A stretch of DNA of 64,000 nucleotides from an uncultured Chloroflexia bacterium. GTDB taxonomy: Bacteria > Chloroflexota > Limnocylindria > Limnocylindrales > CSP1-4. The DNA is taken from the NCBI GenBank assembly GCA_963746845.1, contig CAVVCZ010000001.1, positions 160,001-224,000 of the forward strand. Direction: 5' to 3'. The notes under the pieces are model-generated. The model did not search any database. It saw only the letters and a program-made list of their open reading frames with translations, and was not told the origin of the DNA. Both the position numbers and the translations under genes were made by a program. Every line of letters starts with the position of its first letter. The first letter of the stretch is position 1. Positions 1 to 64,000 of this stretch are shown one piece after another.

Positions 1-266
1 TGGCCCTTCTTGACCCGGCGCCGCGCCTTGGGGCGGTACTTGAACGAGATCACCTTCTCGCCGCGATCCCGACGGACGACCTCGGCCTCGACCGCCGCGT
101 CGGCGACGATCGGCCGCCCGATCGCGGACTCATCGCCGTCGGCGACCAGCAGGACGCGATCGAGGGTGATGTTGCTGCCCGGCTCGGCGTCGAGGAGCTC
201 GACCTCCAGCTCGGTCCCGACCTCGACGCGGTATTGCTTCCCGCCGGTCTCGATGACTGCGTACAT
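1..266 (-). CDS. rplU: 50S ribosomal protein L21 (partial, runs off window start)
   Basis: Manual translation from ATG at 266 gives [17 protein letters not shown], the L21 N-terminus. Confidence 0.95.
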
Positions 267-355
267 GGAACCCTTCGGATTGGTGCGGCGGTCGTGGGCC
301 GACCGCGACAACGGACATGGAGAGTCGCCCGGCAGGGGCCGGAACGCGGAGGCGG

Positions 356-385
356 AGTGTACGTTCGAACGGGCTCGAGCGTCAA
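356..385 (-). promoter_or_regulatory. sigma70-type promoter for rplU
   Basis: Minus strand TTGACG (385-380), 18-nt spacer, TACACT (361-356). Confidence 0.6.
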
Positions 386-419
386 TTGCGCGGCCGGTCC
401 GCAACCGGCCGTTGTGTCC

Positions 420-1184
420 TCAGCCGGCCCCTTCGCGCCGGAGCTCGTCGGCGAGGATCAGGCGGGTCCGGGTCATCGACCGGACACCGAGCGGGAGCCC
501 GCTCGCGTCGGCGAGGGCGGCCACGACCTCCTCGGGACGCCCGGCGCCGAGCTCGGGGTCGAACCGCGTCCGGGCGGCGACGACGGACGTCCCGGTCGCA
601 GTCCTGGCCGGGTCGATCGCGACGTCGATCAACAGCGGCCGCAGGTCATAGCGCTTCTCCGTCGTGCCCTTGAGCCGGACCCGAGGGATCGCGTCGGCGG
701 TGGCGAGCGCCTCGGCCGCGGCGGCCAGTCGCCGCGCGCGGCCCTCGTCCCCTTCCACGCCGTCGACCTCGATCCGCCAGTCCGCCGCAGCGACCTGGCC
801 GGCCAGCGCCGCGGATCCGAGCCAGACGTCCTCCGCGTCGACCCACGCATGAGACGCGGGCAGACTCGATCGGAGCGACTCGCGCAGCCGCCAGACCGGG
901 ATGCGCTCGACGAGCCACAGCTCGAGCAGCTCCCGCTCGCCGCGCGCCGCGGCCGGTAGCGGCGCCCCGAACGCGATCCGCGCCCGGCCGTCGGGTCCAT
1001 CGAGACCCGCGACCGGGAGGCCGGACCGGAGCAGCGTCTCCTGCCAGGCGTCCAGCGCGATCCGCCCGACCTGGTCGGCGTCAACCGGGCCACGGGCGAA
1101 CGCGATCCGCCAGCGCTGGCGCGGCTCGCGCGACGGCGCCGGGCGATCCGCGGGATCGGACGCGTCCCCGGAACGGCGATCCAC
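420..1184 (-). CDS. DUF2344 / TIGR03936 radical SAM-linked protein
   Basis: QRWRIAF, RSGLPV, RIAFGAPLP and YDLRPL motifs; lies upstream of rplU as usual. Start uncertain (GTG 1184 or ATG 1214). Confidence 0.75.
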   Translation of the reverse strand: MDRRSGDASDPADRPAPSREPRQRWRIAFARGPVDADQVGRIALDAWQETLLRSGLPVAGLDGPDGRARIAFGAPLPAAARGERELLELWLVERIPVWRLRESLRSSLPASHAWVDAEDVWLGSAALAGQVAAADWRIEVDGVEGDEGRARRLAAAAEALATADAIPRVRLKGTTEKRYDLRPLLIDVAIDPARTATGTSVVAARTRFDPELGAGRPEEVVAALADASGLPLGVRSMTRTRLILADELRREGAG

Positions 1185-1204
1185 GTCTGCTAGTCTCCCG
1201 CGCG

Positions 1205-1855
1205 ATGGATCCATACAAGGTCCTCCAGGTCGATCCCGAGGCGGAGGACGAAGTGGTCCAGGCCGCGTATCGGCGGCTGGCGCAGAAGTATCACCCCGAC
1301 GTGGCGGGCCCGGATGGCTCGGCCCGGATGGCGTCGATCAACGCGGCGTGGGAGCTCCTCCGGGATCCGGGCCGCCGCGCTGCGTACGATCGGGAGCTGC
1401 GGGCGGCGGCGCGGGCCGCCGAACGTGCGGCCGAGGCGGCGTCGGCCCCTCCACGGGCGAGTGCGGCCCCGACGGCGGCGGCCGGCGGGCCCGCGTCCAC
1501 GGTGGGTCCGACCGCACCGCGGCCGCCGGAGACGGTGTCCTCGGACTGGTCGAGCGGGCGCTCGAGCACCGGGAGCGGCTACGACCCGTCCCGGATGCGC
1601 GCACCGGACGGGCACGGGGCGGCCGGTCCGCCGCCGGGCGATCCGTCCGGCACGGTCCTCGCCTTCGGGCGGTACGCCGGGTGGTCGCTCGGCGAGATCG
1701 GCCGCAAGGACGTCGACTACCTCGAATGGCTCGACCGGATGCCGATCGGCCGGCCGTACCGCGACGAGATCGACGTGCTGCTCCGCAAGGCCGGCCGACG
1801 ACGCAGCGCGACGGGCGACGCGGCGGACCGCCGAGGGCTGTTCCGCCGGCGCTGA
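1205..1855 (+). CDS. J-domain (DnaJ-like) protein with C-terminal FGRY-type small domain
   Basis: DPYKVL...AYRRLAQKYHPD...INAAWELLRDP...RRAAYD with intact HPD; C-terminal LAFGRYAGWSLGEI...DYLEWL. Confidence 0.85.
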   Translation: MDPYKVLQVDPEAEDEVVQAAYRRLAQKYHPDVAGPDGSARMASINAAWELLRDPGRRAAYDRELRAAARAAERAAEAASAPPRASAAPTAAAGGPASTVGPTAPRPPETVSSDWSSGRSSTGSGYDPSRMRAPDGHGAAGPPPGDPSGTVLAFGRYAGWSLGEIGRKDVDYLEWLDRMPIGRPYRDEIDVLLRKAGRRRSATGDAADRRGLFRRR

Positions 1856-1875
1856 GCCGACCCGGCCCGCGCCGC

Positions 1876-3150
1876 TCAGACGGGCGCGATGTCCGCCGCG
1901 GCGTCGGGAGCATCGGCGGCGCCTGCGGCGTCCGCGGCGCCGGAACGACGGACGACCCACGACACCGTCGTCCCCTGGATCAGCAGGGTGAACAGCACCA
2001 CGCCGAACGTGATCCCCTGCAGGAGGTCGCGGTTCGGCAGATCGGCCGGCAGCGACAGGGCGAGCGCCACCGATACGGCGCCGCGGAGGCCGGCCCAGAA
2101 CAGCACATGCAGCCAGGCGAGCGGGACGGCGGTGTCCGCCGCGCGACCTGGGCGGCGGACGATCCGCAGCACGCCGCCGAGCAGTCCGTAGACGACGACC
2201 GCCCGGGCGATGAGGATTGCGACGATCCCCCACCCGATTGGCCCGAGTGCGTGGACGATCGTTCCCGGGGCGATCGAGACCCCGACCAGGAGGAACACCG
2301 TGGCCGTCAACAGGAAGGCGACGAGCTCCCACACGACGTCGATCGTTTCCGTCGCGCGCTCGGACAGGGCATCGCGCGCCAGGTTCCCGAAGACGCCGGC
2401 CGCGACGAGCGTCGCGATCACGCCCGATCCGCCGAGCTGGGCGGCCACGAGATACGTCCCGTAGGCGAGCACGATCGTGATCGTCAGCTCGATCAGGTGG
2501 TCGTCGACACGCCGGATCAGGCGCGCCGCCCCCCAGCCGACGGCGGCCCCCAGCACGCTGCTGCCGACGACGGACAGGATGAACTCGAGCGCGGCGGCAC
2601 CGACGGACCCGTGACCGGCGAGGAGGTCGAGTGCGAGCGCGAACAGGACGATCCCGGTCCCGTCGTTGACGAGGCTCTCCATCTCGACCGTCGTCGCCAG
2701 GCGCTCCGGGACGCGCACCCGTCGGAACGTCGACAGGACCGCCGCCGGGTCGGTCGCGGCAACCATCGCCCCGACGACGAAGGCCTCGGTCGGGGTCAGG
2801 ACCGTCGTCGCCGCCAGGATCAGCGCGACGATCCCGGCCACGATCACGACCCCGGGGATCGCGAGGAGGAAGATCCCGGCCGCGGTCGGGCGGAGCACGT
2901 CAATGTTCGTGCGGAACGCGGCCTCGAACACGAGGCCGGGCAGGACGATCGCGAGCAGCAGGTCCGGGCTGACCGGGAGCGCCGTCGAGAGCGAGACGCT
3001 CGGCCCGACGAGGGCGATGACCAGGCCGACGACGACCAGCACGACCGAGGACGGAAAGGCCCAGCGGCGGGTCAGGATCGCGACGGCGGCGGACGCCGCC
3101 AGCAGGGCGACGAGCAGCCAGAGTGGGGCGAGCGACCCGGGATCCGTCAC
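1876..3150 (-). CDS. CPA1 family Na+/H+ antiporter
   Basis: ATDPAAV, ESLVNDG and GLRGAVSVALAL motifs; many TM segments. Confidence 0.9.
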   Translation of the reverse strand: MTDPGSLAPLWLLVALLAASAAVAILTRRWAFPSSVVLVVVGLVIALVGPSVSLSTALPVSPDLLLAIVLPGLVFEAAFRTNIDVLRPTAAGIFLLAIPGVVIVAGIVALILAATTVLTPTEAFVVGAMVAATDPAAVLSTFRRVRVPERLATTVEMESLVNDGTGIVLFALALDLLAGHGSVGAAALEFILSVVGSSVLGAAVGWGAARLIRRVDDHLIELTITIVLAYGTYLVAAQLGGSGVIATLVAAGVFGNLARDALSERATETIDVVWELVAFLLTATVFLLVGVSIAPGTIVHALGPIGWGIVAILIARAVVVYGLLGGVLRIVRRPGRAADTAVPLAWLHVLFWAGLRGAVSVALALSLPADLPNRDLLQGITFGVVLFTLLIQGTTVSWVVRRSGAADAAGAADAPDAAADIAPV

Positions 3151-3193
3151 GGCCCCGCCGCCGCATCGCCGCGCCCGTCATCGGACGCGGCGC

Positions 3194-4354
3194 TCACCAC
3201 TCGGCGCGGGTTTGTCTGATGTTGATGCTCTGGACGATGCCGAGGCCCACGGCGAGGCTGATCAGCGACGCGCCGCCGTGCGAGATGAACGGGAGTGGGA
3301 TGCCGGTGATCGGCATCAGCCCGATGACCATGCCCAGGTTGACGAACAGCTGGAACACGATCATCGACGCGAGCCCACTGGCGAACACCATCCCGAACGG
3401 GTCCTTCGAGCGCCAGCCGGCGACCATCACGCGCCACACGAGCGCCGAGAACAGGACGAGCAGGATCATGGCGCCGATGAACCCGAGCTCCTCGAGATAG
3501 ATCGCCGCCACGAAGTCGCTCTCCTGCACGGGCAGGAAGTTCAGCTGGTTCTGGGACCCGTTCGTGAGTCCCGTCCCGGTCCAGCCGCCGGAGCCCACCG
3601 CGATCAGCGACTGGTTCACCTGGTAGCCGGCGCCCTGCGGGTCCGTCGCGGGGTTGATGAAGGCGTTGATCCGGGCCTTCTGGTAGTCGCGGAGCAGGTA
3701 GGTCCAGATCACCGGGAGCGACGCGAGGACGAGCGCCATCATCCCGCCGAGCCAGGCGAGGCTCGCCCCGGACATGAACAGCATCCCGCCGAGGATCGCG
3801 AGGAGCACCAGGGAGGTGCCGAGGTCCGGCTGGAGCATGACGAGGATCCACGGCGGGGCGACGAGGACGCACGCCCCGAGGATCGACGGCAGCGACCGGA
3901 GCTTGCCCTGCCGGGCGCCGAGGTAGTTCGCGAGGACGACGATCATCAGGATCTTCGCCAGCTCGCTGAACTGGAAGTCGAACGGGCCGATCGAGATCCA
4001 GCGCGACGCGCCGCCCACGCCGTGGCCGATCGCCAGGGTCAGGGCGAGCAGCCCCAGCTGGAGCAGGTACAGCGGCCAGGCGAACGTCTTGAGCCACTTG
4101 TAGTCGAACGCGGTCGTCACGACGAACGCGATCAGGGCGATCCCCGTCCACATCAGCCCGCGCACAAACGTCGTCCCGTTCGAGAGCACTGCCTGACCCT
4201 GCTCGACGCTGTTGGTGTAGGCCATCACGAGGCCGAGGACCGAGAGCAGCCCGGCGTAGGCGGCGAGCTGAAGGTCGAACGCGCGCCAGGCGGCCCCGAT
4301 GGACTTCGCCGCCCAGTCGGTCATGCGGGCCGGCTCGGCGCGGATCACGCCCAT
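3194..4354 (-). CDS. rodA: SEDS glycosyltransferase RodA
   Basis: QFSELAK, LQPDLGT, GYQVNQSLIAVGSGG, PITGIPLPFISHGG; follows the PBP2 gene. Confidence 0.92.
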   Translation of the reverse strand: MGVIRAEPARMTDWAAKSIGAAWRAFDLQLAAYAGLLSVLGLVMAYTNSVEQGQAVLSNGTTFVRGLMWTGIALIAFVVTTAFDYKWLKTFAWPLYLLQLGLLALTLAIGHGVGGASRWISIGPFDFQFSELAKILMIVVLANYLGARQGKLRSLPSILGACVLVAPPWILVMLQPDLGTSLVLLAILGGMLFMSGASLAWLGGMMALVLASLPVIWTYLLRDYQKARINAFINPATDPQGAGYQVNQSLIAVGSGGWTGTGLTNGSQNQLNFLPVQESDFVAAIYLEELGFIGAMILLVLFSALVWRVMVAGWRSKDPFGMVFASGLASMIVFQLFVNLGMVIGLMPITGIPLPFISHGGASLISLAVGLGIVQSINIRQTRAEW

Positions 4355-4394
4355 GGCCGGCTCCCGGAGGCGCCCTGGATCGTCGACGTCGTCA

Positions 4395-6317
4395 TCAGTT
4401 CGACTGGTAGAAGTTGCCGCGCTCGAGGAGATTGAAGTTCCGGTAATCGTGCTTGATCCCGTAGTGGAGCTGCAGGTAGTACTTGACGATCTCGGTGGCG
4501 GCGTTGCCCTTGGTCCGCGAGTCGTAGGCGAAGGCGAGGACGACCAGGCCCGCGTCCTCGCGGCCGACGGCCTTGAGCCCGCCGGGGTCCGACGCGCTCT
4601 TCGCGGGGTTCTTCGGCACGAACGCGATGAACCACGAGTGGAACGGGAGGCGGCCCCGGCTGTCGCGGAGCCCGAACTCGGCGGTTCCGGACTTGCCGGC
4701 CACGACGATCGGCAGGTCGACCAGGTTGTACGTGTGCCGCACGAGCACGACGTTCCGGGCGGCCTCGCGCATCACCTTCAGGGTGCTCCGCGGCACGTCC
4801 AGCCGGCGGATGAGCTTCGGCTTGAACGGCCGGACGACCGTGCCATCCGGCCCGACGATGTCGTGGACGATCTGCGGCTGGTACAGCTTCCCGCCGTTCG
4901 CGAGGGCCGCGTACGCGTTGATCAGCTGGATCGGGGTGACGACGTCGTAGCCCTGGCCGATCCCGGCCTGGTACGTCTCGCCCGGGAAGATATCGTCGCC
5001 GAACGTTGCCTGCTTCCAGGCGTTCGATGGGACGATCCCGGAGACCTCACCGGGCAGGTCGATCCCGGTCGGCGCCCCGAAGCCGAACTCTTTCGCCCAG
5101 TGGGCCAGTCGGTCGATCCCGAGCATGCCGGCGAGCTGAAAGAAGAAGGTGTCGCTGGAGTGCGCGAACCCGAGCTTGATCGGGATCGGGCCCCAGCCGC
5201 GATGGTTCCACTCCCAGAACTTCGTCTGGCCGAGGAGGAGGTACGGCCGGGTCCGGACGCGAGTCTGCGGCGTGATCTTGTGATCGGTCAGGGCGCCCGT
5301 CCCCGTGACGAGTTTGTACGTCGAGCCCGGCGGGTAGTGGGCCTGGGTGGCGTGGTTCAGCAGCGGCTTGTTCGGGTCCGCGAGGAGCTTCGCATACGCC
5401 TTGCTGCTGATCCCGCGGGCGAACGCGTTGTCGTCGTACGTCGGCAGGCTGACCATCGCGAGGATCTCGCCGGTCTGGGGGTTCTCGACGATCACGACGC
5501 CGCGCTTGAGCCCGGCCGCGCGCATGCCCCACTGGAGGGCCTTCTGGGCGAGCTGTTGCTCCTTCGTGTCGATCGTCAGGTGGAGCGAGTCGCCCGACGT
5601 GGCCTGCGAGACCGTCTGCAAGTCCTGGACCACTCGGCCGGCGGCGTCCTTCTCGACCGTCTTCTCGCCATAGGTGCCCCGGAGCTGCGTCTCGTAGTAC
5701 GCCTCCAGACCCGTCTTCCCGAGGAGGTCATCGGGGAGATAGCCCTTGGCCTTCAGGTCGGCGAGCTGATCGGGTGCGACCGGTCCCGTGTAGCCGAGGA
5801 TCTGCGACACGAGCGGGCCCTCGGGGTACTGGCGGCGCGCCTCGACCGCGACCTCCACACCGGGCAACGCATCACCTGCCTCGGCGAGGAGCCGGGCGGT
5901 CGCGTCGGGCACGTCCGTCGCGACCCTGACCAGGTCGAATCGCGAGCCCGGGTTGCTGTCGATCGCGCCGTTGATGTCCGCTGGGTCCATGTTCAGCAGT
6001 GTCGCCAGCCGCGCCACGACTTCGTCGCGTCGCTCCTCCGGAAGGTCGACCGGCCGGATCTTCACTGCGAACGTCGGCACGTTCGTCACGAGCGCCACGC
6101 CCTTCCGATCGAAGATCAGGCCGCGTGCCGACGGGATCGCCTCGGCCGCGGTCCGGTTCCCTTCGCTGAGGGCCGTGAACTGTCCGCCGTTGACGATCTG
6201 CAGGTAGAACAGCCGTGTCGTGAGGCCGGCGACCGCAAGAATCGCCGCCAGACCGAAGACGAGGAAGCGGCTGCTCGGGCGCGAGTATTCCGTTCGGCCG
6301 TCCACGAACGGGTTCAT
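4395..6317 (-). CDS. mrdA: Penicillin-binding protein 2
   Basis: RGLIFDRKG; SxxK (PGSTYK), SSD and KSGTAE motifs; N-terminal TM; between mreD and rodA. Confidence 0.93.
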   Translation of the reverse strand: MNPFVDGRTEYSRPSSRFLVFGLAAILAVAGLTTRLFYLQIVNGGQFTALSEGNRTAAEAIPSARGLIFDRKGVALVTNVPTFAVKIRPVDLPEERRDEVVARLATLLNMDPADINGAIDSNPGSRFDLVRVATDVPDATARLLAEAGDALPGVEVAVEARRQYPEGPLVSQILGYTGPVAPDQLADLKAKGYLPDDLLGKTGLEAYYETQLRGTYGEKTVEKDAAGRVVQDLQTVSQATSGDSLHLTIDTKEQQLAQKALQWGMRAAGLKRGVVIVENPQTGEILAMVSLPTYDDNAFARGISSKAYAKLLADPNKPLLNHATQAHYPPGSTYKLVTGTGALTDHKITPQTRVRTRPYLLLGQTKFWEWNHRGWGPIPIKLGFAHSSDTFFFQLAGMLGIDRLAHWAKEFGFGAPTGIDLPGEVSGIVPSNAWKQATFGDDIFPGETYQAGIGQGYDVVTPIQLINAYAALANGGKLYQPQIVHDIVGPDGTVVRPFKPKLIRRLDVPRSTLKVMREAARNVVLVRHTYNLVDLPIVVAGKSGTAEFGLRDSRGRLPFHSWFIAFVPKNPAKSASDPGGLKAVGREDAGLVVLAFAYDSRTKGNAATEIVKYYLQLHYGIKHDYRNFNLLERGNFYQSN

Positions 6318-6817
6318 CGCGGCGCGCGCTCCTCTTCATGCACGAACCGGTCGTGGATCGACACGGCGAGCGGGCCGAAGATCGCGGCGACGATCACGTC
6401 ATACAGCACGCTCGGTGCGACGAACCGCAGCGGATCCGTGATGGCCGCTGCGGGACGCAGGATCGAGAACAGGAGGACGAGGGTCATCGAGTACAACAAG
6501 CTGAGGATGGCGGTGGCGATGATGGCGACGATCGGACGGATGCGATGGAGGGGGCGGGCGATCGCCGCGGTCAATCCGACGGCGATGAGCAGGGCGAAGG
6601 CGGTGCTGCCAAGGGGTCGTTGCGAGAGGGTGTCGAGCGCGAGCCCGCCGGCGAACGCCCAGACGAGACCGCTGTCGAGTCCGACGGCGACCGTCCAGAC
6701 GACCGCCAGGACGAAGACGAGATGCGGCTGGGCATCGCCCACCCGGAGATATGGGGTGATGGTCGATTCGACGATGGCAGTCACCGTCGCTGCGATCGCG
6801 GCGACCAGCAAAGTCAT
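6314..6817 (-). CDS. mreD: Rod shape-determining protein MreD
   Basis: From ATG 6817: MTLLVAA...PHLVFVL...WAFAGGLALDTLS..PLG; ATGA overlap with mrdA. Confidence 0.85.
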   Translation of the reverse strand: MTLLVAAIAATVTAIVESTITPYLRVGDAQPHLVFVLAVVWTVAVGLDSGLVWAFAGGLALDTLSQRPLGSTAFALLIAVGLTAAIARPLHRIRPIVAIIATAILSLLYSMTLVLLFSILRPAAAITDPLRFVAPSVLYDVIVAAIFGPLAVSIHDRFVHEEERAPR

Positions 6818-7022
6818 GGACAGTCCGATCCTCGGCGATCCCAATCGCGCCCAGATCGCGCGTGACGTCTGACGATCGGCGGCGGCGGTGACGTTCGGCG
6901 GCAGTATCCCATGCATCGTCCCGAACGGGCAATGGTCGGTGGGGACACGCGCGCACGCAGGCCCGACGGACCGATCTTGCGGCACTCCCGCCGCCGCCCT
7001 CACGGAATCGTCCCGTTGCCGG

Positions 7023-7038
7023 GGTTTCACGTGAAACC
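7023..7038. promoter_or_regulatory. parS: parS centromere site
   Basis: Perfect palindrome GGTTTCACGTGAAACC matching the parS core, 160 bp upstream of parA. Confidence 0.9.
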
Positions 7039-7199
7039 TCGAGGCTCCGCCGCAAGGCGCAAGTGACCGGGAGGCGATGCCCGGTGAACCCGCGGATGAG
7101 CGCCCTGGACGACCATGCCGCGAGGCGCCGAATCGAGGGGCCGAACCGCCCCGGATGCTAGAATAGGTGCTCGTGACAGCTTCTTCGTGGCGATCCTGA

Positions 7200-11457
<4,258 letters not shown>

Positions 11458-11461
<4 letters not shown>

Positions 11462-12429
11462 GCCCGACCGCGACCCTCAGCCCGATCACGGCCCACGCGA
11501 ACGCGTTCGTGGCCGATCGCCGGCCGGAGGCCGAAGACCTCGGTCGCCGCCTCGCGGACGAGGTCAACGACCCGGACGCGTTCGCCGCGATGCTCCGCGC
11601 CGGGTTCGAGGATCTCTCGGACCCGGCCTATCTCGAGGGTCAGCGCCGGATCGCACCGGGGATCGGGGGGCTCCACGGCGTCCGCTGGCCCCTGATCGAG
11701 GCGGTCAAGCGCGGGTTCCGCGGATCGACCCGCACGGAGCGGACATCCGGCTGGCTCTTCGTCGTCGACCGTCTCCTGCGGGAGCGCACGCTCGAGGAGC
11801 ACTGGTTCGCGTTCGGCCTGCTCGAGCGGCTGATCGTCGACGACACGGAACGTGCGTGGCAGCTGCTCCGCCGAGCCTCGCAGGAGGCCGGCGACTGGAT
11901 CACGGTCGACAGCCTCGCCCACCCGGTCGGCAAGGGGATCCTTCTCGAACCCTACCGTTGGGCGGAGCTCGAGCAGCTGGTCTACAGCCCGTCGCGATGG
12001 GAGCGGCGCCTCGTCGGGAGCACGATCGCGACGATGCCGTTCGTCGATCGACGCCACGGTCGCGATCCCGAGGTGGCCCGCCATGGGCTGATGCTGATCG
12101 GGGAGCTGATCGGCGACGCCGAGCCGGACGTGCAGAAGGCGCTCGCCTGGGCGCTGCGATCGCTCGCGGGCGTGGATCGCGCCGGCACGACGGCCTTCCT
12201 CGACGACCAGTCCGCGATCGCCGCCGCGGCCGGCGACGGGCACCGCGCGTGGGTCATCCGCGACGCGCTGCCCAAGATCGACCCCGCCGATGCCGACCGG
12301 ATCCGGGCCCGACTGGACGGCATCCGCCGGCACGCCGGCGCCCCCTCGACCTCCCGCGCGGCGGAAGCCGTGGCGCGCTTCGACGACGGCCGTCTCGGTG
12401 TGCCGATCCCGCAGCCACCACTGATCTGA
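11458..12429 (+). CDS. DNA alkylation repair (AlkD-like HEAT repeat) protein
   Basis: DWITVDSL, SRWERR and VQKALAWALR motifs; ATG 11458 overlaps the upstream stop. Confidence 0.75.
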
Positions 12430-12486
12430 GACCGACGATGATCACGACATCGACCCAAACGAACGATCGTTAGGAGAGCCTGACCC

Positions 12487-15051
12487 GTGACCGACGACCT
12501 GGGCGAGATCCGCGCGATCCGCATCGAGGACGAGATGCGGACGAGCTACCTCGATTACGCGATGAGCGTGATCGTGTCGCGCGCCCTGCCTGATGTCCGT
12601 GACGGGCTGAAGCCGGTCCACCGCCGGATCCTCTACACGATGGGCGAGATGGGGCTCAGCGCCACGAGCTCCTTCCGCAAGTGCGCCGCGATCGTCGGCG
12701 AGGTGATGGGCAAGTACCACCCGCACGGCGACGTCGCCCTGTACGACGCCCTCGTCCGGCTCGCCCAGGACTTCTCGATGCGCTACCCGCTCGTCGATGG
12801 CCAGGGCAACTTCGGCTCCGTGGACGGCGACTCCGCGGCCGCGATGCGCTACACCGAGGCGCGCCTCACCGCGATCGCCGCCGAGATGCTCGACGACATC
12901 GACAAGGAGACGGTCGACTTCGAGGACAACTACGACGGAACGCAGAAGCAGCCGACGGTCCTGCCGGCGAGACTCCCGAACCTCCTCGTCAACGGCAGCA
13001 GCGGGATCGCGGTCGGCATGGCGACGAACATCCCGCCGCACCATCTCGGCGAGGTGTGCGACGCGACCGTCGCGCTGATCGACGATCCCGCCATCACCTC
13101 GGACGACCTCTCGAAGTTCGTCCTCGGGCCGGACTTCCCGACCGGCGGCACGATCTATCGCTACGAGGTCCAGCGGAACCCGCTGACCGGCGAGAACGAG
13201 ACGGTCGACGCGATCCGCCAGATGTACGCCCACGGCCGCGGCCGGGTCGTGATGCGCGCCCAGGTCGCCTTCGAGGAGGTCCACGGCGAGCGGATGGCGA
13301 TCATCGTCACCGAGCTGCCGTACCAGGTGAACAAGGCCGCGCTCCTCGAGAAGATCGCCGAGCTCGTGAAGGACAAGCGGATCGAGGGGATCGCGGACCT
13401 GCGCGACGAGTCCGATCGCGACGGGATGCGCATCTACATCGAGATCAAGCGCGACGCGAACCCCCACAAGGTGCTGAACAACCTGTTCAAGCACACCCCG
13501 ATGCAGCTCGCGTTCAACATGAACATGCTCGCGCTCGTCGACGGCCAGCCCCAGACGCTGCCGCTCAAGAGCGTCCTCCAGCACTGGGTCGACCACCGCC
13601 GCGAGATCGTCCGCCGCCGGACGGAATACGACCTCGGCAAGGCGCGCGCCCGGGCCCACATCCTCGAGGGCCTGAAGATCGCCCTCGACAACCTCGACGC
13701 GGTGATCAAGACGATCCGCGAGTCGCGCGAGGTCGAGGACGCCCGCGCGAACCTGATGAAGCGGTTCGACCTGTCCGAGCTGCAGGCGAACGCGATCCTC
13801 GACATGCGCCTGGCCCGTCTCGCGGCGCTCGAGCGGCAGAAGATCGAGGACGAGTACCTCAGCATCATCCAGCTGATCGCGGAGCTCGAGGACATCCTCG
13901 CGAACCCCACCCGCGTGCTCGGGATCATCAAGGACGAGCTCGCGGAGCTGAAGAAGAAGCACGCCGGTGAGCGCCGGACCCGCGTCGCCGACGACTCCAG
14001 CCGGGAGATGACCGACGAGGACCTGATCGCCGACGAGGATGTGGTCGTCACGATCAGCGGCCGCGGCTACATCAAGCGCCAGCCCGTCGCCACGTACCGC
14101 CGTCAGCATCGCGGCGGCAAGGGGATCATCGGCCACGTCACCCGCGAGGAGGACGCGGTCGAGCACCTGATCGTCGCGAACACCCACGACTGGGCGCTGT
14201 TCTTCACGAACCGCGGCCGGGTGTTCTCGGCGAAGGTCCACTCCATCGTCGACGCGAGCCGCCAGGCGAAGGGCACGCCGATCATCAACCTGCCGGGCGT
14301 CCAGGTGGAGGCCGGCGAGGTCCCGATGGCGACCATCGTGCTGCCGAACTTCGAGCCGGGGCACTTCCTCGTCATGGCGACGCGCAAGGGGATCATCAAG
14401 AAGACGCCGCTCGAGCTGTTCGAGCGCGTCCGCTCGACCGGGATCCTGGCGATCACGATCAACGACAACGACGAGCTCGCCTGGGTCGACGTGTCCAGCG
14501 GCTCGGACGACGTGATCATCGCGACGGCCGAGGGCATGCTCGCCCGGTTCTCCGAGGAGGAGGTCCGCCCGATGGGCCGGGTCGCGGCCGGCGTGATCGG
14601 CATCCGGCTCCTGAAGAAGGAGGGCGACAGCGTCGTCGCGATGAGCGTCGTCGACCCCGAGGCCGACCTGCTCGTCCTCACCGAGACCGGCTACGGCAAG
14701 CGGGTGGCGCTGACCGAGTTCAGGCGTAAGCACCGCGGCGGGCAGGGCGTGCGGCTCATCGCGCTCGAGGGCAAGAAGACCGGCATCGTCGCGGCCGTCC
14801 AGCAGGTCACAGAGGAGGACGAGGAGCTCCTCCTGATCAGCGCCGGCGGTCAGGTCATCCGGACCGAGACGAACTCGATCAACCGCTATTCCTCGGGCGC
14901 TCGCGGCGTCATCGTGATGCGTCTGGCCGAAGGCGACCGGGTCGTGGCGATCGCCGCGTTCCGCGCCGGGCTGGCAGATCGCGATGGCATCGAGGACAAT
15001 GACGCCCCCGAGCCGGACGGCAGCGGCCCGGCCCCGGGTCGCGGCGCCTGA
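12487..15051 (+). CDS. gyrA: DNA gyrase subunit A
   Basis: [29 protein letters not shown], GyrA box QHRGGKG; SD AGGAGAG. Confidence 0.96.
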
Positions 15052-15086
15052 CGGCGATGCGATCGGTTCTCGGTCGGGAGGACGCC

Positions 15087-16220
15087 GTGTACGCGGATCA
15101 GTTCGAGATCTACCACGGCAACGCGAACCCGGATCTCGCCCGGAAGATCGCCCGCTGGCTCGGAACGGAGTGCGGCAAGGCCGAGGTCTTCCAGTTCGCG
15201 AACGAGAACATCTTCGTCAAGATCCTCGACAACGTCCGCGAGAAGGACATCTTCCTCGTCCAGCCGACGAGCCATCCCGTCAACCAGTCGATCATGGAAT
15301 TGCTGATCATGATCGACGCGTTCAAGCGGGCGAGCGCGGGCCGGATCACGGCCGTCATCCCGTTCTACGCGTACGGCCGCTCGGACAAGAAGGACCAGCC
15401 GCGGGTCCCGATCACCGCCCGCCTGATCGCCGACATGATCACGGTCGCCGGGGCGGACCGGGTCCTGACGATGGACCTCCACCAGGGCCAGATCCAGGGC
15501 TTCTTCAACATCCCGGTCGACGAGCTGACGGCCGTCCACCTCCTGTCGAACTACTTCATCCACAAGCACCTCGAGGATGTCGTCGTCGTGACCGACCTCG
15601 GGTTCGCGAAGCGGGCCCGCACGTTCGCCGAGCTCCTCGACGCCCCGCTGGCGATCATCGAGAAGCGGCGGATCGGGAACCTCGACCGGGCGGAGCTGAT
15701 GAACGTCATCGGCGAGGTCCAGGGCAAGCGGGCGATCATCGTCGACGACGAGATCGACACCGCCGGCACGCTGACCGAGATCGTCCGGGCGCTGGAGCGT
15801 GAGGGCGTGACCGAGATCTACGCGTGCGCCACGCACGGCGTCCTGAGCGACCCGGCGGTCGACCGGCTCCGGGACTCGAATCTGCGCGAGGTGGTGCTCA
15901 CGGACTCCGTGCCACTGCCCGCCGTCAAGCGCCTCTCCAAGATCACGACGCTGTCCGTGGCGCCGCTCATCGGCGAGGCGATCAAGCGGATCCACCGTGG
16001 CGAGTCCGTCGGCGCGCTGTTCAGCAGCGAGGTCTCGTTCACCCAGGAGATGCTCCTGTGGGAGGATGGCCAGCAACGGCGGATGGACACCCGCCAGGAG
16101 CCCGGCCACGAGGCCGAGGGCGGTCATGACCGCGGAGCCGACGGCGAACCGGACGGCGGCTCCGACGATGCGGAGGACGACCCAGTCCTCCTGAGCGCGA
16201 CACGACAGGGAGATCGATGA
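15087..16220 (+). CDS. prs: Ribose-phosphate pyrophosphokinase
   Basis: PFYAYGRSDKK, DLHQGQIQGFF, DDEIDTAGT, ATHGV; likely GTG start at 15087 after GGAGG. Confidence 0.92.
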   Translation: MYADQFEIYHGNANPDLARKIARWLGTECGKAEVFQFANENIFVKILDNVREKDIFLVQPTSHPVNQSIMELLIMIDAFKRASAGRITAVIPFYAYGRSDKKDQPRVPITARLIADMITVAGADRVLTMDLHQGQIQGFFNIPVDELTAVHLLSNYFIHKHLEDVVVVTDLGFAKRARTFAELLDAPLAIIEKRRIGNLDRAELMNVIGEVQGKRAIIVDDEIDTAGTLTEIVRALEREGVTEIYACATHGVLSDPAVDRLRDSNLREVVLTDSVPLPAVKRLSKITTLSVAPLIGEAIKRIHRGESVGALFSSEVSFTQEMLLWEDGQQRRMDTRQEPGHEAEGGHDRGADGEPDGGSDDAEDDPVLLSATRQGDR

Positions 16221-16477
16221 GCCTCCAGCTCCACCGACCGGACGGCCGGGGCGGCGTCGAGCCGCGACCAGTCGGCGAGCCGAACTGGCGCGGTCAGCTC
16301 CAGTCGAAGCGCTGGGGGATGAACCGGCGCGACGGCCGGTTGCCCGACCTCAAGAACCCGGAGATGAACCCGACCTCGACGCCGATGGCGGTCCTGTTCT
16401 GGATCGGGCTCGGCGTCCTGACGTTCCTCCTGCTCGTCGCCGGCTACGGGACCGGGTTCTGGAAGTTCGCGGCCTGA
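16217..16477 (+). CDS. Small hypothetical membrane protein
   Basis: ATGA-coupled to prs, single C-terminal TM helix. Confidence 0.65.
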   Translation: MSLQLHRPDGRGGVEPRPVGEPNWRGQLQSKRWGMNRRDGRLPDLKNPEMNPTSTPMAVLFWIGLGVLTFLLLVAGYGTGFWKFAA

Positions 16478-16559
16478 CGGTCCGTCGACCGGGGGGCCAC
16501 GTCGCAGGCCATCACCGACCTCTCAGAAACGACTCACGCCGGCCGCGAACCATCGGCCG

Positions 16560-17348
16560 ATGAGCTCCCGAACTGCCCTCCTCGGTGGCGTCGCCGTTGC
16601 CCTGCTCCTGATCGGTGGCGGCGCCTTTGCCTATGTCACGTTCCTGCAGGGCGACAACGTCGCGCCGCTCTCGCTGTCCAGCCCCGCTCCCGCCGCCTCG
16701 ACGCCGACGACCGGCAACGCGTCCACGGGCACCGGCTCGACCGACGCCACGTCGAGCGCCGGCACGAGCCTCGCCCCGTCCTCCGCGGCCCCGATCGACG
16801 CGGCGAGCATCCCCGGCACCTGGACGATCTCGGCCGATTCGATCGTCGGCTACCGCGTCCGCGAGCGCCTCGCCAGCCTGTCCGCCGACAGCGACGCCGT
16901 CGGCCGCACGAACGGGATCACGGGCACGGCGGCGATCGCGGCCAGCGGGGGCGCCCTGAGCGTGACCGACGCCAGCTTCTCGGTCGACATGACGTCGCTC
17001 GCGAGCGACAAGCAGATGCGCGACAACCGGCTCCGGAACGACGGGATCCAGACCGACAGGTTCCCGACCTCGACGTTCAAGCTGACCCAGCCGGTGGCCC
17101 TGCCGGCCACGGCCACCACCGGGGCGGTCGTCGACGTCACGCTCCACGGCGACCTGACGCTCCACGGGGTCACGAAGACCGTCGACATCCCGGCCCAGGC
17201 CCGGGTCAGCGGGAACGTCATCCAGGTCGCCGGCTCGCTGACCTTCCCGTTCAGCGACTACGACATCAACCCACCGAACATCGGCGGCTTCGTCTCGGTC
17301 GGCGACTCGGGAACGCTCGAATTCCAGGTCAACCTGACCAAGAGCTGA
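16560..17348 (+). CDS. YceI family protein, membrane-anchored, with Ser/Thr-rich linker
   Basis: VGYRVRE, RDNRLR, GDLTLHGVTK motifs. Confidence 0.88.
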   Translation: MSSRTALLGGVAVALLLIGGGAFAYVTFLQGDNVAPLSLSSPAPAASTPTTGNASTGTGSTDATSSAGTSLAPSSAAPIDAASIPGTWTISADSIVGYRVRERLASLSADSDAVGRTNGITGTAAIAASGGALSVTDASFSVDMTSLASDKQMRDNRLRNDGIQTDRFPTSTFKLTQPVALPATATTGAVVDVTLHGDLTLHGVTKTVDIPAQARVSGNVIQVAGSLTFPFSDYDINPPNIGGFVSVGDSGTLEFQVNLTKS

Positions 17349-17397
17349 GGGGCCCTCGGCCGGGGATCGCCGGGACTCACCCTATACTTCGGCCGCT

Positions 17398-20391
<2,994 letters not shown>

Positions 20392-20490
20392 CCAAGCACT
20401 CCGATCCTCTCCGTCCACCCGGCTGATGCTCGTCCTCCACCCCCGCCGCCGCACGCGCCGCGTCGCCCGGGCGGGTCGCAGCTCACGCGC

Positions 20491-21087
20491 GTGAGGCGCG
20501 CCATCGGTGTCGTGGTCGTCGGAGCGATCATCGGCGCGGTCGTCGTCGTCGCATGGACGACGTGGCGGATCTGGGACGTGGGCAGCCACGACGACCGACG
20601 GCCCGTCGACGCGATCGTCGTCCTCGGCGCGGCCCAGTACAACGGCCGGCCGTCGGCGATCCTCAAGGCGCGCCTCGACCATGGGATCGACCTGTACCGG
20701 GCGGGCCTGGCCCCGTACCTCGTCGTGACCGGCGGGAAGGCCGAGGGCGATCGTACGACCGAGGCCGCCTCCGCCCGGACATACGCCCTCTCGAAGGGCG
20801 TCCCGGACCGGGCGATCCTCGTCGAGGACAAGGGCCGGACGACCCTCGAGTCGCTGCGCGGCGTGGCGGAGATCCTGCGCGACCACCGCCTCGACACGGC
20901 CCTGTTCGTCTCGGACCGGACGCACATGCTCCGCGTCCTGCGGATCGCGAGGGATGAGGGCATCGCGTCGTTCGGGTCACCGACGACGTCGAGTCCGTCC
21001 GACGCGAGCCTCGAGAACCGGGTCGAGGCCACGGTCCACGAGCTCGGCGGGCTCACGCTCTACTTCGTGGCCGGGCAGACCCTGTAG
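20491..21087 (+). CDS. YdcF/DUF218 family protein
   Basis: DAIVVLGAA, VVTGG, TEA, HMLR motifs; N-terminal TM. Confidence 0.88.
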   Translation: MRRAIGVVVVGAIIGAVVVVAWTTWRIWDVGSHDDRRPVDAIVVLGAAQYNGRPSAILKARLDHGIDLYRAGLAPYLVVTGGKAEGDRTTEAASARTYALSKGVPDRAILVEDKGRTTLESLRGVAEILRDHRLDTALFVSDRTHMLRVLRIARDEGIASFGSPTTSSPSDASLENRVEATVHELGGLTLYFVAGQTL

Positions 21088-21180
21088 TCCCAGGCGCCAC
21101 AGCCGGAACTGCGTTCGAGGCCCGCGAGCGAGCAGCGCAGCCGGCAACGCAGTCCAGGGTCGTCCAGGCGCGACAGCTGA

Positions 21181-21238
21181 GATTCTTGGCAAGAATCGTG
21201 TTCTCCCCCTTGGCCGTATGAGTTCTGCGTGCGATACT
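21181..21238 (+). promoter_or_regulatory. Palindromic operator plus sigma70 promoter for the Cys-rich ORF/prfB operon
   Basis: GATTCTTG-G-CAAGAATC (21181-21197); TTGGCC, 17-nt spacer, TGc-GATACT (21210-21238). Confidence 0.5.
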
Positions 21239-21330
21239 GCGGCGAATTCGCGGGCTCGGGTCGGAGGGACCTCACGAGCCGCTCGCGTGCCGCGCCCCAA
21301 TCCTGCCCCAGCACGAGAGTGAGGGTTGAG

Positions 21331-21555
21331 TTGAAGCAGGCCGAGGAAGCGTCGTTCGTCGATCTCATCGCCTGTGAGCGTGACTGCCGATCGTGCAGTT
21401 ACGCAGCGGCGCTCGACTGTGACGGCAACTGCGGTGTCTGTCCCCACAACTCCTACTGTCCCTGCGTGAACCCCGTCGTCGCCCGGAGCAAGTCCGCCCT
21501 GCGGCTGATCGAGCTCCGCCCGATCCTCCTGCAGGACCTCCAGACCCGGAACTAG
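21331..21555 (+). CDS. Small cysteine-rich protein (two CX3CX2C motifs plus CPC)
   Basis: CERDCRSC...CDGNCGVC...CPC; GAGGG precedes TTG 21331 (alternative GTG 21319); stop overlaps prfB start (TAGTG). Confidence 0.7.
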   Translation: MKQAEEASFVDLIACERDCRSCSYAAALDCDGNCGVCPHNSYCPCVNPVVARSKSALRLIELRPILLQDLQTRN

Positions 21556-22701
21556 TGGACGCGTCCACGGTTCGAGACCTGGCGGATCGGATCCGGTCGA
21601 CCTCGGGGCGTCTTTGACCTCGGGACGAAGGAGCGGCGCGTCGCCCAGCTCGACGCCCTGACGCAGGAGCCCGGCTTCTGGGACGACCAGCGGTCCGCCC
21701 AGAGGATTCTCCGCGAGGCGGACGGCCTCCGATCCGAGATCGAGCTGTGGCGCGGCTTCGAGAGCCGCGTCGACGACCTCCTCACGACACTCGAGCTCGT
21801 CGAGGAGTCGGCCGACCCGGAGCTGTCCGCCGAGCTCGACAGCACCGCCGCCGCGCTGGAGCGCGACTTCGCGCGCGAGCAGACGGCCCTTCTCTTCTCG
21901 GGTGAGTACGACCAGGGCGGCGCGATTCTCTCGATCAGCGCCGGCGCAGGTGGCACGGAGGCGACCGACTGGGCGGAGATGCTCCTCCGGATGTACCTGC
22001 GCTGGGCCGAGCGCCACCGGTTCAAGACCGAGATCGTCGACCAGCAGGAAGGTGAGCAGGCGGGGATCAAGAGCGCGACCGTCGAGGTCGACGGCCGCTC
22101 GGCGTATGGCTGGCTGCGGGCGGAGCGCGGCGTCCACCGGCTCGTGCGGATCAGCCCGTTCGATTCGCAGAAGCGTCGCCAGACGACGTTCGCCCTCGTC
22201 GAGGTCCTGCCCGAGGTCGGCGACGACATCGAGATCGAGCTGAACTGGGACGAGATCCGGGTCGACACGTTCCGCTCCCAGGGCGCCGGCGGCCAGCACG
22301 TGAACAAGACGGACTCGGCCGTCCGGCTGACCCATCTCCCGACCGGGATCGTCGCCCAGAGCCAGAACGAGCGGAGCCAGACCCAGAACAAGGAGCTGGC
22401 GATCCGCGTCCTCAAGGCCCGTCTGCTGGAGCGCGCGCTCGAGGAGCAGGAGGCCGAAGTCCGGAAGCTGAAGGGCGAGCACGTCGAGGCGGGCTGGGGC
22501 AACCAGATCCGGAGCTACGTGCTCCACCCCTACCAGATGGTCAAGGACCTGCGGACGAACCACGAGACCGGCAACACCCAGGCCGTCCTCGACGGCGACC
22601 TGGACGAGTTCATGCGGGCCGAGCTCGAACGGCTCGCGACCGGGGGTGCGTCGGCCCGCGGCGACGCGGTCGAGGACGGGGAAGCCGTCGGCGCCGGGTG
22701 A
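21555..22701 (+). CDS. prfB: Peptide chain release factor 2 with programmed +1 frameshift
   Basis: GTG 21555 frame ends at GGGG-CGT-CTT-TGA-C (21605-21618); the +1 frame continues to SPF and GGQ motifs. Confidence 0.96.
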
Positions 22702-23672
22702 CCGTCGCGAGGGGGACCGGCTCGGGCGACGCCACGGCCGGGAGCGAGCACGTCCTCCGCCCGGCCGGGGCCGACGAGCTCGGGACGTGCGCGGGGATCT
22801 GGCGCGATGCCCTGAACGACTACCTGGGCCGGCTCGGCCAGCCGGACATCCCCGACGATCTCGCGCCGATCCTCCGCCTGTACGCGCACCTCCGGACGAC
22901 GGACCCCGCGACATTCGTCGTCGCCGAGCGCGGTGGCCGGATCGACGGGTTCGCGGTCGCGCTCCGGCGCGACGACCTGTGGTTCCTCTCGATGCTGTTC
23001 GTGCGGCCCGGCGCCCAGGCGCGGGGTCTCGGCCGCGCGCTGCTCGCGGCGGTGTCGCCGGCGGAGGGCTGGTCGGGTGTCCGGGCGACCGCGACGGACA
23101 GCGCCCAGCCGATCTCGAACGGACTGTACGGGTCGCTCGGGATGGTGCCGAGGGTCCCGCTCCTCCGCCTCGTCGGGCTGCCCGAGCGCCCGGACGCGCT
23201 CGAGCCGCTCCCCGACGGTGTCGAGGCCGTGCCGTTCGCCGAGGTCGACGACGGCAGCGCCGGCCTGGAGCGCGCGGCCCTCGAGGCGGAGCTGTCGGCC
23301 CTGGATCGCGAGATCGCCGGCTTCGACCGGGCGGTCGACCGACCGCTGCTCCAGCTGGAGGGGCGGATCGGGTTCCTCTACCGCGATCGCTCCGGCGACC
23401 CGGTCGGGTACGGCTACGCTGCGGAGTCCGGGCGGGTCGGGCCGGTCGCCGTCCGCGACGAGTCCCTGCTCGGGCCGGTCGTCGGGCATCTCGTCCGGGC
23501 CGTCCGGCCGCGCGGCGCGTTCGGGATCTGGGTCCCGGGCTCGGCGGGCCGTGCCGTCGTCCCGCTGCTCCGGGCGGGCTTCCGGTTCGACGGGTTCCCC
23601 GTGCTGCTGTGCTGGGATCGCCCGTTCGCCGACTTCAGCCGCTACCTGCCGATGTCGCCGGGGCTGCTGTAG
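22698..23672 (+). CDS. GNAT family N-acetyltransferase
   Basis: LFVRPGAQARGLGRALL acetyl-CoA motif; GTGA-coupled to prfB. Confidence 0.82.
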   Translation: MTVARGTGSGDATAGSEHVLRPAGADELGTCAGIWRDALNDYLGRLGQPDIPDDLAPILRLYAHLRTTDPATFVVAERGGRIDGFAVALRRDDLWFLSMLFVRPGAQARGLGRALLAAVSPAEGWSGVRATATDSAQPISNGLYGSLGMVPRVPLLRLVGLPERPDALEPLPDGVEAVPFAEVDDGSAGLERAALEAELSALDREIAGFDRAVDRPLLQLEGRIGFLYRDRSGDPVGYGYAAESGRVGPVAVRDESLLGPVVGHLVRAVRPRGAFGIWVPGSAGRAVVPLLRAGFRFDGFPVLLCWDRPFADFSRYLPMSPGLL

Positions 23673-23872
23673 CCCGCGTGCCGCGGCTCGGCCGCGCGGC
23701 CCGCGTCGACGGGGCGGCCATGCGGTGCCGGTACCTTTGGTGTGGTTGGCGGGGGTCCGGAGCCGGTGATAGCCTCTCGGGCAGATGAGGCTCCTCCAGT
23801 CGTGCCCGCGGACGGAGCAGCGGTGACCGAACCCGTCGCCGTCAGCCGATCGACCCGTCCCTGGAGCCGCGC

Positions 23873-24655
23873 GTGACTCTCGCCTCGACCAAGACCGCCA
23901 CGCCGTCCCGATCCGTCCGCGAGCGCCTGCTCGGGCGCGGTCGCGACCACGTCGCCGCCGATCGCGCGGTCCTCGTCCTGCAGGAGGTCACGAAGACCTA
24001 TCCGAACGGAAAGACGGCGCTGCGCGAGGTCGACCTCGTGATCCCCGAGGGGGACTTCGTCTTCCTCGTCGGTCCGTCCGGGGCGGGGAAGTCGACCTTG
24101 ATCAAGCTGCTGATCCGCGACGAGGTCGCGACCCAGGGCCAGGTGGTCCTCGACGGCTCCGACCTTGCCCGGCTCCCGCGGCGGGCCGTGCCGAAGGTGC
24201 GCCGGAAGATCGGGATCGTGTTCCAGGACTTCAAGCTCCTGCCGACGAAGAGCGTCTGGGAGAACGTGGCGTTCGCGCTCGAGGTGACCGGCACGCCCCG
24301 CCGGAAGATCCGGCCGGCGGTCGACCGCGTCCTCGCCCTCGTCGGGCTGACGGCCCAGCGCGACCAGCTCCCGAGCACGCTGTCGGGCGGCGAGCAGCAG
24401 CGGACCGCGATCGCGCGCGCCCTCGTCCACGACCCGCGGCTGATCATCGCGGACGAGCCGACCGGCAACCTCGACCCGCTGATCAGCTGGGAGATCATCC
24501 AGCTCCTGCTGCGGATCAACGAGCTGGGCGTCACGGTGATGATGGCCACCCATGACGCGGACGTCGTCACGGCGCTCCGCAAGCGCGTCGTCGCCCTCGA
24601 AGAGGGCCGGATCATCCGCGACGAGGTCGGTGGCGCCTACCACCGGGCCGACTGA
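23873..24655 (+). CDS. ftsE: Cell division ATP-binding protein FtsE
   Basis: GPSGAGKS, VFQDFKLL, LSGGEQQR, DEPTGNLD; upstream of ftsX. Confidence 0.92.
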   Translation: MTLASTKTATPSRSVRERLLGRGRDHVAADRAVLVLQEVTKTYPNGKTALREVDLVIPEGDFVFLVGPSGAGKSTLIKLLIRDEVATQGQVVLDGSDLARLPRRAVPKVRRKIGIVFQDFKLLPTKSVWENVAFALEVTGTPRRKIRPAVDRVLALVGLTAQRDQLPSTLSGGEQQRTAIARALVHDPRLIIADEPTGNLDPLISWEIIQLLLRINELGVTVMMATHDADVVTALRKRVVALEEGRIIRDEVGGAYHRAD

Positions 24656-24658
24656 CCG

Positions 24659-25543
24659 ATGATCGGGTTCCTCTTCTTCAGCCTGAGCCGCGCCTGGCAG
24701 GGGTTCTGGCGAAACGCGCTGATGAGCCTCGCCGCCACCGCGACGATGGTCCTGATGCTCATCCTGCTGGCGGGCTTCTGGATCATCCAGACGGGGCTGC
24801 TCTCGGCGCTCGACTTCACCGAGCAGAAGGTCGAGGTCACCGCGAACGTCAAGGTCGACGCGACCGCGGACGACATCGCCGAGCTCCGGCTCCGGATCGA
24901 GGCCCTGCCGCAGGTCACCACCGTGACCTTCGTGAACAAGGACGAAGCCCTGGCCCGGTTCCAGCAGTCGATGAAGGAGCAGGGTCGCGAGGACCTGACG
25001 AAGTACGTCGACTCGAACCCGTTCACGCCGAGCTTCGAGGTCAAGCTGGTCGACCCGGGTCAGGCGGGGGTCGTTGCCGACGCCCTGCGCTCGGACCCCG
25101 CGGTCCGCAACGTGCTCGACACGAAGGAGACCGCGCAGAACGTCAAGACGGTCACCGACATCCTGCGAACCGCGGGCAGCGTGATCCTCCTCGTCATCGG
25201 GGTCATCGTCCTGTTCATCATCGTCAACACGATCCGGCTCGCGGTGGTCGCCCGAGCCGAGGAGATCGAGATCATGCGGCTCGTCGGCGCGTCGGACGCG
25301 TTCATCCGCTGGCCGTTCGTGTTCGAGGGGGCGATGGTCGGCCTCCTCGGGGCCGCGATCACCCTCGGCTGCCTGTACCTCCTGGCCGACCCGATCGGCA
25401 GCTTCATGGTCGACTTCTTCCGGGTCCTGCCCCTGAGCTTCGGATCGCTCGCCCGGGACCTCGTCCTGATCGTGACCGGGGCCGGTCTCGGGCTCGGCGT
25501 CCTGGGCTCGTGGGTGTCCGTGCGGACCTATCTGATCCGGTAG
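24659..25543 (+). CDS. ftsX: Cell division permease FtsX
   Basis: NTIRLAV..R.EEIEIMRLVGAS..FIRWPF..EG signature; 4 TM segments. Confidence 0.93.
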   Translation: MIGFLFFSLSRAWQGFWRNALMSLAATATMVLMLILLAGFWIIQTGLLSALDFTEQKVEVTANVKVDATADDIAELRLRIEALPQVTTVTFVNKDEALARFQQSMKEQGREDLTKYVDSNPFTPSFEVKLVDPGQAGVVADALRSDPAVRNVLDTKETAQNVKTVTDILRTAGSVILLVIGVIVLFIIVNTIRLAVVARAEEIEIMRLVGASDAFIRWPFVFEGAMVGLLGAAITLGCLYLLADPIGSFMVDFFRVLPLSFGSLARDLVLIVTGAGLGLGVLGSWVSVRTYLIR

Positions 25544-25659
25544 ATCGCGCGCGCCGCGCCTCCGGCGAGCCGCCCTTCGTTCCGTTCCTGTGAAGTTCCG
25601 TTCACGCTCGATCCACGCCCCGTCGGGGCTGCGTAGGATCGTTCAGGGCAGGTGTACCC

Positions 25660-27153
25660 TTGGCGCCCGCCCGCCAGCCTCAGCAGCGGAGAACCACGTC
25701 CTCGATGCTCCCGTCCGACCCCGCGACCCCCGGATCCGCGGCGACCCCAGATCCGTCCCCGACCACCGCTGAGGCAGCGACCGCCCCGGTCCCCCAGGCC
25801 GCCGCGGCACCTGGATCCGCCCTGACCCCAGATCCCGCTCCGGCGGCCGCCACATCCGCCCTCGAGGTCCAGCCGACCGCCGTCCAGACGCGCGGCTCCG
25901 GCGCACGGACGCCGATCCTCGCCCTCGCGATGGTCGTCGTCTCGATCCTCGCCGGCGGCGCGCTCTTCGTCTCGGGCTTCCTCGTCGGCCAGCGCAGCGC
26001 TGATCAGCCGGGCACCCCGGTCGGCGCCGAGGAGGGCTTCCAGCCGTTCTGGGACAGCTACAACACGATCCTGAAGCGGTTCGCGCTCGGCGGCGTCGAC
26101 CAGCAGAGCCTCGTGAACGGCGCGATCAAGGGCATGGTCGATTCGCTCGGCGACCCCTACTCGGCCTTCCTGACCCCGGATCAGTACCGGGAGGGCCTCC
26201 AGGACCTGTCCGGTCAGTTCGAGGGAATCGGCGCCGAGATCGGGACGACGAACGCGAAGGGCGCGACCTCCGACTGCACGACCCTCGGGACCGACTGCGT
26301 CATGACCGTCGTCAGCCCTCTCGACGGCTCGCCGGCCGAGAAGGCGGGCGTCAAGGCCGGCGACCAGATCGTCGCGATCGACGGCACCAAGCTCGACGGG
26401 CTCACGGTCGACGCCGCGCGTGACAAGGTGCGTGGCAAGAAGGGTACCGAGGTCACCCTGTCCATCGTCCGCGGCGGCGCCACCCCGACCGACATCACGG
26501 TCGTCCGCGACATCATCGTGAGCAAGGAGGTCATCTCGAAGTCGCTGGCCGACGGCAAGGTCGGCTACATCGCGGTGACCGGCTTCTCGGACAACTCCGC
26601 GTCCAAGTTCCACGACACCCTGCAGGCTGACCTCAAGGCCGGCCAGAAGTCGTTCGTCCTCGACCTCCGCGGCAATCCCGGCGGCTACGTCAACGCGGCG
26701 CGGCTGATGGCGAGCGAGTTCATCGCCGACGGGCCGATCTTCTGGGAGCAGGCCGCCGACGGGACCCAGACGGAGACGACCGCGACCGGGCAGGGGATCG
26801 CAACGGGCGCCGACATCAAGCTCGTCGTCCTCGTCGACAAGGGCAGCGCGTCGGCGAGCGAGATCGTCGCGGGCGCCCTCCAGGACCGCAAGCGGGCGAC
26901 GATCGTCGGTGAGACGTCATTCGGCAAGGGCACCGTCCAGCAGTGGATCCAGCTCCAGGACGGATCGGCGCTCAAGCTCACGATCGCGAAGTGGCTGACG
27001 CCGGACAAGCACTGGATCCACCACGTCGGGATCATCCCGGACGTCCCCGTGGCGACGCCGGCCGACGCGACGCCGGACAAGGATCCCGTGCTCGACAAGG
27101 CGGTCAGCCTGCTGACGGCCCAGGCTGCGGCCGCGCTGCGACCCGCCGCCTGA
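25660..27153 (+). CDS. S41 C-terminal processing peptidase (CtpA-like)
   Basis: LGDPYS, PDZ domain, LDLRGNPGG, SASASE, TSFGKG; start may be ATG 25705. Confidence 0.92.
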   Translation: MAPARQPQQRRTTSSMLPSDPATPGSAATPDPSPTTAEAATAPVPQAAAAPGSALTPDPAPAAATSALEVQPTAVQTRGSGARTPILALAMVVVSILAGGALFVSGFLVGQRSADQPGTPVGAEEGFQPFWDSYNTILKRFALGGVDQQSLVNGAIKGMVDSLGDPYSAFLTPDQYREGLQDLSGQFEGIGAEIGTTNAKGATSDCTTLGTDCVMTVVSPLDGSPAEKAGVKAGDQIVAIDGTKLDGLTVDAARDKVRGKKGTEVTLSIVRGGATPTDITVVRDIIVSKEVISKSLADGKVGYIAVTGFSDNSASKFHDTLQADLKAGQKSFVLDLRGNPGGYVNAARLMASEFIADGPIFWEQAADGTQTETTATGQGIATGADIKLVVLVDKGSASASEIVAGALQDRKRATIVGETSFGKGTVQQWIQLQDGSALKLTIAKWLTPDKHWIHHVGIIPDVPVATPADATPDKDPVLDKAVSLLTAQAAAALRPAA

Positions 27154-27166
27154 TCGGGCCGCCGTC

Positions 27167-27195
27167 TTGCACCTCGCCCGACCATCCTGTACGGT
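27167..27195 (+). promoter_or_regulatory. sigma70-type promoter of a small transcript upstream of smpB
   Basis: TTGCAC, 17-nt spacer, TACGGT. Confidence 0.55.
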
Positions 27196-27199
27196 GTTC

Positions 27200-27335
27200 G
27201 GGAACGAAAGGAGGTGATGTGCAGTGATCGACAGTACGCGTAGCTGCACCACCTCGCAGGAGATGGCCGTCTAGTCGGACACCCTGTGGGTGGATGAGCT
27301 TTCGGATGCCGGCCCTTCAGGGCCGGCATTCGTGC
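27200..27335 (+). ncRNA. Putative small structured RNA or micro-peptide mRNA
   Basis: GAAAGGAGGTGAT sequestered in a stem; ORFs MIDSTRSCTTSQEMAV (27224-27274) and MCSDRQYA (27217-27243); 3' hairpin. Confidence 0.5.
27303..27332 (+). terminator. GC-rich hairpin, probable terminator
   Basis: ATGCCGGCCC-TTCA-GGGCCGGCAT, extendable to about 13 bp; weak U tail. Confidence 0.55.
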
Positions 27336-27406
27336 GTCCGGGAGGCGGGACCCGGACGCGCCCACTCCCTCACACTGACCGCAGCCACCTCACGAAGGAA
27401 CGATCC

Positions 27407-27874
27407 GTGGCCGACGAGAAGACGATGGCCCTCAATCGGCGGGCCCGTCACGACTTCAACATCGACGAGACGTTCGAGGCCGGGATCGTCCTGACCGGGA
27501 CGGAGATCAAGTCCATCCGCGCCGGGAAGGTCAACCTGTCGGACGCGTATGCCCGGATCGAGCGCGACGAGGCCTGGCTGGTCGGCGCCCACATCGCCCC
27601 GTTCGAGCAGGCGAACCGCTACAACCACGATCCGAAGCGGGTCCGGAAGCTGCTCCTGCACCGCTCGGAGATCGACGAGCTGCTCGGACGGACGAAGGCG
27701 AAGGGCCAGACGATCGTGCCGCTCCGGCTGTACCTGACCTCGAAGGGGCGCGCCAAGCTGGAGCTGGGTCTCGCGCGAGGCAAACAGCTGCACGACCGTC
27801 GTCGGGACATCGCCGATCGCGACGCGAAGCGCGACATCGCGCGCGAGCTGGCCGACGCGCAACGCGGACGGTAG
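27407..27874 (+). CDS. smpB: SsrA-binding protein
   Basis: NRRARHDF, EAGIVLTGTEIKS, RKLLLHR, GKQLHDRR; GTG 27407 after AAGGA. Confidence 0.96.
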   Translation: MADEKTMALNRRARHDFNIDETFEAGIVLTGTEIKSIRAGKVNLSDAYARIERDEAWLVGAHIAPFEQANRYNHDPKRVRKLLLHRSEIDELLGRTKAKGQTIVPLRLYLTSKGRAKLELGLARGKQLHDRRRDIADRDAKRDIARELADAQRGR

Positions 27875-27893
27875 CCGTCGTCCCCCGTTAGGC

Positions 27894-27909
27894 TGCTTCA
27901 CGTGAAACT
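27894..27909. promoter_or_regulatory. parS: Second, degenerate parS site
   Basis: TGCTTCACGTGAAACT, 2 mismatches to TGTTTCACGTGAAACA. Confidence 0.6.
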
Positions 27910-28990
27910 GTCCGGCGCGACCGTCGCCACCCCGCTGCGCCTCGGACCGACGATCCGGGCGGTCGACCTCCACGCCGGCGGCGAGCCCGGCCGGGTCATC
28001 GTCGATGGCGTCGCCGACGTGCCCGGCGCGACGATGTTCGACAAGATGACCTGGCTTGCCGCGAACCGCGACGACCTCCGGCTGCGGATGCTCCGGGAGC
28101 CGCGCGGCTTCCCTGCGGCGAACTGCAACCTCGTCCTGCCGTCGTCGAACCCGGAGGCGGCCGCCGGGTACGTCATCATGGAGCAGGTCGAATACCCGGG
28201 GATGAGCGGGACGAACACGATGTGCGTCGCCACCGCCCTCCTGGAGCTCGGGCTGGTGCCGATGACCGAGCCGGTCACGGAGCTGACGCTCGAGGCGCCG
28301 GCGGGGCTGATCCGGATCCACGCCGGGTGCCGGGATGGCAAGGTCACCGGGGTGACGTTCCGGAACGTGCCGGCCTTCGCGACCCACCTCGACGCGGTCG
28401 TGGAGGTCCCTCATCTCGGGACGGTCACGGTCGACGTCGCCTACGGCGGCATGTTCTACGTCATCGCTTCCGCCGAGGCGTTCGGGCTCCGGCTCACGCC
28501 CGACGAGGGAGCGGACATCGCCCGGATCACCGAGATGATCAAGGCAGCCGCCGCCGATCAGCTGCCGGTGGTCCACCCGGAGCAGCCGGCGTTCGCGGGG
28601 ATCACGATCGGCCAGCTGTCCGGGCCGGCCCACGATCCGGCGAACGCGATGCGGAACGTCGTGACGGTCTCGAGCGGGATGCTCGACTGGGACCGCCCGG
28701 GGACGTGGACGGGCGCGATCGATCGGTCGCCGTGCGGGACGGGAACGTCCGCCAGGATGGCGACTCTCCACGCGCGCGGTCGGCTGGCGATCGGCGAGGA
28801 CTTCCGCCACGAGGGGATCCTTGGGACGGTGTTCACGGGCCGGCTCCTCGAGGAGACGATGGTCGGGGGACGGGGCGCGGTCGTCCCGCAGATCACCGGC
28901 CAGGCGTGGATCACGGGGATCGCCGACTACGTTCTCGACCCGACCGACCCGTTCCCGGACGGCTTCACGATCGGCGACATCTGGGCCTGA
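27902..28990 (+). CDS. Proline racemase / hydroxyproline epimerase superfamily protein (Ser/Cys catalytic pair)
   Basis: HAGGEPGR, EPRG, MSGTNT, DVAYGG, DRSPCGTG. Confidence 0.9.
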   Translation: MKLSGATVATPLRLGPTIRAVDLHAGGEPGRVIVDGVADVPGATMFDKMTWLAANRDDLRLRMLREPRGFPAANCNLVLPSSNPEAAAGYVIMEQVEYPGMSGTNTMCVATALLELGLVPMTEPVTELTLEAPAGLIRIHAGCRDGKVTGVTFRNVPAFATHLDAVVEVPHLGTVTVDVAYGGMFYVIASAEAFGLRLTPDEGADIARITEMIKAAAADQLPVVHPEQPAFAGITIGQLSGPAHDPANAMRNVVTVSSGMLDWDRPGTWTGAIDRSPCGTGTSARMATLHARGRLAIGEDFRHEGILGTVFTGRLLEETMVGGRGAVVPQITGQAWITGIADYVLDPTDPFPDGFTIGDIWA

Positions 28991-28997
28991 CCGCGCC

Positions 28998-30686
28998 TCA
29001 GCGCAGGAAGTAGCGCCGGCTCAGCGGGACCTCGTCGACCGGCTCGATCGCCATCGGGCGTCCATCGAGCGTGACCGCCCCGTCGGTCGGGTCGACCTCG
29101 ACCGGCGCGGCGGCGCGGTTCAGCCACAGGTCGTCCCGGGTCAGCCCGCGGGTCGCGCCGATCGGCAGCACATCGCGCCCGGCCACGGACCGGGCGCGGA
29201 GACCCGAGACCGCCGAGGGTGCCCCGAACGTGACACCGAGCCGGGCGGCGGCGGCAGCTGACCCGCCCCACTCCGGGCGGTAGCGCGTGGGCTCGGCGCG
29301 CTCGACCGTCGCGTTGCCCTCGCCGAGCGGCGCCCACGCCGGATACCCGCTCTTGAGCACGAGCTCCGGCTTGGCACCGAACCATGCGGGCTTCCAGAGG
29401 ACGATGTCGGCGAGCCGGCCCGGCCGCAGCGACCCGACGTGGTCGGCGAGCCCATGCGTGATCGCCGGCTCGATCGTGACCTTCGCGAGATAGCGCAGGA
29501 CCCGCTCGGTGTCGTCCGGGATGCCGTCGCCGCCGACGACCCGTGTCAACGTGCTACCACGCCACCGTGTCATCACGCTGGCAAGCTGAAGCGTGCGGCG
29601 GATGGTCTCGAGGATCCGGCCCATCCCCTGCGAGTCGGAGTTCACGATCTGGATCGCCCCGAGATCGTGGAGCGGCCCCTCCGCCGCCATCGATGCCGGG
29701 TGGATCCGCTCGGCGGCGAGCCGGACATCCGCCGCCACGCCCATCGACCCGCCATGGTTCAGCACGATCATCGCGACGTGCTCGGCCGCCGCGTGCCGCC
29801 CGAACGGGAGCGTCGGCGTCGTCGACGAGCAGATGATGTTCGGCTCGCGGACGAGCCCGATCAGGTCCGGGATGTGCCCGCCGCCCGAGCCCTCCACGTG
29901 GTAGGCGTGGACCGTGCGGCCCGCGATCGCCGCGACCGTGTCCTCGAGCTCCGCGGATTCGTGCAGCCCGTCGGTGTGGAGCGACACGGCGACACCCGCC
30001 GCGGCCGCGAACGACAGCGTCGCGTCGATGATCTCCGGCGTCGCACCGTAGTCCTCGTGGATCTTGAACCCGACGGCGCCCGCCTCGACCAGGGCCGCGA
30101 GATCCGCGGGATGGGTCGACCGCGCGCATGCCTGCAGCCCGACGTTCAGCGGCCAGCCGGCGATCGAGGCGAGCATCCGCTCCATCGCCCACGGCGGCTC
30201 CTCGAACCCCGCGGTGACGAGGGTGGTGACCCCGCCCGACAGGGCCGCCGGCATCAGCTCCGGGCTGATCAGGTGGACGTGGCTGTCGATCGCGCCGGGG
30301 GTGGCGATCAGCCCGTAGGCCATGATCGGGGCGGTGTGCGGCCCGATCTCGAGCTCGATCCCGTCGCTGATCGCCGGGTTCCCGGCCCGCCCGACCCCGA
30401 CGACCCGCCCGTCCTTGATCCCGATGTCCGCCTTGACGATCCCGATCGTCGGATCGATGACCAGCGCGCCGGCGACCACGGCGTCGAGCTCCGACGGCGA
30501 TGCCCGGCCGGTCTGGGTCATCCGGGGTCGGAGCGTCTTGGCATAGCCCCAGATCGGCTCGTCGCCCGGCGCCTGGCGGTCCTCGCCGACCGTGACCCAC
30601 AGGTCGGTGTCACCGAGGCGGACCCGATCACCGGCGGTCGGGCCGTACCGGGCGAGGCGATCTTCCGGCGAGAGCACGCGGCTCAT
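28998..30686 (-). CDS. ureC: Urease alpha-subunit-like amidohydrolase (divergent)
   Basis: YGPTAGDRVRLGDT, IDSHVH, GFKIHEDYG, LHTD, HVEGSGGGH, SDSQGMGR, PLSRRYFL; ATG 30686 overlaps the upstream stop. Confidence 0.85.
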   Translation of the reverse strand: MSRVLSPEDRLARYGPTAGDRVRLGDTDLWVTVGEDRQAPGDEPIWGYAKTLRPRMTQTGRASPSELDAVVAGALVIDPTIGIVKADIGIKDGRVVGVGRAGNPAISDGIELEIGPHTAPIMAYGLIATPGAIDSHVHLISPELMPAALSGGVTTLVTAGFEEPPWAMERMLASIAGWPLNVGLQACARSTHPADLAALVEAGAVGFKIHEDYGATPEIIDATLSFAAAAGVAVSLHTDGLHESAELEDTVAAIAGRTVHAYHVEGSGGGHIPDLIGLVREPNIICSSTTPTLPFGRHAAAEHVAMIVLNHGGSMGVAADVRLAAERIHPASMAAEGPLHDLGAIQIVNSDSQGMGRILETIRRTLQLASVMTRWRGSTLTRVVGGDGIPDDTERVLRYLAKVTIEPAITHGLADHVGSLRPGRLADIVLWKPAWFGAKPELVLKSGYPAWAPLGEGNATVERAEPTRYRPEWGGSAAAAARLGVTFGAPSAVSGLRARSVAGRDVLPIGATRGLTRDDLWLNRAAAPVEVDPTDGAVTLDGRPMAIEPVDEVPLSRRYFLR

Positions 30687-31291
30687 TCCCCGTCTCCAGG
30701 CGCGCGGTCGCCGGCGAACCGCACGATCTCGACCGTCTTCTCCTCGCCCGGCGCCCACCGCTCGGCGTCGCCGGCCGGCAGGTCGAGCCGGAACCCGGCC
30801 GCGGCCACGCGGTCGAAGACCAGCCGCTGGTTCACCCGGTCGAACGGCATGTGCGACGACACCCGGACGACCCGGCGCGACGTGTTGCGCACGGCGAGAG
30901 ACCGGCGCTCGGCCGCGGCGGCGGCAGGCGCCAACGGACCCGGGCCGGCGACGATCGCGCCCGGTCCATCAACCGGCATCGGTCGACCGGCGCCGAGCGG
31001 ATCCACGAGGACCACGAGCCGCGTCCCGTCGCCGACGAGCACCTCCAGGCGGACCTCGTCGACGAGCTCGCGGACGCCGTCGAGCACCTCGTCCGGCCCG
31101 ACCGCCCCGAGTCCGGCGGCCTCGACCGCGTCGAGCCCGGCTCCATCCCGCGCCGCCTCGAGCATCGCGTCGCAGATGATCGCGATCGTCTCGGGCGCGT
31201 TCAGCGGCAGGCCGCGAGCGCGTCGTCGACGGGCGAGCTCGGCGGCCGAGAACAGGAGCAGCCGCTCCTCCTCCCAGGCGGTCAGGCGCAT
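30683..31291 (-). CDS. ureAB: Fused urease gamma/beta subunit-like protein
   Basis: MRLTAWEEERLL..AAELARRR.ARG..LN.PE...DGTRLV (gamma), then VRNT...SH...GFRLDLPAG..RWAPGE (beta). Confidence 0.88.
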   Translation of the reverse strand: MRLTAWEEERLLLFSAAELARRRRARGLPLNAPETIAIICDAMLEAARDGAGLDAVEAAGLGAVGPDEVLDGVRELVDEVRLEVLVGDGTRLVVLVDPLGAGRPMPVDGPGAIVAGPGPLAPAAAAAERRSLAVRNTSRRVVRVSSHMPFDRVNQRLVFDRVAAAGFRLDLPAGDAERWAPGEEKTVEIVRFAGDRAPGDGE

Positions 31292-31344
31292 GCCCGGATC
31301 GTAGACGGTTGCGTGCCGCGGGCAGGGCCTCGCGGAGGAGCCCG

Positions 31345-32604
31345 TCAGTTCGTCGCGACGCGGACCTGGTGACCCGCCGGCGACGCGCTTGCCGGGGCCG
31401 CCGGCGCCGGTGCGACGGCCGGTCGACGTCCGGCCTGGACGAACATCGCAACCCCGATCGCCGAGGTCGCCGCGCAGGCGAGCAGCCCGACGGTGACGTC
31501 GATCAGGCCGATCTCGAGCAGCGCGCTCATCAGGAAGGCGGCCACGATCCCACGGGCGCCGGTGAGCGCGTTCCAGCCGGCCATCGCCGCCGCGCGGGAG
31601 GCGAGCGGCGTCTGATCGCTCACCGCCGCGGCGATCCCGACATCGATCGACGCGCTGCCGATGCCCCCGGCGATCGCCGCGAACCAGAGCACGACGACGC
31701 TCGGGGCGAACGCGTAGGCGACGAGGGACAGCAGGCCGATCGCGCTCCCGAGACGCAGCGACGCAAGCGCGCCGAACCGGTCGGCGACGAGGCCCCAGAG
31801 CGGGAACGCGACGGTGGTCGCGATGGCGGCGAGGATGCCGATCACGCCCACGTCCGACAGGCTCAGGTTCAGCCGGTCGACATGGACGAGCGCGAACAAT
31901 GGCGCGGCAGCGATCAGACCGCCGCCGTAGAACCCCTGGGCGAGGGCGATCCGGGCGAGGAGCGGGCGCTCGCGCAGTGCGCGGATCGACTCCCGGGCGG
32001 AGAACCGCTTCGGCTGGTCGGCGGCGGCTGCCCGAAGGCCGACGTACCCGACGGCGCAGATGACCCCGACGATGCCTGCCACGGCCACGGCCTGCTCGCC
32101 GCCGATCCGGTCGGCCAGGACACCGCCACCGAACGCAGCCAGCGCGCCGGCCGCGGCGCGGCCCATCCCGAGGACCCCGACCACGCGGCCGCGGGAACGG
32201 GCCGGATACATCGCGCCCCACAGACGGAGATGGAACGGGCCTCCGAACGAGAGGCTCAGCCAGAAGACGATCGCGACCGCGACGACGACCGGGGCCGGCG
32301 GAACGACGAAGAGGACGAGGAGCGAGCTTGCACCGAGTCCGCGGAGCAGGGCCAGCTTCGTGGTCGTCCGGGGGCCGAGGCGGCCGGCGAAGGCGCCGAG
32401 GAGGTTGGCCACGAACGGCGCGGCGGCCAGTGCGGACAGCCCGATCGGGCCGAGGCCGCCGCGTCGCGCGACCGTCGGCAGGATCGAGCTGATCAGGGCC
32501 ATCGTCACGCCCATGCCGACGGCCACGACGAGGTCCAGGGCGAGATTCCGCCCGAGGGTCCGCCGGGACGCGGTCGAGAGCAGTGATGGCCGGAGCACGA
32601 ACAC
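31345..32604 (-). CDS. MFS transporter
   Basis: About 12 hydrophobic helices, GxLADRxG motifs; start GTG 32604 or 32598. Confidence 0.88.
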   Translation of the reverse strand: MFVLRPSLLSTASRRTLGRNLALDLVVAVGMGVTMALISSILPTVARRGGLGPIGLSALAAAPFVANLLGAFAGRLGPRTTTKLALLRGLGASSLLVLFVVPPAPVVVAVAIVFWLSLSFGGPFHLRLWGAMYPARSRGRVVGVLGMGRAAAGALAAFGGGVLADRIGGEQAVAVAGIVGVICAVGYVGLRAAAADQPKRFSARESIRALRERPLLARIALAQGFYGGGLIAAAPLFALVHVDRLNLSLSDVGVIGILAAIATTVAFPLWGLVADRFGALASLRLGSAIGLLSLVAYAFAPSVVVLWFAAIAGGIGSASIDVGIAAAVSDQTPLASRAAAMAGWNALTGARGIVAAFLMSALLEIGLIDVTVGLLACAATSAIGVAMFVQAGRRPAVAPAPAAPASASPAGHQVRVATN

Positions 32605-32624
32605 CTCGGGTGCAGCAAGCGACG

Positions 32625-32740
32625 CCCGCTTGGCCTGCGAGGTGAGCTGTCGGGCTCGGCGTGGGTATCGCCGCCGCGAGGTTCGCGGTTCGCCCCAAGG
32701 GATGGGTCCCCCGTCCCCTTCAAGGGAGGTTCGGCCAGGG
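32625..32740 (-). ncRNA. c-di-AMP (ydaO/yuaA) riboswitch
   Basis: Minus strand GCCGAA...GGGGGACCCA..TTGGGGCGAA...CCGAGCCCGACAGCTCACCTCGCAGGC matches the ydaO consensus blocks in order; extended -10 TGcTAGACT at 32751-32743. Confidence 0.88.
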
Positions 32741-32785
32741 CAAGTCTAGCAGTCAGGTCGCGACCGAACCGATGGCCCGATCGTC

Positions 32786-33235
32786 CTATGCGCGGGCGCA
32801 GTCCGCGCAGACGCCGGTCACGGTCACGTGCGACGGGTCGACCACGAATGACCGCTGCGCGCCGAACAGGGCGGCGATCGCGGCCGCCTCAGCCGGCTCG
32901 ATCTGCCACGAGCCGCCGCACGACCGGCAGTGAAGATGACCGTGCTCCTCGATCGGGAGGACGTGGAACTCCTCCCGGCCGTCGACGCCGTGGTGGTGGC
33001 TGAGATAGCCGAGGTCCTCGAGGACGTCGAGGGTCCGATACACGGTCGATGGCGTCGTCGCCGGGTCGATCGCCCGGCAACGCTCGACGAGCTCCGCACC
33101 GGTGACGTGCCCGGAGGTCCGCGACAGGACCTCGACGAGGGTCCGCCGCTGCGGCGTCCAGCGCAGTCCCTGGGCACGGAGCAGATCCCGGACCTGTTCC
33201 CAGCCGTCAGGTCCCGGTCGTCCGGACGTGCCGAT
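32786..33235 (-). CDS. Fur family regulator, Nur-like; no canonical start codon
   Basis: Manual extension gives WEQVRDLLRAQGLRWTPQRR...STVYRTLDVLEDLG.LSHHH...HGHLHCRSC...H....G.CADC; start position uncertain. Confidence 0.8.
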   Translation of the reverse strand: MGTSGRPGPDGWEQVRDLLRAQGLRWTPQRRTLVEVLSRTSGHVTGAELVERCRAIDPATTPSTVYRTLDVLEDLGYLSHHHGVDGREEFHVLPIEEHGHLHCRSCGGSWQIEPAEAAAIAALFGAQRSFVVDPSHVTVTGVCADCARA

Positions 33236-33246
33236 CGGAGTCGACC

Positions 33247-34191
33247 CTAGAACGGGAGGACGGAATCCAGGCTCGGCAGCACTCCGTCGAGCCCGAACAC
33301 GAAGACCGCCCCGACCACGAGGCTGAAGATGCCGGCCACGGCGCCGATCGCGACGTACACGCGCTCACGCGTCTGGCTCGCGACGAACCCGACCGAGCTC
33401 AGGAGGACGATGGCGAAATTCGACATCAGCAGGCCGATGACGAAGGCGAACAGCATGGGAACCCCGAGGCCGGCGCTCGCTGCGCCTCCGACCGCCGCGA
33501 TCAGCAGGACCTGCGTGCCCGTCTCCGCTCCGATCCCGTGGATCATGCCGACGCCGAAGGCCGTCCGCGTGCCGTAGGAGCTCATCTCGAGCGGCTCGAC
33601 GTGTTCGTGGCCGTGCAGCCGGGCCTGCAGCCGTCGCCAGGCGTACCGGACGCCGTCGAAGACGAGCATCCATCGGCTCCGGATCCGGAATGTCTCGCCG
33701 GCGCGCGCGTACCGATACACGGAGTAGAGGACCCAGGCACCGAGCGCCATCAACGTGACGCCGACGACCCGGCCCATGATCGGGTCGACCCAATCGGGCA
33801 GGAGCGCCCCGAACGCCAGTGCGGCCAGCCCGAGGGCGATGACGACGGCGCCGTGACCCAGGGCATACAGCGTCCCGAGACGAACCGCCTCGACCTGCTG
33901 CGACGAGAGCAGGGGTTGCCGGAGGCCGGGTGCCAACCGCTGTGGAGCGAGGGTCGCGGCGCCCGGTCCCACGTCGTGCGCGCGCACTTCGTTGGTCCCG
34001 CCGTGGGCGTGGTGGTCGCCCGCGATCAGACGGTGCTGCTGCTGGTGGGCGGCCTCGGCGGCTCCGGCCGCGGCAGCCGTGCTGGTGATGTCCGTGATCG
34101 CCGCGATGTGATCCCAGTCGATCCCGTGCCGGATCCCGAGGATCAGCCCGGTGAAGAGGACGGCGACGGCAGCTGGATCGAGATCGGACAA
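33247..34191 (-). CDS. NiCoT/HoxN/UreH-like nickel/cobalt transporter
   Basis: LGIRHGIDWDHIAAI signature, LGHG, GMIHGIGAETGTQ, His-rich loops. Confidence 0.85.
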   Translation of the reverse strand: MSDLDPAAVAVLFTGLILGIRHGIDWDHIAAITDITSTAAAAGAAEAAHQQQHRLIAGDHHAHGGTNEVRAHDVGPGAATLAPQRLAPGLRQPLLSSQQVEAVRLGTLYALGHGAVVIALGLAALAFGALLPDWVDPIMGRVVGVTLMALGAWVLYSVYRYARAGETFRIRSRWMLVFDGVRYAWRRLQARLHGHEHVEPLEMSSYGTRTAFGVGMIHGIGAETGTQVLLIAAVGGAASAGLGVPMLFAFVIGLLMSNFAIVLLSSVGFVASQTRERVYVAIGAVAGIFSLVVGAVFVFGLDGVLPSLDSVLPF

Positions 34192-34396
34192 TGGAGACGG
34201 CCCCCTGGTTCGCGGTCGGCGCGCCCGAACAGGCTACCCGGCCCGGCGTCTTGTTGCAAGATGTCGCACTAGCGATCGGATGCGACGGTTCAGCGGTGGG
34301 TACGCCGCGAACGATGTCGCGGATCAACGGTCGCCGGGCGAGCGCTGGGTTCGCTCGCATCCCGGTTCGAACGTCAAGGTGAGACGGAGGGAGATC

Positions 34397-34822
34397 ATGG
34401 CGACGAAGCAGGACTTCACCGAGGAGGAGTGGCGGGCGCTCGAGAAGGGTGTGACGGGCAGTGCCATGCTCGTGTCGCTCAGCGATCGGGACTTCACCGA
34501 CACGTTCGGCGAGGTGGGCGCCATGGCGAAGTACCTGTCAGGCCAACAGGTCGCGGCGTCGAGCGAGCTCGTCCGCGAGCTGGCGAAGACGCACACGTCG
34601 GGGTTCGGCCTGACGTCGTCGCCGGATCGGGTGCGCGCCGAGACGATGGACGCGCTGCAGTCCGCCGTCAGCACGCTCGAGGCAAAGGCCCCGACGGAGG
34701 TCGAGCCCTACCGGAGGCTCGTTCTCGACCTGACCGGTGTGGTCGCGTCCGCGAAGGGCGGCGAGACACCCGTCGAGACGGCGATGATCGCCGAGATCCG
34801 CGGGGCCCTTGGCGGCGGCTGA
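34397..34822 (+). CDS. Hypothetical protein
   Basis: SD GGAGG then ATG, MATKQDFTEEEW; codon usage typical of the window. Confidence 0.75.
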   Translation: MATKQDFTEEEWRALEKGVTGSAMLVSLSDRDFTDTFGEVGAMAKYLSGQQVAASSELVRELAKTHTSGFGLTSSPDRVRAETMDALQSAVSTLEAKAPTEVEPYRRLVLDLTGVVASAKGGETPVETAMIAEIRGALGGG

Positions 34823-34936
34823 GGTCCGGGCATGATCGCCGGCCGCGAACGGGCCGGCTCGCGCCGATCCTCGAGGACTGGAGGAGACGGGCCCGACCCG
34901 CTACAATCCGCCACTCGAACGGAAGTTCGGCTCTGT

Positions 34937-35313
34937 GGGGATGTGTGGATTCGACAGGGCCTGGCTACCGGGGAGCGCGAGCCGAGGATGCTGCTCAGGC
35001 CTCGTTAATCAGGCAGCAAAACGAAGTACCTGGCAACCGCCAGTCGACTCTCGCCCTCGCTGCGTAAGCAGCTAGTGTGAGCGTGGAAGCCACCTCGGTC
35101 CCGCGGGTGGTGGAAGCGTCATGCAGCGGGGCTGCGATCCGGGCAAGCGTCGCGTAGCTCGGAGTCAAGCCCGATCTAGGGGCACGTGACTGGACCGGCG
35201 GTGAGCCTGCCGATGGGCGCCCCGCCGGTCGACGACAAAGCATCGGACACGCTCGTAGTGGTCTCCGGCGAAGGGTTCTGGACGGGGAGTTCGACTCTCC
35301 CCCATCTCCACCA
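34937..35313 (+). ncRNA. ssrA: tmRNA, tag (A)GNRQSTLALAA
   Basis: 5' GGGGATG..GGATTCGAC, 3' TTCGACT..CATCTCCACCA with G3-U pair; tag ORF 35032-35067; TACAAT at 34902. Confidence 0.96.
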
Positions 35314-35331
35314 CGAATCTCGTGGCACCCG

Positions 35332-35787
35332 TCAGGTAGCGTCGCCGCCCCGGCCGCGCATGGCCGTCACGAGGAGCACCGTTCCGAGCGCGACGAGCAC
35401 CAGCGGCCACATCGCGTCCCACTCGATCCTGAGCCACACGCTGGCGATCCCAGCCACGCCGACGACGATCAGCAGCGCGCCGAGCACGAGGCCGAGCGAC
35501 GAGACGCCCGTCGATGGCGCGCCCTCGACGACGGACGCGCCGGTCCCCTCGGGGAGCACGACCGCCGCGACGAGGTACACGATGATCGCCGGGAAGATGC
35601 CGGTGAACAGGCCGATCAGGAGCGCCAGCAGGCGGACGGCCCGCGGGTCCGAGCCGTAGTACTCGGCGATCCCGCCGCAGATGCCGGCGAGCACACGGTT
35701 CGACCTCGAGCGGTACAGACGCCGAACGGGTTGTTGCTGGGCGTAGCCGCCGTCGGTCGGCGGGTTCGCCGTCGGTTGCGCAGTCAT
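35332..35787 (-). CDS. PspC domain membrane protein
   Basis: RLYRSRSNRVLAGICGGIAEY motif. Confidence 0.9.
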   Translation of the reverse strand: MTAQPTANPPTDGGYAQQQPVRRLYRSRSNRVLAGICGGIAEYYGSDPRAVRLLALLIGLFTGIFPAIIVYLVAAVVLPEGTGASVVEGAPSTGVSSLGLVLGALLIVVGVAGIASVWLRIEWDAMWPLVLVALGTVLLVTAMRGRGGDAT

Positions 35788-35890
35788 GGAAGCGCCTCCT
35801 TGTCCACGACGATCGTCGGTCGGGCGCTCGGGCGGTCCAACGGCCGACCGGCCCGTCCGAGGGGGCCCTCTGTCCCGAACCGGCGCCCGG

Positions 35891-36913
35891 CTAGCGCCAG
35901 CCGAGCGCCGGCGCCACGTACCTGAGGATGCTCTCGATCGCGTGCGCGTTGTACTCGACCCCGAGCTGGTTCGGGACGGTCAGGAGCAGCGTGTCGGCGG
36001 CCTGGATCGCGGTGTCCCGGGCAAGCTCCTCGACGAGCACGTCCGGCTCGGCCGCGTACGAACGTCCGAAGATCGCCTTCGTCTGCGGGTCGATGTAGCC
36101 CACCTGGTCGGCGTCCTGGTTGCCCCGCCCGAAGTAGGCACGATCCCGGTCGTCGACCAGGGCGAAGATGCTGCGGGAGACCGAGACCCGTGGCTCGCGC
36201 GAGTGCCCGGCCGCGGCCCACGCCTCCCGGAACCGTCGAATCTGGTCCGCCTGCAGCTCGTGGAAGGGCACGCCGGCGTCCTCGGTCATCAGCGTCGAGG
36301 ACATCAGGTTCAGGCCCTGCCTGGCTGCCCAATCGGCGGTCCCGCGGGAGCCCGCGCCCCACCAGATGCGTTCGCGCAGGCCGGCCGAGTGCGGCTCCGG
36401 CCGGAGAAGCCCCGGCGGGTTCGGGAACATCGGCGAGGGGTTCGGCTCGGCGAACCCGACGCCGGACAGGGCCTGGAGGAAGACCTCGGTGTGCTGGCGG
36501 GCCATGTCGGCGTCGGTCTGGCCCTCGGCCGGCACGTAGCCGAAGGAGCGGAAGCCGTCGATGACCTGCTCGGGCGACCCGCGGCTGATCCCGAGTTGGA
36601 GGCGGCCGCCCGCGATGAGGTCGGCGGCGCCCGCGTCCTCGATCATGTACAGCGGGTTCTCGTAGCGCATGTCGATGACGGCCGTCCCGATCTCGATCCG
36701 CTCGGTCCGGGCGCCGATGGCCGCGAGCAGCGGGAACGGCGAGGCGAGCTGCTGGGCGAAGTGGTGGACGCGGAAGTACGCGCCGTCGGCACCGAGCTCC
36801 TCGACCGCCTCGGCGAGCTCGATCGACTGGATCAGCGCGTCCGACCCGGACCGGACCTGCGAATAGGGCGACGCCGACCAATGCCCGAACGACAGGAACC
36901 CGATCTTCTTCAC
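35891..36913 (-). CDS. LLM class flavin-dependent oxidoreductase
   Basis: KKIGFLSFGHW, YFRVHHFA, GTAVIDMRYENP; GTG 36913. Confidence 0.9.
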   Translation of the reverse strand: MKKIGFLSFGHWSASPYSQVRSGSDALIQSIELAEAVEELGADGAYFRVHHFAQQLASPFPLLAAIGARTERIEIGTAVIDMRYENPLYMIEDAGAADLIAGGRLQLGISRGSPEQVIDGFRSFGYVPAEGQTDADMARQHTEVFLQALSGVGFAEPNPSPMFPNPPGLLRPEPHSAGLRERIWWGAGSRGTADWAARQGLNLMSSTLMTEDAGVPFHELQADQIRRFREAWAAAGHSREPRVSVSRSIFALVDDRDRAYFGRGNQDADQVGYIDPQTKAIFGRSYAAEPDVLVEELARDTAIQAADTLLLTVPNQLGVEYNAHAIESILRYVAPALGWR

Positions 36914-36932
36914 GACTCGATCCCCTCGGGTC

Positions 36933-38168
36933 TCATGGGGCGGACGCCTCGCGGACCGGCCACCTCTCGGGCCGCTCGGGCTCCGGTCGGCGGCCGAACG
37001 CGACCAGCGCGCCGGCACAGACGACCGCCAGGATCGCCGTCCCGGCCATCGCGACCGTCAGCCCGACCGTCACGGACAGCACGCCCATCAGGGGTGGGTA
37101 CACCGTGCCACCCACGACACCCCAGCCGGTGAGGAGCCCGCTGACCGCAGCCGAGCGGTCGGGGTAGCGCTCGCCGCCGATCGCCTGGATCATCGGGAAG
37201 ATCGGGCCGGAGGCGATGCCGGCGATCGCGAAGAGGGCGATCGAGATCGGCAGCGACGGCACCGCGATCGCCCCGATGAGCGCGCCGGCGACGATCCCGG
37301 CGCATGTCGCGGTGAATGTGACGTGGTCGAACCGATCGGCGATTGCGGACGACACCAGGCGCCCGACCGCGAGGCCGCCCCAGAACAGCGACAGGGCAAG
37401 GGTGGCGGTGCTGAGCGGGGCGGGCTCGAGGAACCGGACGAGCCAGTTCGAGACACCGACCTCGGAGGCGACGTAGGTCCCGATGGCGATCGCGAGCAGG
37501 ACCAGCGGTGTCGAGACCCGGCGGCCCAACGACGGTCCGCTCTCGGTCCGTTCCCGGTCCGCGGATGCCTCGACCTCCGGGTCGTGAGCCGGCGCGCGGC
37601 CGCTCGGCATCGGGACGAGCCGGAAGCCCACGGCCAGCAGCAGCGGGACGATGCCCGACACGACCATCACGCTCGGCCATGCGACCCCGCCGTCGACGAG
37701 CGCCCCGACGATCAACGGCGCAGACAACGCCCCGATGCTGAAGAACAGGTGGAGCAGGTTCATCGCCCGCCCGCGGCCGGACCGGAACAGGTCGAGGAAC
37801 AGCCCGTTGGACCCGCCATCCAGGCCACCGGCACCCAGCCCGGCCGGGACGGTCAGGACCGCGAACACGACCCAGCTGGGCGCGAGCCCGAGCCCGATGA
37901 TCCCCGCGCCGTGGATGAGCGCCGCCCCGCCGAGGAAGGCCCGCCGGCCGAAGCGCTCGGTGAGTGGCCCGCCGCCGAAGGAGGCGGTCGCGTACGCGAG
38001 GGAGTAGAGCAGGTAGATCAGCCCGATCCCGGCGTCGGTCTGATCGAACGTCTCCTTGATCGACCGGATCAGCGACGGGATCAGCAGCCCGCTCCAGCCG
38101 ATCGTCAGGAGGGCCAGGCAGCCGAGAATCGCGGCCGGCTGGAGCAGGCCGCGCGAGGGACCGGTCAT
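36933..38168 (-). CDS. MFS transporter (FucP/TsgA-like)
   Basis: MNLLHLFFSIGA and YVASEVG motifs; about 12 TM segments. Confidence 0.85.
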   Translation of the reverse strand: MTGPSRGLLQPAAILGCLALLTIGWSGLLIPSLIRSIKETFDQTDAGIGLIYLLYSLAYATASFGGGPLTERFGRRAFLGGAALIHGAGIIGLGLAPSWVVFAVLTVPAGLGAGGLDGGSNGLFLDLFRSGRGRAMNLLHLFFSIGALSAPLIVGALVDGGVAWPSVMVVSGIVPLLLAVGFRLVPMPSGRAPAHDPEVEASADRERTESGPSLGRRVSTPLVLLAIAIGTYVASEVGVSNWLVRFLEPAPLSTATLALSLFWGGLAVGRLVSSAIADRFDHVTFTATCAGIVAGALIGAIAVPSLPISIALFAIAGIASGPIFPMIQAIGGERYPDRSAAVSGLLTGWGVVGGTVYPPLMGVLSVTVGLTVAMAGTAILAVVCAGALVAFGRRPEPERPERWPVREASAP

Positions 38169-38245
38169 CGGCCGATGCTACCGGGTGGGCTCGGGTGCCC
38201 GCCACGGTCGGCGGGCGCCGGCCGGCGCCGGCCTTGATGGGCGGG

Positions 38246-38671
38246 TCAGCCTGCCTTCTCGAGGACGACCATCGGGATGACCCTGTCGGTCTTCTTCGGG
38301 TACTCGCCGAACTCCGGCAGCTGCGCGACATGGTCGTTCCAGAGCCGATCCCGCTCCGCGCCGGTCGCGACGGATGCGTGGACTGGCACGACCTGGTTGT
38401 CGACCTCGATCGTCACGTCGGGGTGCGCGGTCAGGTTGCCGTACCAGAGCGGATCGGTCGGGGAGCCGCCCTTCGATGCGGCGACCACCCAGGCGTCGCC
38501 GTCGCGGTGGTAGGTCACGATCGCGGTCCGCTCCTGGCCGGTCTTCACGCCCTTGGTCGTGAGGATCATCAGCGGCTTGCCGGCCATCGGGCCGCTCGAG
38601 GGGCGCCCATCGTTCGCGCGCATGTCGGCGATCAGGTTGCGGGTCCAGGCCTCGGGATCCCAGTCAGGCAT
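38246..38671 (-). CDS. Deazaflavin (F420)-dependent nitroreductase family protein
   Basis: LTTKG.KTG..R, ASKGG...P.WY.NL...P, R.IP motifs. Confidence 0.9.
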   Translation of the reverse strand: MPDWDPEAWTRNLIADMRANDGRPSSGPMAGKPLMILTTKGVKTGQERTAIVTYHRDGDAWVVAASKGGSPTDPLWYGNLTAHPDVTIEVDNQVVPVHASVATGAERDRLWNDHVAQLPEFGEYPKKTDRVIPMVVLEKAG

Positions 38672-38699
38672 CGGTGCCGTCCTCCGGAGTGGTGATTTG

Positions 38700-38717
38700 T
38701 CGTTGCAGACGCAACGA
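38700..38717. promoter_or_regulatory. Palindromic operator upstream of the nitroreductase gene
   Basis: TCGTTGC-AGAC-GCAACGA. Confidence 0.55.
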
Positions 38718-38753
38718 TCTCACGGACCGGGGAATCGTGCAGGGCAACCCGCG

Positions 38754-39746
38754 TCAGCCCCGCAGCTCCACCGGCCGGATGTCGATCTCGGCGACGGATC
38801 CGTCGCGCTCGATCGTGAGCTGGACCGGCCGGTCGACGAGGTCCCCGACGAGGACGCGCTGGAGGTCCCCGACACCCGCGATGGGCCGACCGTCGAGGGA
38901 CAGGATCACGTCGCCCGCGCGAACGCCTGCGGCCGCGGCGGGGCTGCCGTCGAGGAGCTGGACGACCTCGAGGCCGGTCGTCCGTCCGAGCTGCTCGGCC
39001 AGGGACGCCGACAGGCGCCGCGTGCCGCCGACGATCCCGAGGTACGCGCGACGGACGCGGCCGTCGTGGACGAGCGCCGCGAGGATCAGGCGGGTGGCGT
39101 CGTCGATCGGGACGGCGAGCCCGAGCCCGACCCCGGCCACGGCCGTGTTGATCCCCACGACCCGGCCGCGGACGTCCGCGAGCGCGCCGCCGGAATTGCC
39201 CGGGTTGAGCGCCGCATCGGTCTGGATGACGTTCTCGACGAGGCGGCTCGCCCCGCCGTCCCGGGCCGCGAGCGATCGCCCGAGCGCCGAGACGACACCG
39301 GCCGTCACGCTCCCGGCGAACCCGAGCGGGTTGCCGACCGCCACGACGAGCTGCCCGACCCGGAGCCGGCTCGCGTCGCCGAACGGAGCCGCGATCAGCG
39401 CGCTGCTGGTCGCGCGGACGACGGCGAGGTCGGACAGCGGATCGCGACCGACGACCTCGAACCCGAGCTCGTCGCCGTCGACGAACGACGCCGATCCCCG
39501 TTCCGCGCCGGCGACGACATGGGCGTTCGTGACGAGGTAGCCGTCCGGCGTGAACGCCACCGCCGATCCCGTCCCGCCCCAGCCGCCGGCGCGCCGCTCG
39601 ACGCGGAGGCTCGCGACCGACGGGATCAGCCGCGCGGCGGCCGTGCTGACGGCGGCCGAGTAGGCGTCAAGCGCCTCGTCCTCGACCGCCCGGAGCTCGG
39701 CCTCGTCGTCGGCGGCATCGGGGGTGAGCGCCCGGAGCGCGGTCAT
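38754..39746 (-). CDS. HtrA/S1C serine protease with PDZ domain, no signal peptide
   Basis: TNAHVV, DLAVV, QTDAALNPGNSGG; ATG 39746. Confidence 0.92.
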   Translation of the reverse strand: MTALRALTPDAADDEAELRAVEDEALDAYSAAVSTAAARLIPSVASLRVERRAGGWGGTGSAVAFTPDGYLVTNAHVVAGAERGSASFVDGDELGFEVVGRDPLSDLAVVRATSSALIAAPFGDASRLRVGQLVVAVGNPLGFAGSVTAGVVSALGRSLAARDGGASRLVENVIQTDAALNPGNSGGALADVRGRVVGINTAVAGVGLGLAVPIDDATRLILAALVHDGRVRRAYLGIVGGTRRLSASLAEQLGRTTGLEVVQLLDGSPAAAAGVRAGDVILSLDGRPIAGVGDLQRVLVGDLVDRPVQLTIERDGSVAEIDIRPVELRG

Positions 39747-39753
39747 GGCCGGA

Positions 39754-40650
39754 TCAGGCCTCGCCCGACGCATCCGTGGACCCGCCGACGCTGACGGTCC
39801 GCTCCTCGTCGCCCCGGACGATCTTCAGCTCGATCGGCAGGCCGGTCGTCGCCAGGATCTCCGGCAGGGCGTCCGGATCCTCGAGGGATCGTCCCCCGGC
39901 CTCGACGAGCAGGTCGCCCTCGCGAATGCCAGCGCGGGCCGCCGGGCTACCGTCCTCGACGCCGCGCACGAGCAGGCCGGCCCGGTCGGTCAGCCCGACC
40001 GAGGCGCGCAGGCGACGAGCGACGTGCGGCGGCGCGATCGCGATCCCGAGTCGCGGCCGGGCAACGGATTCTCCACGTCCGAGCGCGTCGACCCGTTCGC
40101 GGAGGGCCGCGTCGGCCGGTCGCGCGAGGTAGAAGCCCTCGCCGACGCGGTTCGTGTTGATGGCCAGCAGGCGGCCGGCCCCATCGACCAGCGGTCCGCC
40201 GGAGGAGCCGGGAGCCATCGGGGCGGTGTGCTCGAGACTGCCGCCGATCCGCGAGCCGCCCGGCCCACGGAACGAGCGCTCGATCGCGGACACGAAGCCC
40301 GAGGTCACGCGGGCGGATCCGCTGCCGGTGGCCGCGAGCGCGAAGACGACGTCGCCGACACCCGTCTCGGCGTCGGACCAGCCGAGGCTCGTGGCGCCGG
40401 CGGTGTCAACCGCGACGATCGCGAGATCGCCGTCCGGGTCCACGCCGCGCACGGATCCGATCGCCGACCGGCCGTCACGGAACGTGATCGTCACTTCGTC
40501 GCCGCGCAGGTTGTGGGCGTTCGTCAGGACCTGGCCGTCGGCGACGACGATTCCGCTGCCACGGATGCCGCGTCCGATCCCGACGACGGCCGAGCCGGCG
40601 GCATCGTGGACCGTCCGGATCGCGCTGGAAAGCTCTTCGAGAGCGGTCAT
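39754..40650 (-). CDS. S1C serine protease with PDZ domain
   Basis: TNAHNL, DLAIV, PGSSGGPL, GSPAARAG; ATG 40650. Confidence 0.88.
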   Translation of the reverse strand: MTALEELSSAIRTVHDAAGSAVVGIGRGIRGSGIVVADGQVLTNAHNLRGDEVTITFRDGRSAIGSVRGVDPDGDLAIVAVDTAGATSLGWSDAETGVGDVVFALAATGSGSARVTSGFVSAIERSFRGPGGSRIGGSLEHTAPMAPGSSGGPLVDGAGRLLAINTNRVGEGFYLARPADAALRERVDALGRGESVARPRLGIAIAPPHVARRLRASVGLTDRAGLLVRGVEDGSPAARAGIREGDLLVEAGGRSLEDPDALPEILATTGLPIELKIVRGDEERTVSVGGSTDASGEA

Positions 40651-40729
40651 CGGGTGGGTGCCTCCGAGGGGGTTCGGCGTGGGCCGCAAGCGGTGTCGCC
40701 GTCGGCCGGTGCCAGGTGGTTCGTTGTCA

Positions 40730-40744
40730 GTTGCAAGTCGCAAC
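40730..40744. promoter_or_regulatory. Palindromic operator between the divergent protease pair and HxlR gene
   Basis: GTTGC-AAGTC-GCAAC. Confidence 0.55.
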
Positions 40745-40794
40745 ATACTACCCACTCGGCTGGGGCGCAAGCCCGATCGGGTAGGATCGAACGC

Positions 40795-41238
40795 ATGAGC
40801 GAGCCCGCGGCGGCGTACGCCGGACCCACGGCCCTCGAGGCTGCCCTCGACCGGGTCGGCGACCGCTGGTCACTCCTCGTCGTCGACGCGCTGCTCGACG
40901 GCCCGCGCCGGTTCGGCGAGCTGCGCGAGGCGCTGCCCGGGATCGCGGCGAACATCCTGACGGATCGCCTCCGCCGTCTCGAACGCGAACGGATCCTCGT
41001 GTCGACGCCCTATAGCACGCGACCGCCGCGAATGGAGTACACGCTCACCGGCGACGGCCGCGATCTCGCCTCGGCGCTGCGGCTGCTTGCGGACTGGGGG
41101 AGCCGTCGGACCGGCGGCGAGCCGCTCCGCCACGACCGCTGCGGGACCCCGGTCGAGGCTCGCTGGTTCTGCCCGACGTGCGCGATGGCCGTCAGCGACG
41201 CGGAGATCTCCGGCGTCGAGGAGACGCGGCTGGTCTGA
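40795..41238 (+). CDS. HxlR family winged-helix regulator
   Basis: VGDRWSLLVV, RFGEL, L..RLRRL, EYTLT..G; C-terminal H..C...C..C. Confidence 0.9.
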   Translation: MSEPAAAYAGPTALEAALDRVGDRWSLLVVDALLDGPRRFGELREALPGIAANILTDRLRRLERERILVSTPYSTRPPRMEYTLTGDGRDLASALRLLADWGSRRTGGEPLRHDRCGTPVEARWFCPTCAMAVSDAEISGVEETRLV

Positions 41239-41262
41239 CGATCGGGCCCTCGGCGGTCGGCC

Positions 41263-43428
41263 TCAGGTCTTCCTGGTCCCCACGACGGTGACGCCGTCCA
41301 CGGCTGGGTAGTTCGAGAAGTACCGCTTCGTCCAGTGCAGCTTGCCGTGGTCGAAGATCGACACGGTGACCCACACCTTGGCGCCGTCCGCCGGGGCGTT
41401 GTTGAAGAACCGGTATCCCACGGGCTTGGTCGGATCCCTCTGGACCGTGGCGATCGCGCGCGGGCCCGGCTGGATGACGAGGTTGCTGATCTTGTAGGTC
41501 CGGCCGTTCGGCACGCTCCAGATCTTGAACGTGATCCATCGCTTGTTCCCCGCGTGCGTGATGATCCGCTGGATCAGGATCGGGTACTTGGTGTCGTTCC
41601 TGAAGCTCATGGTCTGCTTGGTCCCGCCCACGATCCACACGGTGGCATCGAGACCCGGCGGATACCGGTTGATGAACTCGTTGTGGTTCTGTCGAGCGAG
41701 CGGCACCATGCCGGCCCGGAATGCCGCGTTGAACAGCGTCGTCGACGTCGTGCAGATGCCGCCGCCGAACGCGCCGGTGACGGTGATCTTCCCGCCCTCG
41801 ATCGCGTTGCCCGGGCCCGCGCCCGGGAGCTTGCGCAGGTCGCCGACGACCTTCCAGAAGTCGAAGATTCCGCCTGGCGGCACGACCGTCCCGTCGATCT
41901 TCGTGGCCGGCGCCTCGATGTTCCCACCCCAGTGGTTGTTCACGATGACCCAGTAGTAGACGCTGAACGAGCTGATGACCCGCATCTTGGGGGCAAACGC
42001 CTTGGCGGCCTCCGCGGTCAGCTTCGGATCGACGGCCTTGACCACGGCTGCGACCGGCGATGCCGCCGCGCCCGCCTGGCGGGCCCCGATCGCACTGATG
42101 ATCGCGGCCTTCATGCCGGCCGCGTTGAGCGTTCGGCCCTCGCGGCTCGTGCCGGTGGCGACGACGTGTCCGCTGACCCGCTTGAGGCCCGCGTCCTGCG
42201 CGGTCCGGTTGACCTTCTTGGCCAGCGTCTTGAGCATCGGGTCGAGGCCCGCCTCGTCGAACACCGGGGTGATGCTCCCGTCGGCAGCGGTCGAGAACGA
42301 GATCAGCGGAGCCAGGCTCGCGCCGTCGATCGTCCAGGTGTCGTTGCCCCGGGCGACGACCACGTCGGCGGCCATGCGCTTCGCCGCTGCCTGCGCCGTC
42401 TCGGCCGAAGCGGTTACGACAGCGGGTGGCAACGGCACGACCGGCACGGCCATCGTGATCGACGCCGGCGTGCCGAGCGCCGCGAGCTGCTGGTCGAGCG
42501 CGGAAACCAGGGCCGCCTGGTCCACGGCGCGACCGTCCTTTGCTGCGGAGACGCTGAACGTCCCGCCCTGGCCGGCCACCACGAAGGCGTCTTCAGGTGT
42601 CTCGTCGATCGTCGTGGCGAGGGTCTCGACGGCGCCGGCCAGCTTGTCGCGGTCGTAGGCAACGGCGGAGTCGAGGGTCACTCCTCGGATCGCGGCCCGG
42701 GGTGAGCCGATGAGGTTCGCGAGGGGCTCGCCCTGGCGGCCTGCCGCGAGTGCCCCGTCGAGCAGCCTCGCGGTGTCGGGGCCACGGCCGAGGTCGGCGT
42801 AGCTGATGGTCGTGATCTTGCCGTCCGGGCCGGTGAGCGTGACCTGCCCGTCGCCGAGCCAGCCATAGGCGTCCGCGATCTTCGCCCTGGCCTGCTCGCG
42901 AGTCAGCCCGCCGAGTTCCGTGTTGCCGATGCGGACGCCGGGCAGGACCCGGCCGTCGTACTGCTGGCCCCATGCATACAGGGCGCCGACGCCGACGCCG
43001 AGGGTGAGCAGGACACCCAGGACGAACGCGACTCCGAAGCGGAGGGCGAGCGACCGTCGGCGCCGGGGCGGTGCCGAGGGCTCGCCGTCGGCCACGGTGG
43101 CCGCGAGGGGCAGGACCGGCACGGCATCGAGGACGGGCTCGGTGGCAACCGCCCCGGGCTCGGTGGCATCCGCCCCGGCCTCGGGCGTCGCAGCGTCGGC
43201 GGCGGGGCCTGCCTCGGACGCCTGAGCGGTCTCGTCGGCGGCAGGCACGGCGACGGGCTGCCCCGGGGCGTCGGCCGCCGGGGCGTCGGTCGGCGAGGGG
43301 TCGCCGCCGGCCGGCGGTGCGCCGCTCCGGACGAGCGCCGCGAGCTCGGGGTCGCCGGCGGGCGTCTCGATGTCCGGCGTGGAGGCGGCGCCAGCCTGGT
43401 CGGCGGAGGAGTTGGGCAAGTCGGTCAT
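41263..43428 (-). CDS. VanW family protein with peptidoglycan-binding domains
   Basis: GGGICTTSTTLFNA, PGLDATV, FRNDT..PI; single TM after an acidic disordered N-terminus. Confidence 0.88.
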   Translation of the reverse strand: MTDLPNSSADQAGAASTPDIETPAGDPELAALVRSGAPPAGGDPSPTDAPAADAPGQPVAVPAADETAQASEAGPAADAATPEAGADATEPGAVATEPVLDAVPVLPLAATVADGEPSAPPRRRRSLALRFGVAFVLGVLLTLGVGVGALYAWGQQYDGRVLPGVRIGNTELGGLTREQARAKIADAYGWLGDGQVTLTGPDGKITTISYADLGRGPDTARLLDGALAAGRQGEPLANLIGSPRAAIRGVTLDSAVAYDRDKLAGAVETLATTIDETPEDAFVVAGQGGTFSVSAAKDGRAVDQAALVSALDQQLAALGTPASITMAVPVVPLPPAVVTASAETAQAAAKRMAADVVVARGNDTWTIDGASLAPLISFSTAADGSITPVFDEAGLDPMLKTLAKKVNRTAQDAGLKRVSGHVVATGTSREGRTLNAAGMKAAIISAIGARQAGAAASPVAAVVKAVDPKLTAEAAKAFAPKMRVISSFSVYYWVIVNNHWGGNIEAPATKIDGTVVPPGGIFDFWKVVGDLRKLPGAGPGNAIEGGKITVTGAFGGGICTTSTTLFNAAFRAGMVPLARQNHNEFINRYPPGLDATVWIVGGTKQTMSFRNDTKYPILIQRIITHAGNKRWITFKIWSVPNGRTYKISNLVIQPGPRAIATVQRDPTKPVGYRFFNNAPADGAKVWVTVSIFDHGKLHWTKRYFSNYPAVDGVTVVGTRKT

Positions 43429-43596
43429 CAGAGGCTCATGCGCGGTCGGCCGGCGCCAGTTCGATGTCCGTGGGGTCGAGCGCGGTGGTCATGGGACGCG
43501 GATCATCCTACGTGTTCGCCTTGGGCGGAGCGACCGGGACTCGTTCGTGACGATCGCGGCGAGGCGAGCGTGACGCTGCCGGATCACCGGCTGCGG

Positions 43597-44664
43597 TCAG
43601 CCGCCTCGCAGCAGGACGACGATCCGGCGGTTCGGCTCCTCTCCGATGGACTGCGTCGCGACCTGCGGATGATCGCGCAGCGCGAGATGGATCCAGCGGC
43701 GCTCGAGGGCGGGCATCGGCTCGAGCTGGATCATCTTGCCGGTCTCTTCGACACGAGCGGCCGCGCGGTTTGCGAGGTCCCGGAGCTGGCGCTCCCGTCG
43801 CCCGCGGTAATCCTCGACATCGACGAGGACGCGGGTCCACTCGCCCATCCGCCGCGAGAGCATCAGATTGACGAGGTGCTGCAGGGCGGAGAGCCGCTCG
43901 CCCTTGCGCCCGATGAGCGATCCGAGGGCCTCGCGGCCGTCCGGATCCGCCACCACGTTCAGGCGGGAGGTGTCCCCGCTCTCGACCTCGACGCTGACGG
44001 CGAAGCCGATGTGCCGCATCAGCTCTTCGAGGATCTCCTTGCCGGCGGCGAGCGCCTCCGGCGATGCCTCGGCGGCCTCCAGATCGGCGCGCTCCGCGGC
44101 GAGCGAGCCGCGAGCGGCCTGGACCTCGGCGGTCTCCGTCGCGCTCAGGTCTGACGTGCCGCGGCCACCCGACGACGTGGCGCGATCGTCGCGGCGCGGG
44201 CCGCGGTCGTCGCGACGCGGCGGGCGCCCGCCGCCACCGGACGTGGACTGGGCAGCGGCCGGGGCCGGGGCCGGCCGATCCTCGGTCGGGGCGGAATCGG
44301 GACTCGGCGCTGCGCCACCCGATGACGGGGCGCGGTCGTCGCGGCGCGGGCCGCGGTCGCGATCACCGCGATAGCCCCGGTCATCGCGGCGCGGGCCGCG
44401 GTCGCGGTCCTCACGCGGCTCGCGGGGCGGCGAGGGCGGAAGCGGCGTGCTCGCCGCGGCCTCGCGCTTGGGCGCGGCGCCACCGAGCGCCGACCGCGGC
44501 GCGGCCACGATCCGGGCGGGCTCGGCGCCCATCCCGAGGACGCCGCGGCTCCCCGCGGTCAGGATCTCGAAGTCGAGGTCGTTCAGCTCCACGCCGAACT
44601 CGTCTCGGGCGGCCTTGAGCGCCTCCTCGACGCTCTTGCCGGCGAACTCGCGGTAGGCACTCAT
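43597..44664 (-). CDS. jag: Jag/EloR (KhpB) RNA-binding protein
   Basis: GKSVEEAL Jag_N domain, LIGRKGE KH domain, ERRWIH R3H domain; coupled to yidC. Confidence 0.92.
   Translation of the reverse strand: MSAYREFAGKSVEEALKAARDEFGVELNDLDFEILTAGSRGVLGMGAEPARIVAAPRSALGGAAPKREAAASTPLPPSPPREPREDRDRGPRRDDRGYRGDRDRGPRRDDRAPSSGGAAPSPDSAPTEDRPAPAPAAAQSTSGGGGRPPRRDDRGPRRDDRATSSGGRGTSDLSATETAEVQAARGSLAAERADLEAAEASPEALAAGKEILEELMRHIGFAVSVEVESGDTSRLNVVADPDGREALGSLIGRKGERLSALQHLVNLMLSRRMGEWTRVLVDVEDYRGRRERQLRDLANRAAARVEETGKMIQLEPMPALERRWIHLALRDHPQVATQSIGEEPNRRIVVLLRGG
44184..44405 (-). repeat. Three RGPRRDDR-encoding repeats plus one partial copy in the Jag linker
   Basis: CGCGGCGCGGGCCGCGGTCG recurs near 44190, 44340 and 44385. 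Confidence 0.75.
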
Positions 44665-45848
44665 CAGCGGCGTCTCCCTCGGCGGCCCTGGCGGCCGCGC
44701 TCCTTGTGGCGAATCGTCTTGTCGACCGCGGCGGCCTTGCCGGCGGCACCCCCCAGCGGGGAGGTGGCCGGGCGGCTCTTGGGGTCGACCGGGGGTGGCA
44801 GGTTGATCGGGAACCTCGGCGTGTGGGCGACGGCGAACGCCGGCGTCCGGCCCAGGAACGGGAACATCCCGCCCCAGCCCGTGAACAGGTATTGCTGGAT
44901 GATCGAGAAGATCGTCGAAACGATGATGTAGAGGAGCAGGCCCGCCGGCCAGGTCCCGCCGAGGAACACGTAGATCAGCGGGAAGATCGCACCCATCTGG
45001 CGCTGGATCCGCTGGTTCGGGTCGTTCAGGTCGACCATTGCGCCCGACGGCAGGCTGAGGCGGGACTGGACGTACATCAGCGCGCCGGCGACCAGGCCAA
45101 GGACGCTGATGCCGAACGGTCCGACCGTGAACGCCACGAGCGGCAGGCTCCAGTTCACACCGAAGGCGACCGGGTCCAGGCACGGGTTGGTGACGTGACC
45201 GGCAGCGTTGATGATCGGCGCGGCGGCGCAGTGCATGTCGACGATCGTGAACCCGAAGATGTTCATCATCGCCTGGGGGTTGTAGTTGCTGAGGCCGGCG
45301 CTGAACACCGTGTAGAGCGGGATCAGTGGCAGGGTCACGAGCAGGATCGGCAGGCACCCGGAGAGGGGGCTGATCCCGCGCTCCTTGTAGAGCTGCTGCT
45401 GGGCGGCCTGAGCCTTCACCCGGTCGCCCTTGTAGCGCTTCTGGATCTCCTTGAGCTCCGGACCGAGGAGCTGCATCCGTCGCGAGGACACGATCTGGCG
45501 CCGGTAGAACGGCGTCAGCAGGGCCCGGAGGCCAACGGTCAGCAGGATGATCGCGATGGCGATGTTGCCGGTCAGCCTGTCGAGGAGGACGAGCAGGATG
45601 AAGAACGTCTGGTACAGCGGCGTGAACAGCCACGGGATGAACTCGAGGGGGCTCAGGCCGAACTTCGCCGGCTCCAGCGGGATCGCGGCGGGCGGGAGGG
45701 GCGTCGCGGTCGGGACGGCGCCGCTGCCGGCCGGGGAGCCGGACGGGCCGCCCACACCGGCGCACGCGGCGACGAGGATGGCGACGGCGACGATCCCGAG
45801 CAGGGGCAGCAGCCGGGCGAGATCGGAGCGGAGGCGCGAACGGGTCAC
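44664..45848 (-). CDS. yidC: Membrane protein insertase YidC
   Basis: AIILLT..LR, MQLL.PEL..IQKRY, LYKE.G.SP..GCLP, PAGLLLY; GTG 45848. Confidence 0.93.
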   Translation of the reverse strand: MTRSRLRSDLARLLPLLGIVAVAILVAACAGVGGPSGSPAGSGAVPTATPLPPAAIPLEPAKFGLSPLEFIPWLFTPLYQTFFILLVLLDRLTGNIAIAIILLTVGLRALLTPFYRRQIVSSRRMQLLGPELKEIQKRYKGDRVKAQAAQQQLYKERGISPLSGCLPILLVTLPLIPLYTVFSAGLSNYNPQAMMNIFGFTIVDMHCAAAPIINAAGHVTNPCLDPVAFGVNWSLPLVAFTVGPFGISVLGLVAGALMYVQSRLSLPSGAMVDLNDPNQRIQRQMGAIFPLIYVFLGGTWPAGLLLYIIVSTIFSIIQQYLFTGWGGMFPFLGRTPAFAVAHTPRFPINLPPPVDPKSRPATSPLGGAAGKAAAVDKTIRHKERGRQGRRGRRR

Positions 45849-45865
45849 TCGGTCTCTCGTGTGTG

Positions 45866-46072
45866 TCAGCGAACCGGGTCGTACCCACCCGGATGCCACG
45901 GGTGGCATCGGGCGATCCGCTTCGCGCCCATCCAGCTCCCGCGGAACAGGCCGTACTTCTGGATGGCCTGCTCCGTGTAGCGCGAGCAGGTGGGTTCGTA
46001 TCGACAGCTGGACGGCGCCCAGGCGAACACGATCCGATAGAGCCGGATGAGCCCGATCCCGATGGTCTTCAC
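45866..46072 (-). CDS. yidD: Membrane protein insertion efficiency factor YidD
   Basis: [20 protein letters not shown]. Confidence 0.95.
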
Positions 46073-46422
46073 GACCCCGCCTGACCTCCCAGCACCCCTC
46101 CGCGCTGGAGGAGGCGTCGCAGCGTTTCGACCAGCGTCCGATGGTCCGCCTCGACAATCGCCGGTCGGGCGATGATCAGGACGTCCCAGCCGGGCTGGAA
46201 CGAGGGCGCCATCGCCCTGAGCACCTCCCGGAGCCGCCGCCGGACGCGATTGCGAACCACGGCGCCGCCAAGCTTCCGGCCTGTCGCCAGACCGAACCGG
46301 GTCGTCTCGAGGTCCGTTCGCAGGAAGCGGGCGGTGAGGAGGGGGTGGGACCGAACGGCCCCGGCCTGCATCGCCGCGAAGTCCTGCGGACGGGAGAGCA
46401 TCACGAGCCGCGGCGGATGCAT
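46069..46422 (-). CDS. rnpA: Ribonuclease P protein component
   Basis: [17 protein letters not shown] (RNR motif); between rpmH and yidD. Confidence 0.93.
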
Positions 46423-46436
46423 GCCGCGCTCGGTCG

Positions 46437-46571
46437 TCAGGCCGTCAGTCGCTTTCGACCACGGGCCCGCCGGGCGGCGATGACGCGGCGGCCACCGGCC
46501 GTTCGCATCCGGGCTCGGAAGCCGTGCTCCTTCGCGCGATGCCGCTTCTTGGGCTGATAGGTCTGCTTCAT
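46437..46571 (-). CDS. rpmH: 50S ribosomal protein L34
   Basis: [22 protein letters not shown]. Confidence 0.97.
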
Positions 46572-46683
46572 CGGGACTGGACGCGATCCTCTCCGCTGGG
46601 CCCCGGGTCGACATCCGACCCCGGAAGGCACACGAACGCGCCGTGCGCCTCGTGAGCGCGTGGGCGCGTTCGTCGTCCGGCGG

Positions 46684-46713
46684 ATGATATGACGGCCCGT
46701 TTCCGAGTGTCAA
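46684..46713 (-). promoter_or_regulatory. Promoter of the rpmH operon
   Basis: TTGACA, 18-nt spacer, TATCAT on the minus strand. Confidence 0.75.
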
Positions 46714-46770
46714 ACGTCCGAACGGCCCGACAGGGTGGCCGGAACGGGCTTCCGCGGCCGTCCCGTTGCG

Positions 46771-46829
46771 ATACTCCCTGGGAGTATGCGGGAATCGCCT
46801 TGCGACGCCGGATCGGCCGGTGCTATCCT
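46771..46829 (+). promoter_or_regulatory. dnaA promoter with upstream palindrome
   Basis: ATACTCCC-T-GGGAGTAT (46771-46787); TTGCGA, 18-nt spacer, TGc-TATCCT. Confidence 0.6.
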
Positions 46830-47028
46830 CACCGGGCCCACGGCGCCGGGACGTTCGCGGGCCAGGCCCCAGGCACGTGAATCACCGGGGACCTGGAGCG
46901 TCGATCCGGCCGAGCCGGAGACCCTCCGAGTCCCGTCGTCGTCCGGTTCTCCGCGACCCCGCTCGGACCGCCGTGGCGGCCAATTCATCCTTCAAACACC
47001 GTTCTTGGATCGGGACATCATCGACCGT

Positions 47029-48399
47029 ATGGACGCCAAGCAGGTCTGGCGCGCCGCCCTCGGCGAGCTGCAGGTCTCTCTCTCGCCGGCCAACTTCGAG
47101 ACCTGGCTGCGCGACACGCAGCTGGTCGACGTCGACGAGCAGCGCTTCCGCATCGGCGTCCCGAACGGCTTCGCCAAGGACTGGCTGGAGAACCGCTACC
47201 GCTCGCTGATCAGCCAGACCCTGGCCCGGATCGTCGGCTACAGCGTCCAGGTCGAGTTCACGGTCATCCCCGTGGACCCGGCGACCGCCGGCGAGGAGGG
47301 CGTCGCGCCGTCGGCCGGCCCGTCCGCACCCCAGGTCCGTCTCGAGCCGGGTCGGGTCGGGGGCGAGGGCAGCTCGGCGAACCTGAACCCGCGCTACACG
47401 TTCGCCAACTTCATCGTCGGCTCCGCCAACCGTCTCGCCCACGCCGCGAGCCTGTCGGTCGCGGAGCGCCCAGGCCACGCCTACAACCCCCTGTTCCTGT
47501 ACGGCGGGGTCGGGCTCGGCAAGACCCACCTGATGCATGCGATCGGCAGCCAGGTGATCGCGAAGTTCCCGCGGAAGCGCGTCGTCTACGCGACGAGCGA
47601 GAAGTTCACGAACGAGTTCATCACCTCGATCCAGCAGGGCAAGATCGACGAGTTCCGCGCGCGCTACCGACGGATCGACCTCCTCCTCATCGACGACATC
47701 CAGTTCATCGCCGACAAGGAGCGGACCCAGGAGGAGTTCTTCCACACGTTCAACGCGATCCACGAGGACGGCAAGCAGATCGTCCTGTCGTCCGACCGCC
47801 CGCCGAAGGCGATCCTCACCCTCGAGGAGCGACTCCGCTCCCGATTCGAGTGGGGCCTGATCGCGGATCTGACCGCGCCGGACCTCGAGACGCGGATCGC
47901 GATCCTCCGGGCCAAGGCGGAGGAGGGCTCGGTGCCGATCACGTCCGACGTGATCGAGTTCATTGCCCGCAAGGTCGTCAGCAACATCCGCGAGCTCGAG
48001 GGAGCGCTCAACCGGATCGTGGCGTTCGCGTCCATGGGCGCAACCCCGATCTCGATCGAGCTCGCCCAGGCGGTGCTGTCGAACGTCCTCTACAACCCCA
48101 AGAAGCGGCAGGTCACCCCGGAGCGGATCGCCCGGGCGGTCGCGGACTACTACGGGGTCCCGATGGACGCGCTCCAGGGCCAGAAGCGGGACAAGGCAAT
48201 CGTCACGCCGCGCCAGGTCGCGATGTTCCTGATGCGCGAGGAGACGGACGTGTCGCTCCTCCGGATCGGGGCCGAGCTCGGCGGCCGGGACCACTCCACG
48301 GTCCTCCACGCCTGCGACAAGATCACCCGTGAGAGCGCCGTCAACGACGAGCTGCGCCGCGAGATCGCCGCCGTCCGCGAGCTGATCTACGCCGACTGA
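47029..48399 (+). CDS. dnaA: Chromosomal replication initiator DnaA
   Basis: YNPLFLYGGVGLGKTHL, LLIDDIQF, RLRSRFEWGL, GGRDHSTV; ATG 47029. Confidence 0.98.
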   Translation: MDAKQVWRAALGELQVSLSPANFETWLRDTQLVDVDEQRFRIGVPNGFAKDWLENRYRSLISQTLARIVGYSVQVEFTVIPVDPATAGEEGVAPSAGPSAPQVRLEPGRVGGEGSSANLNPRYTFANFIVGSANRLAHAASLSVAERPGHAYNPLFLYGGVGLGKTHLMHAIGSQVIAKFPRKRVVYATSEKFTNEFITSIQQGKIDEFRARYRRIDLLLIDDIQFIADKERTQEEFFHTFNAIHEDGKQIVLSSDRPPKAILTLEERLRSRFEWGLIADLTAPDLETRIAILRAKAEEGSVPITSDVIEFIARKVVSNIRELEGALNRIVAFASMGATPISIELAQAVLSNVLYNPKKRQVTPERIARAVADYYGVPMDALQGQKRDKAIVTPRQVAMFLMREETDVSLLRIGAELGGRDHSTVLHACDKITRESAVNDELRREIAAVRELIYAD

Positions 48400-48847
48400 T
48401 TCCGGCCCCTCGGGCGGGGTGAACCATTCGGCGACGGGCCTTGTGAACCGGTTCAGGAACCTCTCCGTGTGGACAACCGGGCCGAATCCGTGGACAACGG
48501 CCCGCCGTTGTGGACAGATCCCGCTCGCCGGCGTCGACGGCCCGGGGCCCCGGCGTGGACGATCGGGGCCCGATCCGAGGGCAGGCCTGGCGGGGCGGCG
48601 GGTCGTCCACCACCCGCCCACCATGGCGACACCGATCCTGCTCCGCCGGTCCACCGCGACCGCCCGGTCATCCACCGTCCCGCCGCGCACGGTCACGAGG
48701 CCCGGTCCACGGCGTCCACACCATGATGACGGTGATGACGGAATGAGAAGATAGGGAGAAGATACCCACGACCTCTCGACCGGCCCGCTGCGCCCGACTC
48801 GGGCCCGCCCGGACGACCCGGCCCCGTCACTTGGAGATCAACCCGAC
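48400..48847. other. oriC: Replication origin oriC
   Basis: dnaA-dnaN intergenic region with TGTGGACAA (48468), CGTGGACAA (48489), TGTGGACAG (48509), several TCCAC boxes on the other strand and a triplet tract at 48722-48745. Confidence 0.85.
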
Positions 48848-49963
48848 GTGAAGCTTTCGGTCATGCAGGAGAACCTCGCTCGCGGCCTGTCGGTCGTCAG
48901 CCGAGCCGTCTCGAACCGCTCCCTGCCGGTCCTGACGAACGTCCTCCTGAAGACCGAGGACGGCGGGCTGAAGCTCACCGCCACGAACCTCGAGATCGGG
49001 ATCACCTATTGGGTGTCCGGCAAGATCGAGACCGAGGGTGCGACGTCCGTGCCGGCTCGCCTGCTGACCGACCTCGTCAACAGCCTGCCGGGTGGTGAGC
49101 CGATCATCCTGGAGCTCGGCGAGGGCGAGACGCTCCACATCCGGGCCGGCCGGTTCGAGTCGAACATCAAGGGGATCCCGGCCGACGACTTCCCGACCGT
49201 CCAGACGGCCGGCGAGCGGCCGGTGACCCGGATCGAGCAGAAGGTCCTCCGCCAGGCGCTCGACGAGACGGCGTTCGCGGCCGCGAGCGACGAGGCCCGG
49301 CCGATCCTGACCGGTGTGCTCGCCCGGTTCGAGGGCGACCAGCTGACGCTCGCTGCGGCCGACAACTACCGGATCGCGGTCAAGCGCGTGACGGTCCTCG
49401 ATCCGGTCGAGGAGATGAGCGTCGTGATCCCGGCCCGGGCCCTGCACGAGCTGGCGCGCATCCTCACGGACACGGACGACCCGGTGTCGATCGTGCTCGC
49501 CCACTCGCGGAACCAGCTCCTGTTCCACGTCGAGGGCGTGGACCTCGTGACCCGCCTGATCGACGGCCAGTACCCCAACTACCAGTCGGTCCTGCCGGCG
49601 AGCCATGCGACCCGGGCGGTCCTCGATCGCGAGGAGCTCCTCCGGGCCGTCCGGCCGGCGGCCCTGATCGCCCATGAGTCGGCGAACATCGTGAAGCTCG
49701 GGGTGGGCCTGGACGGCGACCCGGGGATCACGGTGAGCGCGAACGCCGAGGTCGGCGACCACGTCGGCCACGTCGAGGCCGCGGTCGAGGGCGACGGCAC
49801 GACGATCGCGTTCAACGCCCGCTTCCTCGCGGACGTCCTCACGAACGTCGACGCGGACCAGTTCGCCCTGGAGCTGAACGGGCCGCTGTCACCCGGCGTG
49901 TTCAAGCCGGTCGGCGACGACCGGTACGTTCACGTCGTCATGCCGCTCCGGACGACGTCCTGA
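48848..49963 (+). CDS. dnaN: DNA polymerase III beta clamp
   Basis: ATNLE, RPILTGV, RLIDGQYPNY, VMPLR. Confidence 0.96.
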   Translation: MKLSVMQENLARGLSVVSRAVSNRSLPVLTNVLLKTEDGGLKLTATNLEIGITYWVSGKIETEGATSVPARLLTDLVNSLPGGEPIILELGEGETLHIRAGRFESNIKGIPADDFPTVQTAGERPVTRIEQKVLRQALDETAFAAASDEARPILTGVLARFEGDQLTLAAADNYRIAVKRVTVLDPVEEMSVVIPARALHELARILTDTDDPVSIVLAHSRNQLLFHVEGVDLVTRLIDGQYPNYQSVLPASHATRAVLDREELLRAVRPAALIAHESANIVKLGVGLDGDPGITVSANAEVGDHVGHVEAAVEGDGTTIAFNARFLADVLTNVDADQFALELNGPLSPGVFKPVGDDRYVHVVMPLRTTS

Positions 49964-51168
49964 CGGAGACCCTGCAGATCCCCGAGACGCGGGTCCCCGA
50001 CGAGGCGAACCTCGTCACCCACCTGTCGATCGCGGGCCTCCGGTCGTACGCGGCGCTCGAGATCGACTTCGCGGCCGGGCCACAGCTGGTCGCCGGACCG
50101 AACGCCGCCGGCAAGACGACCCTGCTCGAGGCGATCGTCCTGCTCGCCTGGGGCCGCTCACACCGGACCTCGACCGACGCGGAGCTCATCCGGTGGGGCA
50201 TGGACCTCGCCCGCGTCGAAGGCCGCGCGGGCCGCGAGTCCATCGAGGTCGCGCTCGTCCGGCCCGGGTCGGACGGGGCCGCCCGCGGCGCCCGGAAGCG
50301 GATCCGCGTCAACGGGGTGGCACGACGGTCGACCGGCCTCGTCGGGCTGCTCCGGACCGTGGTCTTCGCCCCCGAGGAGATGCTCCTCGTCGCGGGCTCG
50401 CCGGGTCTCCGGCGCGCCGCGGTGGACCAGCTGGCAACCCAGCGGTCGGTGACCTATGCCCACGACCTCGCGACCTACACGCGGACGCTCCAGCAGCGGA
50501 ACAGCCTCCTGCGGGCGATCCGCGAGGAGCAGGCCGGCCGGGACGAGCTGGGGTTCTGGGACGCGTCGTTCCTCGACTCGGGCGCGGCGATCGTCGCCGA
50601 GCGGCTGCGGCTCCTCGCCGACCTCGGGGAGCCCCTGGCCCGGGCCCACGCCGAGATCGCCCCCGACGAGGCCGACGCGGCGCGGCTGGGGGTGGGCTAT
50701 GTGACGAACGCGCCGGCACTCACCGGGGAGTCGCCGCGGGACGCGCTGGCCCGCCGGCTCACGGAGACGGCCGAGAAGGAGGTCTGGAACGGCTCCACGC
50801 TCATCGGCCCGCACCGTGACGACCTCGTCTTCACCCTCGACGGGCGCGACATGGCCGGCTTCGCGTCCCGCGGCCAGCAGCGGACGGCGATCCTCGCGTT
50901 CAAGCTCGCGGAGCTCGACCTGCTGACCGCCCAGGACGGTCGCCCGCCGCTCCTGCTGCTCGACGACGTCTTCTCGGAGCTGGATCCGGAGCGACGCGCC
51001 CACCTCGTCCGGCGGATCGCGGACCTGCCCCAGTCGTTCGTCACGACGACGACACTCGACGACCTCGATCCGGCCCTCGTCACGGCGTCGACGGCCTGGG
51101 AGGTGTCCGCGGACGCGGGCGACGGGGCGACGCTGCGACCCGCGGGCGCCCGACCCGCGGGCCCGTGA
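49960..51168 (+). CDS. recF: DNA replication/repair protein RecF (probable CTG start)
   Basis: Frame extends upstream of the tracked ATG 50200 to include LRSY and GPNAAGKTTLLEAI; GPHRDDL, SRGQQR, LLLDDVFSELD. Confidence 0.93.
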   Translation: MTETLQIPETRVPDEANLVTHLSIAGLRSYAALEIDFAAGPQLVAGPNAAGKTTLLEAIVLLAWGRSHRTSTDAELIRWGMDLARVEGRAGRESIEVALVRPGSDGAARGARKRIRVNGVARRSTGLVGLLRTVVFAPEEMLLVAGSPGLRRAAVDQLATQRSVTYAHDLATYTRTLQQRNSLLRAIREEQAGRDELGFWDASFLDSGAAIVAERLRLLADLGEPLARAHAEIAPDEADAARLGVGYVTNAPALTGESPRDALARRLTETAEKEVWNGSTLIGPHRDDLVFTLDGRDMAGFASRGQQRTAILAFKLAELDLLTAQDGRPPLLLLDDVFSELDPERRAHLVRRIADLPQSFVTTTTLDDLDPALVTASTAWEVSADAGDGATLRPAGARPAGP

Positions 51169-51191
51169 CCGCCCCATGACCGCCCCGTGAC
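51165..51191 (+). repeat. 11-bp tandem repeat (RTGACCGCCCC) encoding two MTAP micro-ORFs
   Basis: GTGACCGCCCC ATGACCGCCCC GTGAC. Confidence 0.8.
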
Positions 51192-51519
51192 GAGCCGGCG
51201 CCGGCCGATGGTCCGGATCGGCGACCTTCTGCCGGACGCAGCTCGCGGTCTCGGCCTCGAGGATGAGCTGCGTCTGTCCCGGGCGATGGCGACGTTCGAG
51301 CAGCTGGTCGGCGAGCGCGTCCCGGCTGCGTCCGGGTCGTGCCGGGTCGTCCGCGTCGACGGGGCCACGATCGTGGTCGAGGCCGACGCCCCGATCGTCG
51401 CCCAGGAGCTCCGCCTCCACGTGCCCGAGCTCCTCGCGGCGCTCGCCGGCAGCCCGGCCGGAGCCGGCGTGCGGGAGATCCGGGTCGGCGTCGGTCGCGG
51501 GACCCCGCGTCCGGGCTGA
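51187..51519 (+). CDS. dciA: DciA / DUF721 family protein
   Basis: Position after recF; IVVEADAPIVAQELRL..PELL pattern. Confidence 0.75.
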   Translation: MTSRRRPMVRIGDLLPDAARGLGLEDELRLSRAMATFEQLVGERVPAASGSCRVVRVDGATIVVEADAPIVAQELRLHVPELLAALAGSPAGAGVREIRVGVGRGTPRPG

Positions 51520-51684
51520 CGCGGGCACCGGGATGCAGGGGGTGAGCGATCCACAGGCCGCCGCTATACTGCGCGGGCCTGCCAGCCAAGCTCGGGGCGT
51601 TCGTCCCGAATTCATTCGGGGCCGCCCGGGCGATCCGCGCCTGTCCGCCGATCCCTGGCGCTCACGACAACGAGAGACCTGACT

Positions 51685-54000
51685 TTGGCCGTCCGTCTGC
51701 AGATGAAGCTCGGGGTGATCGCCGAGCCCGAGCGCGCGTCCGACTCTCCCGACACGGTCGTGATCGTCGAGCCGACGATCGGGGCGATCGCGCGATCCAA
51801 GGGCAACCTGTACCTGATCGTCACCTCGACCGTGTCGTCGGCGAAGGCCCAGGAGGCCACCCAGCTCGCGGCCGAGTCCATCCGGGGCGAGTACTACTAC
51901 GACGAGTCGGCCGGCATCCGCGTCTGCATCGAGAAGGCGATTGCCTCGGCGAACAAGCGCCTGAACCATCAGCGCGAGCGCCTCGCGCTGCAGGGGACCG
52001 GCGAGAACGGCCCGGTCGGGATCGGGATCGCCGTCGTCCGCAACAACGAGCTGTACGTCGCGACGATCGGCCCGGCCGAGGCCTACCTGATCCGCCAGGC
52101 CCGGCTGTCGACGCTGCCGGATCCGCACCGCGAGCGCGGCCTCCCGACGGGCGACCTGGAGCCGGACGTCTGGCGCGGCGAGATCAACGTGGGCGATTCG
52201 CTCGTCCTGGTCTCGCCGAACGTGATGAGCCGGCTCGCCGCGGACGAGCTCAAGGACGCGATGGTCACGCTCCATCCGCAGCCCGCGATGGAGCATCTCC
52301 ACCACCGGTTCCTCGCGGCGGACGGCGCCGGCAGCGACGCCATCATCGCGTTCGAGGCCACCGAGGTCGCCTCGACCCACCGGTCGCGGACGCTCGTGCC
52401 GGTCCGGCCTGCCGAGCCGCTCGCCGGTGCGCCGGACCGATCGCCGATCCCCCTGGCCGACAATGTGAGCGGCGGGGTGGCGGCCGTGACGGCATCGGCG
52501 GGCCGGGCCAAGGCGGCGGCCGGCGGCGTCTTCGCGGGGCTGCTCCGGCGGGTCCAGGACCTGATGCCGCGCCGTCGGGCGGCGTATCGGCGGGTGACCC
52601 CGGCGTCGAGCAAGCGCGAGACCCAGCGTAGGGCCGCGGTCGCGATCCTCGCCCTGGTCGTCGTGATCGGCGGTCTGGCGGGCTTCATCTACACGATCGG
52701 CGGGCAGGGGACCGGCGGACCACTCGCGTCGGTCACGGCGGCCGAAGCCGCCCTTCGGACCGTCCGGACGGATCTCGGCCAGGTCTTCGCGCCCGGCGTC
52801 GACCTCGTCGAGGGGGACCCCGGCAAGGCGATGCAGCTGCTGACCGACGCGTACCACGCGGTCGATGCGGCGAAGACCGCCAACGTGCCGCCGTCGACCC
52901 TCGACCCGCTCCGCGCCCAGGTCACCGGTGGGCTCGACCGTCTCTTCCACGTCGTCCCGGTCGGCAGCGCCACGGTCGTCTCGTTCGCCGGCGCCAAGGC
53001 CCCGGTCGACATCTCGTCGATGATCCTCGGTCCGGACGGGATGCCGTACATCCTCGACAAGGCGTCGGGGTCGGTCTACCGGATCGACCTCCGGACGAAG
53101 AAGCCCACCCTCGTCTTCCGCCAGAAGACCAAGGCCGCCGGGGCGACCGAGGGGGTCCCGAAGCTGCTCGCGACCGGTGGCCGCGACCTGCTCGTCGTCG
53201 ACAACAAGAACGTCGTCTGGCGCTGGCGGCCCGCGGACACGAAGGGCAACGGCACGATCCGGACCGTCAAGGTCGCCGGGTCGCCCGGCTGGGGCGACGA
53301 CGTGGTCGCGGTCGGGACGTTCCTGCGCGACGTGAGCGCGGGCCTCTACAACCTGTACGTCGTCGATCCGTCCGAGCAGAACATCCTCGCCTACACGCCG
53401 GCCCGCGACGGGAGCGGCTTCCCGGTCAACCCGCAGAACCGGCTGAGCGTCGCCCGCGACCTCTCGAAGGTGGACGACCTCCTGATCGACGGCGACATCT
53501 TCGTCGCCGACAACGGCGCGCTGTTCCGGTTCGTCGGCGGCAAGAGCGAGGGCTGGGAGACCCAGCCGCCGGGCTACACGGGTGACACCCGGGACGGCGA
53601 CACGCTCCTGCGGACGACGCCGTACTACTCACTGATCGCGTCCGCCAGCGACAAGCGGACGGGCGTGCTCTACGCCTGGGATCGCGACAATGCGCGGGTC
53701 GTGGCCCTCGACAAGGCCAAGGGGACGTTCATCGAGCAGTACCGGCTCGCGGGCGGCAGCCCGCTCTGGGCGGACGTGCGCGGCATGTACGTGGTCCTCG
53801 GCTCCGGGCCGGAGGCGCCGACGACCCTCGTCTGGGCGACGAAGGACGGGGTCCAGACCGCCGTGCTCGAGGCGGTGCCGGACACCGCGCCCGGCGCATC
53901 GGGATCCCCGTCCCCGTCCGGCTCGGGGGTGCCGAGCTCCGCCAAGCCCTCAGCCAAGCCCTCGGCAAAACCGTCCGCCAAGGCGAGCCCACGGCGCTAG
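51685..54000 (+). CDS. Single-pass membrane protein: degenerate PP2C-like domain, TM helix, extracellular beta-propeller
   Basis: N-terminal PP2C-like topology (LYVATIG...AYLIR, GD.LVLVS), TM AVAILALVVVIGGLAGFIY, YILD/LYVVD/IFVAD repeats, SAKP tail; TTG start. Confidence 0.7.
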   Translation: MAVRLQMKLGVIAEPERASDSPDTVVIVEPTIGAIARSKGNLYLIVTSTVSSAKAQEATQLAAESIRGEYYYDESAGIRVCIEKAIASANKRLNHQRERLALQGTGENGPVGIGIAVVRNNELYVATIGPAEAYLIRQARLSTLPDPHRERGLPTGDLEPDVWRGEINVGDSLVLVSPNVMSRLAADELKDAMVTLHPQPAMEHLHHRFLAADGAGSDAIIAFEATEVASTHRSRTLVPVRPAEPLAGAPDRSPIPLADNVSGGVAAVTASAGRAKAAAGGVFAGLLRRVQDLMPRRRAAYRRVTPASSKRETQRRAAVAILALVVVIGGLAGFIYTIGGQGTGGPLASVTAAEAALRTVRTDLGQVFAPGVDLVEGDPGKAMQLLTDAYHAVDAAKTANVPPSTLDPLRAQVTGGLDRLFHVVPVGSATVVSFAGAKAPVDISSMILGPDGMPYILDKASGSVYRIDLRTKKPTLVFRQKTKAAGATEGVPKLLATGGRDLLVVDNKNVVWRWRPADTKGNGTIRTVKVAGSPGWGDDVVAVGTFLRDVSAGLYNLYVVDPSEQNILAYTPARDGSGFPVNPQNRLSVARDLSKVDDLLIDGDIFVADNGALFRFVGGKSEGWETQPPGYTGDTRDGDTLLRTTPYYSLIASASDKRTGVLYAWDRDNARVVALDKAKGTFIEQYRLAGGSPLWADVRGMYVVLGSGPEAPTTLVWATKDGVQTAVLEAVPDTAPGASGSPSPSGSGVPSSAKPSAKPSAKPSAKASPRR

Positions 54001-54025
54001 GGCGTCGGCCGCTCCACCCGACGGC

Positions 54026-54769
54026 GTGATCCCCCTCCGCGACGCGAACCCGACGCGTCGGGCGCCCGTGATCACGATCGGGCTCGTCGCGGCCTGCGTG
54101 GTCGCGTTCGCCTACGAGCTCGGCACCCAGTCGACCGGGGGCGACGCGGCCCTGAACGAGCTCTTCACGACGTACGGGCTCGTGCCCGCGACGGTCGTCG
54201 CGGCGGTCAAGGCGGGCGGGCCTGGATCGTTCGTCGCGATCGCGCTGCCGACGATCCTCACCAGCATGTTCCTGCACGGCGGCTGGATCCACCTGATCGG
54301 CAACATGATCTATCTGTGGATCTTCGGGAACAACATCGAGGACCGCTTCGGGCGGATCGGGTTCCTGCTGTTCTATCTCGCCGGTGGCGTCGCGGCCGCC
54401 GTCACCCAGGTCTGGATGGACCCGACCTCGACGATCCCGATCATCGGGGCGTCAGGGGCGATCGCGGCGGTCCTCGGCGCGTATCTCGTCCTGTACCCGC
54501 GGGCCCGGGTCCTGTCGCTCGTCTTCCTCGGCTTCTTCTACCAGCTGCTCGAGGTGCCGGCCGTCATCGTCCTCGGCCTGTGGTTCTTCCTCCAGCTGAT
54601 CGACGGGCTCGCGTCACTCGGCGTGGAGGCTTCGAACAGCGGCGTCGCGCTGTTCGAGCACATCGGCGGGTTCCTGTTCGGCGTGGCGGTCGGGGCGACC
54701 GTGCGGGCGATCGGGGCTGCCCGGACGCCGCGCCCGACCGGGCCGCTGGACGAGTTCCGCGTGGGATAA
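54026..54769 (+). CDS. Rhomboid intramembrane serine protease
   Basis: IPLRD, HGGWIHLIGNM, GASG, HIGG; GTG 54026. Confidence 0.93.
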   Translation: MIPLRDANPTRRAPVITIGLVAACVVAFAYELGTQSTGGDAALNELFTTYGLVPATVVAAVKAGGPGSFVAIALPTILTSMFLHGGWIHLIGNMIYLWIFGNNIEDRFGRIGFLLFYLAGGVAAAVTQVWMDPTSTIPIIGASGAIAAVLGAYLVLYPRARVLSLVFLGFFYQLLEVPAVIVLGLWFFLQLIDGLASLGVEASNSGVALFEHIGGFLFGVAVGATVRAIGAARTPRPTGPLDEFRVG

Positions 54770-54776
54770 TCGGCCA

Positions 54777-55376
54777 ATGGCCAGCGAGGAGCCGCCCGCC
54801 GGAAACGGACTCGTCGAGATGGTGGTCGAGAGCGTGCGGGTGCACATGCTGTCGAGCCGCCATGTGGTCATCCTCAAGGAGACCGACCACGATCGCTACC
54901 TCCCGATCTGGATCGGGCCGTGGGAGGCGAGCGCGATCGCGATGAAGCTCCAGGGCCTGACCGCCGACCGGCCCCTCACCCACGACCTGTTCGCGACCGC
55001 CCTCGAAAGCCTCGGGGTCCGGGTCGACAAGGTCGTGATCTCCACGCTCGCCGAGGAGACGTACCACGCCCGGCTCCACCTGGAGCGGGACGGGTCCACG
55101 TTCGAGATCGACTCACGGCCGTCCGATGCGCTGGCGCTCGCGGTCCGCACGGGCGGGCGGATCTTCGCGAGCGAGGCGGTCCTCGAGCAGGCCGCGCTCG
55201 GCGGCGACGCGACGGGCGACGAGGAGGGCGAGACGAGCTCCGAGGGGACCGCCCTCGAGTCGACGGGCGAGCAGATCGTCGACCCGCGGCTGGACGTCTT
55301 CCGCGACTTCGTGAACTCGCTCGACGTCGATCCGGAGACGGGTGAAGGCCGAACCCGCGGCAGCAGCGACGGCTAG
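54777..55376 (+). CDS. Bifunctional nuclease (DUF151) family protein
   Basis: LPIWIG..EA, RPLTHDL, DSRPSDALALA. Confidence 0.92.
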   Translation: MASEEPPAGNGLVEMVVESVRVHMLSSRHVVILKETDHDRYLPIWIGPWEASAIAMKLQGLTADRPLTHDLFATALESLGVRVDKVVISTLAEETYHARLHLERDGSTFEIDSRPSDALALAVRTGGRIFASEAVLEQAALGGDATGDEEGETSSEGTALESTGEQIVDPRLDVFRDFVNSLDVDPETGEGRTRGSSDG

Positions 55377-56173
55377 GACAGGATCCGCTCGCCGCGGCGG
55401 AGGGCGCGCGCCCGGTTGGACCACACCCGGAGGCGCAGGTACCAGAAGTCGCGGACCGCGCGGAACACCACCGACGGCTTCGCGCCGGTCGGTGAGCCGG
55501 CCGTCCGCGGGTAGTGCGGCACGCCCACCTCGGCCACGGTCCGTCCGGCCGCCTGGAGCTTGATCAAGAGCTCCGCGGAGAAGAAGGCGCCGCCGGATTC
55601 CACGCCGATCCCCTCGAGGGACGAGCGTCGGAACAGCTTGCAGGCGCAGTCGACGTCGCGGACCTTCAGCCCGAAGAAGACGCGGTTCGCGAGCCGGTAG
55701 AGACGCGCGTAGACGGTCCGCACCAGCGGGTCGGCCCGCTTGATCCGGAACCCGACCACCACGTCGGGGGCGTCGGCGGCGGCCATCCGCTCGATGAGCC
55801 GCCCGATGTCCACGACCTGGAACTGGCGATCGCCGTCGGTGAACGCGACGTGCTCGAACTGCGAGGCGCGGAACCCCGACCGGAGTGCGGCGCCGTAGCC
55901 GCGGTTCGTCGGGTGGTGGACCGCCCGGACGACCCCGGGGTTCGCGGCGACGAGGTCGTCGGCGATCCGGCCCGTGGCGTCCTTCGAGCCGTCGTTGACG
56001 ATGACGATCTCGAACGTCTTGGCGAGGGCCGGGAGGGTCTCGAGGGCCTCGGCGACGAGCCCGGCGAGGTTCGCCTCCTCGTTGTGGGCCGGAAAGAAGT
56101 ACGACAGCCGCGCGACCCGGGCGAGACCCGTGACCGCGGCCGGCTGTGCGGCGGGCACGGCGACCGCGGTCAC
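55373..56173 (-). CDS. GT2 glycosyltransferase (polyprenyl-phosphate sugar synthase, DPM1-like)
   Basis: PAHNEE, VNDGSKD, N.GYG.A, FTDGD. Confidence 0.88.
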   Translation of the reverse strand: MTAVAVPAAQPAAVTGLARVARLSYFFPAHNEEANLAGLVAEALETLPALAKTFEIVIVNDGSKDATGRIADDLVAANPGVVRAVHHPTNRGYGAALRSGFRASQFEHVAFTDGDRQFQVVDIGRLIERMAAADAPDVVVGFRIKRADPLVRTVYARLYRLANRVFFGLKVRDVDCACKLFRRSSLEGIGVESGGAFFSAELLIKLQAAGRTVAEVGVPHYPRTAGSPTGAKPSVVFRAVRDFWYLRLRVWSNRARALRRGERILS

Positions 56174-57879
56174 AGGATCGCCGCGCAGGTTGGCGGAGGC
56201 GGTGCCGACCCGGGCTGGGCCTCGCCGCCCTCGATCGGCAGCACGCGCAGGACGTTGCCGGCCATCGGCGCGCCGATCGGCTCGAGCCGGAACCGTCCGT
56301 CGAGCGACGGCAGCTCCCAGTCGCCGTTCCGGATCAGGTAGACGGGCCGGGTCGGCAGGTACAGGTCGATCACGTGGTCGAGCTCTCCGAGGTTGCAGTC
56401 GAGGCGCGTCCGATCGTCGATGATCGAGATGTCAGGACGCTGACGGTCCACGATCGTCGCATACCAGAGTGGCGTCGAGTAGGACCACCACGAGACGACG
56501 ACCGCGTTCGGCTCCAGGACCGAGAGCACCTCGGCCGTCCATTCCTGGGCGGCTCGATCCCCCGTCCGGTCGACGGCGCGGGCTCGCGCGGGCACGGCGA
56601 GGGCGGTCGGGACGAGCAGCAGGATCGCGAGCGACCCGCAGACGACGGCCCGGAGGGCGACCGAGCCGTGCCGGGCTCCGCCGTCCGTCGAGACCCGTCC
56701 CGTGATCCAGTCGGCGATCCCGCCGCCGAGGATCGCGAGCCACGTCCAGCAGATGAGGGCCGGACCGATGTAGTACCGGTCGATCGCGCCGTCCGGGTAG
56801 ACCGAGTTGAAGAAGCAGGTGATGACGAGCGTCGTCCCGGTGAGGAGCGCATACCGCGGCTGCCGGATCGCCGTGACGATGAACGCGGCGACGACGATCG
56901 GGGCGAGGATCCCGAGCTGGCCGGCGGCCATCGCGTTCAGATCCGAGATGCGCTCCGGGATGTTGCCGAACGGATCGGTCAGCCAGCTGTGGAACTGGGC
57001 CCCGAGGCTCACGTACCAGAACCCGGTCCACGTGCTCGTGTCGGTGTAGACGAACGGCGCCTCGAACCAGCCGGCCCGGAGGATCATCTCGAACCGGACG
57101 AGGACGGTCGGGATCGCGAACGCGAGGACGCACGCCGCCACGAACCGCCTCCGGCGGAAGGTGTCCGCCTCGACGGCGAGGACGTAGAGCAGGATCGGCG
57201 GCCCGAGCAGGAGCGTCAGCGAGTGGTTGCCAACCGCCAGGCCCACGACGATCGCGGCCGCGATCAGTAGGCGGTCCGCTGACCGGGGGTTCGCCGCCGG
57301 GAGCACGTCCGGGTCGACCGGATTGCCGTGGAGCGCCTGCTCCCAGCGGACGAGCAGCCACAGGATGATCGCAAGGAGCGCGAAGTGGAGGGCGTGGGGA
57401 TCCGCGTGCGTCCCGATGGCCCAGACGATCGGGGTGAGGGCGATCCCGACGCCGACCGCGATGCCGAGCGCGAGTGAGCCGGTGAGCCGCCGGGCGAGGT
57501 CGGTCGAGAACGCCGCCCCGACGCCGACGAGGATGGCCGACAGGACGTTCATCCGGAGGGCGGCCTCGCCGAGGGGCTGGAGCAGGACCCCGGCCAGCCA
57601 GCCGACGAGCACATAGGTCGGGAACCCGGTCGGGTGGGCCGTGCCCATCACCGGCAGGGCCGTCTGGAACTCCGCCGTGTCCCAGAAGCCGAGCCCCGGC
57701 ATCAGCCGCCAGAGCGACGCCGCGAGGGCGAACACTCCCACCGCGATTGCGCCGAGCCACGCGAGGGGCAGCCGCAGGTCGCGCTCCGCCGGCCGCGCGA
57801 CCGCCGTGGACGGCGTTCGTACCGGCGTCTGGAGCGTGGATGCCGGCATCTCGCCCGGCTCCCCGGCGATGCCGCTCAC
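56170..57879 (-). CDS. DUF2723 / TMEM260-like GT-C membrane protein
   Basis: WDTAEFQ...GTAHPTGFPTY motif, GNH; GTG 57879 overlaps the upstream stop. Confidence 0.82.
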   Translation of the reverse strand: MSGIAGEPGEMPASTLQTPVRTPSTAVARPAERDLRLPLAWLGAIAVGVFALAASLWRLMPGLGFWDTAEFQTALPVMGTAHPTGFPTYVLVGWLAGVLLQPLGEAALRMNVLSAILVGVGAAFSTDLARRLTGSLALGIAVGVGIALTPIVWAIGTHADPHALHFALLAIILWLLVRWEQALHGNPVDPDVLPAANPRSADRLLIAAAIVVGLAVGNHSLTLLLGPPILLYVLAVEADTFRRRRFVAACVLAFAIPTVLVRFEMILRAGWFEAPFVYTDTSTWTGFWYVSLGAQFHSWLTDPFGNIPERISDLNAMAAGQLGILAPIVVAAFIVTAIRQPRYALLTGTTLVITCFFNSVYPDGAIDRYYIGPALICWTWLAILGGGIADWITGRVSTDGGARHGSVALRAVVCGSLAILLLVPTALAVPARARAVDRTGDRAAQEWTAEVLSVLEPNAVVVSWWSYSTPLWYATIVDRQRPDISIIDDRTRLDCNLGELDHVIDLYLPTRPVYLIRNGDWELPSLDGRFRLEPIGAPMAGNVLRVLPIEGGEAQPGSAPPPPTCAAIL

Positions 57880-59375
57880 CAGCCCAGGGCGTCGCCCCAC
57901 ACGACGCCCCAGAAGTTGACGACGACGGAGACGACGACGAGCGCAACGGACGCGACGACGGCGAGCCCGGCGACGGTCGGCCAGCCACGCGGCGAGGACA
58001 CCCGGGCGGCCACCCGCTCCAGCCCGATCGCGACGAGGAGCAGCGCCCAGGGCACGAAGTCGTTGCTGAACCGATAGCCGAACTGGACCCAGCCCTGGCT
58101 GAAGTGCATCAGGTTGACGACGGTGACGATCAGCACGGCGATCGCCGCGCCGGTCACGAGACGGCTGTGGCCGTACCCCCAGCGCAGCGCCGGGAGGATG
58201 AGCAGGTAGGCGGGGCTGGTCAGGAGCACGCTCATACCGGTGTCCTGGGGAAGGACGAGCGGGCAGTCGAAGTTGAACCAGCCCCGGACCGAATCCGGGC
58301 TCGTGCACAGCGGCCCGCCCGTGCCGAGCGCGGCCGGGACGACGTCCGGCAGGACGACCGGGGTGTTGAGGAACATGATCTGGAAATTCTGCGGCAGATA
58401 GCGGATGTCCTCGATCGCCCAGTCCAGGTGGTAGTTCAGCGGCGTGTAGAAGCCGGCCTCGAGCTCGTAGAGGTGCTGGTAGCCCGGATGCAGGATGCTG
58501 CCGGCCGTGACGAGGTTGTAGACGGCGAGCGCGGCCAACGGGATCCCCGCCCCGAGCGCGGCGGACCAGCCGCGGCGCCGCCACGACCCGCCCCACCCGA
58601 CGAAGACGAAGAACGGCGCGGCGAACACGACCGTCAGGCGTGACGTGCATGCGAGCCCGAACAGGAGCCCGGCCAGGAACTGGCGTCGGTCCGGAAGGAG
58701 GGCACCGAGCCACGCCCGGGACCGGGCCGCCACGGCCTGCCCATCGTGGAGCGCATCGACGTCGTCCTCGCGGAACGCCGCGGACGGATCGCCCCGGATC
58801 GCGACCCCGATCGCCAGCAGGGCCAGCCCGACGGCCAGGACGTGCGCCTGGTACCAGGTCGTCCCGAGCTGGGCGGTGTACCAGAACACGGTCCCGAACG
58901 CGAAGAACACGGTCGCCGCGAACCGGACCCAGGTCCGGATCGGCAGCATCCCCAGGACCCACCAGGCGATCCCCACGTCGACCGCCCCGAGGATCGCGAA
59001 GACCAGCTGGCCGTCGGTCGTGACGCCCCACAGGGCGACGAACGGCAGCAGGACGACGGCCGGGAGCGGTGGAAAGGGAACCAGCGCCCGCTGAATCCCG
59101 TCGGTCGTGGGGACCGGCAGGACATCCTGGAAGAAGCCGTTGCCCGGCGAGCTCGCCGTGGCCTCGACCGGGTACCGAATGGCAGCCTGACCCTCCAGAA
59201 AGGCCATGGCCTGCCACGTGAAGTGGTTGTAGAAACGATCCGGATGACTGACCGTGTAGATGACGAGGGCGATCGCCACCAGACAGGCGCCCACGACGAC
59301 CGTGACGAACGTCGACGACGGGTAGAGGGCGGAGCTGGAGAGCGGCGACCGACCCTGTGCTACCCTGCGATCCAC
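57876..59375 (-). CDS. Polytopic membrane protein, probable GT-C glycosyltransferase
   Basis: Many TM segments, PFPPLPA and GWVQFGYRF motifs; in the same operon as DUF2723 and GT2. Confidence 0.65.
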   Translation of the reverse strand: MDRRVAQGRSPLSSSALYPSSTFVTVVVGACLVAIALVIYTVSHPDRFYNHFTWQAMAFLEGQAAIRYPVEATASSPGNGFFQDVLPVPTTDGIQRALVPFPPLPAVVLLPFVALWGVTTDGQLVFAILGAVDVGIAWWVLGMLPIRTWVRFAATVFFAFGTVFWYTAQLGTTWYQAHVLAVGLALLAIGVAIRGDPSAAFREDDVDALHDGQAVAARSRAWLGALLPDRRQFLAGLLFGLACTSRLTVVFAAPFFVFVGWGGSWRRRGWSAALGAGIPLAALAVYNLVTAGSILHPGYQHLYELEAGFYTPLNYHLDWAIEDIRYLPQNFQIMFLNTPVVLPDVVPAALGTGGPLCTSPDSVRGWFNFDCPLVLPQDTGMSVLLTSPAYLLILPALRWGYGHSRLVTGAAIAVLIVTVVNLMHFSQGWVQFGYRFSNDFVPWALLLVAIGLERVAARVSSPRGWPTVAGLAVVASVALVVVSVVVNFWGVVWGDALGW

Positions 59376-59404
59376 CTCAACGCTCGTTCGGGGAGAACCC
59401 TCCC

Positions 59405-62400
59405 GTGACGTCCGGCCGCGCTCCGGGCGGACCGAGCCGGGGCGCGGACGCGCCGACGCGGACCAGCGGAACGCGGGATGGCATCGGCGCGATCGTCGCG
59501 CTCCTCGCGCTCGGCTTCGTCGTCCGTTTCATCATCGCACAGCTCAATCCGGGGTCGGGTTTCCGGGTCGACCAGTCGTCGTTCCTCTTCTGGGCGAACG
59601 ACCTCGCGACCGAGGGTCTCCGCGGCTTCTACGAGCGGCCGTTCTTCCACGATTACACGCCCGGCTATCTCTATGTCCTGTACGTGGTCGGGATCGTCAG
59701 CAAGGCGCTCGGCACCGGCATCGACGTGATCAAGATCCCGCCGATCCTCGCCGACCTGGCGATCGGCTGGCTCGTCTGGTCGATGGCGCGCGAGATCGGT
59801 GTCGGCAAACGCGCCGCCCTCCTGGGCGCGGCACTCGCCATCTTCAACCCGGTGAGCTGGTTCGACTCGGTCCTGTGGGGCCAGGTCGACTCGTTCGGCG
59901 TCGTCTTCCTCCTGCTCGGTCTGCGCGCGCTGTGGCGCGACCGACCGGAGCGGGCGGCGATCTACACGGTCATCGCCGCACTGATCAAGCCGCAGCTGGC
60001 GATCCTCGTGCCGATCGTGGCCGTCGTCACGATCCGGCGGGCGTTGTGGCCGCCGCAGCCCGATCGACGAGGGCGCACCGGCCACCGATGCACCGCTCGG
60101 CTCCGCGGGCGGGTTCCTGGGCCGCTACCGCGCCTGGGAGCGGCGGACGGACCATCCGATCCGCATCCTCACGACCGGCTTCGTCGGGTTCCTGACGGCC
60201 GTGGTCCTGTGCTTCCCGTTCGGGCTGTCCGTCATCGAGCCCGGCACCAACGGTCAGGTCCTCCACTCGGGCCTGGTCGAGCAGATCTTCAAGACCGCCG
60301 GGGGCTATCCGTACGCGAGCGTCAACGCGTACAACCCGTGGGCGCTGGCGACTGCCGGCGGCAACGGGATCGCCGCGAACGGCGCCTGGGCCTGCGACAC
60401 GTTCATCCCGAACCCGCCCGCCGGCGACATCCAGTGCACGGACGCGGTGACGATCGCCGGGATCCCGGCCGTCTACGTCGGGGCGGCCCTGCTCGTGATC
60501 GCCTTCGTGGTCGTCGGCCTCGCGGTCGCCCGGCGCCCGACGCCGCTGACCCTCCTGATCGGGCTGACGGTCCTCGCGGTCGCCTTCTTCGTCCTGCCCA
60601 CCCGCGTCCACGAGCGCTACCTGTTCCCGTTCATCGCCCTCGGCGCGATCCTCGCGGGGTTCTCGCTCCGCTGGCGGATCGCCTACATCGCGTTGTCCCT
60701 GACGACGTTCCTGAACATGTACGTCGTCCTGACCACGCTCTACCCGGACAGCCCGGGGATCCGGGACTGGCTCGGGATCGGCGAGACGATCCGGAGCACG
60801 AACGGCGTGACGGCCATCGCCCTGACGACGCTCGTCGCCGCGCTCTGGATCTTCACGGAGCTGCGGCCGTCGGCGATCCGTCGCCTCGCCGAAGAGATCG
60901 AGGACGACGCCGACCTCGACGAGGACCGGCTCCGCGAACTCGAGCCCGAGCCGAGCCGGCCCGTCGGCGCGATCCCGGCCGGCTCCGCCGGACTGGCCGA
61001 CGCCTCGGTCCCGATGGCGATGGCGCCGCGCGGCCCCGTGCCGTCGCCGGCTGGCGGCGGGTCGGCCGCCGCGCTCCTGACCGCCGACGCGATGGCGATC
61101 GACGCCGTCCCCGTGCCGTCGTGGAGTGCGCCGCCGTCGCTCGTCGAGCTCGGCCCGATCGGCTGGTTCCGGGCCCGCCTCGCGGATCGCCCGGTTCGAG
61201 CGGACCGATCGCGCGAGCTCGACCGGGAATCGGGCGGCCGCCTCGACCGCCTCGACCTGTGGATCCTCGTCGTCCTTGTCGTGTCGATCCTCGGCATCCG
61301 GATGTTCCGCCTGGGCGAGCCCTACCAGATGCACTTCGACGAGGTCTACCACGCCCGGACCGCCGCGGAGTTCCTCGAGGACTGGCGGTACGGGATCAGC
61401 CACTCCATCTACGAGTGGACCCACCCGCACCTCGCCAAGTACGCGATGGCCGGCGGCCTCGTCGCGTGGGGCAACAACCGGGTCACCGCGACCGCGGAGC
61501 TCGGCGTGCCCGTCCTCGACGCGGCGATCGAGCCGCAGGTCGAGGACCCCGTGCTCGCCGCACAGCGGAGCGGCAACCGGGTCGACGTCGCAACGGGCTC
61601 GGAGGTCCGGTCGTACGACCTCGTGACCCGCGCGCTCGTGGCGACGATCCCCATCGACGGCGCTCAGGCGCTCGCGGTCGACGACACGGCCTCTCTCCTC
61701 TACGTCGGCGCGGCGGACGGCTCGATCTCGACGATCGACCTGACCGCCCTGGACGCGGCGCACTCGGGTGCGAGCGGCGCGGCGGTACCCCAGCCGGAGG
61801 CCTTCGGCCAGGTGGACGGGGCGATCCAGCGACTGTTCGTGGCGCCCGACGGCGGCGGGCTTCTCGTCGAGACCAGCGACGACCGGCTCATCACGCTCGA
61901 TCCGGACACGGCCGGCATCCGCGGGACCGTCCAGCTCGACACGGCGGGCGACATGGCGCCCGGCGGCTCGGCACCGGTCCTGTCCGGCGGTCCGGACGCC
62001 GTTCCCGACGCGAAGGCCGCGTCGAAGGCCATCGTGGCGATCCTGGGCGGCGACGCGGCGACCTACGAGGGGCGCCTCCGGAGCGGTGCCGAGACCACGG
62101 TCATCGCCCGGATCAACGACAGTGACCAGCGGGCGAAGGTCCAGAAGGCGATCGACGACGGACAGCTGGCAGGCCTGTCGATCGACTCGGCGGCGCTCGT
62201 CGCTGTCGCCGACGCGAAGGGCGTCGAGCTGATCGATCCCGCGACCGGCGAGCTCGTGAAGACGGTCGACGTCGGCGGCCCGGCCCATGGCCTGGCCCAG
62301 GCGACGGCGGACACCCCCACCCTGTACGTCGCGACGGATCCCGATCCGGCCTCGGACGTGCTGGGCCGGATGGCCCTCGTGGCGACCGGCGGCGACGGCG

Positions 62401-64000
62401 CGAAGAACGGGCCGGTTTTCCTGAGGTCGATGCCGATGCCGGGACCCGTGAGCCGGGTCCTCTACGACGACTCGACCGAGATGATCCACGTCCTCGGCCG
62501 AACGCCGGACGGGGCCGATTCCACGATCTATGTCATTCAGACACGCGCCGACGATCCGTCCGTGTTCGCCGACGCCCGGCTGCCGTTCGACCCGTCCGCG
62601 TGGGTGATGGATTCGAACCGCGACGCACCGACCGACGACCGCCAACAGATCCTGACGTTCTCGCCGACCGGGTCGGTCGCGAGCGTCGACGTCGGCCACA
62701 ACGAGTTCGCCTGGCGTCTGCCGGGCGTCCTCGCGGGCGCGGCGATGGCGGGGTTCCTGTACCTGCTCGCCCGGATCCTGTTCCGACGGCGATCGGTCGG
62801 CGTCCTCGTCGCGATCATCAGCGTCGTCGACGGGATGTTCTTCGTCCAGTCGCGGATCGGGATGAACGATGCGTACGTCGGGCTCGCGATCGTTGCCGCC
62901 TACACGGTGTTCGCGGCACTCTGGATGGGGTCGTGGCGGTTCCGCGGCGCGTTCTGGCTCGCGATGCCGGCGATCGGGGCGATCCTGGGTCTCGGCCTCG
63001 CCTCGAAGTGGGTCGCCCTGTACGCGCTCGGCGGGATCGCGCTGTTGATCATGGCCCGGAGCGCCCTCGGCCGGCTCATGACGATCCTTTCGATGATCGG
63101 GCTGACCGCGGTCCTCGGCTATCTCGCGATCAACGTCCCGGTGGGCACTGGGTTCGGCAACCTGCCCTTCGTCGCCCTGATGGTCGGGCTGACCGTCATC
63201 GCCGTCGTCGCGACCGTGGCCCACCCGATCGCCTGGTCGCTCGACGAGACCCGCTTCGCCGTCGGCGCCCCGATGGTGCTCGGCGGGATCGCCATCCTCG
63301 CCCTCGTCGCGACGGGACGCGCGACGCCCGCCACAGGTGCGGCGGCGACCGGGCTCTCCGCGTTCGTGACCACGCCGATGGCCGCGGCCGTCGGGCTCTT
63401 CCTGCTCGGACCCGTTGCGTGGGTGGCCTTCGCGATCGCCGGTCGCTTCGGGTTCGGACCGCTCGCGCCCGCCCCGGCGCCGGACGAGCCGGCCGCGTTG
63501 CTCCCGCCGCCCTCGCCGCCCCCGTCGGCGGCGTGGCTCCGGCCCGGCGCCCAGTACGGGCTGCCGGTCGTCTGGATGGTGCTGAGCCTGCTGGTGCTGC
63601 CGGTCGCGATCTACATCGCGTCGTACCTGCCGTGGGCCTTCGTCGAGAACCACCAGCTGTTTCCCGGGTGGCCGCCGGGCCATACGGGCCAGACGCTGCT
63701 CGACCTGACCGGCGCGATGTACGCCTACCACAACGGCCTGACTGCCCCGCACGCGGCGTCGTCGCCATGGTGGGCCTGGCTGTTCGACCTGAAGCCGGTC
63801 TGGTTCTACCAGGAGGGCCTCGCGGGCAACACGACGTCGGCGATCTACGACGCCGGCAACCTCGTGGTCTGGTGGCTCGGGCTGCCGGCGCTGGCGTTCG
63901 CCGCGTGGCAGGCGTTCAGCCGGCGCAGCCTCGCGTTGGCCCTGATCACGATCGGCTTCGCGTGCCAGTGGGTCTCGTGGTCCCGGATCGACCGCGCGTC
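59405..64000 (+). CDS. Large GT-C + PMT (protein O-mannosyltransferase-like) fusion, frameshifted near 60060, runs off window end
   Basis: DYTPGY, WGQVDS, KPQ in the first frame; after a +1 shift RVHERY, MHFDEVYH, THPHLAK, QSRIGMND, ASKW, H.ASSPWW. Confidence 0.8.

Follow-up and report, generated by a model that had tools for sequence, protein, structure and literature searches.

What does a urease-like enzyme do when the loop that closes the urease pocket is deleted and no gene for a maturation helper lies beside it? The question is raised by a two-gene unit within the 64,000-nucleotide stretch of DNA analysed here (the window), which comes from the 3.56-Mb genome, 92% complete, of a soil bacterium. 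The unit and its upstream neighbours are as follows.

28998..30686, minus strand: gene for an alpha-like catalytic subunit of 562 residues, of the loop-deleted 'FEEP' type (Pfam Urease_alpha and Amidohydro_1)
30683..31291, minus strand: gene for a fused gamma/beta-like subunit of 202 residues (Pfam Urease_gamma at residues 1-98, Urease_beta at 112-196)
31345..32604, minus strand: MFS transporter gene (Pfam MFS_1), separated by 53 nt from ureAB, which it precedes on the same strand
32618..32746, minus strand: c-di-AMP riboswitch aptamer of the ydaO/yuaA class (Rfam RF00379, 68 bits against a gathering threshold of 38, E 1e-13)
32786..33232, minus strand: gene for a regulator of the Fur family, upstream of the riboswitch (the extended frame scores 66.5 bits on Pfam FUR)
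33247..34191, minus strand: gene for a distantly NiCoT/NicT-like membrane protein that has a His-rich loop (NCBIfam NicT, E 2e-7)

The two enzyme genes overlap, the gamma/beta stop and the alpha start sharing an ATGA, and every Pfam match in the two proteins (gamma, beta, the alpha N-terminal domain and the amidohydrolase barrel) exceeds its cut-off. The presence of Urease_gamma and Urease_beta in a single protein confirms the fusion proposed in the first-pass annotation. The domains are those of the canonical Ni-urease UreABC, with full-length alignments to the Helicobacter pylori (1e9y), Klebsiella aerogenes (1fwj) and Sporosarcina pasteurii (4ubp) enzymes at E-values from 1e-125 to 3e-136, the last being the HMMER alignment of the alpha-like protein with H. 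pylori UreB; identity to canonical ureases is about 42-50%. The layout of a fused small subunit followed by alpha is that of Helicobacter, and 3qga, the Fe-urease UreA2B2 of Helicobacter mustelae, is matched at E 6e-132. In NCBIfam, the alpha-like protein passes the subfamily model NF009686 ('urease subunit alpha'; 616 against a cut-off of 354) and fails all urease equivalog cut-offs (TIGR01792, 538 against 680; NF009685, 541 against 907), while the gamma/beta protein passes the gamma domain model TIGR00193 (89 against 82) and stays under the cut-off of NF009671 (200.5 against 243). The alpha-like gene is the only Urease_alpha match in the genome, so the earlier label of 'paralog' does not hold for this genome.

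The residues that would carry out urease chemistry are in place. Residue roles at the urease active site are taken here from the urease literature. In both the alignment to 1e9y and a MAFFT alignment with canonical ureases, the motifs HxH, K-I-H-E-D, H-T-D, Y-H-V-E-G and S-D-S-Q are all kept, as had been claimed from the first reading, and the enzyme thereby shares with canonical Ni-urease the six ligands of the dinuclear metal site, including the carbamylatable Lys, together with the catalytic His, Asp and Arg. Among 101 near-full-length members of the clade described below, the ligand motifs are retained in 99-101. The aligned representatives also include '4-residue-gap' relatives and urease-like proteins without the ligands.

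The pocket around this centre is changed. The canonical active-site loop GGGTGPADGTNAT is replaced by TAGFEEPP, which is 9 residues shorter by HMMER and 11 by MAFFT; the loop had been described as altered to TAGFEE, which is correct as far as it goes, but the change is a deletion and not a mere substitution. All 101 clade members carry TAGFEEPP, with minor variants, where ureases have GGGTGPADGTNATT; in the clade consensus, xAGF[E, rarely D/T/Q/N]EPP, the second Glu never varies. In H. pylori, the counterpart of the deleted segment includes Ala169, whose backbone carbonyl binds the metal-bound nitrogen of urea. The flap reads V-L-N-H-G-G in place of M-V-C-H-H-L (CHH to NHG), and its His-Gly is invariant across the same 101 members. 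The flap had rightly been called remodelled, with its Cys replaced; the second His is replaced as well, but the first, which aligns with catalytic His322 of H. pylori, is retained, as is the Arg aligned to Arg338. In the beta domain, the predicted departure is also real, with VRVSSHMPF aligned to the IQVGSHYHF of a canonical UreB from a congener. An AlphaFold2 model built from an eight-sequence alignment (mean pLDDT 38.8) was too poor to place the two Glu residues.

These features define a lineage. Loop-deleted sequences are monophyletic and stand apart from canonical ureases (SH-aLRT 100; 12 of the 25 tree rows), so that the proposed phylogenetic check against bona fide ureases places the enzyme outside the canonical cluster, in a clade of its own. 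Within this clade, the FEEP sub-clade has three branches. The loop-deleted lineage is abundant in soil Limnocylindria and Actinomycetota, and relatives of 67-90% identity occur in many genera and as thousands of metagenome proteins. Comparison with seven relatives gives a dN/dS of 0.14-0.23 for the alpha gene and of 0.23-0.35 for the gamma/beta gene; by these ratios, the lineage is under purifying selection. The gene is split or carries stops in a few relatives (G116, G145, G207, G243, G298 and G373), and the split copies, mostly from assemblies of 10 or fewer contigs, may be indel errors. Judged from its sequence, the gene pair encodes a urease-family enzyme that is intact and under selection. 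The enzyme differs from canonical Ni-urease in its 9-11-residue loop deletion, its NHG flap, its lack of UreDEFG and its separate clade.

Helper genes are missing as well. The window had been reported to hold no accessory genes, which is correct, and the genome-wide profile searches found none either: no UreD, UreG or UreE_C, no HypA match above cut-off, and for UreF just a 20.6-bit UreF-like stretch with two stops. One cobW-family match of 31.5 bits is present in the genome. In a sample of 401 genomes of the class, ureG is absent from 57 of the 58 that carry the FEEP-type enzyme; ureG matches occur in seven of the 401, and in four of 43 genomes sampled from the genus. The sole carrier with ureG (G018) has it in a separate canonical ureABCFG operon. 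In genomes G003 and G005, the FEEP-type gene is accompanied by a second match at 41-49% identity and by a ureG match, and congeners with ureFG own a second, canonical ureABC beside those genes. Because helpers are missing from this genome and ureG from 57 of 58 carriers, and because the congeners with ureFG have a canonical ureABC, an alternative maturation route gains support, by which the metal centre would assemble without UreD/E/F/G. Such ureases exist: Bacillus subtilis UreABC and the Fe-urease UreA2B2 of H. mustelae are active and accessory-free, and they likewise have no accessory genes adjacent; the UreA2B2 type is activated with iron and expressed at low nickel, and the missing accessory genes are what the window's enzyme has in common with it. 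Fused ureAB with ureC and without accessory genes is noted in the available text of PMC2492869 and listed in that of PMC3293853, a likeness of gene layout; our literature searches turned up no biochemical test of those proteins.

The RF00379 match spans the full model (positions 1-134), ends 14 nt before the MFS start and occurs once in the genome, which also encodes a diadenylate cyclase (DAC domain); in the window, RF00379 and tmRNA alone reach the Rfam threshold, with no guanidine or other riboswitch. All 14 related loci tested have RF00379 (58-76 bits). An RNAalifold fold of these 15 sequences, which is not the Rfam structure, has compensatory change in only 3 of 30 predicted pairs among what are close relatives. 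Our survey of related loci in genome contigs covers the 80 matches listed, beyond which there are about 490 further ones. Among the matches listed, nhmmer finds the riboswitch in 41 of 80 loci; in 40 of the 80, riboswitch, MFS gene and ureC are colinear, and 40 of the 59 loci with 2.3 kb of room have an MFS gene upstream, encoded on the same strand. In 31 of the 43 loci where the two share a strand, -3 to 146 nt separate the MFS gene from ureAB. From this arrangement, ureAB-ureC are probably read through from the upstream MFS gene. Because the genome's only c-di-AMP riboswitch leads that gene, low c-di-AMP would be expected to raise expression of the enzyme genes.

The riboswitch might instead govern the MFS gene alone, with ureAB-ureC under their own promoter and placed where they are by ssrA-to-ftsE synteny, a reading to which we give nearly an even chance. 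At that site, six of six further genomes without urease-like genes have the riboswitch followed by an MFS homologue, and since the pair stands there without the enzyme genes, the primary partner of the riboswitch is the MFS gene. Conversely, neither riboswitch nor MFS gene is present in 19 of the 59 loci with room, among the matches listed, and genera g3, g8 and g17 have the enzyme genes without the riboswitch; in locus L034, riboswitch and MFS gene are inverted relative to ureAB. The flanking genes for SmpB, S41 peptidase, FtsX and FtsE are moreover conserved in order. Against separate control stand the shared strand and the short gaps, 53 nt here, and the scans, weak in G+C-rich DNA, which found no terminator-like site in 28800-33300 and no promoter-like site between the MFS gene and ureAB. 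In the accessible part of PMC7266159, the known targets of c-di-AMP riboswitches are K+, amino-acid and osmolyte transporters and cell-wall genes. The present locus likewise has a full-length RF00379 directly before a transporter gene, a known target class, whereas an MFS gene followed by urease-family genes is not among the printed associations we found, although an earlier listing is possible.

What, then, is the substrate? We tentatively read the enzyme as one that hydrolyses N-carbamoyl amines, N-carbamoylputrescine for example, without need of a chaperone, and regard this as possible at a little under even chances. A dimetal, carbamylated-Lys hydrolytic centre with catalytic His, Asp and Arg would act as in urease. 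With the pocket-closing loop deleted, F-E-E-P in its place and the mobile flap rebuilt, the opened pocket would take a mono-substituted urea, an N-carbamoyl amine like N-carbamoylputrescine or else a citrulline- or homocitrulline-like compound; the acidic Glu pair would hold the distal ammonium of the substrate, and hydrolysis would release the amine together with CO2 and NH3.

Hints to the substrate come from operons of sister branches. In 16 of 48 metagenome loci, an agmatine-deiminase-like gene is inserted between ureAB and ureC, its ends overlapping theirs (Pfam PAD_porph, 344-349 bits; 314-321 on TIGR03380, under the AguA equivalog cut-off of 382). Deiminases of the agmatine-deiminase superfamily yield ureido compounds, not urea. 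The inserted deiminases are 83-92% identical to one another, and the urease-like proteins of these loci are about 60% identical to the window's enzyme; because they form one lineage, these loci cannot count as independent, and their substrate may differ from that of the window's enzyme. In three loci, the urease-like pair is flanked on one side by an aldehyde dehydrogenase/IclR and on the other by an L-lysine 6-transaminase (TIGR03251, 683 bits against 521). The separate clade and the sister-branch operons with a deiminase-like gene or lysine 6-transaminase together support a substrate other than urea. The first-pass annotation had suggested a different substrate or a different maturation route; both halves of that suggestion gain ground, neither is demonstrated, and it stands in part. 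The window's genome has no PAD_porph (agmatine deiminase) gene, and N-carbamoylputrescine would therefore have to be imported.

The proposed reaction, from a ureido amine to amine, CO2 and NH3, is the same as that of AguB (nitrilase fold) and AguY (amidase-signature fold), although the window's enzyme has an unrelated fold and would use a metal-dependent mechanism. According to the available text of PMC12283126, AguY is a non-homologous N-carbamoylputrescine amidohydrolase recently found through its adjacency to aguA. The evidence here is of the same kind, adjacency to an agmatine deiminase, but it lies in a sister lineage and not in the window's genome; the AguY paper makes no mention of urease. 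In our literature searches, we found no biochemical study of the loop-deleted clade, no link between a c-di-AMP riboswitch and urease genes, and no link between N-carbamoylputrescine and a urease-family hydrolase. The broadest form of our proposal is that the FEEP clade would have put the urease scaffold to a new use, as a ureido-amine amidohydrolase (of the N-carbamoylputrescine, citrulline or homocitrulline type) that depends on a metal but not on chaperones and that in Limnocylindria is wired through the c-di-AMP riboswitch and the MFS transporter to K+/osmotic signalling; taken as a whole, we think this rather unlikely.

The main competing explanation is a true urease (EC 3.5.1.5) that needs no helpers to mature and salvages agmatinase-derived or soil urea, the loop and flap changes altering kinetics or metal choice and not the substrate. 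We regard this as a strong rival, somewhat less likely than our own reading. All residues for urease chemistry are present, the NF009686 subfamily cut-off is passed, and accessory-free precedents are known, one of them, 3qga, among the PDB matches here. The genome encodes an agmatinase (TIGR01230, 188 against a cut-off of 174), a source of urea, and neither urea carboxylase nor a second urease was found in it, so that a plain urease, the only candidate for degrading urea, would fill an obvious gap. The congener genome G041 has a canonical urease (its sole match, 46% identical) and no FEEP-type match, both genes being missing at the syntenic site, a pattern that fits redundancy between the two types. 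On the other side, the segment with the carbonyl that binds urea nitrogen is deleted, the scores lie under all urease equivalog cut-offs, and the genome has no urea transporter UrtA (best 70 bits against 493). G018 keeps the FEEP type beside its full canonical operon, and G003 and G005 have their second match with ureG. The deiminase inserted in the sister lineage is moreover of the ureido-producing and not the urea-producing kind. The accessory-free ureases hydrolyse urea, whereas the window's enzyme, known from sequence alone, sits in the loop-deleted clade.

It is improbable, in our estimate, that the substrate is a different small molecule with no relation to polyamines (an amide, ureido or guanidino compound), such as a ureido acid or an imported soil compound, with the MFS protein as importer. 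In Limnocylindria, no neighbour but the MFS gene recurs on the strand of the enzyme genes, at the frequency given above among the matches listed, and the branches differ in context (deiminase, lysine transaminase or none), which suggests broad or shifting specificity. However, no specific substrate could be assigned to the MFS protein from NCBIfam, PDB or Atlas, MFS gene and riboswitch occur independently of the enzyme, and c-di-AMP riboswitches are known, from the part of PMC7266159 available, for other transporters and not for catabolic importers. That the genes are a catalytically dead or decaying urease remnant left after helper loss is very improbable: the missing accessory genes, the split or stop-containing copies in six genomes and the existence of ligand-less urease-like proteins would fit it, but the ligand motifs are kept almost throughout the clade, dN/dS is far under 1, sequences 67-90% identical persist across many genera and thousands of metagenome proteins, and the split copies may themselves be assembly errors.

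The choice between N-carbamoyl amines and urea has consequences beyond this genome. Thousands of these soil proteins are annotated 'urease subunit alpha' in databases and pipelines. If they do not hydrolyse urea, the ureolytic potential of soil Chloroflexota and Actinomycetota is being overestimated from metagenomes. If they do, they would be a natural and widespread case of a urease that does without UreDFG and without a pocket loop thought invariant, with a bearing on the assembly of carbamylated dinuclear sites and on the design of urease inhibitors. The deiminase between the subunit genes gives a concrete substrate hypothesis and, if that is true, the enzyme would be another non-homologous finish to the deiminase route, which turns guanidino compounds into free amines. 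Through the riboswitch, c-di-AMP signalling may gain a new output in a phylum where it is unstudied; if the connection is true, falling c-di-AMP would switch on the release of polyamine or ammonium in Limnocylindria.

Several further neighbours were considered. The Fur frame has no ATG, GTG or TTG start upstream of 33043, and the NiCoT-like protein reaches 30.5 bits on NicT against a cut-off of 450, E 5e-5 on TIGR00802 and just E 0.035 on Pfam NicO. Both genes are lineage-limited and uncertain members of the unit, occurring near it in 7 (Fur) and 2 (NiCoT-like) of 46 related loci. With these counts and the weak NiCoT assignment, we discarded a nickel link as a general feature. Two clusters of reading frames between the MFS gene and ureAB were also set aside: cluster 19 encodes an Ala-rich protein with two TM segments that matches no family, and cluster 31 looks like spurious ORFs. 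In the deep Limnocylindria genus g17, the neighbours are carAB, Ku and a chromate transporter, which are uninformative. A carbamate kinase/OTC operon was set aside, since carbamate kinase never adjoins a FEEP-type gene among the matches listed from the 401-genome sample; in G018, G041 and G416, again among the matches listed, its distance to the canonical urease is 5-8 kb.

The divergent pair consists of an alpha subunit gene (ureC) and a fused gamma/beta subunit gene (ureAB), which share the overlap ATGA and lie, in a window of 70–75% G+C, among the following features:

27290–27874, plus strand: smpB
27902–28990, plus strand: proline-racemase-family gene
28998–30686, minus strand: alpha subunit gene (562 aa; Urease_alpha N-domain and amidohydrolase barrel)
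30683–31291, minus strand: fused gamma/beta subunit gene (202 aa; Urease_gamma at residues 1–98, Urease_beta at residues 112–196)
31345–32604, minus strand: MFS transporter gene
32618–32746, minus strand: c-di-AMP riboswitch (RF00379)
32786–33232, minus strand: Fur-family gene
33247–34191, minus strand: gene for a 314-aa membrane protein
34937–35313, plus strand: tmRNA gene (RF00023, 116 bits)

Solved ureases match the alpha protein over its full length (best match H. pylori UreB, 1e9y; E = 3e-136), and both this alignment and a MAFFT alignment with canonical ureases bear out the claim of the first-pass annotation that all metal ligands are present. Both alignments also retain the counterparts of H. 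pylori His221, Asp223, His322 and Arg338 (numbering counted from the 1e9y alignment), residues with catalytic roles in urease. The annotation was right that the canonical loop is absent, but the change is not mere substitution: GGGTGPADGTNATT is reduced to TAGFEEPP by a deletion of 9 (HMMER) or 11 (MAFFT) residues, and the stretch containing H. pylori Ala169 is missing through this gap. The flap is altered as described, with VLNHGG in place of the canonical MVCHHL, although the catalytic flap histidine is still there. The reported change in the beta motif also holds, with VRVSSHMPF in the fused subunit versus IQVGSHYHF in a congener's canonical UreB.

Among NCBIfam models, the alpha subunit passed only the subfamily model NF009686 (616 versus a cut-off of 354) and missed all urease equivalog cut-offs (for example, TIGR01792; 538 versus 680), and the fused small subunit scored under the cut-off of its model (200 versus 243). 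Full-length matches from a search of 1.84 billion representative sequences were aligned, and the urease-alpha relatives were of three kinds: canonical sequences with a GGGTGPADG loop and CHH flap, sequences with intact ligands and a loop shortened by a 4-residue or 11-residue gap, and ligand-less sequences. A 25-row tree united the shortened-loop sequences in a single clade of 12 rows (SH-aLRT 100), which places the window's protein outside the canonical ureases. It grouped (support 100) with two sequences, one from Limnocylindria (86% identical) and one that is 60% identical and belongs to a cluster containing an Euzebyaceae record, beside row P0125. A 57-row tree divided the TAGFEEPP-type relatives (the FEEP clade) into Euzebyaceae-like, large metagenomic and Limnocylindria branches. 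By sequence, the divergent pair belongs to the hydrolases of the urease family, within a separate lineage marked by the loop deletion.

The absence of accessory genes, first noted for the window, extends to its genome (3.56 Mb, 12 contigs, 92% complete). The single Urease_alpha match there is the 28998–30686 gene; UreD, UreG and UreE_C gave no match, HypA gave nothing over the cut-off, and the sole UreF match was a 20.6-bit stretch with two stops. The cobW family had one match (31.5 bits). The divergent gene was present in 22 of the 24 congener genomes searched, and ureG in 4 of 43 genus genomes, counts that take in the unpublished genome G010. In the class sample, 64 of 401 genomes matched at E ≤ 1e-50; six of these were canonical-type only (45–50% identity), leaving 58 divergent-type carriers, all in one family. 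Seven of the 401 genomes carried ureG, and among the carriers only one did. Judged by gene content, the divergent hydrolase would do without the standard nickel chaperones. Where ureG occurs in genome G018, it belongs to a separate canonical operon, ureA-ureB-ureC-ureF-ureG, adjoined by an ammonium transporter. An amidase too adjoins this operon (G018:C21:26000-44000), and a carbamate kinase lies 5–8 kb away from canonical ureC in G018, G041 and G416; among the class-sample matches listed, no carbamate kinase gene adjoins a divergent-type pair.

Clues to the substrate come from the sister branches, for which metagenome contigs scanned with an Euzebyaceae-type protein yielded 48 loci; every near-full-length gene among them (27 loci) encodes TAGFEEP. 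Sixteen of the 48 loci, which fall in the large metagenomic branch (where a named relative carries the label Actinomycetota), have a 336–372-aa gene between the two subunit genes, in the same orientation and with ends that overlap theirs. Its product is of the PAD_porph family (344–349 bits), and its closest model is agmatine deiminase TIGR03380 (314–321 bits, under the cut-off of 382). Because these deiminases are 83–92% identical to one another, the 16 loci represent one lineage; their urease-like enzymes are only ~60% identical to the window's enzyme, and PAD_porph, the agmatine-deiminase family, has no match in the window's genome. Enzymes of the deiminase superfamily convert guanidino into ureido groups and do not release urea, so the expected substrate of a hydrolase encoded around a deiminase gene would be the ureido product, N-carbamoylputrescine in the case of agmatine. 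The same reasoning uncovered AguY, a non-homologous N-carbamoylputrescine amidohydrolase that was then proven (PMC12283126); urease goes unmentioned in that paper. We tentatively favor an N-carbamoyl-amine (substituted-urea) hydrolase, a reading held with slightly less than even confidence. In the Euzebyaceae-like branch, the pair is flanked in three loci by an aldehyde dehydrogenase and IclR regulator and by L-lysine 6-transaminase (TIGR03251, 683 versus 521). Near urease-like genes of this type, L100:2360-5329 (minus strand) encodes a 989-aa fusion of phosphotransferase (APH), Peptidase_M23 and class-III aminotransferase domains.

That the enzyme is instead a true urease working without helpers is a lesser but real possibility. 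The window's genome encodes agmatinase (TIGR01230, 188 versus 174) and, on another contig, arginine deiminase adjoining carbamate kinase; neither UrtA (best 70 bits versus 493) nor urea carboxylase was found in it. With the first two enzymes present and urea carboxylase absent, the cell would make both urea and citrulline with no other known urea-splitting route, which keeps the plain-urease reading alive. Genome G041 favors it as well, having a canonical urease with ureG, no match of the divergent type (its only match is 46% identical) and a syntenic site that lacks the pair. However, both urease types are kept in G018, and a second match (41–49% identical) accompanies a ureG match in both G003 and G005. 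The first-pass annotation had named amides among the alternative substrates; that the enzyme acts on some other small amide, or on a different ureido compound, appears unlikely. At G000:C2:27513-30660, in the window's own genome, the arginine deiminase (413 bits) and carbamate kinase (392 bits) genes lie ~1 kb apart with space for a carbamoyltransferase between them, and probably represent the arginine deiminase pathway.

The divergent pair is real, intact and under selection, and a dead protein is highly improbable. Of 8000 scored candidates sharing the most words, 6996 match the divergent alpha protein at E ≤ 0.001, the best 120 of these being 80–90% identical to it, and species-representative genomes hold 570 relatives. 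Across 101 near-full-length clade members, ligand motifs are intact in 99–101, the loop follows the pattern xAGF[E, rarely D/T/Q/N]EPP, whose second Glu is invariant, and the flap His-Gly is always present. Pairwise dN/dS against seven relatives is 0.14–0.23 for alpha and 0.23–0.35 for gamma/beta. In six class-sample genomes, mostly few-contig assemblies, a FEEP-type alpha gene is split in two frames or has TGA stops, reflecting either recurrent decay or assembly indel error:

G116:C1:2150735-2152421
G207:C3:559452-561093
G373:C2:393113-394637
G145:C67:862-2619
G243:C10:669435-671034
G298:C2:1918544-1919896

The pair has one recurrent same-strand partner, the MFS gene, which stops 53 nt before the ureAB start in the window. 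The riboswitch spans the full Rfam model length on the same strand (68 bits; gathering score, 38), and 14 nt separate its end from the MFS start; this is the sole RF00379 copy in the window's genome, which encodes a diadenylate cyclase. RF00379 was found in 14 of 14 related loci submitted to Rfam (58–76 bits) and, by nhmmer, in 41 of 80 related loci in genome contigs, 40 of which have the order riboswitch, MFS, ureC. Upstream sequence reaches 2.3 kb or more at 59 loci; MFS is present in 40 of them, the riboswitch in 38 (never without MFS) and neither in 19. Family-wide, 26 of 141 genomes (including unpublished G468) have the riboswitch, mostly as a single copy; it lies ~2 kb from the enzyme genes in all nine genomes that belong to both this and the class sample and have both features, and it is missing from genera g3, g8 and g17, which do have the enzyme. 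Six genomes without enzyme genes at the site have the riboswitch and then an MFS homologue (37–83% identity). In the sister branches, the riboswitch was found in none of 10 loci given to Rfam, and none had the MFS gene. We conclude that the riboswitch's own target gene is MFS. Where MFS and ureAB share a strand (43 cases), 31 have a gap between them of −3 to 146 nt, and the other 12 have one of 740–1313 nt, with room for an extra gene. Because the gap is short and no terminator-like site was found between MFS and ureAB, transcription running on into ureAB-ureC would be plausible. Transporters of K+ and amino acids, together with genes for the cell wall and osmotic shock, are the known targets of this riboswitch class (PMC7266159); our literature search found no publication tying it to urease genes.

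Departures from this arrangement were also seen. At L034 (about 5862–7169), the one riboswitch-bearing locus of the 41 without the usual order, the riboswitch and MFS are inverted and point away from ureAB, so that the two modules are naturally uncoupled. Seven loci (including L050:1743-2528, L054:7647-8432 and L062:7641-8432) encode between MFS and ureAB a ~260-aa Ala-rich protein with one TM helix per end, which matched no Pfam family. In genus g24 (G362:C15:2816500-2824500), the genes after a riboswitch-led MFS are a second MFS and a CorA-type cation transporter rather than urease-like genes, an arrangement compatible with a cation or osmotic role of the riboswitch module.

The block kept across the family runs from tmRNA to MFS, ureAB, ureC, the opposite-strand proline-racemase-family gene, SmpB, S41 peptidase, FtsX and FtsE. 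The riboswitch-MFS-ureAB-ureC unit is flanked by the two trans-translation partners, and tmRNA was again its neighbor in 8 of the 14 related loci that were scanned. The proline-racemase-family gene converges on ureC with a gap of 8 nt and is found in this position in 35 of the 80 related loci; its closest model is trans-3-hydroxy-L-proline dehydratase (363 bits, under the cut-off of 550). NiCoT-like and Fur-family genes lie upstream of the pair in the window, yet in few relatives. The Fur-family frame is open, with a good FUR match across 148 codons; it lacks an ATG, GTG or TTG start ahead of 33043 and has an in-frame ATC upstream, pointing to either a rare start codon or a sequence error. The 314-aa membrane protein contains a His-rich loop and the motif RHGIDWDH and is kept at 84–89% identity in three related loci (L015, L053 and L060). 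It matches NicT/NiCoT models only weakly (E = 2e-7 and 5e-5) and may therefore belong to a distant metal-transporter family.
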